Under the pieces are notes generated by a model, which had not been told where the DNA came from, did no database searches, and saw only the letters and a program-made list of their open reading frames with translations. A program made the position numbers and the translations under genes. From an uncultured Chloroflexia bacterium (GTDB lineage: Bacteria > Chloroflexota > Limnocylindria > Limnocylindrales > CSP1-4), in contig CAVVNQ010000007.1 of the NCBI GenBank assembly GCA_963749705.1, positions 64,001 through 128,000 on the forward strand: a stretch of 64,000 nt of DNA, in the 5' to 3' direction. Position 1 is the stretch's first letter; every line of letters starts with the position of its first letter. Positions 1 to 64,000 of this stretch are shown here, piece after piece.

Positions 1-417
1 AGCGCGTACCTCGCGGCCGCGCGGGCCGAGGCGACGCGGCGCGGTCTCGATGACCGGGTCACCCACATCCTGGGCGACGTGACCGGCCTGGTCGGCGATG
101 TCGCACCGGCTGACCTGGTGGCGCTTGACCGCGTGGTCTGCTGCTATGCCGATGCGCCGGCGCTGGTGGCGGCGGCCGCGGCGCTCGCGACCCGGCGGGT
201 GGGTCTCGTGTATCCGCGCGACACCTGGTGGATCCGGATCGGGGTCACCATCTCCAACCCGATCATGTTCCGTCGATCGGCCGGATACCGGATGCGCGTC
301 CATCGCCCGACGCTGCTCGCCGCAGTGTTGCGCACGGCGGGCTTCCGACGCCGACGGATCCGCGACGGGCACGTGTGGCGCGTCGAGGCCTGGGAGCGCG
401 AGGCACCGGCAGCGTAG
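1..417 (+). CDS. Class I SAM-dependent methyltransferase, 5'-truncated by window edge
   Basis: Frame 1 is open from base 1 (SAYLAAARAEATRRGLDDRVTHILGD...ADLVALDRVVCCY), typical of the C-terminal half of BchM-like/Methyltransf family proteins. Confidence 0.7.
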   Translation, partial: SAYLAAARAEATRRGLDDRVTHILGDVTGLVGDVAPADLVALDRVVCCYADAPALVAAAAALATRRVGLVYPRDTWWIRIGVTISNPIMFRRSAGYRMRVHRPTLLAAVLRTAGFRRRRIRDGHVWRVEAWEREAPAA

Positions 418-450
418 GTCGGCGGCGCGAACGGGGCGCCGTGGTCGATC

Positions 451-506
451 CGAGTCGGCTACGCCGCGAGTCGGCTACGCCGCGAGTCGGCTACGCCGCG
501 AGTCGG
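451..506. repeat. 16-bp tandem repeat CGAGTCGGCTACGCCG x3.5
   Basis: Directly visible between convergent genes. Confidence 0.9.
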
Positions 507-517
507 CCGCGCGAACG

Positions 518-1397
518 TCAGGCCGCCGATCCGTCTCCCAGGACAGCGGCGAGCCGCGCCGCCCACCTCGCCCGGTCGGCCGCGGCGTCGGCCGTGGCCA
601 GTCGCTCCAGGAGCTGGAGGGGCTGGAGCCAGGCGAACGCCCGGGGTTCGCGTTCCGGCAGCCCGGCGACGTCGGCGAACGATCGCCAGGCGGTCCGCGC
701 CATGTCCGGGTGGTGATGGCCGACGACCCATGCGAACCATGCCCCGTCGAACAGCGGATGGGCGAGCCGGGCGCGGTCGAGGTCGAGGACCGCGGCCACA
801 TCGGTTCCGCGCACGAGGACGTTGACGGGCGCGAGGTCGCCGTGGGCGAAGACCGACGGGACGCGGTCCGTGTCCCGGGCCGCGATGCCGAGGACCTCGC
901 CGAGCCTCGCGGTGAGCGCGCTCATCCAGCAGGTCGGCGCAGCGCCGCAGCCACGCCCCACCGGTGGCCTGCAGGGCTTCGCCGGACGCCCAGTCGCCGG
1001 GGAGCGTGAGCGCGCCCGGGTCGATGGCGGACAGTCGGGCCGCGACCTGCCCACAGGTGCGCCCGACGACCATCGCTCCCGAACGGTCGCCCAGGAGCTC
1101 CGACCCCGGCCGCCCCTCGACGAACGGAATGGTGAGGATCGCGTGGCCGCCGTCACGCGCGACGAGCCGGGGCTCGGGGACCCGCAGGCCCGTGTGCCGG
1201 ACCGCGGCCCGGATCGAGCGTGGTCCGGGCTCCGTGGGTTCCGAGGCGTCGGCCCGACGCTGGACGACCAGCCGTCGCCCGTCACCCGTGAGGAGCCAGG
1301 TCTCATGGTCGAAGCCCCACCGTGCGCGGGTCGCGCTCGGGGCTCCGTCGGGCCGCGCGGCGAGGACCCAGGCGGGCGGCCGATCTCCGCTCACCAT
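518..1397 (-). pseudogene. Aminoglycoside phosphotransferase (APH/choline kinase-like) family protein, frameshifted near 915-930
   Basis: N-lobe (WGFDHETWLL...LRVPEP...FVEGRPG) is in ORF 459..1397; catalytic HGDLAPVN and VLDLD motifs are in a different frame (ORF 518..1306). Confidence 0.7.
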
Positions 1398-2365
1398 GCC
1401 TCGCGCCCGGGCGCACCGTCGTCAGCGTCCTCGAACTCGCCCGGCTCGACGGGACCGCCGGGCGTGACCTGGGCCGCCGGCGCGCTGCGGAGCGTGATGA
1501 TCCCGCCCACCGCGATCGTCGCCGCCCCGGCCACCGCGCGCGCGATGATCGCCTCGCCGAAGATGACGGCGCCCGCGGTGAACGACCACACCAGCGAGAG
1601 GTATCCCAGCGGGGCGAGATCGCTCGCCCGGCCGCGCTGGTAGGCGGCGACCAGCAGCCGGTGGCCAAGCAGCGCAGACAGGCCGACCACGCCGGTCCCG
1701 ATCCACTCCAGGGGCGTCGGCGACGTCGGCGTCGGCACCCCGACCTCGAGCACCAGCGCGGCCACCAGCCCGACCAGCCCGGAGAGGAACACCGTCACCT
1801 CGGCCGGCTCGTCGCTCAGCGAACGGGTGAGCAGGCTGAACAGGGCATAGGCCAATGCCGTTCCCAGCGGCACCAGCATTGCGAGCTTGAGCTCCGCCGC
1901 ATCGAGCCCGACCAGGATCACCACGCCCGTGAAGCCGATGATCGCGCCCAGCCCCGCAGCGCGGCTGACCCGCTCGCCGAGCAGCGGACCCGCGAGCAGG
2001 ACCACGATCAGGGGTGTCGTGTTTCCGAGGGCGCTGACCTCGGCGATCGGCAGCAGCGACAGGGCGAGGAAGTAGGTCGCGGTCGCGGCGAACATCGCCA
2101 GCCCACGGGCGAGCTGGGTCCACGGCCGCCTGGTCGCGAGCAGCCGGCCCGGATGCCGGCCGCCGGCGATCAGCGCGAACGCCACGAGGTAGGAGACGTG
2201 CCGGCCGAACACGACGTGCACCACGGGCTGCTGCCCGACGAGCGTCTTGGTCATCGAGTCCGTCGCGACGAACACGATCCCGGCGAGCATGAAGATGAGC
2301 GCGCCGCGGCGGGCCGTGGACAGGCCCGCGAAGCGAGCCGCGACCGGGTGGGTGGATGCGGTCAC
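1391..2365 (-). CDS. DMT/EamA family transporter
   Basis: About 10 TM helices with duplicated EamA pattern (LLGERVS, IFGEAI); GTG start at 2365 just after the upstream stop. Confidence 0.85.
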   Translation of the reverse strand: MTASTHPVAARFAGLSTARRGALIFMLAGIVFVATDSMTKTLVGQQPVVHVVFGRHVSYLVAFALIAGGRHPGRLLATRRPWTQLARGLAMFAATATYFLALSLLPIAEVSALGNTTPLIVVLLAGPLLGERVSRAAGLGAIIGFTGVVILVGLDAAELKLAMLVPLGTALAYALFSLLTRSLSDEPAEVTVFLSGLVGLVAALVLEVGVPTPTSPTPLEWIGTGVVGLSALLGHRLLVAAYQRGRASDLAPLGYLSLVWSFTAGAVIFGEAIIARAVAGAATIAVGGIITLRSAPAAQVTPGGPVEPGEFEDADDGAPGREAW

Positions 2366-2373
2366 CGGGTCGG

Positions 2374-3705
2374 TCAGTCGGGCAGGATGTCGGTCAGGTT
2401 CCCCATCGCGTCGAACCCGATCGGAGCCGGCGGGCGCTCCACCCGGCATCGCCCGGTGGCGAGCAGCTCGGGCAGGAGTCCCTCGGACGCGTAGAACCAC
2501 TCGAGGTGCTTCGTGTCCCGCAGCCGCACGATGCGCGCCGTGTCCGCGGACACCTTGAGGCAGCACGCGATCGCGGCGTCAAGCGCGTCCCGGTCCGTGT
2601 CCACCGTGAGCGCCACCCGCGCGCCCTCGGGGGTCTTGGCCGTGATGCAGTTCATGTAGGTCTTGGCCACGTCCATCGCGTCGGCCGCCCGCCCGAGGAC
2701 CACGTCGGCCATGCCGATCCCGACCGCGTTGCCCTCGGTGGCCTCGGTCAGGCCGCGGACGATGATCCGCTGGATGAGCGGGTCCCTGCCGGTGGGCCCG
2801 GTGTAGTAGCGTCCGACGACGTTGGAGTCCATCCCCAGCCCGCTGATGTCCTTGCCGATCTGGTCCAGGATCAGGACGTCGAGCGTGCTGAGCGGCAGCC
2901 GGGCGAGGTGCGCATCCGCCTCCTCCAGCAGCGCCCGCTCGCGCTGGTGCATCTCCGCGGCCGGGACGGCCTCGATCCGGCGAAGACGGGCATAGCCGTT
3001 CTCGATCAGGGCCAGGCCGAACGGGATCGGCGCCCTGGCAAGGGTGTGCTCGGCGACGGCGGGGATGAGCTCCGCGAAGGTGGAGAAGCCCTCGCGGTGG
3101 AAGGTGTCGGCACCGCGCTGCTTGCCGAGACCGATCGCGATCATCTTGAGCAGCCCGCTCTCGATCGGTCCCGAGAAGTCGGTGTGCGGCTTCACCCGGT
3201 TGACGGGGATGATGACGTCGGCGCCGGTCAGCGCCAGGCGATCAACGAACACGGGCACGCCCCGGACCTCGCCGATCTCCACCGTGTCCATGCTCGAGCG
3301 GATCTCACACCCGATGGTGTCCTCGCGGATCCCCAGCGAGGCGAGCACCGCCGCCTGGCCGTCCGCGGTCGCGCCGCCGTGACTGCCCATCGCGGGCACG
3401 GCGAACACCTCGAGCCCCGAGGCGCGGAGCGCCGCGACCGTCGCACGGGCGACCTCGGCGATCCGGTCGATGCCCCGGCTGCCCAGCGCCACGCACGCCC
3501 GGCCCCCCGTCGGCAGCCGGTCGCGCACCGGCGCGAGAGCGTCGGCCACGGCCGAATCGATGTCACCGACCTCGGTCCGGTCCATCTCGTGCCGGACCAG
3601 GGCCCACGAGGGGAGCGCCTCGTGGCGGAACACGTCAAGCCACGAGCCGGGCGCACGCGCCCCGATCTCGGGGACCGGCGGATCGTCGTCCCGGCGGATC
3701 GTCAT
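2374..3705 (-). CDS. LarA-like (lactate racemase N-terminal/DUF2088-type) protein, putative sugar-acid epimerase
   Basis: GSRGI...PAMGSHGGATADGQ, NRVKPHTDF, SGLLKMIAIGLGK motifs; RBS GAGGAAGG before ATG 3705. Confidence 0.7.
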   Translation of the reverse strand: MTIRRDDDPPVPEIGARAPGSWLDVFRHEALPSWALVRHEMDRTEVGDIDSAVADALAPVRDRLPTGGRACVALGSRGIDRIAEVARATVAALRASGLEVFAVPAMGSHGGATADGQAAVLASLGIREDTIGCEIRSSMDTVEIGEVRGVPVFVDRLALTGADVIIPVNRVKPHTDFSGPIESGLLKMIAIGLGKQRGADTFHREGFSTFAELIPAVAEHTLARAPIPFGLALIENGYARLRRIEAVPAAEMHQRERALLEEADAHLARLPLSTLDVLILDQIGKDISGLGMDSNVVGRYYTGPTGRDPLIQRIIVRGLTEATEGNAVGIGMADVVLGRAADAMDVAKTYMNCITAKTPEGARVALTVDTDRDALDAAIACCLKVSADTARIVRLRDTKHLEWFYASEGLLPELLATGRCRVERPPAPIGFDAMGNLTDILPD

Positions 3706-3713
3706 CGCCTTCC

Positions 3714-4490
3714 TCAGATCGTCATGGCCGTGAAGCCCCCGTCCACGCGGACGATGGCTCCCGTCACGTAGCCCGATGCCGCGTCGGAGGCCAGCCACAC
3801 CGCGGTTCCGACGAGCTCGTCAGGCTCGCCCAGCCGGCCGGCCGGCGTGTGCGAGACGATCGCCGCGAGGCGGTCGTCGGACAGCAGCGCCCGGTTCTGC
3901 TCGGCGGGGAAGAAGCCGGGCGCGATGGCGTTGACCCGGATGCGGTGTGGCGCGAGCTCGCGCGCGAGGTACTGGGTCAGGTTGTTCAGCCCGGCCTTGG
4001 CCACCGAGTAGGCCAGCACCCGCGACAGCGGGGGCCCGGACGAGGCGGACGAGATGTTGATGATCGACCCCCCGCGGCCGGCCTCGACCATGCCCCGGCC
4101 GAACACCTGGCAGGCCACGAACACCGACGTCAGGTTCGCGTCCAGGAGGCGCCGCCACTCATCGAGCTCGATGTCGAAGAACGGGGTCGAGCTGTTGACG
4201 CCCGGCGCGTTCACGAGGATGTCGACTGGGCCCAGCCGGGCCTCGACCTCGCGCCGCGCCGCCTCGACCGTCGCGGGGTCGGTGGCGTCGACGTGGACCG
4301 CGATCGCCCGGACCCCGGCGGCCTCCAGGGCCGCAACCCGGATCGCCGCGCGCTCCTCCGAGCGACCGAGCACGGCCACCGCGGCGCCCGCCGCACCGAG
4401 CCCATGACTGATGCTGCCGCCCAGGACGCCCGTACCGCCGATCACGACGGCCACCCGGCCGTCCAGATCGAAAACGCCGGTCGTGGTCAT
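3714..4490 (-). CDS. SDR oxidoreductase (UxuB/gluconate-5-dehydrogenase-like)
   Basis: GGTGVLG, YSVAKA (YxxxK), NAIAPGFFPAEQN, VDGGF. Confidence 0.85.
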   Translation of the reverse strand: MTTTGVFDLDGRVAVVIGGTGVLGGSISHGLGAAGAAVAVLGRSEERAAIRVAALEAAGVRAIAVHVDATDPATVEAARREVEARLGPVDILVNAPGVNSSTPFFDIELDEWRRLLDANLTSVFVACQVFGRGMVEAGRGGSIINISSASSGPPLSRVLAYSVAKAGLNNLTQYLARELAPHRIRVNAIAPGFFPAEQNRALLSDDRLAAIVSHTPAGRLGEPDELVGTAVWLASDAASGYVTGAIVRVDGGFTAMTI

Positions 4491-4596
4491 CGATCAAATG
4501 CCTTTCCGTGCTTCCCCACCGGGCGCGTCTTGGCTGTCGGTCGTCGCCTGCCTGAAGCACCGACGTCATCCGCCAGTATGGCCCTTGCAGGCGCTG

Positions 4597-4622
4597 TGTC
4601 CAAGGGTCTACTGTAGGACAAT
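4597..4622. promoter_or_regulatory. Putative GntR operator in divergent promoter
   Basis: ACTGTAGGACAAT (4610-4622) matches the box at 10778 at 10 of 13 positions; TGTCC...GGACA inverted arms. Confidence 0.5.
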
Positions 4623-4662
4623 CAACTATCGTTCATCACGGCAGAAACCCGAGGTGCAGGGC

Positions 4663-5130
4663 GTGACGCAGTACGTCTTCGATCCGCACGACGTGATCCG
4701 GTACCGGTACCCGACCCACACCAACGACCTGATCATGGACCGCCAGCACGCCTCGGCCGCCGAGGCGTTCTTCGTGATCCTCGAGCCCGGCGAGGCGCCC
4801 CCGATCCACACCCACGACGATGCCGAGCAGGTGTTCTTCATCCTCGAGGGCAAGGGCGAGCTGGGCATCGGGCCCGAGGCAGCCGAACGGTATCCGCTCG
4901 AGCCGGGCGACTTCGTCCGCACCCCGCCGGGCGTGCCGCACGCCGTGAGCTGCATCGGCGAGAGCCGGTTCGTGTACCTGAGCATCGACTGCTTCGTCGC
5001 CGGCCCCAACCCCGCCGAGCCGACCTGGGACAGCCACGTCCACCAGATGTGCGCCACCAACGGCTGGGACTTCGACACCGTGAAAGAGGGGCCGATCGAC
5101 GGCGAGACGTACGTCGCCCGCGGCGGCTGA
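4663..5130 (+). CDS. Cupin domain protein
   Basis: PIHTHDDAEQVFFILEG...PPGVPHAV cupin motifs; GTG start after GAGG. Confidence 0.85.
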   Translation: MTQYVFDPHDVIRYRYPTHTNDLIMDRQHASAAEAFFVILEPGEAPPIHTHDDAEQVFFILEGKGELGIGPEAAERYPLEPGDFVRTPPGVPHAVSCIGESRFVYLSIDCFVAGPNPAEPTWDSHVHQMCATNGWDFDTVKEGPIDGETYVARGG

Positions 5131-5179
5131 CGTCGGTGCCGGGCGCCCGCAGGCTGCGGGCGCGATTCGAGGAGGAGCA

Positions 5180-5503
5180 ATGATCAAGCAGTTCGCCGAC
5201 CTCGCCGTCGAGCCCCAGCCCTACGCGGACTACCGGCCGATCTTCGAGACCAACCGGCTCAACGTGACCCACGTGCGGATCCATCCCGGCGAGACGGTCC
5301 CGACGCATACCCACCACGACGAGGACCAGGTCTACTACGTGGCCTCGGGCACCGGGTACGTCGTCCTCGACGGGCAGCGCACGGACGTGTCCGCGGGGAG
5401 CAGCGTGCTGATCCCGATCGGCACCGAGCACGAGATCACGAACACCGGCGCGGACGTGCTGGACTACGTGTTCTTCGTCGTGTTCGTCCCGGCCCACGCA
5501 TGA
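5180..5503 (+). CDS. Cupin domain protein
   Basis: PTHTHHDEDQVYYV...PIGTEHEI; RBS GAGGAGGAG. Confidence 0.85.
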   Translation: MIKQFADLAVEPQPYADYRPIFETNRLNVTHVRIHPGETVPTHTHHDEDQVYYVASGTGYVVLDGQRTDVSAGSSVLIPIGTEHEITNTGADVLDYVFFVVFVPAHA

Positions 5504-6267
5504 CCGAGCTCGTTCGCGATCGCCTGCGGGTGATCGTCCAGCCGGATCGGCCCACGCTGGGTGCCGCGGCAGCGGCGTACTCGGCGGATCGCCTTCGAAG
5601 CCTCCTCGACCACCAGGATCGGGTGCGGGTGATCTTCGCCGCAGCCGCCTCGCAGAACGAGATGCTGGCTGCGCTTGGCCAGACCGAGGGCATCGACTGG
5701 GCGCGGGTGGACGCGTTCCACCTCGACGAGTACGTCGGGCTGCCGCTGGGCCACCCGAGGTCGTTCGGGCGGTGGCTCCACGACCACATCTGGTCACGCG
5801 TCAATCCCGGCCGGGTGGAGCGGATCGACGGCGGCAACCCCGCCGGCGGCGCGGCCGAGGCCGCCCGCTACGGCGCGCTCCTTGCGGACGGCGGCATCGA
5901 CCTCGCGCTCGTCGGCGTCGGGGAGAACGGACACGTCGCCTTCAACGACCCCCACGTCGCGGACTTCGACGATCCCGTGTGGATGAAGCCCGTCGAGATC
6001 GACGACACCAGCCGCCACCAGCAGGTCCGCGACGGCGCGTTCGACCGGTTCGAGGACGTGCCCCGCACCGCGCTCACCGTCACCATGTCCACGATCCGCG
6101 CCTGCCGGGTCGTCTCGCTGGTCGTCCCGGGGCCGCAGAAGGCTGCCGCCATCGCGGCGATGCTGGACGGTCCGGTCAGCACCGCCTGTCCGGCCTCCGT
6201 CCTGCGCGGCCACCCGGATGCCGTGCTGTTCGTCGACGAGGCCGCGGCCTCGGCGGCCCGCCGCTGA
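5500..6267 (+). CDS. Glucosamine-6-phosphate deaminase-like (NagB/6PGL superfamily)
   Basis: FHLDEYVGL, GVGENGHVAFND, CPASVLRGH motifs; ATGA overlap with upstream gene. Confidence 0.8.
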   Translation: MTELVRDRLRVIVQPDRPTLGAAAAAYSADRLRSLLDHQDRVRVIFAAAASQNEMLAALGQTEGIDWARVDAFHLDEYVGLPLGHPRSFGRWLHDHIWSRVNPGRVERIDGGNPAGGAAEAARYGALLADGGIDLALVGVGENGHVAFNDPHVADFDDPVWMKPVEIDDTSRHQQVRDGAFDRFEDVPRTALTVTMSTIRACRVVSLVVPGPQKAAAIAAMLDGPVSTACPASVLRGHPDAVLFVDEAAASAARR

Positions 6268-6323
6268 CGGCAGCCAGCCCGGTCCCGGCCGCGGAACGGC
6301 CGGTCCTGAACAGAGGAGTCACG

Positions 6324-7514
6324 ATGTCGAAGCTGGCAATCCACGGGGGCACGCCGGTCCGGACGAAGCCCTTCCTCGGCTGGCCGGTGTTCGGGACCGA
6401 AGAGGAGGACGCCCTGCTCGCGGCGCTCCGATCGGGCGTGTGGGGCTCCATCGACGGCACGTACGTCAAGGAGCTCGAGGTCGAGTTCGCGAAGCTCCAG
6501 GCCGCGCGCCACGGGATCGCCTGCGTCAACGGCACGATGGCGCTGTCGGTGGCCCTCAAGGCGCTGGGGATCGGGCCCGGCGACGAGGTCCTCGTCCCGC
6601 CGTACACGTTCATCGCCACGGCGAGCGCGGCGCTCATGGTCGGCGCGGTGCCGGTGTTCGTCGACGTCGAGCTGGACACGCTGCTCATCGACCCCAGCCT
6701 CATCGATGCCGCCGTCACCCCGCGCACCAAGGCGATCATCCCCGTCCACCACGGCGGCTCCCCGGTCGACATGGACGGCGTCATGTCCGCCGCGCAGCGA
6801 CACGGGCTCAAGGTCGTGGAGGACGCCGCGCAGGCCCACGGGTCCGCATGGCGCGGCCGGCCGGTCGGCGCGATCGGGGACGTGGGGACGTTCAGCTTCC
6901 AGTCCTCGAAGCCGATCAACGCCGGCGAGGGCGGGATGATGCTGACCAACGACGACGAGCTCGATGAGCTCCTGTGGTCGTACCGCAACGTCGGGCGGCG
7001 ACGTGGCGGGGAGTGGTACGAGCATGTCCGGCTGGGCTGGAACCTCCGGATGACCGAGTTCCAGGCCGCGGTGCTGCTCGAGCAGATGAAGCGCATGCCC
7101 GCGCAGCAGGCCCATCGAACCGAGGCGGCGGCGTACCTGTCGTCGAGGCTGCTCGAGATCCCGGGCGCGGTCCCGCTGCGCGTTCCCGACGGGGTCACCG
7201 CGCACAGCTGGTACACGTACCACTGGCGTTGGCTGGGTGAGCCCGATGGCGGCCTGCCCAAGCACCAGTTCGCGGAGGCGCTTCGCGCCGAGGGCGTGCC
7301 GGTGTTCCACGGCTACACGCCGCTCAACCGGAACCAGGCCGTGATCGACGAGATCGCGCGGCTCGGCGGGCCCGCACCGGTGCCCTGCCCGAACGCCGAG
7401 AAGGCCGAGGCGGACGAGATCCTGATGTTCTCGCTGTCGATCCTGATGGGCACGCACCAGGATCTCGATGACGTCGCCGAGGCGGTCGCCAAGGTTGCCG
7501 CGGTTCGCGCGTGA
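6324..7514 (+). CDS. DegT/DnrJ/EryC1/StrS PLP-dependent sugar/aminocyclitol aminotransferase
   Basis: EDAAQAHG, FSFQSSKPINAGEGG (PLP Lys), GWNLRMTEFQAA; RBS AGAGGAG before ATG 6324. Confidence 0.92.
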   Translation: MSKLAIHGGTPVRTKPFLGWPVFGTEEEDALLAALRSGVWGSIDGTYVKELEVEFAKLQAARHGIACVNGTMALSVALKALGIGPGDEVLVPPYTFIATASAALMVGAVPVFVDVELDTLLIDPSLIDAAVTPRTKAIIPVHHGGSPVDMDGVMSAAQRHGLKVVEDAAQAHGSAWRGRPVGAIGDVGTFSFQSSKPINAGEGGMMLTNDDELDELLWSYRNVGRRRGGEWYEHVRLGWNLRMTEFQAAVLLEQMKRMPAQQAHRTEAAAYLSSRLLEIPGAVPLRVPDGVTAHSWYTYHWRWLGEPDGGLPKHQFAEALRAEGVPVFHGYTPLNRNQAVIDEIARLGGPAPVPCPNAEKAEADEILMFSLSILMGTHQDLDDVAEAVAKVAAVRA

Positions 7515-8572
7515 GCACACCCGCGGCCATCCGCGTCGGCCTGGTGGGCTGCGGGGCCATCTCGACCCAGCACCTCGAGGCCATCTCGGCGCTGCCGGCC
7601 CTGTCGCTCGCCGGTGTCGTCAGCGCGTCCGCGGACCGGGCACAGACCGTCGGCGAGCGGTGGGGCGTGCCGTGGACGACGGACCTCGGCGAGCTGCTCG
7701 GTCGGGACGACGTGGATGCGGTCACGATCGCCACGCCGTCCGGGTTGCACCCGGCCCAGGCGCTGGCAGCGCTGCGTTCCGGTCGCCACGTGATCGTCGA
7801 GAAGCCGATCGCCCTGTCGGTCGAGGATGCGGACGCCGTCGTGGCGGCGGGCCGCGAGCGCAACCTCACCGTCGCGACGATCTCGCAGCGCCGGTTCGAG
7901 CCCGCCGTGCGCGCGCTCCACGCGGCGATCGAGGCCGGGGCGCTGGGGACGATCTCGCTGATCATCGCCGAGGGTCTGTACCACCGGCCGCAGTCGTACT
8001 ACGACAGCGCCCCGTGGAGGGGCACGCGCGCCCTCGATGGCGGCGTCCTGATGAACCAGGCCATCCACGTGATCGACCTGCTGCGCTGGATGGGCGGACC
8101 GGTGGCGTCGGTCACGGGCCACGTCGCGACCCTGGGGCACCGGATGGAGGCGGAGGACACGGCCTCAGTCAGCCTCCGGTTCACCGGTGGCGCGCTGGGT
8201 GAGATCGTCGCCACCACCTGCGCCAACCCGGAGCTGCCCGTGGAGCTGCGCGTCTACGGGGATCGTGGGCACGTTCGCCTTGCCGGCGAGGCGGCCGTCG
8301 AGTGGGATGTCCCGGGCGTGCCGGCGCCGGAGCCCGCAACAGACGACGCCGCTGCCGTCGTGGATCAGCCGGGCGTCGGCGCCACGCAGACATGGGGCAC
8401 CAACGCGATCGGCTACCTGCGTCAGTACGCCGACTTCGTCGAGGCCGTCCGGACCGGCCGCCCGCCCGCGGTGACCGGCGATGACGGCCGCAACGCCGTC
8501 GAGATCATCACGGCCGCCTACGAGGCCGACCGTGCCGGACGAGCCGTCGTGCTCGGAGGAGGTTCGAGATGA
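7511..8572 (+). CDS. Gfo/Idh/MocA family NAD-dependent oxidoreductase
   Basis: GCGAIS, VEKP, DGGVLMNQAIHVIDLL, EAEDTA. Confidence 0.92.
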   Translation: MSTPAAIRVGLVGCGAISTQHLEAISALPALSLAGVVSASADRAQTVGERWGVPWTTDLGELLGRDDVDAVTIATPSGLHPAQALAALRSGRHVIVEKPIALSVEDADAVVAAGRERNLTVATISQRRFEPAVRALHAAIEAGALGTISLIIAEGLYHRPQSYYDSAPWRGTRALDGGVLMNQAIHVIDLLRWMGGPVASVTGHVATLGHRMEAEDTASVSLRFTGGALGEIVATTCANPELPVELRVYGDRGHVRLAGEAAVEWDVPGVPAPEPATDDAAAVVDQPGVGATQTWGTNAIGYLRQYADFVEAVRTGRPPAVTGDDGRNAVEIITAAYEADRAGRAVVLGGGSR

Positions 8573-9846
8573 AGGTCGGGGCGGCAAAGGTCGACATCAC
8601 GCCGCCGCTGGGGATGCAGCTCGAGGGCTTCGAGGTTCGCGTGGACGGCGCGACGGGCATCCATGACCCGCTGTACGCGCGGGCGATCGTCGCCGAGGGC
8701 GCCGACGGCACCACCGTCGCACTGCTGGTCGCGGACCTGCTCCAGGTCGATCCGCGGCTGCAGGGGCTGGTCGCCGACGAGGTGCTGGCGCGAACCGGCA
8801 TCACCCGGGAGCACCTGCAGCTGGCCGGGACGCACACGCACAGCGGACCGCGGCTGGCGGAGCCGTCCGACGCGGAGCGAGCCATCGGCCACGGCATCGC
8901 CGACGCGATCACGCACGCCTGGGAGCAGCGCCGCGAGGCGGTTGCCGCGGTGGGCATCGGCGAGGTGACCGGGATCGGCGCCAACCGGCGGCCCAACGGC
9001 GGTCCGGTCGACGACCGGGTCACGGTCACCCGGTTCGACGACGTCGACGGCCGGCCGATCGCGACCCACGTCAACTACGGCTGTCATCCGACCACGCTGG
9101 GTCCGAACAACCTGCTCTATACCGCCGACTACCCGGGCGTGCTCTGCCGGCTGGTGGACGAGGCGGTCGGCGGCGTGACCGTGTTCTCGACCGGTCCGCA
9201 GGGAGACGTGAACCCGGGTGGCTACTCGCCCGAGGGCAGCATGGTCGGGATCGTCGTCCCGTGGCGGACGTTCGAGTCCGCCGAGCGGTACGGCCGCCTG
9301 CTGGCAGACTGCGTCCTGGCCGTTCGGCCAGGGCTGGAGCCGCGCCCATCGGATCGCGTGTGGGGCGACGCGCGGGTGGTCGAGCTGCGGCGCAAGCGCC
9401 TGCCCGCACGCGATGTTGCCCGTGACGCGGCCGTCGCGGCGCGCGACGCCGAGCGCCTCGTCGTGGCCGCCGACATGAGCCCGGACGCCACCTACCACGC
9501 GCTCGTGGCCGCCGCCTACGCGGAGCTGGTCGCGAGCCAGGCGGCCGATCCCGATCGCGACGAACCCGTCCGGATCCGGGCGAGCGGGCTCGCCATCGGG
9601 CCGTTGCTCCACGTCGGCGTGTCGGGCGAGCTGTTCGTGGCGCTCGGCCAGCAGATCCGGCGGACGCTGGGCGATGGGCAGACCTGCGTCGCGGCACTGT
9701 GCGACGGCACGGTGGGCTACATCCCGACCGCCGAGGCATTCGCGATCGGCGGATACGAGCCCAACGCCAGCGTGCTCCACCCGGGCGAAGGCGAGCGGCT
9801 GGTCGACGCCGCCGTCGACCTCGCGTCCAGGGCACCCGCAGCCTGA
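8569..9846 (+). CDS. Neutral/alkaline ceramidase N-terminal domain protein (putative metal-dependent amidase)
   Basis: DITPP, HDPLYARA, GTHTHSGP, NRR, NYGCHPT, ADYPG, GYIPT..GGYE. Confidence 0.85.
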   Translation: MKVGAAKVDITPPLGMQLEGFEVRVDGATGIHDPLYARAIVAEGADGTTVALLVADLLQVDPRLQGLVADEVLARTGITREHLQLAGTHTHSGPRLAEPSDAERAIGHGIADAITHAWEQRREAVAAVGIGEVTGIGANRRPNGGPVDDRVTVTRFDDVDGRPIATHVNYGCHPTTLGPNNLLYTADYPGVLCRLVDEAVGGVTVFSTGPQGDVNPGGYSPEGSMVGIVVPWRTFESAERYGRLLADCVLAVRPGLEPRPSDRVWGDARVVELRRKRLPARDVARDAAVAARDAERLVVAADMSPDATYHALVAAAYAELVASQAADPDRDEPVRIRASGLAIGPLLHVGVSGELFVALGQQIRRTLGDGQTCVAALCDGTVGYIPTAEAFAIGGYEPNASVLHPGEGERLVDAAVDLASRAPAA

Positions 9847-9908
9847 CACGGACCGACCCGCAACCACGATCACCAGCGACCGGACAACCGACCACCAGGA
9901 GGTCACCC

Positions 9909-10667
9909 ATGGCCACGCCGATCTACGCCACCTACCTCGACCAGATCACCGCCCTGCTTGCCCAGATCCGGGACGAGGAGGGCGACGCGATCGCCCGGGC
10001 CGGGGCGGTCATCGCGGACCGGATCGCTGCGGATCGCATGATCTACGTGATCGGCCCCGGCGGCCATTCGCAGATCGGCGCCGAGGAGGTGTTCTCCCGG
10101 GCCGGCGGCCTCGCCTGCATCGTGTCGTTCATCGACGACGGCTTCTACCTCGGCAACGGCGCGGCCCGGTCGATGGCGATCGAGCGGACGCCCGGCTACG
10201 CGCGCGCCATCCTCGATCGCGGCGAGATGGGCGCCGGTGACGTCCTGGTCATCGTCAACGCCTACGGCATCAACTCGGCCACGATCGACAGCGCGATGTA
10301 TGCCCGCGAGAAGGGGATGACGAGCATCGGGGTGACGTCGGTCGCGAACCAGCGCGGGTTGCCCCAGGGTCATCCGAGCCGCCACCCCAGCGGCCAGGAC
10401 CTGTGCGACCTCGTGGACATCCTGGTCGACACCAAGATGCCGCTGGGTGACGCCGTGCTCAAGCTCGACGGCGTGAGCGAGAAGGTCGCCCCGGTGTCCA
10501 CCTACCTCAACGCCTTCGCCCTCAACGCGATCATGCTCGAGGCGATCGCGGAGCTGGCCCGGCGCGGCATCGAGCCGCCCATCTGGCGGAGCTCCAACAG
10601 CCCCGGTGGCGACGAGGCGAACGTCGCCGTGACCGAGCGCTATCGCACCCGCGTGCGGAACCTCTGA
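9909..10667 (+). CDS. SIS-domain sugar-phosphate isomerase-like protein (UPF0309-type)
   Basis: GGHSQIGAEEVFSRAGGL, SRHPSG, GDAVL, PPIWRSSNSPGGD; RBS AGGAGG. Confidence 0.85.
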   Translation: MATPIYATYLDQITALLAQIRDEEGDAIARAGAVIADRIAADRMIYVIGPGGHSQIGAEEVFSRAGGLACIVSFIDDGFYLGNGAARSMAIERTPGYARAILDRGEMGAGDVLVIVNAYGINSATIDSAMYAREKGMTSIGVTSVANQRGLPQGHPSRHPSGQDLCDLVDILVDTKMPLGDAVLKLDGVSEKVAPVSTYLNAFALNAIMLEAIAELARRGIEPPIWRSSNSPGGDEANVAVTERYRTRVRNL

Positions 10668-10777
10668 GGGCCTGGATCGACCGTGCAGGAGGCAGCGGAA
10701 ATGGGCTCTGCGCCGCGGCTCGAGGGGCCCGGCTCGGGGGTGCCGAAGCGCCTTGCGCCTGCCATGTCAGATGATCT

Positions 10778-10790
10778 ATTGTCCGACAAT
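10778..10790. promoter_or_regulatory. Putative GntR/FadR operator ATTGTC-C-GACAAT
   Basis: Perfect 6-1-6 palindrome about 27 bp upstream of the GntR start, overlapping a possible -10 (TATTGT); TTGCGC -35 candidate at 10753. Confidence 0.65.
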
Positions 10791-10817
10791 CATGCATTTG
10801 GAGGGGATGCTCGAACC

Positions 10818-11588
10818 ATGAGTCTGCAGCGGCCCGAGACGCTGACCACCGCGGTCGCCGCCTACGTCAAGGACGCCATCGTGCGCGGCGAGTTCGCGCC
10901 CGGCTCCCGGCTCCCGGAGGTGGCCCTCGCCGCCCAGCTCGAGACGTCGCGCGGCACCGTCCGGGAGGCACTCCGGACGCTGGCCGATGGCGGCCTGATC
11001 CAGATCATCCCGCGCCGGGGTGTGTTCGTGTCCCAGCTGTCGGTTCGTGCGGCGTGGGAGATCACGAGCCTCCGCGCGCTGCTCGAGCCATACGCCTCGC
11101 GCCTGGCCCTCGAGGCGAGCGGCTCCGACGAGGCGATCCAGGAGGAGGTGCACGCGGCGTTCGAGCATCTCAAGGAGGCGATCGCGACGGGGGACCCCGT
11201 GAACGTCGCCGACGCGGACGTCGCCTTCCATCGCGCGGTCTTCGCGCGGTGCGGCCACAAGATGCTGCTCAGCCGGCTGCTGACGCTCCAGGCGCTGTCC
11301 TACCGGATCGTGCTCACCAATCAGATCTCGTCCGCCGATGCGCCGACGCTCATCGCCCAGCACGCCCCGATCGTCGAGGCGGTCGAGCTGCGCGACCCGG
11401 AGCTGCTCGACGCCGCCGTCCGGACCCACGTCATCGAGGCCGGTGAGCTGCTGATGACCCGGATGGCCGCGCTGGAGGCAGGACGGACCAAGCGTCCCCA
11501 GTCGACAACCTTCGGCCTCGGTCGCTGGCCCTCGGGAGCCAGTCCGCACCCGAGGCGTTCAAGCCCGCAGCCCGGGAGCGATCGATAG
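10818..11588 (+). CDS. GntR family (FCD) transcriptional regulator
   Basis: PGSRLPEVALAAQLETSRGTVREAL wHTH; FH...H FCD residues. Confidence 0.92.
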   Translation: MSLQRPETLTTAVAAYVKDAIVRGEFAPGSRLPEVALAAQLETSRGTVREALRTLADGGLIQIIPRRGVFVSQLSVRAAWEITSLRALLEPYASRLALEASGSDEAIQEEVHAAFEHLKEAIATGDPVNVADADVAFHRAVFARCGHKMLLSRLLTLQALSYRIVLTNQISSADAPTLIAQHAPIVEAVELRDPELLDAAVRTHVIEAGELLMTRMAALEAGRTKRPQSTTFGLGRWPSGASPHPRRSSPQPGSDR

Positions 11589-11730
11589 CCCATCCCGTCC
11601 ACGCCATCCGGCCCTCGTCGGACCGGGGGTGCGACTCGAAGATCTGGATCCGAGCACACAGGAGGCTGGTGCCCTTGACCTTGATCCGCCGCCTCACGCC
11701 AACCGTGGCGAACGCACTTGGAGGAGCAAC

Positions 11731-13116
11731 ATGATTCACCCTCGCGCATGGGTCAAAGCCCTTGCGGTCGCGGGGTCGCTCGTCATCGTGGTCGGAGCCT
11801 GCGGCTCCGGCACCCCGTCGACGGCGCCGACCACCGCGGCCAGCACCGCACCAGGCGAATCCAGCGCGCCGGCTGCCGACGCGTGCGGCACCGACCCGAT
11901 CACCCTGAACGTCTGGGGCGGCTACCCGGAGCTCGATCCGGTCTACAAGGCCGCGGGCGAAGCCTTCACGGCGCTTCATCCCAACGTCAGCTTCACCGTC
12001 TTCTCCACCGACCTGCGCGGCTTCGAGCAGAAGCTGACGACGGCGATCCCGTCCGGCACGGCCGGTGACGTGGTGGTCAGGACGACCAACTTCCTGGCCC
12101 GGTTCATCGACCAGGGCCTCCTCCTGCCGTTGCCTGACGACCTCAAGACGGCGGTGACCGCGAACGGCTACGCGCCGGAGGTCATCAAGGACGGCACCTA
12201 CGCCGACAACATGTGGGGCCTGCCGATCTTCACCGGCGGCACCGGGATCTTCTACAACACCGACATGTACAGTGCCGCGGGGATCAGCGGCCCGCCGACC
12301 TCGATGGACGAGCTGATCGCCAACGCCTACAAGACCTACAAGACCGACGCCTCGGGCGCGACGACCGTGTCCGGCCTCAGCCTGCGGCTCGCAGGCCAGG
12401 GCAGCGGCGTCGCCGAGAAGTTCTGGATCCTGCTGCTGCAGTACGGCAAGACGCTCATCCGCGAGACCCCCGAGGGCTCCGGCAAGTGGGTGGCCGAGTA
12501 CAACGGCCCCGAGGGCGTCAAGCTGTTCCAGATGTACGTGGACATGCTGCGTGACGGCGTCGACTCGCTGAACATCGACTCCGATGCAGCAGCGTTCGAG
12601 AAGCAGGAGACCTCGCAGTTCCTTCGCGAGTCCTGGGTGATCCCCGACATCGCGAAGAATGCCCCCGACCTCGTCGGCCACTACGCGACGATCGCGCCGC
12701 CGGTGGGCGACATCCTCACGGTCGAGTCCATGTTCGTCCCGACCGCGGCGCCGAATCCGGACTGCTCGTGGGAGTTCATCCGGTTCATGCGCGAGCCGGA
12801 GCAGCAGATCAACCTCGTCAAGGTCTCCGGCTGGCCGCCCGCCCGCCACGACCTCGGGGCGGGGCTGGATGCGTTCCTTGCCGAGAACCCGACCTTCGAG
12901 GGTTTCCTCAAGAAGCCCGATAACTTCTCGCTCACGACCACCCCGGCGATCCCGGAGTTCGACGAGATCGAGACCAAGCTCGCGACCCATCTGGTCGAGG
13001 CCTACGCCGACTTCGCCAACCTGGCCGGCCAGCCCGACAAGATCCAGACCCTGCTCAACGGCTGGGCAGACGAGACCAACCAGATCCTCAAGGACAACAG
13101 CCACTACGGCGGTTGA
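11731..13116 (+). CDS. Carbohydrate ABC transporter substrate-binding lipoprotein
   Basis: Lipobox VVGAC, S/T/P linker, WGLPIF..IFYNTDMY SBP_bac_1 pattern; RBS GGAGGAG. Confidence 0.9.
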   Translation: MIHPRAWVKALAVAGSLVIVVGACGSGTPSTAPTTAASTAPGESSAPAADACGTDPITLNVWGGYPELDPVYKAAGEAFTALHPNVSFTVFSTDLRGFEQKLTTAIPSGTAGDVVVRTTNFLARFIDQGLLLPLPDDLKTAVTANGYAPEVIKDGTYADNMWGLPIFTGGTGIFYNTDMYSAAGISGPPTSMDELIANAYKTYKTDASGATTVSGLSLRLAGQGSGVAEKFWILLLQYGKTLIRETPEGSGKWVAEYNGPEGVKLFQMYVDMLRDGVDSLNIDSDAAAFEKQETSQFLRESWVIPDIAKNAPDLVGHYATIAPPVGDILTVESMFVPTAAPNPDCSWEFIRFMREPEQQINLVKVSGWPPARHDLGAGLDAFLAENPTFEGFLKKPDNFSLTTTPAIPEFDEIETKLATHLVEAYADFANLAGQPDKIQTLLNGWADETNQILKDNSHYGG

Positions 13117-13124
13117 CCAACCTT

Positions 13125-13158
13125 TGCGGGCGTCGCGGCAGCTGCCGCGACGCCCGCA
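13125..13158 (+). terminator. Perfect 34-bp palindrome between SBP and permease genes (RNA stabiliser or partial terminator)
   Basis: TGCGGGCGTCGCGGCA-GC-TGCCGCGACGCCCGCA, no downstream U-tract on the + strand. Confidence 0.65.
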
Positions 13159-13194
13159 CAACCACCTGCACCACCGGCTATCGTAGGGTCGCTG

Positions 13195-14160
13195 ATGAGC
13201 AGTCCTGAAAAGGTCGAGGGTCGCTCGTTGTCTTCGTTGGCACGTACCCCGATCGCCGCTGTCCGTCGTGTTCCACGACGAACCTGGGTCCGCTACCGGT
13301 TCGTGTTCCTCGTGCTCACGCCGATCATGGCGCTGTTCTTCTATCTGCGCGTGATCCCGACCGGCTTCGCGATGCTGATGAGCTTCTTCGATTGGCAGCT
13401 CATCAAGCCGGCCGACAAGTTCGTCGGGCTCGACAACTACATCAACCTGCTGGGCGACGAGAACTTCCGGACGGCGTTCACCAACACCACGTTGTTCGCC
13501 GTAGGCACCTCGGTGATCTCCGTGCTGGTCGCCCTCCTCCTGGCGGCGCTCCTGGCCCGGTTCGTACGCGGCCGCGTCGGCGGCGCCCTGGAGCTGCTGT
13601 ACTTCGCCCCCGTGCTCGTGCCGATGGTGCCGGTCACCCTCGGCTGGCGGGAGATCTTCAACTACCAGCACGGGATCCTGAACTCGGCGCTGGGGCTGGT
13701 GGGGATCCCGAAGCAGCCATGGCTGAGCGACCCGACGATGGCCCTCGTGGCGGTGATCATCCTGTCGGTCTGGAAGCAGATCGGCTACAACATGATCATC
13801 CTGCTGGTCGGGATGCGCGCCATCCCGCACGTCTACCACGAGGCCGCCGCATGCGACGGCGCCAATGCCTGGCAGCAGTTCCGGCACATCACGATGCCAC
13901 TGCTCGCGCCCGTCACGCTGTTCGTCGTGGTGATCACCACGATCTCCGCCTACAACGTGTTCACCCAGGTGTACGTCCTCGCCTCGGACGTCCAGGGTGC
14001 CCCGGGCAAGCTGGTGCGGGTGCTCGTCTACGACATCTTCGAGAACGGGTTCCGCTTCTTCAAGATGGGCTACGCCGCGTCTGAGGCCATGTACCTGTTC
14101 ATCATCATCCTCGTGCTGACGGTCATCCAGTTCCGGTTCCTGCGGGGGTCCGATCAATGA
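13195..14160 (+). CDS. Carbohydrate ABC transporter permease
   Basis: FVGLDNY, EAAACDGA (EAA loop), MGYAA. Confidence 0.92.
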   Translation: MSSPEKVEGRSLSSLARTPIAAVRRVPRRTWVRYRFVFLVLTPIMALFFYLRVIPTGFAMLMSFFDWQLIKPADKFVGLDNYINLLGDENFRTAFTNTTLFAVGTSVISVLVALLLAALLARFVRGRVGGALELLYFAPVLVPMVPVTLGWREIFNYQHGILNSALGLVGIPKQPWLSDPTMALVAVIILSVWKQIGYNMIILLVGMRAIPHVYHEAAACDGANAWQQFRHITMPLLAPVTLFVVVITTISAYNVFTQVYVLASDVQGAPGKLVRVLVYDIFENGFRFFKMGYAASEAMYLFIIILVLTVIQFRFLRGSDQ

Positions 14161-15002
14161 AGCCCGGCACCGGCTCCCTCATGGCCCGCGTGAGCTACTG
14201 GGTCGTCGTCGCCCTTCTGCTGGTCGGCGGGATCATCATGGTGTTCCCGCTGTTCTGGCTGTTCAGCACATCGCTGCGCCCCGGGACGGAGCTGATCCAG
14301 GTCCCGCCGAGCCTGCTCCCCCAGCACTGGACGCTGGACAACTTCCAGAAGGCGATCGATCGCGCGCCGCTGCTGTCCTACATGTGGAACAGCGTCGTGT
14401 TCGCGACCGTGTCCACCGTGTTCATCCTGCTGACCTCGACCGTGGCCGGCTACATCTTCGCCAAGTTCAAGTTCCCGGGGAACAACTTCCTGTTCATGCT
14501 CGTGCTCGCGACGGCGATCGTGCCGTTCGAGATCTACATGGTCCCCCTGTTCCTCCAGATGAACGCGCTGGGCCTGGTGAACAACCCGGTCGGGATGTTC
14601 CTGCCGTACCTGGTCCTGAGCTACGGCATCTTCTTCATGCGCCAGAACACGATCACCAGCGTGCCCGACGAGCTGCTCGACGCGGCCCGGATCGACGGCA
14701 TGGGTGAGTTCGGGATCATGCTCCGGCTGGTACCCCGGCTGCTCGCCCCGGCCATGGCCGCGCTGGCGATCCTCGCCTTCATCCAGGCCTGGACCGCGTT
14801 CATCTGGCCGCTGCTCATCCTCAACGATCCGAAGTACTTCCCGATGGAGCTGGGCCTGTCGCAGTTCGCCAACTCCTATTCCGTGGACTTCGGCGTCGTC
14901 GCCGCCGGCGCGGTGATCGCCATGGCACCCACGCTGCTGGCGTTCATGCTGCTGCGCCGCCGGATCGTCGAGGGCATCACGCTCACTGGGCTCAAGGGCT
15001 GA
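14157..15002 (+). CDS. Carbohydrate ABC transporter permease
   Basis: PDELLDAARIDG EAA loop; C-terminal GLKG. Confidence 0.92.
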   Translation: MKPGTGSLMARVSYWVVVALLLVGGIIMVFPLFWLFSTSLRPGTELIQVPPSLLPQHWTLDNFQKAIDRAPLLSYMWNSVVFATVSTVFILLTSTVAGYIFAKFKFPGNNFLFMLVLATAIVPFEIYMVPLFLQMNALGLVNNPVGMFLPYLVLSYGIFFMRQNTITSVPDELLDAARIDGMGEFGIMLRLVPRLLAPAMAALAILAFIQAWTAFIWPLLILNDPKYFPMELGLSQFANSYSVDFGVVAAGAVIAMAPTLLAFMLLRRRIVEGITLTGLKG

Positions 15003-15030
15003 CCGCGAGCCCCCGGAAAGGCATCGCTCC

Positions 15031-16248
15031 ATGACCTCGATCAGCGCCGCCCCGGATGCTCCTGCCCGTCACAATGCCCCGCTCACGTACCTGGGCCGGT
15101 CCACCGAGGACGGAGAACCCGTCCGGCTGACCGTGGACGGGGGCGTGGTCAGCGCGATCGAGCGGGTGACGGAGGATCCGGGGGGCACCTGGATCTCGCC
15201 CGGCTGGATCGACATCCAGATCAACGGCTACGCGGGCCACGACCCCAACGCCACCGGCGCGGACGCATCCACGACCGAGGGGATGGTCCGCTCGCTGTGG
15301 CCCGAGGGGATCACGGGCTCGTGCGTCACGATCTGTACCGAATCCGAGGCGCACATCAAGGACAACCTGCGTGCGATCGTCGCGGCCGGTGACGCGGACC
15401 CCCTCATCGCCGCATCGCTGGTCGGGATCCATGTCGAGGGTCCGCACATCGCGACCGAGGACGGACCGCGCGGGGCCCACCCGCTGCGCCACGTCCGTCC
15501 GCCGGACATCGACGAGTACCGACGCTGGCAGGAGGCGGCCGAGGGCCGGATCCGGATCGTGACGCTGTCGCCCGAGTACGACGCGGCGGTCCCGTACATC
15601 CGGGCGGTCGCTGCCGACGGCGTGCTGGTCTCGATCGGGCACACCACGGCGACCTCCGACCAGATCCGTGCCGCGGTCGACGCCGGGGCTCGCTGGTCGA
15701 CCCACCTGGGCAACGGCGCCCACGCCATGATCCGGCGCCACCCGAACTACATCTGGGACCAGCTGGCCGAGGACCGCCTCAGCGCCGGGTTCATCTTCGA
15801 CGGGCATCACCTGCCACCGGCGTTCATGCGAACCGCTGTCCGGGCCAAGGGGGTGGAGCGCACGGTGCTGGTCAGCGACGCGGTGTCGATGGCGGGCCTG
15901 CCGCCCGGCCGGTACACGCTGTTCGACGGGGGCGACGTCGAGCTCCAGCCCAACGGCCGCCTCGAGCTTGCCGGGACGCCGCTGCTCGCCGGCGCGGTCA
16001 CGGCGCTGCCCACGTGCGTCGCCAACGCGGTCCGTCACGCCGGCACGACGCTGGCCGACGCCGTGCGGATGGTCACCGCGAACCCGTCGCGGCTGCTGGG
16101 GCTCCCGATCACGGCCGGCCACGAGAGCCTGCGGACGGGCGTTGCCGCCAACCTCACGATGTTCCGGCGATCGGATGCGACGGGGGACATCGAGATCGTG
16201 CGCACGCTCGTCGACGGGACCGTGGTGTTCGAGGCGCCGGCCGCCTGA
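15031..16248 (+). CDS. nagA: N-acetylglucosamine-6-phosphate deacetylase-like amidohydrolase
   Basis: PGWIDIQING, HVEGP, GAHP, SIGHT, THLGNG, DGHH, VSDA. Confidence 0.8.
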   Translation: MTSISAAPDAPARHNAPLTYLGRSTEDGEPVRLTVDGGVVSAIERVTEDPGGTWISPGWIDIQINGYAGHDPNATGADASTTEGMVRSLWPEGITGSCVTICTESEAHIKDNLRAIVAAGDADPLIAASLVGIHVEGPHIATEDGPRGAHPLRHVRPPDIDEYRRWQEAAEGRIRIVTLSPEYDAAVPYIRAVAADGVLVSIGHTTATSDQIRAAVDAGARWSTHLGNGAHAMIRRHPNYIWDQLAEDRLSAGFIFDGHHLPPAFMRTAVRAKGVERTVLVSDAVSMAGLPPGRYTLFDGGDVELQPNGRLELAGTPLLAGAVTALPTCVANAVRHAGTTLADAVRMVTANPSRLLGLPITAGHESLRTGVAANLTMFRRSDATGDIEIVRTLVDGTVVFEAPAA

Positions 16249-16297
16249 CGCCGCGCACGGCGCGACGCCGGCCGCATGACGCGGGCCGCGCGCGGGT

Positions 16298-17377
16298 TCA
16301 GCGCTGGATGCGGGCAGACCCTCCGGCCGCGAACGCGCGGACCTGATCGAGCGTGGCCATCGTCGTGTCCCCCGGGAACGTCGTCAGCAGGGCCCCGTGC
16401 GCCCAGCCGAGCCGCAGCGCCTCCTCGGGCGCCTCCCCATTGAGGAGCCCGTAGAACAAGCCGGAGGCGAAGCCGTCGCCACCGCCCACGCGATCGTGGA
16501 CGTCGAGCTCGCACACCGGTGCGACGAACGACTGGCCGGCCACCCACGCGACGGCGCTCCATCGGTGGCGGCTTGCCGACTGCACCTCGCGCAGCGTCGT
16601 CGCGACCACGCGGATCCGCGGGTACGCCGCGACCACGCGGTCGATCATCTCGAGGAACGAGGCCGGGTCCAGGCCCGTGCTCCTGACCTCGGGTCCGGGG
16701 ATCTGGAGGCCCGTCTGGAGATCCTCCTCGTTGCCGACGAGGACGTCCACGTGCTCGACGATCCGGCGCAGGACCTCGTGGGCTCGGGCGCCGCCCCCCA
16801 GCGCATGCCACAGCTTGGCGCGGTAGTTGAGGTCGAAGGAGACGATCGCCCCCGCATCGTGCGCGGCCTGCATCGCCTCGATGATCAGCTCGGAGGTGGT
16901 GGGCGATAGCGCCGCGAAGATCCCGCCGCTGTGGAACCAGCGGACGCCGGCGCCGAAGATCGACGGCCAGTCGAAGTCGCCCGGCGCGAGACGCGCCGCC
17001 GCCTCGTTGGCGCGGTTGTAGAACACGACCGGTCCACGGATGCCGTAGCCGCGATCGCTGTACACCGTGGCGATGTTCGGGCCCGTCGCCCCGTCGTGCG
17101 GGAACCGGCGGTAGAACGGCGTGACGCCCATCGCCCGGACCCTGCCCGCGACCAGGTCGCCGATCGGATAGTCGACCATCGCGGTCGCGATCCCGGTCCG
17201 CTGCCCGAACGCATCGGCGAGGTTCGCGGCGACATTGAACTCGCCGCCCGACACGTGGATGTCAAAGGACGCGGCCTTCCGGAACGGGATGATGCCGGGG
17301 TCGAGCCGCGTGACCACCGCGCCGAGCGCCAGCAGGTCAAGCGCTCCATCCGCCCGGATCGCCAGTGGCGTTGTCAT
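16298..17377 (-). CDS. kdgK: PfkB sugar kinase, 2-keto-3-deoxygluconate kinase-like
   Basis: SGGEFNVA, SFDLNYRAKLW, GNEED, DRVGGGDGF; RBS GGAGG before ATG 17377. Confidence 0.8.
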   Translation of the reverse strand: MTTPLAIRADGALDLLALGAVVTRLDPGIIPFRKAASFDIHVSGGEFNVAANLADAFGQRTGIATAMVDYPIGDLVAGRVRAMGVTPFYRRFPHDGATGPNIATVYSDRGYGIRGPVVFYNRANEAAARLAPGDFDWPSIFGAGVRWFHSGGIFAALSPTTSELIIEAMQAAHDAGAIVSFDLNYRAKLWHALGGGARAHEVLRRIVEHVDVLVGNEEDLQTGLQIPGPEVRSTGLDPASFLEMIDRVVAAYPRIRVVATTLREVQSASRHRWSAVAWVAGQSFVAPVCELDVHDRVGGGDGFASGLFYGLLNGEAPEEALRLGWAHGALLTTFPGDTTMATLDQVRAFAAGGSARIQR

Positions 17378-17437
17378 CGAACCACCTCCATGGGGCGCGC
17401 TCGCCGTCTCGCGTGCCAATCATCGCAGGTCTCGACA

Positions 17438-17462
17438 GGATTGTCCGATTGACCGACAATCC
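17438..17462. promoter_or_regulatory. Putative GntR operator (GGATTGTC-N9-GACAATCC) in kdgK / LamG divergent promoter
   Basis: 8-bp inverted arms; contains two degenerate TTGTCCGA/TTGACCGACAA boxes like the one at 10778. Confidence 0.6.
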
Positions 17463-17540
17463 GAGGGTCAACGATCGCCAGGGTCGGTGGAGTCGGGGCG
17501 GCATCACCGATCCCGGTCAGCGCGTCCCGAGGAGTGCACG

Positions 17541-19217
17541 ATGGCTCGCGATGATGGACCGGTCGGTTCCTGGGCTCTGGCTGTCGACGGTCGCGACGGC
17601 TCCGGGCACGCGCGCCATGGGATCGTGCGGGACGACGTCCGGTTCGGCGCGTCGGCGGATCCTGCGTTCGGACGCCCTTGCGCGCGGCTGACCGGGTCCG
17701 GACGACTGGAGGTGCCGGCACCGGGGCTCGCGGGCGGCGACATCACGGTGGCGGCATGGGTCAACGCGGCCGCGGCTCCCACGACCGTGCTGGGGGACGT
17801 CGTCTCGTGGTTCGACCCGCAGGCGCGGCGCGGGTTCAACCTTGCGTTCGAGCACGGCGCGCCGTGCGGCAGCCACGGCAACGACCGGACGGCCTGGTTC
17901 GGGATCGACGCCGGGACCACGCCAGCGACCGTCGACCACGGACGCCCGGGCGATGCCACGGTGATGGTCTGCTCGCTGGCCGCCCATGACGGCAGCATCT
18001 ACGCGGCCACCTGGGAGCAGGGTCCGGCGCCCCGCGGGCACGTGTACCGGTTGGATGGGGGCACCTGGGTCGATTGCGGGTCGCCCTGGGACGCGAACGC
18101 CGTCACGCGGCTGGCCGTCCACGATGGGGCGCTCTACGCCGGCGTGTCGCGGCTCCGGGGCGGCGGCTCCGGGCTGGAGGATTCGGCGAACCAGGGTCCG
18201 GGTGGGCGTGTCCTCCGCTACGACGGCGGGCAGGCGTGGTCCGACATGGGCCAGATCGAGGGCGCGGACGCGATTGCCGCGCTCGTCCCGTTCGCGGGCG
18301 CGCTGTACGCCGCGCCGATGTACTCGGAGGGCGTGTTCCGGTTCGACGGCCCCGGGCGCTGGACGTGGTGCGGGTCGCCGGGGCGCCGCCTCCTCGCGCT
18401 CGGCGTGCACGGTGGTGCGCTGTACGGCGCAGGCAACGACCATGCCGACGTCAGCAGCGCCATCGCGCTCACGAAGGCCGGGGTGGTGGTGGCGGCGCGC
18501 TCGACCGAGGGCGGGGGCGGCGTGTTCCGCTACGACGGCGGCGACCGCTGGGTGAGCCGGGGGCTCCAGCCGGACACGACGCAGCTGTACTCGATCGAGA
18601 CGTACGGGAACCGGCTGCACATCGGCACCTGGCCGGCGGGCCTGGTGTTCCGGGGATCGGAGCTGGATGGGGCGGGCGACGCCTCCTGGCAGCCCATCGG
18701 GCGGCTCGGCGACGAGACCGAGATCATGAACCTGCAGGCGTACAACGGGACCCTCTACGGCGGCACGCTGCCCCACGCCCAGGTCTTCCGATACGACGCG
18801 GACGACGATTGGGCGCTCGTGGCCACGCTCGATGCGACGCCCGATGTCCGCTATCGGCGGGCGGCGTCGATGGTCCTGTTCGGCGGCGAGCTGTGGGTCG
18901 GGACGCTGCCTTCGGGACACGTGCACTCGCTGCGCGCGGGTGCCGTGGCGTCGAACGACGGATCGCTGGCGCCCGGCTGGCACCACCTCGCCGGGGTCCG
19001 GCGGGGCGATCGGGTCGAGCTGTACGTCGACGGTCGCGGGGTCGCCACGTCCGAGGTCACGACGATCGCGGGGTCCGTTGCACCGGACGCCGAAACGCCG
19101 CTCGTGCTCGGGGGTGGCCCGCGCGCGGGCTTCGAGGGCGAGCTCGCGGACGTCCGCGTCTGGGACCGCGCCCTGGATCCGGCGGAGCTCGCCGCGTTCG
19201 CGGCGGAGTCGGCGTAG
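17541..19217 (+). CDS. LamG/concanavalin-like domain interrupted by a beta-propeller-like repeat region; no signal peptide
   Basis: N-terminal ITVAAWV, C-terminal WHHLAGV..LYVDG..FEGELADVRVWDRAL; middle repeats of L..H.G.LYAG...GxVxRYDG..W. Confidence 0.7.
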   Translation: MARDDGPVGSWALAVDGRDGSGHARHGIVRDDVRFGASADPAFGRPCARLTGSGRLEVPAPGLAGGDITVAAWVNAAAAPTTVLGDVVSWFDPQARRGFNLAFEHGAPCGSHGNDRTAWFGIDAGTTPATVDHGRPGDATVMVCSLAAHDGSIYAATWEQGPAPRGHVYRLDGGTWVDCGSPWDANAVTRLAVHDGALYAGVSRLRGGGSGLEDSANQGPGGRVLRYDGGQAWSDMGQIEGADAIAALVPFAGALYAAPMYSEGVFRFDGPGRWTWCGSPGRRLLALGVHGGALYGAGNDHADVSSAIALTKAGVVVAARSTEGGGGVFRYDGGDRWVSRGLQPDTTQLYSIETYGNRLHIGTWPAGLVFRGSELDGAGDASWQPIGRLGDETEIMNLQAYNGTLYGGTLPHAQVFRYDADDDWALVATLDATPDVRYRRAASMVLFGGELWVGTLPSGHVHSLRAGAVASNDGSLAPGWHHLAGVRRGDRVELYVDGRGVATSEVTTIAGSVAPDAETPLVLGGGPRAGFEGELADVRVWDRALDPAELAAFAAESA

Positions 19218-19304
19218 CGCGCCGTACGATCTGGTGCGCAGCGCCTGACGGCCGACCCGGCGTCCCTCGAGCGTCGGGTACCAGGGGAGGAGGGCTCGAG
19301 CTGA

Positions 19305-19979
19305 ATGGATCGTGACGATGTCGCCTACGCGGGCCAGCGCGAGTACACCCCGCTGTTTCTCAGGATCTACGACCCCGTGATCCTCGGCTTCCTCTCGCCG
19401 GTGGTTTGGCGGTGCCCGACGCCTCGCCTCGTGGAGGGCTACCGGCGACATCTCGGCCGGCGGCACCTCGACGTTGGCCCCGGGACCGGCTACCTCCTTG
19501 CGCATGCCGGCATGCCTGACGGCAGCCCGGTCACCCTCCTCGACCCCAACGTGAACGTCCTGCGTCACGCATCCCGCCGGCTGCGGCACCTGGACGTCAC
19601 GACCGTCGAGGCCGACGTCTGCAAGCCACTCCCCGTCCCCGGGCCGTTCGACTCCGCCGCGCTCAGCGGCGTGCTCCACTGCCTGCCCGGGCCGCTGTCG
19701 CGCAAGGCTGCCGCCGTCGCCAACGTGGCCGCCGTCCTCGCTCCGACGGGCGTCCTGTTCGGGGCGTCGATCCTCGGGCTCTCCGGGCGACACACGTGGT
19801 TGTCGCGGAGCATCCTCCGGGCCAACAGCCGGCGCGGCACGTTCGACAACCTCGGCGACACGGAGGAGGGCCTCCGGAAGATCCTCGAGGCATCGTTCGA
19901 GCAGGTGGAGCTGGAGACCGTCGGCACGATGGCCATCTTCGCGGCGAGCCATCCGCGCCCGAAGCCGTCGACCGCATGA
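19305..19979 (+). CDS. Class I SAM-dependent methyltransferase
   Basis: HLDVGPGTG, LLDPN, VLHCLPG. Confidence 0.85.
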   Translation: MDRDDVAYAGQREYTPLFLRIYDPVILGFLSPVVWRCPTPRLVEGYRRHLGRRHLDVGPGTGYLLAHAGMPDGSPVTLLDPNVNVLRHASRRLRHLDVTTVEADVCKPLPVPGPFDSAALSGVLHCLPGPLSRKAAAVANVAAVLAPTGVLFGASILGLSGRHTWLSRSILRANSRRGTFDNLGDTEEGLRKILEASFEQVELETVGTMAIFAASHPRPKPSTA

Positions 19980-20104
19980 CCCTCTGACGACGCGCGGGGT
20001 CGATGCCGATCCACGCTCCTGGTGCTGCGCCGGAGGCGCCCATGCCTCAAGAGCTGGCCGGATGGCGGCCATCGGTTCGCTGCGGCCGGCCGTGCCGGCG
20101 GCGG

Positions 20105-20773
20105 TCAGCGGCTCGACAGCTGTCCCAGGTCGGAGCCCGGCGTCGGCAGCTCGATGGGCGAGGGGACCGCGGACGGCTCAGCGCTCTCGAACAGGTACTG
20201 GAACTCGGGCCCGTTGTGGCAGATCCAGCAGCTGTCGCGGCCCTGCATGTCCGCGGGCAGCGGGGCGTGCTCGTCGACGCCGTGGCACGACGTGCAGGGC
20301 CGGTCCACGCCCATGTGCTCGGGTCGCATCGGGGCGAGGCTGCCGTCGGCGGTCGTGGTCGCGGGGACCTGGTGGCACACCAGGCAGTCGTCCTTGTGGA
20401 GGCTCGAGTGACCGGGTGCCGTCTGGACCAGCCCGTCCGGCTTGTGGCATGCGGTGCAGTCACGGAAGCCCCACAGCGGGTGGCCGAGCTTGGGGATGGC
20501 CTTGGTGCCGACCGCGCCCGCGTCGGTCAGGTGGCAGGCGCCGCAGTCCGAGCCGGCCGGGATCTCGATCCCGATCGGTGACAGCGCCATCGCGGAGCGC
20601 TCCGTGGGGACCGGCGTGGGCGTCGCCTCGGAGGCCGCGGCGTGGTCCGCCGACGCGCCGGTCAGGTCGGGCAGCGCCACGATCGCGAGATACCCGGCGA
20701 CCAAGCAGATCGCGACCACCAGCACCGTGACGCTGACCCGGTAGGCGTGACCGGCGAGCGCGCGGCCGATCAT
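20105..20773 (-). CDS. Membrane-anchored pentaheme cytochrome c
   Basis: N-terminal TM helix; CGACH, CTACH, CLVCH, CTSCH, CWICH. Confidence 0.88.
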   Translation of the reverse strand: MIGRALAGHAYRVSVTVLVVAICLVAGYLAIVALPDLTGASADHAAASEATPTPVPTERSAMALSPIGIEIPAGSDCGACHLTDAGAVGTKAIPKLGHPLWGFRDCTACHKPDGLVQTAPGHSSLHKDDCLVCHQVPATTTADGSLAPMRPEHMGVDRPCTSCHGVDEHAPLPADMQGRDSCWICHNGPEFQYLFESAEPSAVPSPIELPTPGSDLGQLSSR

Positions 20774-22062
20774 GACGCCGCCTCGGCGGTTTCATGGGTG
20801 GCGTGGTGGCGGGTCCACGGCAGCGAGAACCCGACATGCGCGTCGGTGTCGCCCATGTCGACGTAGCGCTCGATCAGGGTGTAGGTGAACGCGAGCAGCG
20901 CCAGGGCGCCCGCGATGATCGCGATCTCCACCGGTGACGGCGTGTACGACGCGTACGGATATGAGACCGTGCCGACGGCCGTCGTGGTCGGTGCGATCTG
21001 GCCGCCGGCGACGAACGTCATGCGGTCCACGAACACGCCGACCAGCGCCAGGACCGACGCCGCGATCATGCCGCCCGGGGTTCGCGTGCGCGGCAGCAGG
21101 ACGAGCACCATCGGCACCACCAGCCCGGCCGCGATCCGGATGCCCCAGAACTGCCAGGCCATCGGGCCCAACACCAGGGCCTCGGTCGCCGCCCGGAGCC
21201 CCCGCTCCGCGCCGGTCAGCCCGACGATGACCTCGCGGCCGACGAGCAACGAGACGAGCACCAGCCCGACCGTGAGCAGCAGTCGGATCGACGGGATGGC
21301 CACGCTTGCCGCGCGCTCGGCACCCTCGAGCCCGAACCGATGGACGGCGTAGAACACGATGCCCAGCAGCGAGGTGCCGGCGAGGAACGCGGAGGCGACC
21401 ATCAGCACCGGTGTGAACGGCCCGTGCCAGAACGGCTTGGCGGCGACCACGCCGAACACCGCGCCCAGGGTGGCGGGGGCGAGGATCGCGATGCCGGCCG
21501 CCATCGTGCACGCGGCCTGGTGGATCTTGGGATGGTCGGTGAACATGCTCCACACCTCGACCAGGAGCACGCACAGGTAGGCGCCGTAGAACACGCCCAT
21601 CCACCACATCGGCGATGACGGCGACGGCACGAGCACGGCGCCGAACACCATCCGCACCGGGTAGTGGAGATCGAGCGCGATGATCCCGAACGCCGTCGTG
21701 AGGCTGAGCACGGCGAGGATCGCGTGGCGCTTCTCGAGCGGTCGGAAGCGCTCGATGCCGAACACCGTGCCCAGCGACGACGCCAGGCACAGGCCGCTGG
21801 TCATGATCGCGAAGAACACGTAGCCGACGATCAGCAGGCCCCACTCGAAGCTGGGCGAGGTCCCGAAGACCTCCCAGCCGGGCGGGATCGCGATCAGCGC
21901 GGCCACGGCGCCGACGGCCATCACGGCCGACAGGCCGGCCAGCCACAGCCGCAGGCCGAGCGACATGCTCCGCACCTCGCGAACGAGGGCTGCCACGGCT
22001 GCGTGCGGCTCGATCGGCACGACGTACCGGCCGAGCGTCAGGGTGTGTCCGGTCGCCTGCAT
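20770..22062 (-). CDS. NrfD/PsrC/DsrP-family quinol-interacting membrane subunit
   Basis: WGLLIVGYVFF, DLHYPVR, SPMWW, PFWH, Y.PSPVE; about 10 TM. Confidence 0.88.
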   Translation of the reverse strand: MQATGHTLTLGRYVVPIEPHAAVAALVREVRSMSLGLRLWLAGLSAVMAVGAVAALIAIPPGWEVFGTSPSFEWGLLIVGYVFFAIMTSGLCLASSLGTVFGIERFRPLEKRHAILAVLSLTTAFGIIALDLHYPVRMVFGAVLVPSPSSPMWWMGVFYGAYLCVLLVEVWSMFTDHPKIHQAACTMAAGIAILAPATLGAVFGVVAAKPFWHGPFTPVLMVASAFLAGTSLLGIVFYAVHRFGLEGAERAASVAIPSIRLLLTVGLVLVSLLVGREVIVGLTGAERGLRAATEALVLGPMAWQFWGIRIAAGLVVPMVLVLLPRTRTPGGMIAASVLALVGVFVDRMTFVAGGQIAPTTTAVGTVSYPYASYTPSPVEIAIIAGALALLAFTYTLIERYVDMGDTDAHVGFSLPWTRHHATHETAEAAS

Positions 22063-22065
22063 CGA

Positions 22066-23274
22066 TCAGGCCTCCTCGATGGCCGGTCCGAGGTACAGCA
22101 CGCGCGGGCGGGTGCCGTACTCGGGATGAAGCTGCTTTGGGTTGCGCTCGCGGACGAGCGTCGCGATCTCGCTGGCGGGATCGTTCGCGTCGCCGAAGCG
22201 GCGGGCGCCGACGGGGCAGACCTCGACGCACGCGGGCTTGCCGCCACGGCTGATGCGGTGGTAGCACCAGGTGCACTTGTCGGCGACGCCGGGCGTGCCG
22301 TTGGGGGCGTCGGGCCCGGCCGGAACGATGTACCGGGCGCCGTACGGGCAGGCCACCACGCAGAAGCCGCAACCGATGCACCGGCTGGCGTCGACCAGGA
22401 TCACGCCGTCCTCGGTCCGATACGTGGCGCCGACGGGGCAGACCGCGGTGCACGGCGAGTCCTCGCACTGCATGCACAGGCGCGGCTCGAAGAAGGCGGA
22501 CTCGACGGCCTTGCCTGCGGCCCCGGGGGCGGTCGACCGGGGCGGGAACCCGTACATCCCGGCCTCGGGCGAGTCCACGAACAGCTCGCCGTCGGTGGTC
22601 GTGACGTGCCGCTCGACCCAGGTCCGCGTGTAGGCGGCTTCCTCGGGCACGTTGTTCTCTTCCTTGCAGGCGACGACGCACAGCCCGCAGCCGATGCAGG
22701 CGGCGGTGTCGACGACGAAGGTCCATGCCTTCGAGGCGGGGTCGTATGTCGACACGATCGGCGATGCGGCGTCCGAGGTGTCATCGAACACCGGGAACAG
22801 GCGGGCCAGCGAGCCCGCGCCCGCGAGGCCACCGGCCAGGGCGAGCCCGAAGCCGAGGAACGCACGTCGTGAGAGCGATGCCTCGATGATGGCGGGGGCG
22901 ATGTCCTCGAGCGGGACCAGCCCGGTGGCGTCCGGGGCGGGCGACACCGGATCGGCGACCGGCAGGGCCTCGAGGGCCTCGGAGGCGACCGCCGGCGCGA
23001 TGTCGCCGGCAGGGTCGGGTTCAGGCTGGACCGGCTCGGCTGCGATCGGCTCCGGCGCGGCGGCTGCCGGCTGAGGCTCGGCGATCGGCTCGGGCTCCGG
23101 CTCGGCGGTGGTGGGCTCGGGCTCGGGCTCGGCGGCTGCGGGCTCCGGCGCTGGGGCGATGGCGACAGGCTCGGCCTCGAGGGCAGGCTCGGTCACCACC
23201 GGCTCGGCCACCTCGTCCGATGTTGCCGGCTCGCCCGGCGCCAGGATGTCGTCGGAATGCATCGAACCGCTCAT
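22066..23274 (-). CDS. NrfC/DmsB/DsrO-like 4x[4Fe-4S] protein with internal Tat motif and long acidic N-terminal extension
   Basis: CIGCGLCVVAC, CMQCEDSPCTAVCP, CIGCGFCVVACP, KCTWC..PACVEVCP; SRRAFL. Confidence 0.9.
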   Translation of the reverse strand: MSGSMHSDDILAPGEPATSDEVAEPVVTEPALEAEPVAIAPAPEPAAAEPEPEPTTAEPEPEPIAEPQPAAAAPEPIAAEPVQPEPDPAGDIAPAVASEALEALPVADPVSPAPDATGLVPLEDIAPAIIEASLSRRAFLGFGLALAGGLAGAGSLARLFPVFDDTSDAASPIVSTYDPASKAWTFVVDTAACIGCGLCVVACKEENNVPEEAAYTRTWVERHVTTTDGELFVDSPEAGMYGFPPRSTAPGAAGKAVESAFFEPRLCMQCEDSPCTAVCPVGATYRTEDGVILVDASRCIGCGFCVVACPYGARYIVPAGPDAPNGTPGVADKCTWCYHRISRGGKPACVEVCPVGARRFGDANDPASEIATLVRERNPKQLHPEYGTRPRVLYLGPAIEEA

Positions 23275-23957
23275 CGTGTCCCCGGCTCGTCATCGGGGCC
23301 GCGGCCCGCCGCGTGGCAGTCGAGGCACAGGCTGTCGTCCGAGGTGCCGGCCGGATGCCGCTGATTGCGCTGCTTGAACCCCTCGGGTCCGTGGCAGGTG
23401 AGGCACGGCGGCAGCTTATCGAGCGGGTGGGTGACGACCGGCGGCCGCATCGCGATGGCGGTATGGGGGTCGTGGCAGTCGAGGCAGGCCGAGACGTAGT
23501 GGTCGGCAGGGACGATCTGCCGGAGACCTGCCGGGCGGCCGTCCGCCTGGACGTGGCATTTCACACAGACCTCGTCGGTCGGGACCGCGACGGCGACCGT
23601 GGATCCGGCGGCATCGGGGCTGGCCAGCGTGTGTGCGAGCAGCGGACCATGGCAGCTCTGGCAGCCGATCCCGGCGTGGTTCGCGGACGACGCCTTCGCA
23701 GCCTCCGGCGCGTGGCAGCTGGCGCAGATGCCGCTGCTCGCGAACGACTCGTCAAGCGCTGCCCAGTGCCGGGCGTTCACGTCTCGGTGGAGGCTGAAGT
23801 CGAGGTACGGCGACCAGGCCATCACTGCGCCCGCGAACATGACCACGGACAGGACCGCCGCGCCGGCAAGGATCGCAACGACCCCGAGCGCGCCACCGCG
23901 GCGCGTCCTCGGGCGGACGCTCTGCCAGGCGGTCCTGGCGCGCAGCAGCGGGCTCAC
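23271..23957 (-). CDS. Membrane-anchored hexaheme cytochrome c
   Basis: TM helix; CASCH, CQSCH, CVKCH, CLDCH, CLTCH, CLDCH. Confidence 0.88.
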   Translation of the reverse strand: MSPLLRARTAWQSVRPRTRRGGALGVVAILAGAAVLSVVMFAGAVMAWSPYLDFSLHRDVNARHWAALDESFASSGICASCHAPEAAKASSANHAGIGCQSCHGPLLAHTLASPDAAGSTVAVAVPTDEVCVKCHVQADGRPAGLRQIVPADHYVSACLDCHDPHTAIAMRPPVVTHPLDKLPPCLTCHGPEGFKQRNQRHPAGTSDDSLCLDCHAAGRGPDDEPGTR

Positions 23958-24670
23958 AGGTTCGCCGGGTTGAGCAGGCCGCGGCGGATGGTGAACCGGA
24001 GCAGCTCCACGCGGTCGTGGAGGCCGAGCTTCTCCATCATGTTGGCCCGGTGGTAGTGGACGGTCTGCTCGGACAGCTGGAGCGACCGCGCGATGTCACG
24101 ATTGGTGTGTCCCATCGAGGCGAGCAGCAGGATCTCCCGCTCGCGCTCCGACAGCGTCTCGTACGGATCATCGAGCGAGGCATCCGGGCTGTGCCGCACG
24201 TAGGTGTCGACGATGCGGGTGACGATCGCGGGGCTCACGTACGTGTGCCCGGCCGCGACGCTGCGCACCGCCTCGACGACCTCGCCCTCCATCGTCTCGC
24301 GGGTGAGGAACCCGTTGGCGCCCGCCTTGAGGGCCACCGAGAACTGCTCGGCCGCGCACCGGCAGTCGAGCGCGATGATCCGGGTATGGGGACAGGCGGC
24401 GCGCACGACGCCGATCGCATCGAACGTTGCGCAGCCGAGGCCACCGAACGCCTCGCATTCCATGACCACGACATCGGCCGATGCCGCCTGGATGTCCTCG
24501 ATCATGGTGTCGCGACTGGTGACCTGGCCGATCACGCGCATGTCGGGCTCGCGCTCGATCACGTCCCGGAATGCCGTCGCGAGCAGCGGGAAGTCGACGA
24601 TGGCGAGCAGCACGCCGAGCTGGGACACGACCTGCCCCGCGCGACCGGCCGCGTCGTGGGTGGTGGACAC
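23954..24670 (-). CDS. NarL/LuxR-type response regulator with atypical receiver domain
   Basis: LSEREREIL...LSEQTVHYHRANMMEKL HTH; receiver residues degenerate. Confidence 0.85.
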   Translation of the reverse strand: MSTTHDAAGRAGQVVSQLGVLLAIVDFPLLATAFRDVIEREPDMRVIGQVTSRDTMIEDIQAASADVVVMECEAFGGLGCATFDAIGVVRAACPHTRIIALDCRCAAEQFSVALKAGANGFLTRETMEGEVVEAVRSVAAGHTYVSPAIVTRIVDTYVRHSPDASLDDPYETLSEREREILLLASMGHTNRDIARSLQLSEQTVHYHRANMMEKLGLHDRVELLRFTIRRGLLNPANL

Positions 24671-24683
24671 GTGACCGGCCCGC

Positions 24684-25025
24684 TCAGCGCTGCAGCGGCT
24701 CGTGGTTGGTGGGCTCGTGATGGCGGACGACGGCCGCCCAGCCGAACGGCATGAGCACCATCAGCACCGTGACCACGAACGCGCCCGCCATGGCGGCCGT
24801 CGACCCGAAGGCGAACAGCAGGATGTGGAGCAGGATGAACGCCGCGGCCGACCCGCACCACAGGGTCAGGGTCACCAGCCCGATCCAGGCCGCGACCCGC
24901 GCGGCACGACCGCCGCGTGCACCCAACGCCAGCCACGCAACCAGGCCGACAACCCCCTCGACGAGGATCACGATCGGCAGGATCAGCGCGATATCTTCCG
25001 TGACTTCCCCGATCTGCATGGCCAT
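24684..25025 (-). CDS. Small 3-TM membrane protein
   Basis: Three hydrophobic segments; RBS GGGAGAG; first gene of the cytochrome operon. Confidence 0.6.
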   Translation of the reverse strand: MAMQIGEVTEDIALILPIVILVEGVVGLVAWLALGARGGRAARVAAWIGLVTLTLWCGSAAAFILLHILLFAFGSTAAMAGAFVVTVLMVLMPFGWAAVVRHHEPTNHEPLQR

Positions 25026-25264
25026 CTCTCCCGCCGTGTGTCGGTTCCCATTACCAATTGCTGCGGTGATCGTCGGACGGACAGGGCGATCGGGACCAGA
25101 TACGCCGGCTGGCTGGTGCGGCAGCGGGTGTGCCGAACATGGACGACGCGGGTGCGTCCCATGGCAACGGCCGTCGACATCCGGGCAACGCGGGTGAGGT
25201 CATGCGGCGACGAGCGTCGGCTTCCGCGTGACGGCTGTTCGAGCTGAACGGCGCGAGTGCGGCG

Positions 25265-27376
25265 TCAGGCCGGGTTCGTGCCGGCTCCCGGGAGGACATC
25301 GTCCGTGATGCCCGTCGATGCGGCCGTGCTGACGAAGGCCACGGCCGGGTCGACCGGGCCGAGCAGCGCCTCGACGGCCGGCTGGGCGTCGGGCGTGGCG
25401 AAGATCGAGACGTGATCGCCGGGCGTCAGCCGGAGATCGCCGCGGGGCACGAGCAGCGCCCCGTCGCGCTCGATCGCCACCAGCACGGCCTCGCGCGGCC
25501 ACGGGATGTCGGCGACCCGGTGGGCCGCCAGCGGCGAGCCGGCCAGGAGCTCCGTCTCGATGATCACGCCCCCCGTCCGCAGGCCTCGCACCTGGCGGAT
25601 GTTCCCGTGCAGCGCCCCCCGGTATGCGGACATCGCGTCGCGCACGGACAGAACGCCCGCGAGCCGGCCACCCGCGGAGACCGGTGCCCAGGATCTGCGG
25701 TGATCGGCGAGCGACCCGAGCGCGTCGTCGAGGCCGTCGTCGGCGGCCAGGATCGGCTCGCGCACGATGGCAGACGACGGGATCGGCTCGCCCTCGGGCA
25801 GGTGTTCCAGGGTCTCGAGGTCGATCAGCCCGGCGACCGTTCCGTCGCGGCCGATGATCGGCGCCCCCGGAGCGCCGAGCGCCTCCATCCGGGCCCGCGC
25901 GGTCCCCACCGTGTCCCCGACGTTGACGACGACCCGCGCCTGCCGCGCCGCATCGCCCACCGGGACCGCGGCCAGCAGGGGCATCGCGAACCGGAAGCGG
26001 TGTGCGGGTGAGTCCGCGCGAGTCGCCAGCTGGCTGCTGTAGATCGACTTCTGCCCGACGATGAACGTGGCGAGGCCGACCGCGACCATCGCCGGGGCCA
26101 GCATCGACAGGTTGCCCGTCATCTCGGCCACCATCAGCATCACCGCCAGCGGTGCGTGGGCGACGCTGCCGAACAGGGCCATCATGGCCACGATCACGAA
26201 CGGCGCCGGCTCGGCGGGGATCGCGGGTGCGATCGGCTCCAGCAGGCGCCAGATCCCGGCACCCAGCAGGCCGCCGACCACCATCCCCGGGCCGAAGATG
26301 CCGCCCGACCCGCCCGAGCCGATCGACAGCGAGGTCGCCAGGATCTTGGCGAACGGGAGGGCCAGGATGATCCACAGGTCCATGCCCAGCAGCGTCTGCC
26401 GGTCGAGGCCCACCTGGACGAACCCGTAGCCCGTGCCCAGGGCGCCGGGGAGGATCAGGCCGATGCAGCCGACCGCGAAGCCGGCGATCGCGGGTCGCAG
26501 CGCGCGGGGCATCCGCCACCGTCCGAACCACGCCGTGAGACCGTAGAAGTTGCGGATGTAGAGCAGGCCCACTAGGCCGCACACGAGACCGATCAGCGCA
26601 TACCAGGGGAGCTCTGCCGGGTTCGAGAACCCGAACCGCGCCTGCGTCCCGAAGATCGGGCTGAACCCCTCGACGGCGCCGAAGATCGAGTACGCGACGA
26701 TGGTCGCGATGAACGACGGCACCAGCGCCTCGGACTCGACGTCGTCGCGGTAGAGCAGCTCGGCGCCCAGGATCGCGCCGCCCAGCGGCGCCCGGAAGAT
26801 CGCGCCGATGCCCGCCGCCATGCCGACGGCAACGGCGATCCGCGCGTCGCGTGCGTCGAGGTCGAGGGCGCGTCCGAGGAACGAGCCGAACCCCGCGCTG
26901 ATCTGCGCCGTCGGGCCCTCGCGGCCGCCGGACCCGCCGGATCCGATCGTGACCGCCGAGGCGACCAGCTTGATCAACGGGATCCGGGCCCGGATCCCGC
27001 GGGGGCGATGGTGGTACGCGGCGATGGCCGCGTCCGTGCCGTGGCCCTCGGCCTCGGGCGCCAGGCGGAACACGATCACCCCCGAGATCAACCCGCCCAG
27101 GGCCACCACCAGCGGGATGGCCCAGGGACGGGCGGCGTCGGTGATGAGCGCCCCGCCCTCGCCGGCGGGCGTGGGTGGGACGTAGCCGGCGAGCCCACCC
27201 AGGAAGACCTGTGTCGCAAGCTCCAGCGCCGCGTAGAACACGATCGCGCCCAGCCCGCCGACGACGCCGATCAGGGCGCCGAGGACGACCCACTTGCGCA
27301 GGTAGCTCGCGGAACGGATCCGCTGCTGGAGCAGGCGCCGCCAGCTGTTGACCTGGCTCGCGACAACGGCGCTCAC
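25265..27376 (-). CDS. ClC chloride channel/H+-Cl- antiporter with CBS pair and TrkA-C (RCK_C) domain
   Basis: GHGTD, GSGGREGP, GSGGIFGP, AEMTG; C-terminal GSPLA..VLVAIERDG..VPRGD.RLTPGD; GTGA overlap with MarR stop. Confidence 0.9.
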   Translation of the reverse strand: MSAVVASQVNSWRRLLQQRIRSASYLRKWVVLGALIGVVGGLGAIVFYAALELATQVFLGGLAGYVPPTPAGEGGALITDAARPWAIPLVVALGGLISGVIVFRLAPEAEGHGTDAAIAAYHHRPRGIRARIPLIKLVASAVTIGSGGSGGREGPTAQISAGFGSFLGRALDLDARDARIAVAVGMAAGIGAIFRAPLGGAILGAELLYRDDVESEALVPSFIATIVAYSIFGAVEGFSPIFGTQARFGFSNPAELPWYALIGLVCGLVGLLYIRNFYGLTAWFGRWRMPRALRPAIAGFAVGCIGLILPGALGTGYGFVQVGLDRQTLLGMDLWIILALPFAKILATSLSIGSGGSGGIFGPGMVVGGLLGAGIWRLLEPIAPAIPAEPAPFVIVAMMALFGSVAHAPLAVMLMVAEMTGNLSMLAPAMVAVGLATFIVGQKSIYSSQLATRADSPAHRFRFAMPLLAAVPVGDAARQARVVVNVGDTVGTARARMEALGAPGAPIIGRDGTVAGLIDLETLEHLPEGEPIPSSAIVREPILAADDGLDDALGSLADHRRSWAPVSAGGRLAGVLSVRDAMSAYRGALHGNIRQVRGLRTGGVIIETELLAGSPLAAHRVADIPWPREAVLVAIERDGALLVPRGDLRLTPGDHVSIFATPDAQPAVEALLGPVDPAVAFVSTAASTGITDDVLPGAGTNPA

Positions 27377-27858
27377 GCGTACCGCTCGAGCTCGGTGGCC
27401 ACCGACCGGAGGCCCGAGGCGAGGTCGACGCGGCCCCGGTCCGGCAGCACCCCGGCGATCCCGCGCAGCGCCGCCCGCCGGTGGTCGAGGATCGCCGCCC
27501 GGACCTGTTGTCCGCGTTCGGTCAAGCGTGCTCGTGTCGCGCGCCGGTCCAGCTCGTCCACGGCGAGCGCGGTCAGCCCTCGACCCTCGAGCCGGCGCAG
27601 CAGCCGGCTCGTCGCCGGCAGCGTGCCGCCCACCCTGGCTGCGACCTCGCCGATCCGGGCGCCATCCTCCGCCTCGCCCAGGACCAGGATCGCGCGCCAT
27701 TGCGGGAACGTGAGCTCGAACCCGGCATCGGTGCTCGCAAGCGATCGGGTGGTGAGGCCGACGGCCCCGACCACGATCCGTTCCAGGTCGTCGGTCAGGG
27801 CGTCTGCGTCCGGGTGACCGGGACCGGGGCGTCGTGTGGCGGGTTCGAGCGTCGGCAT
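27373..27858 (-). CDS. MarR family transcriptional regulator
   Basis: LTFPQWRAIL, ATSRLLRRLEGRGL, DRRATRARLT. Confidence 0.85.
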   Translation of the reverse strand: MPTLEPATRRPGPGHPDADALTDDLERIVVGAVGLTTRSLASTDAGFELTFPQWRAILVLGEAEDGARIGEVAARVGGTLPATSRLLRRLEGRGLTALAVDELDRRATRARLTERGQQVRAAILDHRRAALRGIAGVLPDRGRVDLASGLRSVATELERYA

Positions 27859-27977
27859 CACCTGATGATAGGGGACACAAGCCGGGTGGCTATCAATCGC
27901 ACCCAGCGCGCGCCTCGCGCGCTCGATTCCGTGGTCCGGGCGCCCGCTGCGGCATCCGCGCCCGGTAGCATCGTCGC

Positions 27978-29756
27978 GTGGAGCCCGTCACGCTCGCCCT
28001 GTTCGTCGCCGGGCTCGTCGTGCTCGTCGCCGGGGCCGAGGCGCTGGTCCGGGGCGCGAGCCGCCTGGCGACCGTGCTGGGGGTCCGGCCGCTCGTCGTC
28101 GGGCTGACGGTGGTTGCGTTCGGGACCAGCGCGCCCGAGCTCGCCGTCGGCGTCGGGTCTGCGCTGTCCGGCCAGCCGGACATCGCCCTGGGCAACGTCG
28201 TGGGCAGCAACATCGCGAACATCCTGCTGGTGCTGGGGCTGGCCGCCGTGGTCGTCCCGGTCGCCACGGCGACGCGCATGGTCCGGCGCGAGGTCCCGTT
28301 CATGATCGCCGCCTCGCTGCTGTTGTGGCTGATCGCCCTGTCGGGCCGGATCGAGCGGATCGAGGGCGTGGTGCTGCTCGCCGGGATCGTGGCCTACACC
28401 GTGTACCTGGCCCGGACCAGCCGGGGCGCGAGCGTCGCGGTGCGTGCGGAGTTCGCGGCCGAGTTCGGCGTGGACGCCGGGCATCGGGGCCGGATCGTCG
28501 CCACCAGCGTCGGCCTCGGCGTCGCCGGGCTGGTCGGGCTGGTCGTGGGCGCGGCCTGGATCGTCGACGGCGCGGTCGCCCTGGCCACGACGCTGGGCAT
28601 CCCGGAGGTGATCGTCGGCCTCACGGTGGTGGCCGTGGGCACCTCGCTGCCGGAGATCGCGACATCCGTCGCCGCGGGGCTTCGCGGCCATCGCGACATC
28701 GCGGTCGGGAACGTCGTGGGCAGCTGCATCTTCAACATCCTGATGGTGCTCGGCGCGACGGCGCTGGTGTCACCGGATCCGATCTCCATCTCGCCGTCGC
28801 TCCTCGCCGTCGACCTGCCGCTGATGGTGGCGTCCGCGTTCGCCTGCCTCCCGATCCTGTATACCGGCCGGCTCGTCTCCCGGCGCGAGGGCCTGCTCCT
28901 GGTCGCGTTCTACATCGCCTACCTGGTGTACCTGGTGCTGCTCGCGGTGGGCGACCCGGCAGGCGCCGATGCCGGCCGGATCCTCGTGTTCGGCGCGATC
29001 CCGATCGCGGGCGCGGTGCTGGTCGTCGCCGCTCTGCGCGAGCGGGCGCGCGAGCGCGCGTCGGCAGCGACGATCCCGGGCGGCAGATTAGCCCGCGATG
29101 AGCAACCGGCGGAGCGACCGCGCGAGCCAGGCCTCGTAGGCATCGGCCGACCAGCCCAGGCCGCGCACCAGCTCCACGTACACGTCGGGGAGCGTCAGCG
29201 CATCGAGCGCCCCGATCGCGTCGTCGACCTCGAGACCTGGCCGCAACCCCGGCCCGATGGCCTCGACCAGCACCCGCATGCCCACACGCCGACGCTCGTA
29301 CGGCACGCGCTCTTCGGCGCGCAGGTCGAGGTCGGTCGATCTCGCCTCTCGATTGACCAGCACCACGTCCGCCCCGATCTCCCAGCGGATCCGGATCGAC
29401 CGCGCGAACGTGTCGAGCGCGGCACCGGGGTCGCCCGTGGTCGCGCCAGCCACCGCCGCCCGGAAGCGCTCGTCGGCCTCCGGCAGGGACACGATCGCGT
29501 CGCGCAGCTCCCGCAGGATCCCGGGCTTGGAGCCGAACACGGCATACACCGTCTGCACGGCGACCCCGGCCTCGTCGGCGATCGCCTGGAGCGTGGTCGC
29601 GCCGTAGCCATCGCGGACGAACAGCAGGCGCGCGGCCTCCACGATGCGGCGGCGCGTGACCGCGGCCTGCTCCGCGCGGAGGCTCGGTCTGGGTTTGACA
29701 GTCCCTGGCATGTCGCTATAGTACAGCTCTACTTGGTAGAGTCTAACTCTATCTAG
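27978..29756 (+). CDS. Calcium/sodium antiporter (YrbG/CaCA); transporter domain ends near 29100, ORF runs on antisense through TetR
   Basis: Alpha repeats GTSAPE/GNVVGSNIAN and GTSLPE/GNVVGSCIFN. Confidence 0.85.
   Translation: MEPVTLALFVAGLVVLVAGAEALVRGASRLATVLGVRPLVVGLTVVAFGTSAPELAVGVGSALSGQPDIALGNVVGSNIANILLVLGLAAVVVPVATATRMVRREVPFMIAASLLLWLIALSGRIERIEGVVLLAGIVAYTVYLARTSRGASVAVRAEFAAEFGVDAGHRGRIVATSVGLGVAGLVGLVVGAAWIVDGAVALATTLGIPEVIVGLTVVAVGTSLPEIATSVAAGLRGHRDIAVGNVVGSCIFNILMVLGATALVSPDPISISPSLLAVDLPLMVASAFACLPILYTGRLVSRREGLLLVAFYIAYLVYLVLLAVGDPAGADAGRILVFGAIPIAGAVLVVAALRERARERASAATIPGGRLARDEQPAERPREPGLVGIGRPAQAAHQLHVHVGERQRIERPDRVVDLETWPQPRPDGLDQHPHAHTPTLVRHALFGAQVEVGRSRLSIDQHHVRPDLPADPDRPRERVERGTGVARGRASHRRPEALVGLRQGHDRVAQLPQDPGLGAEHGIHRLHGDPGLVGDRLERGRAVAIADEQQARGLHDAAARDRGLLRAEARSGFDSPWHVAIVQLYLVESNSI
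29088..29711 (-). CDS. TetR/AcrR family regulator
   Basis: TRRRIVEAARLLF..GYGATT..IADEAGVAVQTVYAVFGSK. Confidence 0.92.
   Translation of the reverse strand: MPGTVKPRPSLRAEQAAVTRRRIVEAARLLFVRDGYGATTLQAIADEAGVAVQTVYAVFGSKPGILRELRDAIVSLPEADERFRAAVAGATTGDPGAALDTFARSIRIRWEIGADVVLVNREARSTDLDLRAEERVPYERRRVGMRVLVEAIGPGLRPGLEVDDAIGALDALTLPDVYVELVRGLGWSADAYEAWLARSLRRLLIAG
29717..29751. promoter_or_regulatory. Tandem TetR operator candidates (TAGAGT-N3-ACTCTA)
   Basis: Perfect copy at 29737-29751, degenerate copy TATAGT-ACA-GCTCTA at 29717-29731, in the AT-rich divergent promoter. Confidence 0.65.
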
Positions 29757-29787
29757 TGGACACCGACCCAGGAAGGGAGTCTGCCAG

Positions 29788-30273
29788 ATGCTCGACGCAC
29801 CCACCAGCCTTGACGTTGCCGGTCGGATGCACCGGCTGATCGAGGAGGGGTTCGCCAACAACGATCGCGCGATCATCGACGAGCTGATCGCCCCGGACTG
29901 TGTCGAGCACCAGCGGGGTCATGCGCAGGGTGTCTTGGGCGTCCACGAGTTCGTGGCCAGGCTCCACGGCTGGCTGTCCGATCTCGAGCTCCGGATCGAG
30001 GACCTGGCCGTCGTGGGCGACCGGGTCTGGCTGCGGATGCGGGTCGCGGGCACCAACACCGGGCCGGTCAACGGCCTCGCACCGACGGGCCAGCGGGTTT
30101 CGGTCGACGTGTTCGACCTGGCGAGGATCGAAGCGGGGCGTGTCGTGGAGCACTGGGGTGTCGCTGACCAGCTGGGAATGCTCCAGCAGCTGGGCTACGC
30201 CCCAGGCCGGTCCACGCCGGGTGGCACCGATGCGCCGGCCGGTCGTTTGCCAGGGGCAGCGGGGGGTGAGTGA
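29788..30273 (+). CDS. SnoaL-like ester cyclase family protein
   Basis: IEDLAVVGDRVW.R...GTNTG..APTGQRV...GRVVEHWG. Confidence 0.85.
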   Translation: MLDAPTSLDVAGRMHRLIEEGFANNDRAIIDELIAPDCVEHQRGHAQGVLGVHEFVARLHGWLSDLELRIEDLAVVGDRVWLRMRVAGTNTGPVNGLAPTGQRVSVDVFDLARIEAGRVVEHWGVADQLGMLQQLGYAPGRSTPGGTDAPAGRLPGAAGGE

Positions 30274-30274
30274 G

Positions 30275-31405
30275 ATGGGGTCGACGGTGACCGAGCGACA
30301 CGACGCTGTCGTCATCGGCGGGGGACAGGCGGGCCTCGCGACGTCGCATCACCTGACCGGAAGAGGCGTCGAGCACGTCGTCCTCGATGCCGGCGCCCGG
30401 GTCGGCGACGCCTGGCGCAGCCGCTGGGACTCGCTGCGGTTGTTCACCCCGGCAGGGATCGACGGGCTTCCCGGGATGCCGTTCCCGCTGGCAGCGGCGG
30501 ATCTGCCCACCAAGGATCAGATGGCCGACTACCTCGCCGAATACGCCGCCCGCAACCACGCGCCGATCGAGCATGGCGTGCGGGCCGAGAGCCTCGAGCG
30601 TTCCGGGGACCGGTTCACCATCAGGGCCGGCGACCGACGGTACGAGGCGAGCGAGGTCGTCGTGGCGACCGGGTTCCTGTCGGCGCCGTTCGTGCCGCCG
30701 TTCGGCGCCGGCCTCGATCCGGCCATCCGGCAGGTCCACAGTGCCGCGTACCTGAACCCGGGCTCGGTTCCGGGCGCCTCGGTGCTTGTTGTCGGTGGCG
30801 GCAACTCAGGCGTGGAGATCGCCCTCGAGCTTGCGCGGGCGGGTCGTCGGGTCAGCCTCGCCGGGACGAGCATGTTCCTGCCGCGCATCGCTCGCGTCGG
30901 GGGCGGCCGTCCGTTCTTCGCCTTCGCCCGACGGGTGCTCACGCTCGACACGCCGATCGGGCGCCGCATGGGGGCGCGGATGGGCGACCACGGCTCCGCC
31001 CCGGTGATCCGCGTCCGGCAGGCAGACCTGGACGGCGCCGGGGTCGTCCGCGTGGCGCGCGTTGCGGGGGTCCAGGATGGCCGGCCGGTCCTTGGCGACG
31101 GACGGAGCCTCGCGGTCGACTCGGTGGTCTGGTGCACGGGGTTCCGCCCCGCCTTCGACTGGATCCACCTGCCCGTGCTCGCGCCCGGGGGCCTGCCACG
31201 GCACGAGCGAGGCGTGGTCGCGAGCGAGCCCGGGCTGTCGTTCGTGGGGCTGCCGTTCCAGACCGGCTTCCTGTCGCCGCTGGTCGGCGGCGTCGGTGCC
31301 GACGCCGCAGAGATCGTGGACGGGATCGTCAGGCGCATGGCCGGCCGGAAGGCTCGAGCGTCCGCGCCGGGCGCGGCCACGGTCACTGAGGCGACGGCAG
31401 GCTAG
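30275..31405 (+). CDS. Flavin-containing monooxygenase-like NAD(P)/FAD oxidoreductase (CzcO-like)
   Basis: GGGQAG, WDSLRLFTP, VATG, HSAAY, GGGNSG, WCTGF. Confidence 0.88.
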   Translation: MGSTVTERHDAVVIGGGQAGLATSHHLTGRGVEHVVLDAGARVGDAWRSRWDSLRLFTPAGIDGLPGMPFPLAAADLPTKDQMADYLAEYAARNHAPIEHGVRAESLERSGDRFTIRAGDRRYEASEVVVATGFLSAPFVPPFGAGLDPAIRQVHSAAYLNPGSVPGASVLVVGGGNSGVEIALELARAGRRVSLAGTSMFLPRIARVGGGRPFFAFARRVLTLDTPIGRRMGARMGDHGSAPVIRVRQADLDGAGVVRVARVAGVQDGRPVLGDGRSLAVDSVVWCTGFRPAFDWIHLPVLAPGGLPRHERGVVASEPGLSFVGLPFQTGFLSPLVGGVGADAAEIVDGIVRRMAGRKARASAPGAATVTEATAG

Positions 31406-31498
31406 CTGCCGGGGCGCCCGGCCGGCGGGCGTGGATCGTCGTCGGTCGCGCTTGACCGCGTTCGAGGCCGTCCATTGACGGCCGTCTATGCTGGGTCG

Positions 31499-31960
31499 AT
31501 GAGCGATCCGGCCGACCTGTCGCGCGACGAGTGGGAGTCGCTGCTGCATGCCCCGATCTGCGTGTACCTGACCGTGGTCGCGACCGAGACGGAGGCGACG
31601 GAGGCGCAGTTCCGCTGCCTGCGTGAGGAGATCGCGGCGGCCGGGCAGGCATTTGCGGACGGCACCATCGGATGGACGCTGGCCGAGGCCGTGACCGCCA
31701 ACCTCGACGTGCTGTGGGCGGCGTACCAGAGCTCGGGTCGCCACCCGGGGCAGGACCTCAAGCGCGCCCGCAAGGTGCTGGACAAGGTGCCGGACGACGA
31801 GTCTGCCGCGGTCCGCGACTGGCTGGTCGTGCTGGCCATCCGCGTGGCGAAGGCGGACCGGACGGTCGGCGACCCGCCCGTCTCGCACGAGGAGCTGTCG
31901 GCGATCCGGGACGTCGCCGGCTGGCTCCGGCGGCCGATCCCGCCGCTCGACGAGGCCTGA
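31499..31960 (+). CDS. Hypothetical helical protein
   Basis: Good codon usage; C-terminal VAKADRT..VSHEELSAI pattern loosely reminiscent of TerB-like folds. Confidence 0.6.
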   Translation: MSDPADLSRDEWESLLHAPICVYLTVVATETEATEAQFRCLREEIAAAGQAFADGTIGWTLAEAVTANLDVLWAAYQSSGRHPGQDLKRARKVLDKVPDDESAAVRDWLVVLAIRVAKADRTVGDPPVSHEELSAIRDVAGWLRRPIPPLDEA

Positions 31961-31969
31961 CGAGCCGGC

Positions 31970-32542
31970 TCACGGCCGCTCGTGCCGATCATCCGTGGAC
32001 GCGGGTGCCACGTACCCGCTGCCCTGGCTCGATCCCGGTGCGGAGAAGGGTCCTCGGTGTGGATCGCCATCGACGAACGCGCCGTCGCGCACGAGGCCGA
32101 TGATCCGAGGCACGCGCGAGCCGTTCGAGCCCGTCGCGGGATCCGGCAGCCAGAAGGCGAGCTCGGCGGGTGCGCCCGCCTCGAGGATCTCGTCGGACCG
32201 GAGCTGGCCGGACCCGACCAGCACCGCGACCAGGTCGATCACGCCCCGTCGCTCAGGCGCGAGCACGTTCGCGGCAGCCCCGACGGCCGACCGTACGGCC
32301 GCCTCGGCGGCATCGGGATCACGGGGTGCGGCGGTGACCGCGCAGCCCGCGAGGTCGAGGAACGTGGAGTCGCCACGCGAGATCGCCCGAACCAGGTCAT
32401 CCGCCCCGACCGCGAGGATGCGGTCGGCCGCCCACGCGACCGCGGTCGCGACCGGCTCGCTGGTGGTGGCGGGCTCGCCCACCGGCGCGGCCGCCGTGCC
32501 GAGGACCGAGCCGCCGACGGCGATGACGTATTCGTGGGTCAT
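31970..32542 (-). CDS. Amidohydrolase beta-sandwich-only protein (no catalytic barrel)
   Basis: AVAWAADRILAVG..LDLAGCAVT joined by a short linker to LEAGAPAELAFW..IIGLVRDG; no HxH. Confidence 0.5.
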   Translation of the reverse strand: MTHEYVIAVGGSVLGTAAAPVGEPATTSEPVATAVAWAADRILAVGADDLVRAISRGDSTFLDLAGCAVTAAPRDPDAAEAAVRSAVGAAANVLAPERRGVIDLVAVLVGSGQLRSDEILEAGAPAELAFWLPDPATGSNGSRVPRIIGLVRDGAFVDGDPHRGPFSAPGSSQGSGYVAPASTDDRHERP

Positions 32543-32671
32543 CGGGTCATCATCCTGGCCCCAGCCTACCCGGGTGGGTGGACTCGCGATGGCCGCAGGG
32601 CGACCAGGGCGGGACCCAGCCCGGCGCGCACCGGGGTGACCGCAGCCCCGCCACTGGTGCATGATCGGCCG

Positions 32672-33331
32672 GTGGACTCCCAGCCGCTGCGGGTGATCAT
32701 CGCCGAGGACTCCGTCCTGATCCGCGAGGGTCTGGCCCGGCTGATCATCAATTCCGGGGGCGAGGTCGTCGCCAAGGTGGGCGACGGACCGTCGTTCGTC
32801 GACGCCGTGGTCGAGCACCGGCCGGATGTCTCGGTGGTCGACGTGCGGATGCCGCCGACCCAGCGCGACGAGGGCCTGCGCGCCGCGATCGAGGCCCGCC
32901 GCAGGATCCCCGGCACGCCGGTGCTCGTGCTCAGCCAGTACGTCGAGCACCAGTACGCGACCGAGCTGCTCGCCGACCGGGCCGGCGGCGTCGGCTACCT
33001 GCTCAAGGACCGTGTCGCCGACATCCGCGAGTTCATGGACGCGCTGCGCCGCGTGGCCCGCGGCGGCACCGCGCTCGATCCCGAGGTCGTCGCGCAGCTG
33101 ATGATCCCGCGCCATTCGGACGACCGGCTCAACTCGCTCACGCCACGGGAGCGCGAGGTGCTGGCGGCGATGGCCGAGGGACGGACGAACATGGGCGTCG
33201 CCACGCTGCTGGGGATCTCCGAGGGCGCCACCGAGAAGCACATCAGCAACATCTTCGGCAAGCTCGAGCTGCCGGACACGGAGAACGACCACCGCCGCGT
33301 GCTGGCGGTGCTGACCTACCTGGGCTCGTAG
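32672..33331 (+). CDS. NarL/LuxR response regulator
   Basis: IAEDS, VVDVRMPP, LSQY, YLLKDRV, LTPREREVL. Confidence 0.93.
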   Translation: MDSQPLRVIIAEDSVLIREGLARLIINSGGEVVAKVGDGPSFVDAVVEHRPDVSVVDVRMPPTQRDEGLRAAIEARRRIPGTPVLVLSQYVEHQYATELLADRAGGVGYLLKDRVADIREFMDALRRVARGGTALDPEVVAQLMIPRHSDDRLNSLTPREREVLAAMAEGRTNMGVATLLGISEGATEKHISNIFGKLELPDTENDHRRVLAVLTYLGS

Positions 33332-33410
33332 CCGTACGCCCGACGCCCGGCGCAGGCCAGGGTCCCGCTCCGCCGACCGAGCGGGGTACCGATCCCCGGC
33401 GGCAGGGACG

Positions 33411-34799
33411 CTAGCCCGGGTTCCAGCCCGGGATCGCCGGCGGCGGGGGCGGTGGCGGCATGACGGAGACCGGCAGCTCCGCGTGGACCACGGTCGGCCC
33501 GCCCGCCGGGCTGTCGACGGTCAGCGTGCCGTCCAGCGCCTCGACCCGGCCGGCCAGCCCGGCCAGCCCGCCGCCGGGGACGATCCGGGCGCCGCCGGCG
33601 CCGTCGTCCCACACCTCGATCACGAGGTTCGCGCCGTCCGGCCGGCAGCGGATCTCGCACCGGGTCGCCGTGGCGTGCTTGGCGACGTTGGCCAGCGACT
33701 CCGCGACCACGAAGTAGGCGGCCCGCTCGACGGCGTCCGGCAGCCGCGTGCCATCGGGGATCGTGCTCGAGACCGCGGTCTGCACGGGCGACCGGCCGGC
33801 GATCGCGCTCAACGCGGGCACCAGCCCTCGGTCGAGCAGGATCGCGGGCGCGATCCCGCGCACCAGGTCACGCAGCTCGGCCAGCGCCTGGCGCGCCTGG
33901 TCCTGGGCCTCGGCGACCAGCGTCCTTGCGGCCGCCGGATCCGTGTCGATCTTCTCGGCCGCGAGCCCCAGGTCGATCGTGAGCATCACCAGCCGCTGCT
34001 GAGCGCCATCGTGGAGGTCGCGCTCGATCCGGCGGAGCTCGCTCGCCTCGGTATCGATGACCGCGCGCCGGCTGGTCTCGAGGGTCGCCACCCGTCGGGC
34101 CAGCGCCTGCTCCTCGGACTCGCACACCAGGCCGGCGATGACCGCGCGGTGGAGCGCCATCAGGCCCTGGGTGACCGACGACGCGATGGCGAGCAGGACG
34201 AGCCCGGCCATGCCGCCGGCGACGGTAGCCGCGGCGGGGGGCAGGATTCCGCCGGCATCGGACGGGTGGCCCTGGATGAGGGCCGTCACCGGCAGCGACA
34301 GCAGCGCGAGCGATCCCGTCCACAGGATCGCGGCGGCGATGAACTCCATGACGGTCAGCGGGAACGCGACGACCACGTAGATGACGTCGCGCCACCGGGC
34401 CAGGTCGAGGAACACCGCGAACAGCAGGTCCCGGAGGCCGGTTCCGTATGGCCGGTACGCGTGGGGCCGGAGAGGTCTCGGATCGACCCGCATCGCGCGC
34501 CGGCGCTCGATCCTGGCGACCACCCGGCAGGCCTCGATCGCCAGGCCGATCAGCACGACGCCGACGCCCACCACGAGCAGCGAGACGCCGGCCGAGAACA
34601 GCGCAGCGACCAGCGAGATCGCGATCAGCTCCACCCAGAACCCCACGACGATCGCCATCAGGGCGCGCCACGTGGCCGGGTGGAGCGGGGACAGGACGAA
34701 CGTGGCAATGGCGCCACGCTGCCGCCCCGTGACCTGAGCGCCCAGGAGGGCGCTCAGGATCAGGAGCGTGCCGAGGACGAGGAGCGGGACTCCGATCAC
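33411..34799 (-). CDS. Membrane sensor histidine kinase (HisKA_3)
   Basis: ERDLHDGAQQRL, ESLANVAKH, DDGAGGA, GGGLAGL, SPAGGPT. Confidence 0.93.
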   Translation of the reverse strand: MIGVPLLVLGTLLILSALLGAQVTGRQRGAIATFVLSPLHPATWRALMAIVVGFWVELIAISLVAALFSAGVSLLVVGVGVVLIGLAIEACRVVARIERRRAMRVDPRPLRPHAYRPYGTGLRDLLFAVFLDLARWRDVIYVVVAFPLTVMEFIAAAILWTGSLALLSLPVTALIQGHPSDAGGILPPAAATVAGGMAGLVLLAIASSVTQGLMALHRAVIAGLVCESEEQALARRVATLETSRRAVIDTEASELRRIERDLHDGAQQRLVMLTIDLGLAAEKIDTDPAAARTLVAEAQDQARQALAELRDLVRGIAPAILLDRGLVPALSAIAGRSPVQTAVSSTIPDGTRLPDAVERAAYFVVAESLANVAKHATATRCEIRCRPDGANLVIEVWDDGAGGARIVPGGGLAGLAGRVEALDGTLTVDSPAGGPTVVHAELPVSVMPPPPPPPAIPGWNPG

Positions 34800-35341
34800 C
34801 GCGCCTCCGAGGCATTGCGCGTCGCGCGCACCAGCAGGACCGCGCCAAGGGCCACCAGCAGGGCGGGCCCGAGGTGGACGCTGGCGGCCCAGCCCGGGAT
34901 CACCGAGTCGGCCATGGCCAGCGCACCGAACACGATCAGCAGGATCCCGGCGTAGAACGCCGCGCCGGCACCGCGCCGGCGGGTCGGCTGGCCTGCGGGG
35001 TACGCCGCCCAGCCGGGGTTGCTGGTCCAGCCCTCGATCGGGCCGGGCTCACCCGGGGTCTCCGTCCCGTCGGCGGCGACACCGCCGGGAGCCGCGGGCC
35101 CGCCGGCCGAGCCGGCAGCATCGGCCGCCCCCGGACCACCGGGCGCCGCGACGAACGGCGCCTCGGGGATCACGAACGCGAAGATCACGTAGAGCAAGAT
35201 GGTGAAGCCGCCGAACAGGGCCGACAGGATCCACAGGATGCGGACCAGGGTCGGGTCGAGATCGAGGTACTCCGCCATGCCGGCGGCGACGCCTGCGATC
35301 TGACGATCGTAGCGGCTGCGATACAGACGACGGGTGTTCAC
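34796..35341 (-). CDS. PspC domain membrane protein
   Basis: RLYRSRYDRQIAGVAAGMAEYLDLDPTLVRI; C-terminal GILLIVFG..PALLVALG hairpin. Confidence 0.9.
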   Translation of the reverse strand: MNTRRLYRSRYDRQIAGVAAGMAEYLDLDPTLVRILWILSALFGGFTILLYVIFAFVIPEAPFVAAPGGPGAADAAGSAGGPAAPGGVAADGTETPGEPGPIEGWTSNPGWAAYPAGQPTRRRGAGAAFYAGILLIVFGALAMADSVIPGWAASVHLGPALLVALGAVLLVRATRNASEAR

Positions 35342-36300
35342 TTGCATCCTCCTTCGGGGTTGATGTCGATGGCGCCGAGGTTGGCCGAGACGGCCAGGTC
35401 GGCGTGGAACGGGGCGGTGGCGTAGCCCGGGCTCTGCCAGGCGCTGCCGTCTCGAATGAGCCCGCCGTGGTCGATCGAACCCAGTGACGCATCGCCATGG
35501 ATGCGCAGGGCCATGCCATCGGGAGCGCACACGCTGAGCTTGCCGGCATTGACCGAGAGGTCGCCGTTGAGATCGCCCGTGGCCGGGAGCTGGAGCCAGC
35601 CGGCGCCGGCGTTCACGTCGAGCGACACCCGGCCGACCGTCGCGCCGGTCAGGTCGGCGTGGGCCTCGGCGGCATTGATCGCGAGGTCGAAGCGGCCGAG
35701 CTGCGCGCCGGCGAGCTCGAAGCGTCCGCGGCCAGCGCTCACCTCGGCGTCGAGGTCCAGGCTGTGCGCGGTCGGCAGCGACACCATCCAGGTGTCCTTG
35801 CCGTGGGCGAAGCCGAATGAGCGTCGATGGCTTGCCGACGCGACCGACAGCCGGTCCGCGGTCGCGTTGACCGTCGGCTCGGCCGCGCCATCGCTCGTCT
35901 CCAGGTGCCATGCGTCGCCCGGCATCGCGGTGACCGTCAGGTCGCCGCAGGCGAGGTTGAGGCTCACCGTCGCGGGACCGCCGAACACGCCCTGCCGGGC
36001 GTGCGTGCCGTCCACGGTCGCGGCGCCGCAGTCGATCGAAACGCCGGGCGCCGCCACGACCATCCCACCGAGCAGAAGTCCCGGCATCGCAGCCGCGAGC
36101 ATGCCGCCCGGCAGCCCCAGGCGCGTGCCGCGGAGCAGCAGCGCGGCCCCGATCACGATGATCGCGACCGGCCACAGGGCCAGCGCCGCGGCGACCGCGT
36201 CGCGATCGAGCGCGTTGCCCTGCGCGAGCAGCATCACGGCCCCCGCCGTGACGAAGAAGATGCCCCAGTAGAGGGGCCGGCGATGGACCGCCATGGTCAT
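35338..36300 (-). CDS. LiaF/LiaG-like membrane protein (LiaI/LiaF-type TM + toast-rack/adhesin-like beta domain)
   Basis: LYWGIFFV..LWPVAIIVIG then repeated L.V.AG...L beta motifs; RBS GGAGG. Confidence 0.65.
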   Translation of the reverse strand: MTMAVHRRPLYWGIFFVTAGAVMLLAQGNALDRDAVAAALALWPVAIIVIGAALLLRGTRLGLPGGMLAAAMPGLLLGGMVVAAPGVSIDCGAATVDGTHARQGVFGGPATVSLNLACGDLTVTAMPGDAWHLETSDGAAEPTVNATADRLSVASASHRRSFGFAHGKDTWMVSLPTAHSLDLDAEVSAGRGRFELAGAQLGRFDLAINAAEAHADLTGATVGRVSLDVNAGAGWLQLPATGDLNGDLSVNAGKLSVCAPDGMALRIHGDASLGSIDHGGLIRDGSAWQSPGYATAPFHADLAVSANLGAIDINPEGGCK

Positions 36301-36410
36301 GTTCCTCCAGGTGTTGGGCCGGCCCGCGCTAGCGGTCCGAGGTGTTCCTGTTGATGACCAGAACGCTACGGACACCCGGGTTCCGGGACCAGCCGGGCAG
36401 CGGGCGTCTT

Positions 36411-36428
36411 CGGGGTGGGGCTAGCCCC
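36411..36428. promoter_or_regulatory. Candidate response-regulator box CGGGGTG-N5-AGCCCC
   Basis: Contains palindrome GGGGCTAGCCCC; the same frame recurs at 32632-32649 upstream of the RR gene. Confidence 0.45.
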
Positions 36429-36585
36429 CGTATGCCGGGCCACGCCGGCCGGGTGGGCACGGCGATCAGCCGTGGTCCGGACGCCGGCGGGCATACCATT
36501 GGGCTCCGGGCAGTGCCGGCCCGGGGCCGGCGCCATCACGCGCAGGGTCGGCTCGCCGGACCGCGCAGGCAGAGGAGAGATCGCC

Positions 36586-37608
36586 ATGCAAGTCGGGATC
36601 ATCGGCCTTGGCCGGATGGGCGCGAACATGTCGCGCCGCTGGATCCGCAACGGTCACCACGTGGTCGGCTACGCGCGGACCCGGAGCACGGTCGAGGGGC
36701 TGGTCTCGGATGGGGCGATCTCGGCGGGTGCAACCTCGATCGACGAGCTCGTCGGGCAGCTCCAGACGCCGCGCGTCGTGTGGTTGATGGTGCCGGCCGC
36801 ATCGGTCGATGACACCCTCGAGCAGCTGCGCTCGCAGCTCGCCTCGGGTGACGTCGTGGTCGACGGCGGCAACTCCTACTACGTCGATGACATCCGCCGC
36901 GCGAAGGCGCTCGCCGAGGACGGGATCGAGTACCTCGACTGCGGGACCAGCGGCGGCGTGTGGGGCCTCGAGCGCGGCTACTGCCTCATGATCGGGGGCC
37001 CCGACGACGCCGTCGACCGGCTCGATCCGCTGTTCCGCGCCCTGGCCCCGGGGGTCGACGCGGCCCCGCGGACACCGGGTCGTGACGGGGCGCCGGGCCG
37101 GGACGAGGAGGGGTACCTGCACTGCGGTCCGGCCGGCGCCGGGCACTTCGTGAAGATGGTCCACAACGGGATCGAGTACGGCGTGATGGCCGCCTACGCG
37201 GAGGGGATCAACATCCTCCGCCACGCGAACGTCGGCCTGCACCAGCGCGAGATCGACGCCGAGACCACGCCGCTCCGGGATCCCGAGCTGTACCAGTACG
37301 ACCTCGACCTGCCGGCGGTCACCGAGGTCTGGCGGCGTGGCAGCGTCATCGCCAGCTGGCTGCTCGACCTCACGGCGCAGGCATTCCACCAGTCGCCGCA
37401 GCTCGAGGACTTCAGCGGCCGGGTGAGCGACTCCGGCGAGGGTCGCTGGACCAGCATCGCCGCGATCGACGTGGCGGCGCCGTCGCCCGTCCTGACGGCC
37501 GCGCTGTACGAGCGGTTCAGCTCCCGCGGCGAGGCGGACTTCGGCGACAAGGTGCTGTCGGCGATGCGGTTCGGGTTCGGCGGCCACCTCGAGAAGCCCA
37601 AGGACTGA
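36586..37608 (+). CDS. gnd: 6-phosphogluconate dehydrogenase (decarboxylating, short form)
   Basis: GLGRMG, DGGNS, GTSGG, GAGHFVKMVHNGIEYG, DSGEGRWT, MRFGFGGH. Confidence 0.95.
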   Translation: MQVGIIGLGRMGANMSRRWIRNGHHVVGYARTRSTVEGLVSDGAISAGATSIDELVGQLQTPRVVWLMVPAASVDDTLEQLRSQLASGDVVVDGGNSYYVDDIRRAKALAEDGIEYLDCGTSGGVWGLERGYCLMIGGPDDAVDRLDPLFRALAPGVDAAPRTPGRDGAPGRDEEGYLHCGPAGAGHFVKMVHNGIEYGVMAAYAEGINILRHANVGLHQREIDAETTPLRDPELYQYDLDLPAVTEVWRRGSVIASWLLDLTAQAFHQSPQLEDFSGRVSDSGEGRWTSIAAIDVAAPSPVLTAALYERFSSRGEADFGDKVLSAMRFGFGGHLEKPKD

Positions 37609-37632
37609 AGCGCCAGCTGACCTGCGTCCACG

Positions 37633-39084
37633 ATGACGACCACTCCGTCCCCTCACCCGCACGGCACACCGCCCCCGCGCTCGGACGCGTTCGTGTTCTT
37701 CGGCGCCACCGGGGACCTGGCGTTCAAGCAGATCTTCCCCGCCCTTGCGGGTCTCATCCGCGACGATGGCTGGACGATGCCGATCATCGGCATCGCGCGC
37801 CATGGCGACCTGGCGTCGCTGCGGGACCGTGCCCGGGACAGCCTGGCGGCCCACGGCATCAGCGACCCCGGGATCCTCGCCAGGCTCCAGGCCCAGCTCC
37901 AGTTCATCGATGGCTCCGACGACGATCCCGAGACGTTCCGGCGGTTGCACGACGCGCTCGGTGGTGCCCGACATCCACTCCACTACCTGGCGATCCCGCC
38001 GGCCCTGTTCGGCGAGGTTGTCAGGCTGCTGGGCGCCTCGCACTGCGCGGACGGAGCCCGGGTCATCGTCGAGAAGCCGTTCGGCCGCGATCTCGCGGGT
38101 GCCCGGCTTCTCAACCGGACGCTCCACGAGGTGTTCGCGGAGCCGCAGATCTTCCGGATCGACCACTACCTGGGCAAGGAGCCGGTCCAGAACCTGCTGT
38201 ACTTCCGGTTCGCGAACCGCTTCCTCGAGCCGATCTGGAACTCGAACCACGTGTCCTCGGTGCAGATCACGATGGCCGAGGCATTCGACGTGGCCGATCG
38301 CGGCGCGTTCTACGACAGCGCGGGGGCGATCCGCGACGTGATCCAGAACCACCTCCTCCAGACAGTCGCCATCCTGGCCATGGAGCCACCGTCCGGGCTG
38401 GCGATGGAGGGGCTCCGCAACGAGAAGTTCAAGGTGCTCGACTCGATCCGTCCCGTCGCGCCCGGCGACGTCGTCCGGGGCCAGTACGAGGGATACCGCA
38501 AGGTTCGGGGCGTTGCCGCGGATTCGCGGGTCGAGACGTTCGCCGCCATCCGGCTCCATGTCGACACCTGGCGCTGGGGTGGCGTCCCGTTCCACATCAG
38601 GACCGGAAAGTGCCTGCCGGTGACCGCGACGGAGGTGCTCGTCGAGCTGCGGCAACCGCCGGTCGACGTATTCCCCGAGCATGAGCCCATGGATGCGAAC
38701 TACCTGCGGTTCCGGTTGACGCCGGACATGTCGATCTCGCTCGGTGCGCTGGCCAAGGCACCCGGCGAGCGGATGGTCGGCGAGCCCGTCGAGCTGTTCG
38801 CGAGCCACGACTCCGGGGCCGAGCTGCCGCCGTATCAGCGACTCATCGGCGATGCCGCCCAGGGCGACCAGATGCTGTTCGCCCGCGAGGACACGGTGGA
38901 GGCGGCATGGCGGATCGTGGGACCCGCGCTGGACCCCGACGGGCCGCCCACGCCGTATCGGCGCGGGACCTGGGGGCCGGACGCGGCGGACGAGCTGATC
39001 GCTCCCGGCCGGTGGCACGCACCGCGGCCGGCCGCGGTCCACACCGAGGCCGCCGCCGCATCCCGGACAAGGGGGAGCGGCTGA
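37633..39084 (+). CDS. zwf: Glucose-6-phosphate 1-dehydrogenase
   Basis: [28 protein letters not shown]. Confidence 0.95.
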
Positions 39085-39108
39085 TCGTTCGCGGGTGCGC
39101 CGCCGGGC

Positions 39109-39438
39109 TCAGCCGGCGGACGCGTCCAGGACCGCTCGCCGCGCGTCGCCGCTCGCGCCGAGCCGGACGCGGATGCCCATGCGCTCGAGCATGTTGGCCA
39201 TGGGCGGGCCCATGTGACCCGTGACCACGACCTGCACCGCGTGATCCTGGAGGAACCGTGCGATCCGGGCGTGGTGGCTGCCCTCGGTGCCCGTGTCATG
39301 CAGCGCATCCCAGCCGACGTCGAAGGTCTCCCAGCGGGTGGTCGCGCCATCGACAACATCGGCGACGGCCACGCGGGCGGCGCGACCCCAGCCGGCGTCG
39401 ATCATGTCGGTCGCGGTGACGGGGATGCATACGATCAT
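39109..39438 (-). CDS. NifB/NifX-family (FeMo-co binding-like) small protein
   Basis: IVCIPV..WGRA..VVVTGHMGP..LERMGIRV. Confidence 0.75.
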   Translation of the reverse strand: MIVCIPVTATDMIDAGWGRAARVAVADVVDGATTRWETFDVGWDALHDTGTEGSHHARIARFLQDHAVQVVVTGHMGPPMANMLERMGIRVRLGASGDARRAVLDASAG

Positions 39439-39500
39439 GGTCCTGGCTCCCTGCTCACGGCCCGGCGCTTGGGGCGGGCCGTCCTGATCGTCGCACGCTC

Positions 39501-39540
39501 GGCCATCAGGGGCCGTCAGGGGCCGTCAGGGGCCGCCAGG
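39501..39540. repeat. 10-bp tandem repeat GGCCGTCAGG x4 (degenerate)
   Basis: Directly visible; spans the stop codon of the J-domain gene. Confidence 0.8.
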
Positions 39541-40572
39541 GCCGCAGGAAACCGAGCCCTCGACGCGGATCGACGCGGTGGCGCCCGTCAGCTGGACGTC
39601 GAACGCGTACCCGGATGCCGACGGGGACACGGAGCCGGGATCGCTGCCCGCCAGCCAGTACAGGTCGAGCGCGGGGTCGTCGAAGCTCATCCCCATCGTC
39701 CACGATCCGGTCGTGTCATCGAGCTCCAGCGACCATGCGGCGGGGGATCCCGGGCCGGACGCGAGTCGGAAGCCGTGCGGCGCTGCGGGCGACTCCCCGG
39801 GCTCGTCCACCGCGGTGCAGGAGCTGGTCGGACCCAGCGTGGCGACGTCGTGCTCGACGTAGTCGCCGCTGAACCGGAGATCGGCCGTACCGGTCGTGAC
39901 ATGGGGTGACCCGCCGGCGGCGCCCGACGGCGACGGGATCGCGGTCGCGGCCACGGTCGGGGTCTCCGTGGAGGTGGCCCGAGGCGTCGGTTCGCCGGGC
40001 GAGCTCGCCGCGAGCACGGGCGGGCTCGCGGTCGGGGCGAGCGTCGGTGATTGCGTCGCCACGAGGCCGCCGACCCCCGCGCCCCGGAGGCCGATGATGA
40101 CGCCTGCCACGACGAGGACCCCGATGACCGCGATGACCGCCAGTGCCTGCACGACCGCCGGGGATTGGCGCCGGCGGCGCCGCGGTCCTGCCGCCGCTGT
40201 CCGGTGTGCTCCGGCCGTCGTGCGCCACCGCCACGCGCCCGGTGTCCCCGGCGCGGTGCGTGGCGATCGGGGCGCCGGTCGACGGCGGGCTGCCGGCGCC
40301 GGCGCTGCCCGCCGGGCCGCCGGTGTTGCCGGGGCGGTCGTCCTGGCGCGCCGCGACGCGTCGTACCTGGCCCTGCGCCCGGGATCGGTCAGCCAGCTTC
40401 GGGCGAGGTTGAGGCGCTTGGACCGCTCGAGGCCACCCGGACCGGCCAGGTCCGGGTGGCTGCGCTTCATCTGCGCCCGGTACGCGGCCTCGATCGCCTC
40501 GAGCGTCGCCCCGGGTTCGACCTCGAGCTCGGCGTACAGGTCCAGGTGCGGGATCGGATCCCTGTCGCCCAA
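39526..40572 (-). CDS. J-domain membrane protein (N-terminal DnaJ domain, TM helix, extracellular beta domain)
   Basis: DLYAELEV..IEAAYR..SHPD..LNLARSWLTDP.RRARYD. Confidence 0.8.
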   Translation of the reverse strand: MGDRDPIPHLDLYAELEVEPGATLEAIEAAYRAQMKRSHPDLAGPGGLERSKRLNLARSWLTDPGRRARYDASRRARTTAPATPAARRAAPAPAARRRPAPRSPRTAPGTPGAWRWRTTAGAHRTAAAGPRRRRRQSPAVVQALAVIAVIGVLVVAGVIIGLRGAGVGGLVATQSPTLAPTASPPVLAASSPGEPTPRATSTETPTVAATAIPSPSGAAGGSPHVTTGTADLRFSGDYVEHDVATLGPTSSCTAVDEPGESPAAPHGFRLASGPGSPAAWSLELDDTTGSWTMGMSFDDPALDLYWLAGSDPGSVSPSASGYAFDVQLTGATASIRVEGSVSCGPGGP

Positions 40573-40686
40573 GCCGCAGGCTCCGTGGGTGGCTCCTCAC
40601 CAGGCCGGATCGGCATCCGGCCGGGCGATGCTACCCGTGACGAGGCGCCTGCGTCGTTCCGGTCGCCTCCACGCCCGACGCGGTCG

Positions 40687-41214
40687 TCAGGCCTCGCTCG
40701 TCGTCCAGGCGCCTACGGCCATGAGCGCCGCCCCGGCGTAGTAGCCGAGGCCGCCGATATCGTCCGCGAGGTTGTCGAAGATGCCGTTCCGCAGCTCGTA
40801 CGGCAGATCCACGATCGCGAGGGCCGCGACGCCGAGTCCGGCCGCCCGGATGACCGTGCTCTCGCTCACCGGAAGCTTGCCGTTGCGGACGTGGATGACG
40901 AACGCCGCCGCCAGCACGGCGAGGGCGAGGACGAACGCCACGTCCCCGACCCAGTACTCCTCGAGCACGAGGCCGAACAGCAGCTGGACAACCATCAGCA
41001 GCGCCGCGCCCGCAACCGCCATCTGCTCCGCGCGCCCGAGACGGCCAAATGCCGCGGTCGCGGCGGACGCGGCGTCGGCGGCCGCGTTGGCCGGCGCGGC
41101 GCTCGTCGCACCCGGGGCGGCACCAGCCGCATTCCAGCCATCCGTCGCCGGCGGGCCCGGGGGCGGAGTCGGTTGGGCCGGAGAGACGCCGGGGTCCTGG
41201 TTCAGGTCGCTCAT
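40687..41214 (-). CDS. Hypothetical 4-TM membrane protein
   Basis: Strong RBS GGGAGG; four hydrophobic segments. Confidence 0.7.
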   Translation of the reverse strand: MSDLNQDPGVSPAQPTPPPGPPATDGWNAAGAAPGATSAAPANAAADAASAATAAFGRLGRAEQMAVAGAALLMVVQLLFGLVLEEYWVGDVAFVLALAVLAAAFVIHVRNGKLPVSESTVIRAAGLGVAALAIVDLPYELRNGIFDNLADDIGGLGYYAGAALMAVGAWTTSEA

Positions 41215-41313
41215 GAGGACCTCCCTTCCGAGCTCAAGGCTACCTCGGTGGGCAACCCCAGCCCGCCGGGGGACGGCGCGCCGGCCAAGCGCCAGCCGCT
41301 CGAGGCCCGTGCG

Positions 41314-41799
41314 TCAGCCGCGCGCCTCGAACGATCCCGAGATCCGGGCGTTCGGGAGCGTCGTCCCGCTCGAGCTCGTCGCCGTCGGCGCTGCGCAGTC
41401 GAACGTTCCCGACGACAGGGCGGCGTCGAGCTTGAGGTCCGGCGCCTGGCAATCGGCGGACGGGATGGTGACCGTCGACCCCGCGTACTCCACGGTCACC
41501 GCCCCGTCGAGGACCTGGATGATCAGCGTATCGTCCGCCCCGTCGTTCGCGAACGAGAGGAAGCTCTGGGCGTCGCCGCCGAAGAAGCTCCGCGAGGCCG
41601 AGTAGCCGAGCGCATCACCGAACGGGTTCGGGATCCCGGTGACCTCGAACGTGACCTTGCCGCCGGCATCCCATCCGGCCGGCGTGCCCTCGGCAAGGTC
41701 CGGTGACTCGGAGGCCGTCGCACCGGGGCTCGAGGAAGACCCGCCGCATGCCGCGAGCAGGACGAGACCCAGGCACAGGGCGAGTGCTCGACCGAGCAT
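41314..41799 (-). CDS. Hypothetical lipoprotein
   Basis: Lipobox LAAC, linker, beta-rich domain; RBS GAGG. Confidence 0.75.
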   Translation of the reverse strand: MLGRALALCLGLVLLAACGGSSSSPGATASESPDLAEGTPAGWDAGGKVTFEVTGIPNPFGDALGYSASRSFFGGDAQSFLSFANDGADDTLIIQVLDGAVTVEYAGSTVTIPSADCQAPDLKLDAALSSGTFDCAAPTATSSSGTTLPNARISGSFEARG

Positions 41800-42015
41800 G
41801 GCGAGACCTCTTCATCGATGACGGATGTGCGCGTTGAAGGCCGGCGGCGCGACGCTCTGGACCCGAACGGTGACCTCGCCGGGCGCCGCCCGATCATGCT
41901 ACCAATGCGAACGCCGATGGCGACCGACGACCGGCGGCTCACGGCGGTCCGCAGCCATCCGGCATCGCGGGTTGGGAGCCCGAGGGCGGCCGGCAAGCCG
42001 TTCGGACGAGCCCCG

Positions 42016-42888
42016 CTAGGCTGACACCGTCGCCGGTGGGGCGTCGCGAACGACGACGACATCGAGGCCGGCACTACGGCCCGCGATCGGGATCGACCGC
42101 TGCTCGACGCCCTCGACGGGCAGGCCGGCGCGATCCCAGGCCGCCCGACCGACCACGAGCTCCCCGGGCCCCGCGACGGACCCCAGTCGCGCCGCCACGT
42201 TCACGGTGTCGCCGAGCGCCGAGAAGTCCAGCCGGTCGCCGGAGCCGAGGGCCCCGACGAACGCGGGGCCGGTGTGGACCCCGACCCCGACGCGCACCCC
42301 GCCATCGACCAGCCGCGGCCGGCGCGCGGCTGCGAGCAGGTCCCGGCCCGCCATGATGGCGCGCCCCGCGTGATCCTCGCCCGAGAAGACCGGCACGAAC
42401 AGCGCCATGACCCCGTCGCCCATGAACTTGTCGATCATCCCGCCGTTCCGGGTGACGGCCCCGCTCGTCACCTGGTAGAACTCCTGGATCAGGCGGCGGA
42501 AGCCTGCCGCCGTCACCTGCTCGGCCAGCCCCGTCGAGCCGCGAACATCGGCGAACAGGACCGAGGTCTCCACCTCGGCGCCGCCCGGATGCTTGCCCAG
42601 GTCACGGAAGCACGCGTTGCACAGGAGCGGGTTCTGGTTGCTCTGTCCGTGCATGATCAGCGACGTGAGGATCCGGCCCGGCCCGTGGAACGGCGAGTTG
42701 CAGAACTTGCAGCGAGGATCCGAAGGCACCACGCCCCACACCTTCCGGATCCGGAGCATGGCCCTGTCGGTGCCGGTCAGGATGGCTCGCCACGCCTCGG
42801 TTCGGGCCGCGTCCGCGGCATCATTGGCTGGCGCGGGGTCGGGATCGGCGGGCGCGTCGGGTGGCTGGAGCTCGGGACGCTCGGTCAC
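42016..42888 (-). CDS. Class III adenylate cyclase with N-terminal Zn-ribbon
   Basis: CKFC..CNAC; FADVRGST, DKFMGDG, DFSALGDTVNVAARL. Confidence 0.9.
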   Translation of the reverse strand: MTERPELQPPDAPADPDPAPANDAADAARTEAWRAILTGTDRAMLRIRKVWGVVPSDPRCKFCNSPFHGPGRILTSLIMHGQSNQNPLLCNACFRDLGKHPGGAEVETSVLFADVRGSTGLAEQVTAAGFRRLIQEFYQVTSGAVTRNGGMIDKFMGDGVMALFVPVFSGEDHAGRAIMAGRDLLAAARRPRLVDGGVRVGVGVHTGPAFVGALGSGDRLDFSALGDTVNVAARLGSVAGPGELVVGRAAWDRAGLPVEGVEQRSIPIAGRSAGLDVVVVRDAPPATVSA

Positions 42889-43040
42889 CGCGCCAGACTA
42901 GGGCGAGCATGCGCGATGAGCAAGGTCGAGATCGGGTTGTGGAACCGGGTCCGTCTCCTGGAGGACGCGGCCGGCCGGCGAGGTGCATTCCGGGCGGCGC
43001 GGCCGGAGGCATCCGTGACCGGCCGGCCGGCGTACGCCCG

Positions 43041-43586
43041 ATGAGCGGGTCGCCCCAGGTGAGGCGCGCGACCACGGACGACGTCGACGCGATCGTCACG
43101 CTCCATGCCCGCTCGTGGCAGGTCGCCTACCGCGGGCTCATCCCGGACGCGATGATCGACCGTGTCATCACCCAGCGGGAGGCTCGCACGGAGCGGATCC
43201 GGGCCGTCGTGACCGATGCGGACGATCCCAGGCGCGCGTGGGTCGTCGTCGATCGCGGCGTGGTGGTCGGGTTCTCGATCGTCGGCCCGAGCCGCGATCC
43301 GGACGCGCCCGACGACACCGGCGAGGTCCACACCATCTACCTGGACCCCGATGCATTCGGGATGGGCATCGGGCGGACGCTGTTCTCCCGGGTGACCCAG
43401 GATCTGCGCGACTGCGGGTATCTGCGGGCGACCCTGTGGGTTCTCGAGGCGAACGCCCGCGCGCGACGGTTCTACGAGGCGGCCGGCTGGGCGTTCGACG
43501 GCACGACCCGCGACGACGAGCGGCCGGACGGCATCGTCCGCAACGCGCGCTACCGGCGCGACCTCGAGGACATCGCGGGACGCTGA
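43041..43586 (+). CDS. GNAT N-acetyltransferase
   Basis: SWQVAYRGL, FGMGIGRTL, LWVLEANARARRFYE. Confidence 0.88.
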   Translation: MSGSPQVRRATTDDVDAIVTLHARSWQVAYRGLIPDAMIDRVITQREARTERIRAVVTDADDPRRAWVVVDRGVVVGFSIVGPSRDPDAPDDTGEVHTIYLDPDAFGMGIGRTLFSRVTQDLRDCGYLRATLWVLEANARARRFYEAAGWAFDGTTRDDERPDGIVRNARYRRDLEDIAGR

Positions 43587-43588
43587 GC

Positions 43589-44152
43589 TCAGGTCGGCGG
43601 CGGGGCCGGGCGATCGAGGTCGAACACGAGCTCCTCGCCGTCGAACTCGTCCTCCTGCACGCCCACCTGGTGAAAGCCGAACGAGCGGATGATCGCCAGG
43701 GACGGCTCGTTGCCCGGCGACACGGAGGCGCGGAACCGGTGGCAGCCCTGCGACTCCGCCCAGTCGAGGAGCGCCGCCACGCACTCGGTCGCGATCCCTC
43801 GCCGGCGAAAGGCCGGCTCCACCCGGTAGCCGACCTCGGCTCGCCCGTCCTCGTCGGGCGGCGCATGGAACCCGATCGTGCCGATCAGCTCGCGTCGCCC
43901 GTCGGGATGCGTCCAGATGATCCCGCGCCCCAGCCACGGCCGGCTGTCGGGGTCCGCCCTGAGCGACGGGATCCGGTAGTCGAGGAAGTGGCCCAGCTGC
44001 TCGCGAAGATCGACAGGCAGCACGGCGTCCATCTCGCGCACGGCCACGTCGTGGTCGGCCGCGACGAGCGCCTCCATGAACGCGAGCGACATCGACCGGA
44101 GCTCGACGCGCGGCGTACGGATGACGAGGGTGTCGGACGGATCGTCGGGCAT
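43589..44152 (-). CDS. GNAT acetyltransferase (RimJ/RimL-like)
   Basis: EVGYRV..RRRGIATE..NEPSL..FGF. Confidence 0.85.
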   Translation of the reverse strand: MPDDPSDTLVIRTPRVELRSMSLAFMEALVAADHDVAVREMDAVLPVDLREQLGHFLDYRIPSLRADPDSRPWLGRGIIWTHPDGRRELIGTIGFHAPPDEDGRAEVGYRVEPAFRRRGIATECVAALLDWAESQGCHRFRASVSPGNEPSLAIIRSFGFHQVGVQEDEFDGEELVFDLDRPAPPPT

Positions 44153-44194
44153 CGGCCGGAGGATACCGGGCCGAGCCCGCGATCGGGGGATCGG

Positions 44195-44449
44195 TCAGGA
44201 GAGTCTCGACCAGCGGCCGAGCGCCCAGTCCGCCTCGCGCACGCGGCGGTCGTCGAGGGCGGGGTCAGCGCGTCCCCGTCCGATGACGGTGACGCGGTCG
44301 TCGGCGTCCGTGGCCGGCTGCGCGGTCCACTCCCGGAGCACGGCCGCGGCGCGTGCGACGAGACCGAGGCCGCGCGACGGCGCCGGCCGGGTCATGGTGA
44401 CGGTGTTCGGGCCGGGCTCGCAGACCCGGAGATCGTTCGTTGCGACCAT
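44195..44449 (-). CDS. Small hypothetical protein divergent from MarR
   Basis: ATG 44449 preceded by GAGGA; sits under the operator cluster. Confidence 0.45.
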   Translation of the reverse strand: MVATNDLRVCEPGPNTVTMTRPAPSRGLGLVARAAAVLREWTAQPATDADDRVTVIGRGRADPALDDRRVREADWALGRWSRLS

Positions 44450-44477
44450 CGCATTGTCCTCGGCGACTTCGCGACCG

Positions 44478-44596
44478 GCTTTCGATGTCAAGACTCTCGA
44501 TCTCGAAGTACTTCGAGGAATGTACGGCATAGAGTCGTTTGATGTCAAGAGGTATGACCAAGAGTATCTTGACACTGCGACGGTATTGGTGATACT
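44478..44596. promoter_or_regulatory. Cluster of PecS/UrtR-like MarR operators plus sigma70-type promoter
   Basis: TTTCGATGTCAAGA (44480), TTTGATGTCAAGA (44538), perfect CTCGAAGTACTTCGAG (44502-44517), TATCTTGACA (44565); TTGACA 44569 and GATACT 44591. Confidence 0.65.
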
Positions 44597-44602
44597 CGGA
44601 GC

Positions 44603-45178
44603 ATGGACGACGAGGGCGAACAGCTCGACGAGATCGATCAGTGGCTCCGGGTGTGGGAGCGCGAGATCCCTGACCTCGACCCGCTCACCGAGGGGATCGT
44701 CGAGCAAATCGGCATCCTGGCCAAGGCGTTCGGCCGCTCGATGGACGAGACGCTGGCGGTGTACGGCCTCGACCGGCGCTCGTACCACCTCCTCGGCCGG
44801 TTGCGCAGCTACGGGCCGCCGTACCAGCGCTCACCCGGCCAGCTGGCATCGGACATGCACCTGTCCAGCGGTGCGATGACCAACCGCCTCGATCGCATGG
44901 AGGCCGCGGGCCTCATCCGTCGCCTGGCGGATCCCAGCGATCGACGGGGCACGATCATCGAGCCGACCGAGCATGGCCACGCGACATGGGATCGCACCGT
45001 CGGCACCCAGGCGCGCCGCGAGGCGATGATCGCGTCCGTCCTTGATCCCGCTGAGCGCGCCGAGCTGTTCCGCCTGCTGCGTCATCTCATGCGGGCGTTC
45101 CCCGACGAAGCCCACAAGCTCCCCGAGGATCAAAAGGCGAAGGCCGTGGCGAGCGATCCCGGCCGCACGGCGTCCTGA
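44603..45178 (+). CDS. MarR family regulator, PecS/TamR/UrtR-like
   Basis: N-terminal W..E.PDLD helix, GPPY, SSGAMTNRLDRME, DRRG. Confidence 0.88.
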   Translation: MDDEGEQLDEIDQWLRVWEREIPDLDPLTEGIVEQIGILAKAFGRSMDETLAVYGLDRRSYHLLGRLRSYGPPYQRSPGQLASDMHLSSGAMTNRLDRMEAAGLIRRLADPSDRRGTIIEPTEHGHATWDRTVGTQARREAMIASVLDPAERAELFRLLRHLMRAFPDEAHKLPEDQKAKAVASDPGRTAS

Positions 45179-45261
45179 TCCTGCCGCTCGCCGTCCTCAC
45201 GTGGGCTCGGCGGGCGTCCGTTCCGTCCCGGGGCCGGCGGCCCGGTCGCTGTGACCTGCCC

Positions 45262-46227
45262 TCAGGCGCCGGTGCCGATCGTCGTCCTGACCGCCTCGCG
45301 GAGGTAGGCCAGCACCCTGGGGTCGATCCAGCCCGCGGCGGCGGTTCGCTCCTCGAGGTTCTCCACGGCCATCCATGACAGGAGCCGTTCCTGCCATGCG
45401 TCATCCCATCCGTCGGCGAACGGGCGTGGCTCGCCCACGAACGGCCGCTCCTCGTCCGCCTCGCTCTCATCGGGCCACATCGGCGCATACACGGGGGCGA
45501 CCGTCGCGCCGATGCCCCATCCGAGCCGCTCGAGCCCTTCGCGGAGCTCGCTCGCGAGCAACGCGTCGACGGCGATCAGCTCGATCGGCGTCGGTCGCTC
45601 CAGGTACAGGTGCGTGAGGTCCAGCAGCCGGCCGAGCTCCGCGATCGGGTCGGGGTGGTCGTCCACGCGAAGGTCGATCCAGCGGTCGTTGCCGCCGCCG
45701 TATCCACCACCCTCGCGCACGATCAGGAGGGCCGCGGACTGGCGGCCGCGCCGGTCACCGCCGGCCGCATCGGCGGCGGCGAGGCACGCGACCAGCAGGT
45801 CCGGAAACGGACGGCCCCCGGCCTCGAACGTGTCCGCCAGCCCGTCGACGACCCCCGCTCCGGCGAGGATGTTGCCCTGGGCCGCAAAGTCCGGGCCCGT
45901 GCGTCCGCCGGCCCATGCAAAGCAGGACCGGCCGGTGAACGTCGCCGCCCGCCCCTGCGCGTCGACGACACCCGCCTGACGCTGCTGGCGCATCTCATCG
46001 GCGTCGACGAGCGCGGCGAGCGTCTGCTCGGCGCTCGCCCCGCCTTCGAGGAGCGCCAGCCCGTCCGGTCCGAATCGGACGTTGGCATAGGACTGGGTGG
46101 CGATCGCGCCGACGCCGGCGCGGGCCCATGGGACGACCGACCCCACCGACAGGAACTTTGACTGGACCGCGACCCCCAGGTCACCGGTCGCTGGATCACG
46201 AGCGACGATCGAGAACGTCACGTCCAT
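45262..46227 (-). CDS. DUF1028 (Ntn-hydrolase-like) protein with C-terminal putative peptidoglycan-binding domain
   Basis: TFSIVARD..GVAVQS..GAIATQ, AQGNIL, GGDRRGRQSAAL, DLRVDDH, ENLEER. Confidence 0.88.
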   Translation of the reverse strand: MDVTFSIVARDPATGDLGVAVQSKFLSVGSVVPWARAGVGAIATQSYANVRFGPDGLALLEGGASAEQTLAALVDADEMRQQRQAGVVDAQGRAATFTGRSCFAWAGGRTGPDFAAQGNILAGAGVVDGLADTFEAGGRPFPDLLVACLAAADAAGGDRRGRQSAALLIVREGGGYGGGNDRWIDLRVDDHPDPIAELGRLLDLTHLYLERPTPIELIAVDALLASELREGLERLGWGIGATVAPVYAPMWPDESEADEERPFVGEPRPFADGWDDAWQERLLSWMAVENLEERTAAAGWIDPRVLAYLREAVRTTIGTGA

Positions 46228-46417
46228 GCCTCCTGCTTCTCGGCCGGCAAATCACCGGGCCAACGGTCGGCGTCCACCATCAGCCCCGCGGCGGACCCAT
46301 CATCCGTCCGAGCGCGGAGTGGTGCACGGGACGTTCCGCCCCGTCGCACGGCAGAGCCACGGCGAGCCCGCAGCCGGAATCCCGGTACGCTCGTGCCCCC
46401 TGCAAGGAGCCCCACGA

Positions 46418-46705
46418 TTGGAAGACTTCGAATCGCTCATGCGGCCGGGCGTCGTGACCGTCTACGGCGTCGACACCTGTGATGACACCACCCGGGCGCG
46501 TCGCCACCTGGACGCCGCGGGCACGCCGTACCGGTACGTGAACATGGACCTGGATCCAGCCGTCCGCGCGGTCGTCAGGAGGGCCGGGTATCTCGCGACA
46601 CCGGTGGTCCTGGCGCCGGCGGGTGGGGTGCTGGTCGAGCCGTCAGACGAGGATCTCGATGGGATCACCCGGTCCGAGCCGGGTGCCGCGCGCGATGGCG
46701 GGTAG
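46418..46705 (+). CDS. Glutaredoxin/mycoredoxin-like protein (CxxT, monothiol)
   Basis: VTVYGVDTCDDT, ATPVV (cis-Pro), LVEPS; TTG start after AAGGAG. Confidence 0.75.
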   Translation: MEDFESLMRPGVVTVYGVDTCDDTTRARRHLDAAGTPYRYVNMDLDPAVRAVVRRAGYLATPVVLAPAGGVLVEPSDEDLDGITRSEPGAARDGG

Positions 46706-46988
46706 GGTCCCGTGGCACGTCTACATCGAGCTGTTCACGAGCCGTGAGGCCGTCCGGCACATCACCATCGGATGCCCAGCTGGACGCCGCGATCGCATCC
46801 GGGGACGTCATGCAGGTCGACTCCGGGCTCGAGTTCCTGTGCTCGGTCGTGTCCGCCCGAACCTACCAGCGGGGCACGCCCGTCGGAGGCTGAGGCCTGG
46901 CGTTAGAGCGTTTCCCCTCGGATCCTCATTTGCCGCGTCGCTGGCGACGGGCGGGGTCAGCCGGTGATCAGGGGCGGGACGAGCTCGC

Positions 46989-48344
46989 TCAACCGCCGTG
47001 ATCGCCGCTCGGACCCGCTGCGGCCGCCAGCGCGTCCGCGTACTTCTCGAGCGCCGTCGCCGCCTTCGACAGCGGGCCCATCACCACGGGCGTGCATGCC
47101 GCGGTGCAACGCCGGGCGAAGGCCGCCGCATCGCGCAGGCGTTCCTCCATGACCACCCATGCCGCGTCCCGGTGGGGCAGGAGGTAGTCGACCTCGTAGA
47201 ACAGCTCGAACGTGGGCCCGGCCGTGACGCCGGGCTGGTCGAATCCGATGGGCAGCCTGGTGAGCACGTTCCCGAGCGGCTTGATCCCCGAATACATGAG
47301 ACCGACGGCGACATCGGCCAGGACGCCCAGCTGCTCGTCGGTCTCGTCGGTGTGGGCGAAGTAGCGTGACAGGACCTGGAGCAGGACCTCGTTGACGACG
47401 TTGAGCAGGTCCATCGCCCGGGCGGTTCCCGGGTCCGAGATCGTGGGGATCGCGGGGCCGACCGCCGTCGGACGGACGCGGGCCGCGACGACGGGACGGG
47501 CGGGCTCGAAGCCGGGATCCTCCGCGCGCAGCTGGGTCAGCTCCTCGAGGATCCCCAGCAGGCGTCCGAAGTGCGCGTCACGCCATTCGCCGCGCGCCCC
47601 CTCGCCCTGCTCCACGATCGTATCGATCGCCCGGCGCGCGGACGCGAGATCGACGACCGCGACCAGCTCGGGCCATCGAAAGTGCTCCTCGGTGGCCTGC
47701 GCATTGGGCTGGCCGACGAACAGCCGCGACGCCCCGAGCCGCTCGGCGAGGTGCTCGAGCCCGGTCTCGACCGAGCGGTACAGCTGTCCGATCGTCTCGA
47801 AGTCCTGGAGCTGCGGTGCGATCTCGTCCGCCTCGTCGCGCGGAAGGGGGGTGGCCTGTTCCAGGGCGATGAAGCCCTCCGCGTCGTCGAACGCCATGCC
47901 CATCGGTCGCTCGAGGTAGGCGAAGTGGCGGAGGGCCGGCTCGGCGAACGGGAACAGGCCGACCTGCACGCCGGCCGGGTAGAGGTGCTGGGGAACCGGG
48001 AAGTTGGGCCTCGCCAGGCGGGGTGCGCCGCCGACGGCTGTGAGCAGGTTCTGGACCAGGGCGAGATGGAGCATCTCCTGCTCGGCGATCTCGCTCAGGG
48101 TCCGGCGCCAGCGCTGCGTCGCGGCGGCCTGGGTCGGCGTCAGGCCGTCGGCCTCGCCCTGCTTGAGCGAGAAGGCGGCGTACAAGTATTGGAGCATGAT
48201 CAGGTGCTCCAGCTCGGCTGCCTTGCCCAGCGTGTAGATCAGCGCCTCGCGGTGCTCGAGCCGGATCTGGCTTCCGGCGGGGACACCGCCACGGACCTCG
48301 ATGACATGCGCGAGGGGGCCCCGCGGCCCCCCGTCGTCAGACAC
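46989..48344 (-). CDS. Ferritin-like domain protein (PF12902/VioB C-terminal-like)
   Basis: ELEHLIMLQYLYAAFSLK, EEM-like QEMLHLALVQNLL, TIGQLY, IVEQGEG, AHFGRL, AGPTFE. Confidence 0.8.
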   Translation of the reverse strand: MSDDGGPRGPLAHVIEVRGGVPAGSQIRLEHREALIYTLGKAAELEHLIMLQYLYAAFSLKQGEADGLTPTQAAATQRWRRTLSEIAEQEMLHLALVQNLLTAVGGAPRLARPNFPVPQHLYPAGVQVGLFPFAEPALRHFAYLERPMGMAFDDAEGFIALEQATPLPRDEADEIAPQLQDFETIGQLYRSVETGLEHLAERLGASRLFVGQPNAQATEEHFRWPELVAVVDLASARRAIDTIVEQGEGARGEWRDAHFGRLLGILEELTQLRAEDPGFEPARPVVAARVRPTAVGPAIPTISDPGTARAMDLLNVVNEVLLQVLSRYFAHTDETDEQLGVLADVAVGLMYSGIKPLGNVLTRLPIGFDQPGVTAGPTFELFYEVDYLLPHRDAAWVVMEERLRDAAAFARRCTAACTPVVMGPLSKAATALEKYADALAAAAGPSGDHGG

Positions 48345-48561
48345 CCGTGTGGCGGAGCGCCGCGATCAGCCGCTGCGCCTGCTCCCGATCCTTGGCGTTC
48401 GGATGCTGATGGTCCGCCATGATCCCGCAGTACACGTCATGGATCGCCTGGGTCATCGTGTCCTCGTCGGCGAGCGTGACGCCCCGCTGCTGGAGCTCGC
48501 TCATCGCCGCGTCCGGACCGTCGTGGTGCATCGCATGGTCGAGGGCTTCGCGCATCGTCAT
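48337..48561 (-). CDS. Small His-rich hypothetical protein
   Basis: RBS AGGAGG; overlaps start of the ferritin-like gene; HDVYC..DHQH. Confidence 0.65.
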   Translation of the reverse strand: MTMREALDHAMHHDGPDAAMSELQQRGVTLADEDTMTQAIHDVYCGIMADHQHPNAKDREQAQRLIAALRHTGV

Positions 48562-48607
48562 CTGGGGACACCTCCTGCGCGGAATCTAGCCGCCGCCGGC
48601 CCGTCCG

Positions 48608-49492
48608 TCACCTGTCGCTCGCCGCGATCAGCTCGTCGAACACCATCCCGATCGAATCCGCCTGCAGCGACAGGTGGCCGTGCTCCGCGAGCAGCCTGGC
48701 ATGGACGCCGGGGATCCGCCCGGCCAGCCACCGGCCATGGGCGTACGGCACCATCCGATCCTGCTCGCCCTGCCACACCGTGACCGGAACCCGGATCGAT
48801 GCCAGGTCGAAGCCCCACGGTCGGGTGAACGCCAGGTCGTCGTCGTGCCAGCCCCAGGTGCCGTTTCGCAGGCTCGCGCGGATGTCGGCCGCGATCGAGT
48901 CGGCCATCTCGCCCGTGAGCGCCGCCCGGTCGACATCGGGGACGAGATCACCGAACGCCTGGGCGATCTGGCCTCCGGATGCCGTGGCGAAGGCGGGAGC
49001 CGCGGCCTCGAGGAACGCGGCGAGCTCGGCCGGTCCCGCGACGGCCGCGCCGAACTCCTCGACGTTCTCGGCCCCCATCCCGGCCAGGAAGTCGAGCCCG
49101 TCGGCCTCGTACGGAGCCACGCTCCCGATCGTCGCCGCAGCGGCCACCCGATCGGGCAGCACGGCCGCGGTCGCCAGGGCGTGCGGACCGCCGCCGGAGA
49201 CCCCCAGGGTCAGCACGCGTGCCGCGCCCAGCGCGTCGAGGACGATCGTCACGTCGGCGCCGACGTCGGCGATCGACCGCCCGGCGTTTCGGGTCGACTC
49301 GCCGTAGCCCGGGCGCACGACGCACACGTGCCGCAGATTGCGCTCCGCTGCCGCGGCGACCCAGCTGGGGGACGGGAGCCCGGCACCGGGCGTCCCGTGG
49401 TGGAACAGCAGGATCCGGCCGTCCGCGGGCCCGGCGATCCGGACCTCCAGCTGCCGGCCGTCCGGCGTGGGGATCAGGCGCTGTTCGATCAT
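48608..49492 (-). CDS. Alpha/beta hydrolase
   Basis: HHGTPG, RPGYG, GVSGGG nucleophile, GEQD, GHLS. Confidence 0.9.
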   Translation of the reverse strand: MIEQRLIPTPDGRQLEVRIAGPADGRILLFHHGTPGAGLPSPSWVAAAAERNLRHVCVVRPGYGESTRNAGRSIADVGADVTIVLDALGAARVLTLGVSGGGPHALATAAVLPDRVAAAATIGSVAPYEADGLDFLAGMGAENVEEFGAAVAGPAELAAFLEAAAPAFATASGGQIAQAFGDLVPDVDRAALTGEMADSIAADIRASLRNGTWGWHDDDLAFTRPWGFDLASIRVPVTVWQGEQDRMVPYAHGRWLAGRIPGVHARLLAEHGHLSLQADSIGMVFDELIAASDR

Positions 49493-49580
49493 GGCGGCAG
49501 CATGCGCCATTTCGCGATGTCCCGTCGAAGGGCCAGAATCGGGCGGTCGCCGCGGCACGCGGCGCAACACGGGAGACGGC

Positions 49581-49934
49581 ATGCGCGAACCCGGTTGGCT
49601 GCCCTCGATCGTGCTTCGCGAGCAGCGGGACGAGGACGGGTCGCGCCGCCTCGTCGCCGAATGGCGCGAGGGCGTTGGGGTCGTGATCGAGGGCCAGGAC
49701 CTGGGGCCGGGCGTCGAGCGAACCTATGGCTCCGGCCTCGACGAGTACGAGTGGCTGTGGCGGATCGCCCCCGACGCCGTTCCCGGCATGGTGGCGGCGC
49801 TCGGCGGTCTGCCGGGCGACGACCCGCTACCGCTCCTTGCCGCCTGGTACGCCGCCCACGGGTACCTCGACCCGGGCATCCACCTGCGCGAGGCCGGCGT
49901 GCCGATCGAGTTCTGGAGCCGGGTCGGCGACTAG
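49581..49934 (+). CDS. Hypothetical protein
   Basis: RBS GGGAG; IEGQDLGPGVE..EYEW; good codon bias. Confidence 0.6.
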   Translation: MREPGWLPSIVLREQRDEDGSRRLVAEWREGVGVVIEGQDLGPGVERTYGSGLDEYEWLWRIAPDAVPGMVAALGGLPGDDPLPLLAAWYAAHGYLDPGIHLREAGVPIEFWSRVGD

Positions 49935-49957
49935 GGCGGATCGCCGGCGCGCCCGCG

Positions 49958-50824
49958 TCAGCCCAGGCGGTACTGGTCCACGTCAGTGACCGGCTCGTAG
50001 CCGATCGCCTGGTAGACGTGGTTCGACGTGGGGTTGGCGAGGTCCGTGAACAGGAAGCAGAAGCTCCGGCCCTCGTCCAGGAGCTGCTGGCTGGCCGCCG
50101 CGACCAGCGCGCTCGCGTACCCGCGCCGCCGATCGGCCGGCGGCGTGTACACCGGCCCGATCCGGATCCCGTTGGGCGTCGGCGACCCCGAGCCGGCCAG
50201 CGAGACCGCACGGCCGTCGACCTCCCACAGCCATGCCGTCCGGTCGGCCTCGCCCAGCCATCGATCGACCATCCGATCCATGTCGCGTCGCGGCTCGTCG
50301 TCCGGGAGGGCCTCCCGGTCGAAGGCGGTGATCCAGGACACGAGCAGCGGCCGGTCCGCCTCCCGGGCATGACGCATGACGCCGGGGGTCGGCCGCGGCG
50401 GGATCACGCGCGACAGCCGGTAGATCCGCTCCTCGACGAGCAGGGTCGCGGGCTGCCCGGTGACCGCGGACCAGCGCTCGACGAACGGGCCGACGACCGA
50501 CTTCGGGCCGAGCACGCCGGGCAGGTCCGGGGTGACCATCCGGACGTCGTCCACCAGCACCGACACCGCGTCCGCGACCCGGTCGGCGGGGACGCCGGGC
50601 TCGGACAGGATGAGGTGATGGGGCGGCGTGCGAACCGCGATCAGCGCGACCGTGCCCTGGTCCCTGACCGCGGCGAGGTACGCCGGATCCGGGTAGACCT
50701 CCGGGTGATCCCGCAGCGTGCCCAGGATCCCGAGCGGCAGGTTGTGCTCGGCCTCGCGGGCCGCAAGGTAGTCGCCCACGGCCGAGAGCAGCGAGGTGGC
50801 CGAGCGATGGCGCTCCAGGTCCAT
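49958..50824 (-). CDS. GNAT acetyltransferase (tandem, FR47-like C-terminus)
   Basis: RIGPVYTPP..RRRGYASAL, LFTDLANPTSN..YQAIGY. Confidence 0.9.
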   Translation of the reverse strand: MDLERHRSATSLLSAVGDYLAAREAEHNLPLGILGTLRDHPEVYPDPAYLAAVRDQGTVALIAVRTPPHHLILSEPGVPADRVADAVSVLVDDVRMVTPDLPGVLGPKSVVGPFVERWSAVTGQPATLLVEERIYRLSRVIPPRPTPGVMRHAREADRPLLVSWITAFDREALPDDEPRRDMDRMVDRWLGEADRTAWLWEVDGRAVSLAGSGSPTPNGIRIGPVYTPPADRRRGYASALVAAASQQLLDEGRSFCFLFTDLANPTSNHVYQAIGYEPVTDVDQYRLG

Positions 50825-50922
50825 GCCCGAGACGATACGACACGGGCGTCCCCCGGGCAGGTCCGGTGCACGGATTGGAGCCGACCGTAGACTGGCGCCA
50901 TGCCTCGACTCGTCAAGGAACG

Positions 50923-52101
50923 ATGATCGGGAGCGCGCAACCCGCCTGCTTCCTGATCGCCGACATCTCCGGGTATACCGGGTACCTCGCGGATGTCGAG
51001 CTCGATCACGCGCAGGACATCCTGGCCGATCTCGTCGGCGCCGTGGTCAGCGCGCTGCGACCCGACTTCCGGCTGGCCAAGCTCGAGGGTGACGCGGCCT
51101 TCACGTACATGACCGGAGCCAGGATCGACGGGTCGATGCTGCTGGACACGATCGAGCGCTGCTACTTCGGGTTCAGGCGCCGGCGCCGCGACGTGCGCCA
51201 GGCCACCTCGTGCGAGTGCAACGCATGCAGCCGGATCCCGGACCTCGACCTCAAGTTCGTGGTCCACCACGGCGAGACGATCATCCAGCGCGTCGCGGGG
51301 CGCCAGGAGCTGCTGGGGTCGGACGTGATCGTCGTCCACCGGCTGCTCAAGAACGAGGTCATCGAGCAGCTCGGGATCAACGCCTACGCCCTGCTCACCC
51401 AGGCGTGCATCGACGCGGCGGACATCGATCCGGCCGCGCTTGGCATGCGTGCCCACGCCGAGACCTATGACCGGATCGGCGACGTGCCCGGGTGGGCCCA
51501 CGACCTCGAGCGCCGATGGCGGGAGGAGGAGGATCGCGCGCGCGTGTTCGTCACGCCCGACGAGTCGATCCTCAGCGTCTCGGTGCCGACCAGCGCGCCG
51601 CCGCAGGTGGCCTGGGAGTTCCTGACCAAGCCTGGGCAGCGGATGCTGTGGCAGCCGTGGGTGACCGAGGTCACCATCAGGGACGCCACGGGCGGGCGGC
51701 GCGGGGTCGGCTCGTCCAACCACTGCATGCACGGCAAGGACGCCGTGATCGAGGAGATCCTCGACTGGCGGCCATACGACTACGTCACCGACCGGACCAT
51801 CCTCGACACGCCCGCCGGTCCGCTCAAGCTGCCGCACACGATCGAGTTCGAGCCGGTCCCCGATGGGACGGTGATCCACATGCGGTTCGGACCGCCGAAG
51901 GCGAAGAAGGGCCGGGCGGTCGCCGACGAGGTCGCCGCGCACTACGGCGATGCGCTCCGGTCCCGGGTTCCGAAGCTCGTCGAGCTGCTCGACGCCGAGG
52001 TCGCCGCGCGCGAGACCGATCGCGGCCCGGAGCCGGAGCTTGCGGCGCCGAAGGCCGACGGGCCCCTTGCGGGGATCGAGCCGCTGGTGATCGTGGACTG
52101 A
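50923..52101 (+). CDS. DUF2652 (class III cyclase-like) + SRPBCC/START domain protein
   Basis: IADISGYT, KLEGDA, CECNAC, HRLLKN; C-terminal APPQVAWEFL..EEILDWRPYDY. Confidence 0.8.
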   Translation: MIGSAQPACFLIADISGYTGYLADVELDHAQDILADLVGAVVSALRPDFRLAKLEGDAAFTYMTGARIDGSMLLDTIERCYFGFRRRRRDVRQATSCECNACSRIPDLDLKFVVHHGETIIQRVAGRQELLGSDVIVVHRLLKNEVIEQLGINAYALLTQACIDAADIDPAALGMRAHAETYDRIGDVPGWAHDLERRWREEEDRARVFVTPDESILSVSVPTSAPPQVAWEFLTKPGQRMLWQPWVTEVTIRDATGGRRGVGSSNHCMHGKDAVIEEILDWRPYDYVTDRTILDTPAGPLKLPHTIEFEPVPDGTVIHMRFGPPKAKKGRAVADEVAAHYGDALRSRVPKLVELLDAEVAARETDRGPEPELAAPKADGPLAGIEPLVIVD

Positions 52102-52140
52102 CCCGCGTTCCCCCGCGGTGGCACGCGGGCTGGCTGCCTG

Positions 52141-54795
52141 TCAGCGCGTCTCCGTGGCCTGGGACACCGCAGAGCCCATCCCGAGGACAGAGCTCAGGTC
52201 GCGCCTGCCCGCGATGCCGAGCTTTCCGTAGACCGCGCCAAGGTGGTTGTCCACCGTGCGAACGGAGATGTCCAAACGACGCCCGATCTCGCTCGACGAC
52301 TGCCGGCCGGCGGCGAGCAGCGCGATCTCGAGCTCGCGCGGCGTCAGCGGCACGGTGGTCACGGTCGTGAGTGGCGGCGTCGCCACGCCGGCCAGGCTGC
52401 CGGAAAGGAAGCTCGCCCTCGCCCGGGCGATCCGCGCGAGAACCGGCTCCCCGGCGCGCAGATGCGCATCCTGCGCGTGGGCGGCTGCTTCCGCAGCGCA
52501 CAGGGTGCTGCCCATTCGTTCGAACGCCACGGAGATGCGGTCAAGCCTTGAACCGTCCCCCTCGGCGAGCGCCGCGGCATGCTGGGCCATCGTCGCCACC
52601 AGATCGCCTTCGACCGAGTCAGTGAGTGCGGCGAGACGGTCTCGCACCAGTTCGGGGTACCCGAGCCGAACGGCGTCGTGGAACGTCCAGGCCGCCCAGA
52701 CCAGGTGCGTGTCGCTCACCGCGCGATCGCCGGCGGCCAGGGCCAGGCGGGCCGCCGCGGCCGGCCCCTCATCGAGCCACGTGATCCAGACCGTCGCCCG
52801 GTCGAACTGGATCCTCGATCGCACATCACGCACCAGGTGCTGATCGACGATCTCCTGGTACAGCGCGCGTGCGTCATCGTGGCGCCCCAGCCACGAGGCA
52901 AGGACCGTCGCCACCCCGGCCTGGATGCCGCGGACCGAGAACGTGTCCCGCTCTCGTGCGACCTCGAGCGCTCCGACCACGGTCTGCAGGCCGCCGCCGA
53001 TGTTGCCGGCGAGCATCTGGCACTCGGCGAGGATCATGGCCCACATCGCCGCCACCTCGACGGCACCGGCCCCGATGGCCGCGCGCTGGGCGACATCACA
53101 TAGCGTGATCGATTGGGCAAGGCGTCCTGCGTAGGCAAGGGCCATCGCGCGGTTCATCTGCAGCATGTCCGGGGCCAGCGGCAGCTCCTCGCGCGTCTGC
53201 GGGGCGCGTTCCAGCGCGAGACGCACCTGGGTCTCCGACTCAGCCAGGCGGCCCAGCATCACGTTGGCGATGCTCGAGTACATCAGGGTATGCACGACCG
53301 TCCTGGGCCTGGCCGTTGGCCTGAGCATCAGGCGATCACCGATGGCCGCGACGCCAAGGAGGTCCCCGGCACCGGTGCGGAACAGCGCTCGCAGCGAGTC
53401 GATCTCGTCTCGCCAGTCTTCGTCGATCACGCGAGCGGCGGCCGCATCGAGGACGTCCGATGCTTCGACGGCTCGTCCGGCCCGGAAGCCGAGCAGGTCT
53501 GCGCGTGCCAGCGCGACCGTCGAGATGTCCGCGTCCGTGCGCGCGAGCGACGCGGCTCGGGCGAGGACGCGGTCGGCGTCTTCGATGCGCTGCTGGGCCG
53601 CCACGGCGCGACCCAGCGCAAGCTGCGCCGTCATGTTGTCGGGCTCGCCCGCCAACGCCGCGCGGGCGAAGCGCTCGGCAAGGGGCGCGTCGAAGACCGA
53701 GAGTGCACGTCCCGCAGCGTTGAGTGCCAGCGTCGCGGGCATGTGTCCGCCGCCCTCCAGCCGCCACAGGGCGAGCCGCAGGAGATCGTCGCGCCGCCTT
53801 GCCCCGGTCGACTCGAGGCTGTCGCCCAGCCAGCGCTTGACGTGACGCGCTCGCGTCGACGGGATCGTCGCGGCCACGGCATCGGCGTACATCGGGTGCG
53901 CGAGGCGCACGGTCTGGCGATTGCCGCTGCGGCCAATCTCCACCAGGCGGCGATCATCCAGCCGCTCGAGGGCACGAGGATCATCAAGCGCGTCGAACGC
54001 CTGCAGGTCGACCGCTCCGCCGATGGCGAGCGCTTCGACGACCTGCCGCTCGGCCGCGTCCAGCCGTCCCAGCCGGGTCTCGACCAGCTGATTGAGCCGA
54101 TCCGAGGGAGCGAGCCCTTCGAGCGCACGCCAGCCGGCGCTCGTCTGGACGAGCTTCTGGCTCTCCAGCCCGCCGAGGACGAGCTCGCGGAGGAACAGGG
54201 GATTGCCACCCGACCGTCGCCACAATGTTGACCGCGTGATCGGCTCGACGGCCCCGTCAAGCGCGACCTCGAGCAGCCGGCCGGTCTCGTCCTCCGACAA
54301 CGGATCGACCTGGACTCGCTCGAGGAGCCCGTCCTTCCAGAGCTCGGTCAGGTCCGCGGCAGCCCGGTCGCCGGGACGCCGGGTCATGATCATGAACGCA
54401 TCCGACCGGGTAACGAGACCGCGCACCAGCGCAGCGGAATGGCTGTCGAGCAGGTGCGCGTCGTCGATGCCGAGGACGAGCCGATCCCCCTTGCTGGCCG
54501 GCCGGGTCAGCTCGACCAGGAGCTCACCGAGGAGTTGACGCTCGTCGATTGTCACGACCGGCAGAGAAATGAGGTGCACGAACGCACCAAACGGGATGTC
54601 CGACGTGGCTCGCGAGGCGACGATCCAGGCCGTCGCCATGCCGCGCGCGGAGGCTCCGCCGACCAGCTCGCGGGCGAGCCGACTCTTGCCCACGCCGTCC
54701 TCGCCGACGATCTCGATCCCGCGGGCATCCTCTTGGGCCAGGAGTCTGCCGAGACGGAGCAGGGTCGAGTCGCGGCCGATGAGCGGCCACTCCAT
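52141..54795 (-). CDS. Large AAA-ATPase/LuxR (LAL/STAND-type) transcriptional regulator
   Basis: WPLIGRD, GEDGVGKS (Walker A), IDDAH (Walker B), GGNPLFL, LTPRELEIA..ISVRTVDNHL. Confidence 0.93.
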   Translation of the reverse strand: MEWPLIGRDSTLLRLGRLLAQEDARGIEIVGEDGVGKSRLARELVGGASARGMATAWIVASRATSDIPFGAFVHLISLPVVTIDERQLLGELLVELTRPASKGDRLVLGIDDAHLLDSHSAALVRGLVTRSDAFMIMTRRPGDRAAADLTELWKDGLLERVQVDPLSEDETGRLLEVALDGAVEPITRSTLWRRSGGNPLFLRELVLGGLESQKLVQTSAGWRALEGLAPSDRLNQLVETRLGRLDAAERQVVEALAIGGAVDLQAFDALDDPRALERLDDRRLVEIGRSGNRQTVRLAHPMYADAVAATIPSTRARHVKRWLGDSLESTGARRRDDLLRLALWRLEGGGHMPATLALNAAGRALSVFDAPLAERFARAALAGEPDNMTAQLALGRAVAAQQRIEDADRVLARAASLARTDADISTVALARADLLGFRAGRAVEASDVLDAAAARVIDEDWRDEIDSLRALFRTGAGDLLGVAAIGDRLMLRPTARPRTVVHTLMYSSIANVMLGRLAESETQVRLALERAPQTREELPLAPDMLQMNRAMALAYAGRLAQSITLCDVAQRAAIGAGAVEVAAMWAMILAECQMLAGNIGGGLQTVVGALEVARERDTFSVRGIQAGVATVLASWLGRHDDARALYQEIVDQHLVRDVRSRIQFDRATVWITWLDEGPAAAARLALAAGDRAVSDTHLVWAAWTFHDAVRLGYPELVRDRLAALTDSVEGDLVATMAQHAAALAEGDGSRLDRISVAFERMGSTLCAAEAAAHAQDAHLRAGEPVLARIARARASFLSGSLAGVATPPLTTVTTVPLTPRELEIALLAAGRQSSSEIGRRLDISVRTVDNHLGAVYGKLGIAGRRDLSSVLGMGSAVSQATETR

Positions 54796-54836
54796 CTCGC
54801 GATCCTAACCGACCGATTGTTCGCCGAACACCCGCG

Positions 54837-54854
54837 TGAGTAGTCCACTACTCA
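54837..54854. promoter_or_regulatory. Perfect inverted repeat TGAGTAGT-CC-ACTACTCA, putative operator of the AAA-LuxR regulator
   Basis: 8-2-8 palindrome in the divergent intergenic region. Confidence 0.7.
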
Positions 54855-54916
54855 TGACAGCCCCCGCATGACATCGCAGGGTCACTTGGACAGGCCCAAG
54901 TTCGATGGAGGTCGAG

Positions 54917-55519
54917 GTGTCGTCACGCAAGGGATTCGCCGCACTTGCGGTGCTCGTATTGGTGCTCGCCGCGTGCGGCACAAGCGCCAATCAGTCGTCG
55001 CAGGGGGCGTCCGAGGGGATCGCCGTCCACGGTCATTGGACGGTGGATGTCGTGAATCCGGATGGTCAGCTTGCCACCCACAGCGCATTCGAGAACGCCC
55101 TTGACTCTGCGGGGGCTCGTGCCCTCGGATTGATCCTCGGGCGTGGCGCCCAGGTGGTGGATCCTGGCTGGGCAATCGCCCTCGGGACAAACCCCTTGAA
55201 CCCGGATTCTGCACCCTGCCTTCCGCCTGGCGGGACGCCAGACGATTGCGTGGTGGCCGAGCCCGGGATGACAGGTTTCCCCCTGCCCGTGTCCTCGTTC
55301 AACCTCCAGGTGACCAGCACCAGCGACGGGCTTGATCTGGAAGGATCCGTCATCGCCACTCGCACCGGGGCCATCGGGATCGTGAAGACGTTGGTCGTTC
55401 TCAGCGATGGAGGGACATACCTCTTCACCCTCAAGGAGGTCTTCGCCGACAGCGGGGCTCAAATCAATGTTGACGCGGGCCAGAGCATCGAGGTCACCGT
55501 GTCGCTGACCTTCTCGTAG
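54917..55519 (+). CDS. Lipoprotein, putative filament/pilin-like beta-sandwich subunit
   Basis: Lipobox LAAC; GGAGG before GTG 54917 (ATG 54905 is an alternative start); ASEGIAVHGHWTVDVVNP strand; ends IEVTVSLTFS; function inferred. Confidence 0.7.
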   Translation: MSSRKGFAALAVLVLVLAACGTSANQSSQGASEGIAVHGHWTVDVVNPDGQLATHSAFENALDSAGARALGLILGRGAQVVDPGWAIALGTNPLNPDSAPCLPPGGTPDDCVVAEPGMTGFPLPVSSFNLQVTSTSDGLDLEGSVIATRTGAIGIVKTLVVLSDGGTYLFTLKEVFADSGAQINVDAGQSIEVTVSLTFS

Positions 55520-55556
55520 GGTGTCTGCTGAAGAGGTCGCGGGTCACTGACGAGCC

Positions 55557-58500
55557 GTGGGTACCCGGCATCGCGCAGCTGCGTGGACCCGCCGCCGTGC
55601 GGGTCTGCCTCTCGCCGCAGTGATCCTTGCGTCGGGGATGAGCGGCACGATCCTTCTCCCGGCCGTGGATGCCTCGTCGCCAAACGACACCACCTCCACG
55701 ACGGGCGTCCACGTGGTTCAGATCCCGGGTCTCTTCGGTGGCTCCGCAAACGCGATCAACGCCGACGGTTGGGTGGTGGGTGCCGCGCGCTTCAGCACCG
55801 CCCCCATGAATCAGGCATTCCTCTGGAAGGCGAAAGGCTCGCCGATTCCGCTGATCGATCCCGAGCCAGGGGTCGTCTTCGACAGCGGTGCCAACGACAT
55901 CAACGACGGCGGCGAGGTCGTCGGATGGTTCGACAATGCTGTGACCAATGCCAAGGGCGCGTTCCGTTGGAGCGGCTCGGGACCGTACGAAGACCTGGGC
56001 ATCGTGCCGGGCACCATCGCGGGCGGGAACATCGAGGCGAAGGCGATCGACAACGGCGGCAACGTCGTTGGCTGGTACGTCGCCGCTCCGGGAGCGTGTG
56101 GTCTGTCCTCGGGCGCCACAGGCGGGACATGCAGCTTCTATGCGCGCCAGGGTGACACGGGAGCCTCCATCGGCAGCATCGGCGTGGTCGATGACGGCAC
56201 CTCCACCGGAGCGAAGTTCCTTGCCGCGGACGTTGCGCTGTGGGACGGCGTGGACGGCGTCGTCACGGGAACAGCCGGCGGCCATGGCTACAGCTGGGTT
56301 GGATTCGATCTCCGTTCGAATGCCTTCGAACCGTTCACCGATGCCGGGATTGTCAATGCGGTGAGCAACAGCCTCGACTACGCCGGCAGCGTGGCGACGG
56401 TCGATGGGACCCGCGCCGCCGTCTGGTCCGGTGCCAACAGCGCCCCGACCGCCGTCCTGCCGACCCTCGGCGGTTCGTTCAGCCAGGCGAACGCGATCAA
56501 CGGATCTGGAGCGGTGGTCGGGTCGAGTGAGACCGCGAGTGGTGAGACGCATGCGTTCCTCTGGACACCCACCGACGGCATGCAGGACCTCGGGACGCTT
56601 GGCGGCATCTCGAGCACGGCGTTCGACATCAATGACGCCGGCCTGATCGTCGGCCAGGCAACATCCGCGGGCTCGACGTTGCAGCACGCCGTGGTGTGGG
56701 ATGTGGCGGGAACCTTCCACCCGGACTTCCCACCCGAGATCGATCCGATCTCGCCCAAGACGGTCGCCCCGGGGGAGGGGCTCACCATCACGCCGGCCAT
56801 CACCGATCCCGAAGCAGACCCCTTCTCGGTCGTCTGGTCCGATCTGCCTGCCGGCGCCACCCAGGTCGGCAACAGCCTCGAATGGACGCCGACCGATGCC
56901 GACATCGGGACGTACCAGGTCACGGTCACCGCCGTCGAGGATGGGGACGCTGCGGTCTTCACCTCGCTGACGGTGGCCATCAATGTCAGTGCCGGGGTAC
57001 GCCTCGATCCGATCGGGGACAAGGTCGCCACCGTGGGCGTGGAGCTCACGTTCACCGCGACCGCAACGGCTCCTGGCCCGTATTCCCTGACCTATGGGCT
57101 GGCCGGTGGCACGTTGGCACTACCTGGGCCACCCCCGGCCGGCGCCACGATCGATCCGACGACGGGTGCCTTCTCGTGGACGCCAACCCTCGATCAGGAG
57201 GGCGACCATCCGCTCGTCGTGATCGTTTCGGACCTCTTCTCCGGGTCTTCCGATTACGAGGAGTTCACCGTCGCGGTTCTCCCGGAAGGGCCGGTGAACA
57301 CTCCGCCAACGGCAGATGCCGGGATGGACCAGTCGGTGCTCGTCGGTGAGCTCGTCACCCTCGATGGATCCGCCTCAACCGACGCGGATTCCGACCCGCT
57401 CTCATACGCGTGGGTCCTCGTCTCCGCTCCCAGTGGCTCAGCTGCCGCGCTGTCGGCGAGCGACACCGCGGCGCCCAGCTTCACTCCAGATGTCGCGGGT
57501 GACTACACCGTCCAGCTGACGGTCGACGATGGGAACGGCGGGATCGATTCGGACCTGGTCGTCGTCCATGCCGCCGCGGCACCCACCGTGGTGGTCATCA
57601 CGATCAGCGAGGCGATCGGCGTGACCGACGCCGTGACCGTCCGGCCGCCCGTGGTCATCACGATCAGCGAGGCGATCGGGGTGACCGACGCCGTGACCGT
57701 CCGGCCGCCCGTGGTCATCACGATCAGCGAGGCGATCGGGGTCACCGACGCCGTGACCGTCCGGCCGCCCGTGGTCATCACGATCAGCGAGGCGATCGGC
57801 GTGACCGACGCCGTGACCGTCCGGCCGCCCGTGGTCATCACGATCAGCGAGGCGATCGGCGTGACCGACGCCGTGACCGTCCGGCCGCCCGTGGTCATCA
57901 CGATCAGCGAGGCCATCGGCGTGACCGACGCCGTGACCGTCCGGCCGCCCGTGGTCATCACGATCAGCGAGGCGATCGGCGTGACCGACGCCGTGACCGT
58001 CCGACCGCCCGTGGTCATCACGATCAGCGAGGCGATCGGCGTGACCGACGCCGTGACCGTCCGACCGCCCGTGGTCATCACGATCAGCGAGGCGATCGGC
58101 GTGACCGACGCCGTGACCGTCTCGGTCCCAACCCTGACTGTCGATCTCGGCGTGCTGTATGACAAGCTCGGGAACCCGACCACCCATGTCTCGGTTGGCG
58201 ACGAGGCCACGCTGATCGGCGATGGGTTCGATCCGAACGCCGCGGTGACCGTCGAGATTCGGTCGGATCCGATCCAGCTCGGCACCACAACGGCCGACGG
58301 CACGGGTCACATCTCGGTGGTGATCACGATCCCAGCCCTGTCGGCCGGCGAGCACACCGTGGCTGCCGTCGGCATGGTTGACGGCCACCCGCACGAGGTC
58401 CAGGTACAGATCACCGTCCTCAGCCCCGCAGCGGTCGAGCTGAGCGACGGCAACCCGATTTCGGTCCCCGTCACTGAGCCCGGCGGCGACAGTGAGCCGT

Positions 58501-59228
58501 TCGACCTGACGTACACGGTCGGCGAGGTCTATCCGAACCTGGTCAGCGGTGGCCTCGGCGGTGCGGAGGTCGGGCTGTCGCTGGAGCCGGTAGGCCCCGG
58601 CTCAACGGTCCAGGCCGACTCGTGCACGACGTCGCTCGACGACGAGCTCCAGGTCACGTGCCGGTTCTCGGACGTGCCGGTCAACACATATGCAGCGGTC
58701 GCCAGCGTGGGCGGCCTCTACCTGGGCTCCGACGAGGACGTCCTCGTGATCTACGACCCGAGCCTCGGCTTCACGACCGGAGGTGGCTGGTTCAGCTGGC
58801 CCGGGACCGGGGACCGCACCACCTTCGGATACACCATGAAGTACAACAAGAAGGGCACAAACCTGAAGGGCAGCCTTCTCCTCATTCGGCACCTCCCGGA
58901 CGGCACCGCCTATCGGCTGAAGTCGAACGCGCTGGATGGGCTCGCGCTGTCCGATCCATCCGCCGCGTTCGGCTGGGCGACGTTCAGCGGCAAGGCCACG
59001 TACCAGGCGCCTGGCTGGCCCGCACCTGCGGGCAACTTCCACTTCGTTGTCTACGCCGAGGACAACGACACACCCGGCGCAGGTGTGGATCGTTTCTGGA
59101 TCAGCGTGACCGATGGCGATGGCAACCCGACCGATCTCTCGATGACCGGTCCTGCGGTCGACGAGGCCGCGCTCCTGGGTGGCGGCGACGTCGCGGTTCC
59201 CCACGGAACGCATCGTGGGCGCAAGTGA
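55557..59228 (+). CDS. Large secreted adhesin-like protein: HAF-repeat propeller, two Ig/cadherin-like domains, PKD-like domain, nine 20-aa repeats, further Ig-like and C-terminal beta domains
   Basis: Signal peptide; HAFLWTPTDGMQDLGTLGG; GATIDPTTGAFSWTPT; NTPPTADAGMDQ; GFTTGGGWF C-terminal domain. Confidence 0.85.
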   Translation: MGTRHRAAAWTRRRAGLPLAAVILASGMSGTILLPAVDASSPNDTTSTTGVHVVQIPGLFGGSANAINADGWVVGAARFSTAPMNQAFLWKAKGSPIPLIDPEPGVVFDSGANDINDGGEVVGWFDNAVTNAKGAFRWSGSGPYEDLGIVPGTIAGGNIEAKAIDNGGNVVGWYVAAPGACGLSSGATGGTCSFYARQGDTGASIGSIGVVDDGTSTGAKFLAADVALWDGVDGVVTGTAGGHGYSWVGFDLRSNAFEPFTDAGIVNAVSNSLDYAGSVATVDGTRAAVWSGANSAPTAVLPTLGGSFSQANAINGSGAVVGSSETASGETHAFLWTPTDGMQDLGTLGGISSTAFDINDAGLIVGQATSAGSTLQHAVVWDVAGTFHPDFPPEIDPISPKTVAPGEGLTITPAITDPEADPFSVVWSDLPAGATQVGNSLEWTPTDADIGTYQVTVTAVEDGDAAVFTSLTVAINVSAGVRLDPIGDKVATVGVELTFTATATAPGPYSLTYGLAGGTLALPGPPPAGATIDPTTGAFSWTPTLDQEGDHPLVVIVSDLFSGSSDYEEFTVAVLPEGPVNTPPTADAGMDQSVLVGELVTLDGSASTDADSDPLSYAWVLVSAPSGSAAALSASDTAAPSFTPDVAGDYTVQLTVDDGNGGIDSDLVVVHAAAAPTVVVITISEAIGVTDAVTVRPPVVITISEAIGVTDAVTVRPPVVITISEAIGVTDAVTVRPPVVITISEAIGVTDAVTVRPPVVITISEAIGVTDAVTVRPPVVITISEAIGVTDAVTVRPPVVITISEAIGVTDAVTVRPPVVITISEAIGVTDAVTVRPPVVITISEAIGVTDAVTVSVPTLTVDLGVLYDKLGNPTTHVSVGDEATLIGDGFDPNAAVTVEIRSDPIQLGTTTADGTGHISVVITIPALSAGEHTVAAVGMVDGHPHEVQVQITVLSPAAVELSDGNPISVPVTEPGGDSEPFDLTYTVGEVYPNLVSGGLGGAEVGLSLEPVGPGSTVQADSCTTSLDDELQVTCRFSDVPVNTYAAVASVGGLYLGSDEDVLVIYDPSLGFTTGGGWFSWPGTGDRTTFGYTMKYNKKGTNLKGSLLLIRHLPDGTAYRLKSNALDGLALSDPSAAFGWATFSGKATYQAPGWPAPAGNFHFVVYAEDNDTPGAGVDRFWISVTDGDGNPTDLSMTGPAVDEAALLGGGDVAVPHGTHRGRK
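57591..58121 (+). repeat. 60-bp coding tandem repeat x~9 (VVITISEAIGVTDAVTVRPP)
   Basis: Units align in register with the 60-nt lines; differences are synonymous only (GGC/GGG, GTG/GTC, GCG/GCC, CGG/CGA). Confidence 0.97.
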
Positions 59229-59494
59229 TGCCGGCACGGTCGTCGCCACGCCTGACGCTGCTCGCAACGATCCTGACGACGACTGCCTGTGGTGCGCCGC
59301 GAGCCACGCCGAGCGAAGCCGCCTCGCAGGACTTGCCGACCTTGACCTCCGCGCCCACGACCCTGGCAGCGGTCTCGCCAACCCCGGCACCAGTCGGCGG
59401 GCCGAGCCACGCCGGTGAGGCAACCGGCGGGAGGGGGATGGACGAGTCCGTGGGCGTGACCGACCAGGTGACCATCGTGATCAGGGATCCGTAA
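59228..59494 (+). CDS. 88-aa lipoprotein: lipobox, P/T/S/A linker, one C-terminal copy of the repeat motif (putative anchor/nucleator)
   Basis: ATG overlaps the adhesin stop (TGATG); MPARSSPRLTLLATILTTTAC...MDESVGVTDQVTIVIRDP; present only as the tail of ORF 58622..59494 in the track. Confidence 0.75.
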   Translation: MPARSSPRLTLLATILTTTACGAPRATPSEAASQDLPTLTSAPTTLAAVSPTPAPVGGPSHAGEATGGRGMDESVGVTDQVTIVIRDP

Positions 59495-59571
59495 CGACGA
59501 GGTCCCAAGCCTCGTTCCGCGGGCACCAGAAGGTGAGTGCCGCGCCCCGTTGGGCGGGCGAGGAGGTTCCC

Positions 59572-60111
59572 GTGCCGATCTTGCAGCTGGCGAAGCGCCT
59601 GCTTGTCGTCCTCGTCGCAGGTCTGGCGCTGTCGGCTTGTACGAGTGCGCCCGCCGCCCGTCCTGATGGGGGAGCATCGCAACCGGCAGGGAGCGGCACC
59701 GCGACACCCGGCACTGCATCCGGGCCCACGCCGCGCGCGGCGGCGACAGCGACGCAGCGGGCTGGCGAGTCAGCCGGTGCGAGCGTGTCCAATGGCCCGA
59801 AGTCGAGCATGTCCGGCGACTGGAGCGGCACCGTGGTCGAGAGCACGGGCTCGCAGGGGATCAGGTTCGTGCTCCTGGAGATCGCGGGGACGATCAGCGG
59901 CGATGTCCTCTACGAGCACGGCAAGGCGGACAACGGGGTGACGGGTACCTGGGACGGCGATTCGGTAACGCTCGTCTATGAGGCTCGCACCACGAAACAG
60001 ACGACGACGTACAAGGGCACGGTCTCCGACGGCTTCTTCCGCGGCACGGTCTCCAGGGAGATCGGAGGCCAGTCCGCGCCCGGCGGCACGTTCGAGGTCA
60101 GCAGGAAGTAG
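59572..60111 (+). CDS. Lipoprotein with small beta-barrel-like domain
   Basis: RBS AGGAGG before GTG 59572; lipobox LSAC; MSGDWSG...GTFEVSRK. Confidence 0.75.
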   Translation: MPILQLAKRLLVVLVAGLALSACTSAPAARPDGGASQPAGSGTATPGTASGPTPRAAATATQRAGESAGASVSNGPKSSMSGDWSGTVVESTGSQGIRFVLLEIAGTISGDVLYEHGKADNGVTGTWDGDSVTLVYEARTTKQTTTYKGTVSDGFFRGTVSREIGGQSAPGGTFEVSRK

Positions 60112-60152
60112 GCAGTCCTGCGGCAGCTATTCGGGTATGCGTCGGCGCGTGC

Positions 60153-60527
60153 TCAGCCGAAGAAGTCGGTGATCGCCTTCGTGTCGTCGGAGAACGCCCA
60201 GCGCTCGGTGACCTTGCCGTCACGGACGTGGTAGATCTCCGCCGTGCGATAGGTCAGCGAGCGGTCGCCGTGGGTCACGTGCGCCGTGCCCAGCGCGATC
60301 GCGTGATCGTCGTTGGCGACGACGTCGTGGATCTCGTAGTCGATGGTGTAGCCCTCGAAGTCGGCCATCGACCCGGCCAGCTCCCCCTTGCCGCGCCGTG
60401 GCTGCGCACGCCCGATCTCGTGCCACACGACGTCATCGGCGACCCGGCTGGCCGCCCCGTCCATGTCCCCGCTGCTCATCGCCTCGTTCATCTCGCGAAC
60501 GACCTTGGCGTTCGGGTGCTCGGCCAT
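60153..60527 (-). CDS. SnoaL/NTF2-like protein
   Basis: ADDVVWH, HDVVANDDH, YHVRDGKVTERW. Confidence 0.85.
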   Translation of the reverse strand: MAEHPNAKVVREMNEAMSSGDMDGAASRVADDVVWHEIGRAQPRRGKGELAGSMADFEGYTIDYEIHDVVANDDHAIALGTAHVTHGDRSLTYRTAEIYHVRDGKVTERWAFSDDTKAITDFFG

Positions 60528-60638
60528 GCTCGCCCTCCATCGTGCCGGCGCGCGGGCGACGGATGCGCGACTGGACGCCGCCGGCTCGTGTGCTACCCGA
60601 AATGTACCCGTCCTGGCTACCCCCCCGTAGCCGTCAGG

Positions 60639-61067
60639 TCAGCCGTACTGGCTGAGCTCCACGAGATGGCCGTCCGGGTCGCGCGTGAAGCACCGGGTCT
60701 CGAGGCCGTTGACCACGGGCGGGGTGAGGAACGTGGCCCCGCGCGCCAGAAGCACCTCGTACACGGCCCGGCAGTCCCCGACGCGGATCGTCATCGCGTG
60801 GCTGACGGTGGTCGGGTCCGGCGGCGGCGCGAAGGTCACGTCCGGCTTGTCGGGCGTCGGGCCACCGCCGGTCACCAGCAGCAGCCAGCTGCCGCCGAGC
60901 TGGAGCACCGCCGACGTGCCGCCGTACTCGCGGTACAGCGAGGCGCCCAGCACCGACACCCACCAGGTGCGGGCACGCTCGAGGTCGCTGACGACCAGGA
61001 TGTGCGTCATCTCGATGCCCGCTTCCGGGAACCCCGGGGTCGTGGGCGGTTCGGTCGCGTTCATCAC
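60639..61067 (-). CDS. VOC/glyoxalase family protein
   Basis: THILVVSDLERA, RDPDGHLVEL. Confidence 0.88.
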   Translation of the reverse strand: MMNATEPPTTPGFPEAGIEMTHILVVSDLERARTWWVSVLGASLYREYGGTSAVLQLGGSWLLLVTGGGPTPDKPDVTFAPPPDPTTVSHAMTIRVGDCRAVYEVLLARGATFLTPPVVNGLETRCFTRDPDGHLVELSQYG

Positions 61068-61109
61068 GTCCTCCCTGGCGTCGGGCGCCGGTTCGTCCTG
61101 CGTCCCGGC

Positions 61110-62063
61110 TCATTCCACCAGGTAGCGAGAGACCTGGTTGATGAGCGGCTCCCCAGTGGCGAACCGGCGAACCTGGTCGCCCGCGAGCTCGAACGTGCGG
61201 ACCGTCGCCTGCGGTGAGTCACCCGCGATGTGCGGGCTGACCAGCACGTTGGGCAGCGCCCACAGTGGATGGCCCCCGGGCAGTGGCTCGGGCTCCGTGA
61301 CATCGAGGGCCGCACGCAGCCGGCCCGTCTCCAGCTCCCGCACCAACGCGCCGGTGTCCACCGTGCGCCCCCGGCCGCCGTTGACGACCATCGCGCCATC
61401 GGGCAGCAGCGCCAGCCGGCGGGCGTCGAGCAGGCCGTCGGTCTCGCTCGTGAGCGGCAGCATGTTGACCAGGATCCCGGCGCCGGGAAGGACGCCATCG
61501 AGATCCGCCATGCCGAGGACCCCGTCCCGCGCGGTTCGCGCGACGCCGATGATCTCCACGCCGAACGGGCGCAGGCGGTCGGCGATCGCGGACCCGATCG
61601 AGCCCATGCCGAGGATGACCACCGTGGTTCCGGCCAGCTCGTCCGGCTCGTACGAGGTCCACTCGCCGCGCCCCTGTGCGTCGCGCGCTCGGACGAGCCC
61701 GCGCTGCATGGCGAGGATCGCGCCCAGCGCCCACTCCGCGAGCGGCACGTCGTACACGCCGCGCGCGTTGCAGACCATCACGTCCGCGGGGACGTGGCCC
61801 CGAAGCCAGTTGACGCCCGCGCTCAGGGTCTGGATGACGCGCAGTCGACCCTGCGGGTGGTCGAGCACGGCGAGCAGCGTCTCGCGGATGCGGTGGTAGG
61901 GGATGACCAGATCCACGCCGCTGAGATCCGGGATCGGCCCCGGCTCCTGCGGAACGAGGACCACATCCACGTTGTCCGGGAGGTCGCCCATGTGAGCTCG
62001 CTCGGGGACATCGGGCAGACAGACGGTGACGCGCTCGCTGTGGCTGGCGGGTTGGTCAGGCAT
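61110..62063 (-). CDS. D-2-hydroxyacid dehydrogenase family
   Basis: GMGSIG, LPLTSET, NGGRG, LDVTEPEPL, SPHIAG. Confidence 0.92.
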   Translation of the reverse strand: MPDQPASHSERVTVCLPDVPERAHMGDLPDNVDVVLVPQEPGPIPDLSGVDLVIPYHRIRETLLAVLDHPQGRLRVIQTLSAGVNWLRGHVPADVMVCNARGVYDVPLAEWALGAILAMQRGLVRARDAQGRGEWTSYEPDELAGTTVVILGMGSIGSAIADRLRPFGVEIIGVARTARDGVLGMADLDGVLPGAGILVNMLPLTSETDGLLDARRLALLPDGAMVVNGGRGRTVDTGALVRELETGRLRAALDVTEPEPLPGGHPLWALPNVLVSPHIAGDSPQATVRTFELAGDQVRRFATGEPLINQVSRYLVE

Positions 62064-62126
62064 GTGCCCATGTTGCGCGATCCGGCGCCTGGGCGTCGCT
62101 TGGCACCGGCGGCGCGACGTGGTGGC

Positions 62127-63533
62127 TCAGGGCTTGGACACCGAGAGCCAGGGCTGCACCTCGTTTGCCCCCGGCTCGTACACCCAATCGGCCTTCACCA
62201 GGTCGCCGACCGTGAAGGTCACGCTCGATACCTTCTTGCCCAATGACGAGCTGGTGACCGAGCAGGTGCCGTCGCCCGTGGTCGTGCACGAGGTCTCGCC
62301 CGACCCCGATGACCAGCTGCCGGTGACGAGCACGCCGTCGAGCGGGCCGTCCGCATCGACCACCTGGATCGTCACGGTCGCGGTCCAGTTCCGGCGCACT
62401 GCGTTCGCCGTCTCGGTCATGGCCCGGATCCACATCGGCGTGGGTTCGATGGCCGAGACGGTCGCGGTGGCCGAGTCGGCAGCCGCGTCGTTGTCGGTGA
62501 CCGTGAGCGTGACATCGAACGTGCCGGTCGAGACGTACGTGTGCGATGGGTTGGTCGCCGTGGAGACCGACCCATCCCCGAAGTCCCAGACGTGGGTTGT
62601 GATCGTGCCGTCGGTGTCAGTGGACGTGTCGGTGAACGCGCATGTCAGCCCGGAACAGCTGCTCGTGAACGAGGCGTTCGGGGGCTGGTTTGCGGGCGGG
62701 GTTGCGGTCCACGTGTAGCCCGCGGCCCAGGTGACCGCTGCGAGCTTCGCCTGGCCCGCGATCGATGGGTGGAAGTAGTCGCCCGAGACGTCGCTCTTGG
62801 CGAACTGCACGTTGAACAGCGCGTTGCCGTCGAACCGGCACCTGGTGAAGGTCGCGCACACCTCGGCCAGCTGCTGGTTGAAGTCGATGTTGCGCTGGCG
62901 GACGTCGGCGCGGCGCTGGACGTCGGCGGCCTGGGTCGAGGTCGGGTTGGCCAGCAGCGACTGGCAGATGTCGCCGACGGACCACACCACGCGCGCCCAC
63001 CAGCCGTTGTGGAACAGGTTCCACAGCTGGTACACGTCGGGGATGCTGGCCACGTACACGTACGTCGAGGGCGAGCCGGTCGTGATCGTCTCCATCGCCG
63101 TCTGGAACTGTGCCCGGAAGTCGGCCACCGAGGTCATCTGCGCCACCGTGTCCGTGCACAGGTCGTTGCCCCCGATGAGCACGGTCAGGTAGTCCGGATG
63201 GAGGGCGACGACGCCGGTCATCTGGGCGTCGAGCCCGACGACCCTGGCGCCGCTCACGGAGCGGTTGTTGTTCTGGCCGGCGATCGGCGCGCCGAGCGCG
63301 AGCAGGCGCAGGTAGTGGCTGTCGACCGTCGTGTTCGTCCCGGTCGACCACGAGTTCTCGGGCGCGTCCGCGCCGAGCGATCCATTCGAGCTGGCCGCCT
63401 GCGTGATCGAGTCGCCGACGGCGGCCATGACCGCCGGCAGCGGCAGCGCAGTGTCCGCAGCCGACGCGGGCGGCACGAGACCACCCAGCAGCAGGACCAG
63501 GGGGATGGCCAGGGTTGCGAGCCGGCGTGTCAT
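62127..63533 (-). CDS. Secreted SGNH/GDSL hydrolase with PKD domain
   Basis: Signal peptide; GDSIT, GGNDLC, DYFHPS; WDFGDG PKD. Confidence 0.88.
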   Translation of the reverse strand: MTRRLATLAIPLVLLLGGLVPPASAADTALPLPAVMAAVGDSITQAASSNGSLGADAPENSWSTGTNTTVDSHYLRLLALGAPIAGQNNNRSVSGARVVGLDAQMTGVVALHPDYLTVLIGGNDLCTDTVAQMTSVADFRAQFQTAMETITTGSPSTYVYVASIPDVYQLWNLFHNGWWARVVWSVGDICQSLLANPTSTQAADVQRRADVRQRNIDFNQQLAEVCATFTRCRFDGNALFNVQFAKSDVSGDYFHPSIAGQAKLAAVTWAAGYTWTATPPANQPPNASFTSSCSGLTCAFTDTSTDTDGTITTHVWDFGDGSVSTATNPSHTYVSTGTFDVTLTVTDNDAAADSATATVSAIEPTPMWIRAMTETANAVRRNWTATVTIQVVDADGPLDGVLVTGSWSSGSGETSCTTTGDGTCSVTSSSLGKKVSSVTFTVGDLVKADWVYEPGANEVQPWLSVSKP

Positions 63534-63724
63534 GACTGCCCTCCACCGCACCGCGACGCGACACCCGCGGCCAGGCCGGCAGCATACGTCTCGACCGGGC
63601 GCGGGTGAAGGTCGGTCGCGGAGGGTGGTCATCGCCCGCGGTCGCGGGCTGTGGACATCGCCGCGGAACTCCCGTGCGGCGTCGCCGACCACCGCAGCGT
63701 GATCTCCCGCAGTAGCATCAACCC

Positions 63725-64000
63725 ATGGGGCCGACGCTACCGGCGCGACCGCCGTTCACGATCCGGGCTCGCGTGCTCACGCCGCTTGCGGCGGGTGGCA
63801 CCCGCTATGAGCGTGACGGCCGGCTCGAGGTCGATGCGCGGGGGCTCATCACGGACGTAGGTCCGTGGCGGGACGAGCCCGGCGCGCCCGGCGGTGAGGT
63901 CGGCGGCGATGGCAGCGCCGGCGAGCGTCCGGCCGCCGCCGCCGCCCCAACGGTCGACCTGCGGCCATTCGTCCTGCTACCGGGCATGGTCGACCTCCAC
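63725..64000 (+). CDS. Amidohydrolase (possibly guanine deaminase-like), 3'-truncated by window edge
   Basis: Manual translation: MGPTLP..IRARVLTP..DGRLEVD..VDLRPFVLLPGMVDLH, the start of the DxHxH motif; absent from the ORF track. Confidence 0.7.
   Translation, partial: MGPTLPARPPFTIRARVLTPLAAGGTRYERDGRLEVDARGLITDVGPWRDEPGAPGGEVGGDGSAGERPAAAAAPTVDLRPFVLLPGMVDLH

Follow-up and report, generated by a model that had tools for sequence, protein, structure and literature searches.

A small predicted lipoprotein gene, coupled to an adhesin gene, ends in part of the adhesin's own repeat

The DNA analysed here, a stretch of 64,000 nucleotides from an uncultured Chloroflexota bacterium (hereafter the window), holds at 59228..59494 on the forward strand a genuine and conserved gene for a predicted lipoprotein of 88 aa plus stop. 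By its sequence, the C-terminal tail of this protein belongs to the family of repeats found in the large adhesin encoded immediately upstream. We refer to the gene and its product as P0001. Tentatively, the protein may be a single rung, tethered to the membrane, which docks on the adhesin's predicted solenoid, or on an accessory protein, holding or nucleating an adhesin that has no anchor of its own: on the sequence evidence we think this quite possible, at somewhat less than even confidence. Small genes such as P0001 are easily overlooked; its counterpart in another family (genome G473) has a TTG start.

The small gene and its product

The adhesin open reading frame ends CGC AAG TGA and the ATG of P0001 starts on the A of that TGA (gtgATGccg). 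The translation reads MPARSSPRLTLLATILTTTAC, then GAPRATPSEAASQDLPTLTSAPTTLAAVSPTPAPVGGPSHAGEATGGRG, then MDESVGVTDQVTIVIRDP and a stop. Residues 1-21 (MPARSSPRLTLLATILTTTAC, 59228..59290, forward strand) form a signal peptide with a lipobox, recognised by regular expression; residues 22-70 (59291..59437, forward) are a 49-aa linker, 76% P/T/S/A/G, without predicted structure; residues 71-88 (MDESVGVTDQVTIVIRDP, 59438..59491, forward) are a tail consisting of a diverged adhesin half-unit plus a short extra strand, and ending in DP. The elements that the first-pass annotation had described for 59228..59494 (the TGATG coupling, the lipoprotein signal, the linker and the tail) are all present where it placed them. 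Its remark that the protein has no other foldable sequence is borne out by an AlphaFold2 model, which gives a helix at residues 7-18, within the signal, and no other fold. Searches with P0001 returned no Pfam family (E <= 0.1) and no NCBIfam family, and the ESM Atlas gave no usable lead (best score 0.76).

The n-region of the signal is positively charged (R4, R8) and is followed by the uncharged LTLLATILTTTA, in place of which the G473 protein has MRRRRLAIVVFAVLSVVVAAC. The signal ends …LTTTAC, and Cys21 is the sole Cys of the protein; the lipobox Cys is kept in all five full-length sequences of the small protein. P0001, P0004, P0005 and the small protein of G473 all match the lipobox rule, a PROSITE-type rule applied as a regular expression. 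The genus has the box TTAC, with T at -3 in place of the usual L, and G473 has VAAC. The genome from which the window derives (G000) encodes both Lgt (PF01790, two matches over the cut-off) and LspA (PF01252, one match over the cut-off). From the sequence we infer that P0001 is lipidated at Cys21.

Several lines of evidence indicate that the frame is translated. GC content by codon position is 0.63/0.68/0.83, the third-position value being 0.84 in the adhesin gene and 0.83 in the next gene; the two other frames of the same stretch have third-position values of 0.64 and 0.69. The one same-genus ortholog, in genome G009, differs by 16 synonymous and 17 non-synonymous changes (dN/dS 0.405); synonymous changes are in excess (binomial P = 0.016), and the indels are in frame. 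Three further protein variants occur in a collection of 5.8 billion proteins, and gene-caller predictions are present in three other public sources. Contigs from four DNA runs (three studies) mapped on 58600..60150 list no indel in the frame where it is covered, with patchy cover, most substitutions unlisted and indels only at 59003/59008 and 59520/59523.

That 59228..59494 is no gene at all, only a frame left open by chance in the GC-rich DNA that follows the adhesin gene, is a very improbable reading, which we reject: the frame does remain open for 202 codons further upstream within the adhesin gene (ORF 58622..59494), and long open frames are frequent in DNA of 68% GC, but high third-position GC is limited to the P0001 frame, the synonymous excess and in-frame indels against G009 speak for coding, and signal peptide, single Cys, tail and coupling to the adhesin stop are all kept in a different family (G473). 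Fusion to the adhesin by frameshift was considered because the small open reading frame occupies the same relative frame in all three genomes that carry the pair; nothing supports it, and the retained lipoprotein signal speaks for an independent protein.

The adhesin and its repeat array

The adhesin gene (55557..59228, forward strand) encodes, according to a Pfam and NCBIfam scan, a secreted surface protein of 1223 aa. Its parts are, in order, a signal peptide, HAF repeats, He_PIG and PKD Ig-like domains, nine 20-aa repeats, an Ig-like domain and a C-terminal domain. The C terminus resembles post-COAP-1 (NF041523) at 31.6 bits, which is below the NCBIfam cut-off of 40 and amounts to resemblance only; this domain is common to 22 loci from many phyla, at 41-56% identity, and a PDB sequence search with the C-terminal part of the adhesin returned nothing. 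The earlier observation that the adhesin lacks an LPXTG, transmembrane or SLH anchor survives closer inspection: the sequence contains neither an LPXTG-like motif nor a hydrophobic segment at its C terminus, and the Pfam and NCBIfam scans detect no SLH domain or other anchor in it. The hydrophobic segments of the protein are confined to the N-terminal signal and the V/I-rich strands of the repeats.

The array consists of nine 20-aa units of VVITISEAIGVTDAVTVRPP (57591..58121, forward; TRF period 60, 8.9 copies, 98% matches). Unit number varies among the adhesin orthologs: nine in G000, at least seven in G009, six in P0025 and two in G473. More widely, the 20-residue E/D repeat, with the consensus PPVxIxV[ST]E[AST]IGV[TS]DA[VP]xVxPP, is found in 1,925 cluster representatives (E <= 0.001), and units are spaced by exactly 20 in 258 of 289 cases (153 proteins examined). 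The repeat arrays of the proteins scanned have no Pfam or NCBIfam match: this is a widespread, unannotated family that invites structural study.

AlphaFold2 predicts that each unit of the array contributes one 12-residue strand and one 3-residue strand, and on this model the array forms a beta-solenoid stalk. The model is a single-sequence one, with a pLDDT of about 80 in the solenoid (73-83 by block over most of the array, 58-65 in the last units) and below 50 in the remainder. The closest structural match is a Ca2+-dependent beta-helical antifreeze protein, 3p4g_A, with Z 16.2 and rmsd 3.9 over 201 aligned residues; the likeness to the curli subunit 8c50_A is loose (Z 13.6 at rmsd 10.5). A PDB sequence search with the array returned designed helical repeats (E about 1e-4), which we take for repeat artefacts, and a segment of IgA1 protease (E 5e-4).

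The tail is a diverged half-unit

The tail DESVGVTDQVTIVIRDP, which follows the 49-aa P/T/S/A/G linker, shares with the adhesin units the motif GVTD.VT. Translated in all six frames, the complete 3.6-Mb assembly (7,191,608 residues) contains this motif ten times: nine times in the adhesin units and once in the P0001 tail. Scored with a half-unit matrix built from 403 units of other proteins, with the adhesin and its orthologs left out, the tail segment ESVGVTDQVTI reaches 20.0 bits and is the top non-adhesin site in the genome, the runner-up having 16.3 bits. It also fits E-x-[IV]-G-V-x-D-x-V-x-[VI], the pattern of the unit's second half. Owing to H and F at rare positions, the tails of G009 and G473 do not reach the 15 bits that this strict matrix requires, yet E, G-V, D and V-T-I are retained in both. 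Repeat and tail read T/T, T/T and A/G at unit position +5, in three adhesin/tail pairs only.

The first strand of the unit (V-x-I-x-V-[ST] ahead of the E) and the P-P turn are missing from the P0001 tail. The E is instead preceded by TGGRGMD in P0001 and by SPAGGIG in G473, and in P0001 the second strand runs on into VIRDP and the stop. P0001 has no tandem copies at period 20; the motif stands there as a single copy. The first-pass annotation had spoken of one repeat unit: membership of the repeat family holds, GVTD.VT included, but what is present is only the second half-unit plus a short extra strand.

Conservation across genomes

Genome G473 belongs to another family. Its adhesin ortholog has only two units and is followed by an 81-aa lipoprotein whose start overlaps the adhesin stop. 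Coupling is kept in all three genomes with the HAF-type repeat adhesin, the start of the small gene either overlapping the adhesin stop or lying 2 nt from it: the junction is TGATG in the window, TGATCATG in G009 and TTGA in G473. With orthologs in both G009 and G473, and the start-stop coupling retained, the claim that the open reading frame is conserved is upheld.

P0001 and the G473 protein have 4 of 20 residues in common in the signal, 12 of 41 in the linker (with 10 gapped columns) and 11 of 18 in the tail; the ACGA of the lipobox region is also shared. Five of the 11 identical tail residues are encoded by different codons, and the constraint is therefore on the level of protein. The G473 linker, at 42 aa and 86% P/T/S/A/G, is near that of P0001 in length and composition, but its sequence is not conserved. 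Among close relatives (74-84% identity) variable columns number 14 of 51 in the linker versus 6 of 19 in the tail, that is, the linker is conserved as well as the tail. The expectation that conservation would be limited to the lipobox and the C-terminal motif thus stands at family distance, where it is drawn from the single distant genome G473, and fails among close relatives; the comparative case as a whole comprises three genomes in two lineages and three metagenomic proteins. At the DNA level, stretches of 53 and 48 bases within the frame are identical between the window and G009; constraint on the DNA itself was rejected, identical stretches of 30 to 57 bases being present in the adhesin gene and the next gene also.

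The distribution of the small gene is narrow. Full-length matches to P0001 were found in 2 of 70 genomes of the genus, and a degenerate DNA pattern for the tail was found in 1 of 176 genomes of G473's family, with no control matches. No tail lipoprotein lies downstream at any of the 22 other loci with the adhesin C-terminal domain, loci that match no repeat unit by regular expression; genome G082 likewise has the C-terminal domain, no repeat-unit match and no tail lipoprotein downstream. By this sequence comparison the tail gene appears to go with the repeats. Cassettes in G355, G591 and G694, which have the same repeat and a gene like that of the accessory protein P0159 (see below), show no tail lipoprotein in the DNA examined, and the tail protein is therefore not generally required for such repeats.

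Wider searches added little. A profile that included the G473 sequence found no new members in the 5.8-billion-protein collection, nor did it return the G473 protein itself, in a search that left out the 'longer' and 'shorter' length classes, where fused forms would fall. Scanning metagenomes with the alignment of the small protein gave three loci that match linker residues 47-70 only, at 63% identity, and that we take to be compositional; the same scan of genome contigs found none.

A second candidate partner, P0159

Directly upstream of the adhesin gene lies the gene for a 204-aa accessory protein, P0159 (54905..55519, forward strand), with a lipoprotein signal, …VLVLAAC and then G. The first-pass annotation had overlooked this protein, which on its sequence is a second candidate anchor or partner; being a lipoprotein in G000, P0159 could be the real anchor of the adhesin. 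A gene of its family (match at E <= 1e-10) stands immediately 5′ of a 20-aa-repeat protein in seven of seven genomes, and the repeat proteins concerned have at least four architectures, a pattern that suggests a repeat-specific function. The G000 and G009 versions of P0159 share 98% identity. P0159 has no Pfam, NCBIfam or PDB sequence match, its 114 relatives are all named only 'hypothetical protein', and a lipobox-like signal is present in three of the 114. This family of secreted proteins of ~200 residues is a new finding, as yet unannotated, and is another that invites structural study.

Possible roles of the tail

Because the start of P0001 overlaps the adhesin stop, translation of the small gene would be coupled to that of the adhesin gene. 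With the signal cleaved off and Cys21 lipidated, the mature protein would be about 67 residues long, and its lipid anchor would be joined by a flexible tether, rich in Pro/Thr/Ser/Ala and ~50 residues in length, to a C-terminal peptide of 17-18 residues. The ends of a beta-solenoid are open and able to take another rung. By beta-augmentation the tail could join the adhesin solenoid, or P0159, as an extra rung or strand, and such docking would either couple the adhesin to the membrane or nucleate or cap the solenoid while it leaves the membrane. Any physical contact of the tail is putative, as is the anchoring or nucleating role. A larger claim, that P0001 and the P0159-like family together make up an undescribed surface-display system in which a lipid-tethered single rung is stacked on the solenoid stalk of an adhesin, seems to us doubtful. 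If the tail does dock on the solenoid, P0001 would be the smallest known case of a cell-bound minor protein that copies the strand of its partner. It would show how a cell can retain an adhesin that lacks its own anchor, and how large surface proteins are held without a sortase, SLH or transmembrane anchor.

Several observations weigh against docking. The array is flanked on both sides by folded domains, which perhaps already cap the ends of the solenoid; the tail is without the first strand and PP turn of the unit; the cassettes in G355, G591 and G694 do without a tail lipoprotein; P0159 is itself a lipoprotein here; and the linker is conserved like the tail within close relatives.

The same sequence and solenoid-model evidence is shared by a second reading, namely that the tail is a transient folding nucleator or cap and not a lasting anchor: held at the membrane, it would template or shield the emerging, aggregation-prone repeats and then release them. 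Translational coupling would make both proteins together, and such a role would be like those of TapA, CsgB and the L5 hairpin of autotransporters. The adhesin of G473 has two units only, a stalk so short that it might need a template. That other proteins with this repeat do without a tail lipoprotein tells against this reading as well; we consider it unlikely.

To much the same degree we doubt that the tail is an evolutionary leftover, a unit copied onto the 3′ end of a small lipoprotein gene, with an unrelated role or no specific one. It might, for example, share a ligand with the repeats, a wall component or a cation, and leave the adhesin untouched: the conserved E and D (unit positions 0 and +6) could form a cation site like that of the Ca2+-bound 3p4g. 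The narrow, patchy distribution (2/70 genomes of the genus at full length; 1/176 of G473's family) and a dN/dS that, at 0.41, is merely moderate are what this reading would lead one to expect. Yet the tail is the best-conserved part across families, at the level of protein and not of DNA, start-stop coupling to the adhesin has been maintained in all three genomes, and in both lineages the tail has stayed distinct from the repeat.

Least probable of the three is that the tail is a ligand of P0159 and not of the adhesin, with P0159 bridging membrane and adhesin or with the tail competing for P0159. The constant position of P0159-family genes directly 5′ of repeat proteins (7/7 genomes, at least four architectures) and the 98% identity between G000 and G009 speak for it. 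P0159, however, has no family or PDB match, and adjacency of genes alone is no proof of binding; moreover, P0159 is a lipoprotein in G000, where a bridge would be unnecessary, and the lipobox-like signal occurs in only 3/114 family members.

Comparison with known systems

TapA of Bacillus subtilis donates its N terminus to TasA by strand complementation and, according to the introduction of the same report, co-localises with the membrane (PMC10151520). TapA and P0001 are alike in being minor proteins of the same gene cluster as a major extracellular partner, and in bearing at one end a short segment that resembles a strand of that partner; TapA differs in having its own Ig-like fold and in donating its N terminus, and TasA polymerises. 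P0001, unlike the TapA/TasA pair, is foldless, carries its motif at the C terminus and has a predicted lipid anchor, and its putative partner, unlike TasA, is one large protein of several domains that has the repeat array in its interior. P0001 shows no homology to TapA (0 Pfam and 0 NCBIfam families) and no folded domain in the AlphaFold2 model. It shares with TapA-like donors a terminal peptide that mimics a strand or unit of the protein encoded beside it, a likeness of design and not of membership.

In curli, CsgB serves at the cell surface as the nucleator of CsgA solenoids (PMC10192328). The parallel is a cell-bound minor component that shares the repeat of the major one, presents a matching beta-solenoid surface and nucleates or tethers it. 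CsgB, with some five complete repeats, is retained by a pore complex of the outer membrane (CsgF/CsgG), and CsgA forms amyloid fibres. P0001, by contrast, offers one partial unit on a predicted lipid tether, and the solenoid in question is the internal stalk of a 1223-aa protein; no curlin repeats were detected in P0001 (0 Pfam families, E <= 0.1). The type V pili of Bacteroidota have anchor subunits (Mfa2/FimB), lipoproteins that act by donor-strand exchange, and the idea of a lipoprotein holding a surface structure through beta-strand exchange or complementation is the same; the likeness extends to the idea only. Those anchors are folded pilins of a defined family, occur in diderm bacteria and need proteolytic maturation. 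P0001 has no FimA/Mfa-type pilin domain or fold (0 Pfam families; AlphaFold2).

For autotransporters it has been proposed that the L5 hairpin of the barrel templates the beta-helix by strand augmentation (PMC5895577). Here too, a membrane-held beta element is proposed as the nucleator of a beta-helix or solenoid; unlike P0001, the L5 hairpin is in the same polypeptide as the passenger, within an outer-membrane barrel. For the hairpin it is, by that account, strand propensity that matters and not sequence, whereas in the P0001 tail a sequence motif is conserved. The adhesin itself is similar to fibrillar or 'periscope' stalk adhesins in having near-identical tandem DNA repeats (98%) whose copy number varies between orthologs. 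Such adhesins are usually anchored by LPXTG/sortase or similar; no anchor of this kind was found in the adhesin, and its stalk unit is a 20-residue predicted solenoid rung.

Other neighbours of the small gene

A hairpin, ACGAGGUC…GCCUCGU (59496..59516, forward strand), stands right after the P0001 stop and is also present in G009. The folding energy of the 91-nt stretch that contains it is not unusual (z = -0.61), no T-run follows it, and a scan of 54700..60400 for sigma-70-like promoters found none. Divergently oriented on the other side of the locus is a gene (52141..54795, reverse strand) for a large ATPase/LuxR-family regulator of 884 aa (Pfam GerE, AAA_16, AAA_22).

Downstream lies P0003, a third lipoprotein gene of the operon (59572..60111, forward strand), with a probable GTG start at 59572, 5 nt after GAGGAGG (MPILQLAKRLLVVLVAGLALSAC…). 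There is no tblastn match to it in the G473 locus L033, where a tRNA-Met gene comes after the small gene. The protein combines a P/T/S/A/G linker with a beta-rich domain of ~100 aa outside known families, for which the ESM Atlas returned unnamed clusters only (best 0.91). Its ortholog in G009 is 81% identical, with a dN/dS of 0.35.

The adhesin and its repeat array

The adhesin gene (55557..59228, forward strand) encodes 1223 residues and ends AAG TGA. From an N-terminal signal the protein runs through HAF repeats (TIGR02913, E 3e-27) and He_PIG and PKD Ig-like domains into nine copies of a 20-residue unit, VVITISEAIGVTDAVTVRPP, followed by a further Ig-like stretch and a C-terminal domain that resembles post-COAP-1 (31.6 bits, under the cut-off of 40). 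In the DNA the array occupies 57591..58121 (forward strand; period 60, 8.9 copies, 98% matches). The protein had been thought to lack an obvious anchor, and this holds: the sequence, together with Pfam and NCBIfam scans, revealed no LPXTG-like motif, C-terminal hydrophobic segment or anchor domain. The repeat region has no Pfam or NCBIfam match, and neither the isolated array nor the arrays of four other proteins gave an above-threshold match in Pfam.

AlphaFold2, run on a single sequence of 550 adhesin residues, modelled the nine units with block pLDDT mostly 73–83 (58–65 in the last units); each unit contributes two strands, one of 12 residues (VVITISEAIGVT) and one of 3 (VTV). The remainder of the model lies below 50. 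Among 48,161 PDB representatives the best structural match is 3p4g_A, a Ca2+-dependent beta-helical antifreeze protein (Z 16.2, rmsd 3.9, 201 residues), followed by curli CsgA (8c50_A; Z 13.6, rmsd 10.5) and many parallel beta-helices (Z 11–13). The adhesin orthologs carry 9, at least 7, 6 and 2 units. We read the modelled array as a putative beta-solenoid stalk whose length differs among orthologs.

A small lipoprotein gene coupled to the adhesin

Immediately 3′ of the adhesin, 59228..59494 (forward strand, 88 codons) translates as MPARSSPRLTLLATILTTTACGAPRATPSEAASQDLPTLTSAPTTLAAVSPTPAPVGGPSHAGEATGGRGMDESVGVTDQVTIVIRDP, its ATG beginning on the A of the adhesin stop. The first-pass annotation had described this ORF, its TGATG coupling, a signal, a linker and a repeat-like tail, and all are present. 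The host, an uncultured bacterium, has DNA of 68% GC. In the small ORF, GC at codon positions 1, 2 and 3 is 0.63, 0.68 and 0.83, against third-position values of 0.84 in the adhesin and 0.83 in the next gene; read in its two alternative frames, the ORF gives 0.64 and 0.69. Only one of 41 related genomes, G009 of the same genus, matches it over the full length (83% identity, E 6e-37), in the same gene order: adhesin, small gene, third lipoprotein. The two copies show 16 synonymous changes against 17 non-synonymous ones (dN/dS 0.405; synonymous excess, binomial P = 0.016), with length differences all in frame; dN/dS is 0.17 for the C-terminal part of the adhesin and 0.35 for the third gene. Three more variants, 74–80% identical, were found in a collection of 5.8 billion proteins. 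Within the genus, two of 70 species genomes have a full-length match, and a third matches weakly over signal and linker only. The small ORF is a real gene: with orthologs in G009 and in the more distant G473, and with three further variants, it is conserved and no product of chance, and the view that it is not a gene at all is highly improbable.

The database entry for P0006, a 50-residue relative on a 90-kb contig, starts only at an internal Met (MPSAPTT…); probably its start was wrongly called, or its signal region is different. Two stretches of the small gene, 59248..59300 (53 bases) and 59351..59398 (48 bases), are identical to G009, synonymous sites included, where the aligned region as a whole is 86% identical; they are not special, because identical stretches of 30–57 bases also occur in the adhesin and third genes. 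Directly 3′ of the stop is a hairpin of 6–8 bp (59496..59516), kept in G009 (locus L002, about 1770..1792), where its loop and upper stem differ; a similar one lies in the loose end of a run X3 contig at 59493. The hairpin has an ordinary folding energy and is not followed by a T-run.

The small protein matches a lipobox rule (a PROSITE-type pattern, applied as a regular expression), and the lipobox Cys is its sole Cys. The genome encodes Lgt (two matches) and LspA (one match). By its motif the signal is of lipoprotein type, from which we infer lipidation. AlphaFold2, given a five-sequence alignment, predicts the signal helix (residues 7–18) as the only secondary structure, with a mean pLDDT of 58 and the highest value, 72, in the last block; this agrees with the earlier proposal that the protein has no other foldable sequence. 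In mature form the protein would comprise a lipid, the tail and, between them, a tether of ~50 residues; the tether, if extended, might span very roughly 15–18 nm, judging from peptide geometry. Where such a lipoprotein would be located depends on the envelope type of the host.

The tail as a member of the repeat family

The motif GVTD.VT occurs ten times in the six-frame translation of the assembly (22 contigs, 7,191,608 residues): in the nine adhesin units and in the tail, the last 18 residues of the small protein. A search of 1.84 billion cluster representatives with the array gave 1,925 proteins at E <= 0.001, of which 669 reach 1e-10 and 60 reach 1e-30, with units spaced by exactly 20 residues in 258 of 289 cases (153 proteins). 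From 403 distinct units, the adhesin and its orthologs left out, we derived the consensus PPVxIxV[ST]E[AST]IGV[TS]DA[VP]xVxPP, in which E and D are fixed by the extraction pattern, so that their invariance is not independent evidence of conservation. On a matrix for the second half-unit (E to +10) the tail scores 20.0 bits, above every other genomic site that is not in the adhesin, the next-best reaching 16.3 bits; the tail is therefore a true, diverged member of the family, as the first-pass annotation had it, and its likeness to the repeat is more than chance. Membership is in part only: the second half of a unit is recognizable, while the first strand and the PP turn are absent and the second strand extends as IVIRDP.

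The 20-residue E/D repeat is widespread, in large host proteins of many architectures (P0009–P0158 examined). A 326-aa protein at about 242089..242754 (reverse strand) of G128:C14 (loci L016/L029) has about 14 repeats of roughly 19–20 residues that follow the pattern RTIAEAVATSDAWTRxGTFT; those of P0010 (SDSVGITDTIS) are similar. The ORF beside the 326-aa protein is reminiscent of a phage head-tail connector protein, and its repeat may be related to the 20-residue repeat and carried by a phage.

Conservation between two families

With the repeat array as query, 401 genomes from the class yielded G473, which belongs to another family. Its adhesin ortholog is 64–66% identical over the full length (68% over the C-terminal 368 residues) and has two repeat units only, TITISEGIGVADQVTVAPA and VQISLSEGIGVADGVDV. 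Directly 3′ is a frame of 81 codons, its TTG start overlapping the adhesin TGA (cattgagg): start-stop coupling of the small gene to the adhesin is conserved. The product begins MRRRRLAIVVFAVLSVVVAACGADG… and continues through a linker rich in P, S and A to GGIGESFGVGDRVTITIIDPD; behind the gene come a hairpin and an opposite-strand tRNA-Met gene. Between the two small proteins 4 of 20 signal residues are identical (lipobox ACGA kept), 12 of 41 in the linker (10 gapped columns, biased composition) and 11 of 18 in the tail, different codons being used in 5 of the 11. On this comparison with one distant genome, the tail is selectively conserved between two families. Among close relatives alone, 14 of 51 linker columns and 6 of 19 tail columns vary, and tail-specific conservation is not visible; the expectation that conservation would be limited to lipobox and tail is thus borne out against G473 and not at close range.

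Of 176 genomes in G473's family, one matches a degenerate DNA pattern built on the tail, and reversed-pattern controls gave none. When 185,579 species genomes were scanned for the adhesin C-terminal domain, 23 loci in many phyla were returned. L033, the locus corresponding to G473, is the only one with pattern-matching repeat units and, 3′ of the adhesin gene, a tail lipoprotein; both are lacking at the remaining 22 and in genome G082. The tail gene therefore travels with the repeat-bearing, HAF-type adhesin, an association that comprises two lineages and not many independent events. The cassette is rare and patchy (two of 70 genus genomes, one of 176 in G473's family), yet the adhesins are 64–68% identical across families; this suggests that the cassette either was transferred horizontally or has been widely lost.

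The P0159 family

P0159 (54905..55519, forward strand), encoded 5′ of the adhesin, is a 204-aa protein of no known family with a lipoprotein-type signal here (…VLVLAAC↓G). A homolog lies directly upstream of the G473 adhesin (L033 2246..2830); that of G009 is 98% identical, its adjacency to the adhesin being inferred from spacing. Queries against 401 genomes each from the class and the phylum placed the family, at E <= 1e-10, also in G355, G405, G591 and G694 (loci L059 1501..2190 and L060 213..848, both reverse strand; L071 2799..3542; L070 about 1730..3293). Four further genomes match more weakly, with E values from 6e-5 to 9e-4. In all seven genomes at the stricter threshold the gene lies directly 5′ of a repeat-protein gene, in at least four architectures: the protein that follows has a PD40 propeller, Ig domains and 4 repeat units in G355; a signal peptide and then the repeat in G405, where the contig ends after the first partial unit; 4 diverged units and then Ig-like domains in G591; and, after two tandem P0159-like genes, a variant RFDDAxxVxD repeat in G694. 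The examined DNA of the G355, G591 and G694 cassettes contains no tail lipoprotein. The family consists of secreted proteins of ~200 aa. All 114 relatives in a large collection are labelled 'hypothetical protein' at most, none with a Pfam domain; only three have a lipobox-like signal, yet P0159 itself is a lipoprotein by its signal.

A strand, [DE]GIAVxGxWKVTV, is conserved at the mature N terminus of 87 of the 114 (P0159 residues about 37–50). By eye it is like a repeat half-unit (SEGIAVHGHWTV versus SEAIGVTDAVTV), a likeness that could be chance among beta strands.

Possible roles of the tail

We propose, tentatively, that the small protein is a membrane-tethered single rung. It would dock, by beta-augmentation or rung stacking, on the adhesin solenoid or on the repeat-associated P0159, and so hold the anchorless adhesin at the cell, or nucleate or cap its solenoid. 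This reading as a whole is plausible, if somewhat short of probable. Against it, folded domains lie on either side of the array, other repeat-bearing proteins have no such lipoprotein partner, and in this genome the role of anchor could fall to P0159; its comparative base is small. That the repeat-derived tail makes no contact with the adhesin we think unlikely. Equally unlikely is that it acts as nucleator only, a role with a parallel in curli. That it is a ligand of P0159 is somewhat less likely still.

Type V pili have lipoprotein anchor subunits. TapA is described as donating its N terminus to TasA (PMC10151520), cell-held CsgB as nucleating CsgA solenoids (PMC10192328), and the L5 hairpin of autotransporter barrels as a proposed template of the beta-helix (PMC5895577). 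The small protein recalls the design of all these and belongs to none: it lacks the curlin repeats of CsgB, the TapA-like domain of TapA and the pilin domain of type V anchors, and unlike the latter two has no fold of its own. Among the papers listed in the literature searched on lipoprotein anchors and donor strands, HAF/post-COAP-1 and beta-solenoid adhesins, none showed a system of this design; for HAF/post-COAP-1 the one paper concerns comparative genomics of Agrobacterium.

Other genes of the cassette

The third lipoprotein gene (P0003; 59572..60111, forward strand), the last of the operon, encodes MPILQLAKRLLVVLVAGLALSAC…, a linker and a beta-rich domain of ~100 aa and no known family. 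A start at 59533 is probably too early, because the GTG at 59572 comes after a GAGGAGG. The gene is present in G009, and a tblastn search of the G473 locus gave no match. Both lineages have a divergently oriented regulator gene on the 5′ side of the cassette: in the window (52141..54795, reverse strand) it is of the AAA_16/LuxR (GerE) type by Pfam, and in G473 (L033 1003..2151, reverse strand) its product, judged by eye, resembles a transcriptional activator with a P-loop motif.
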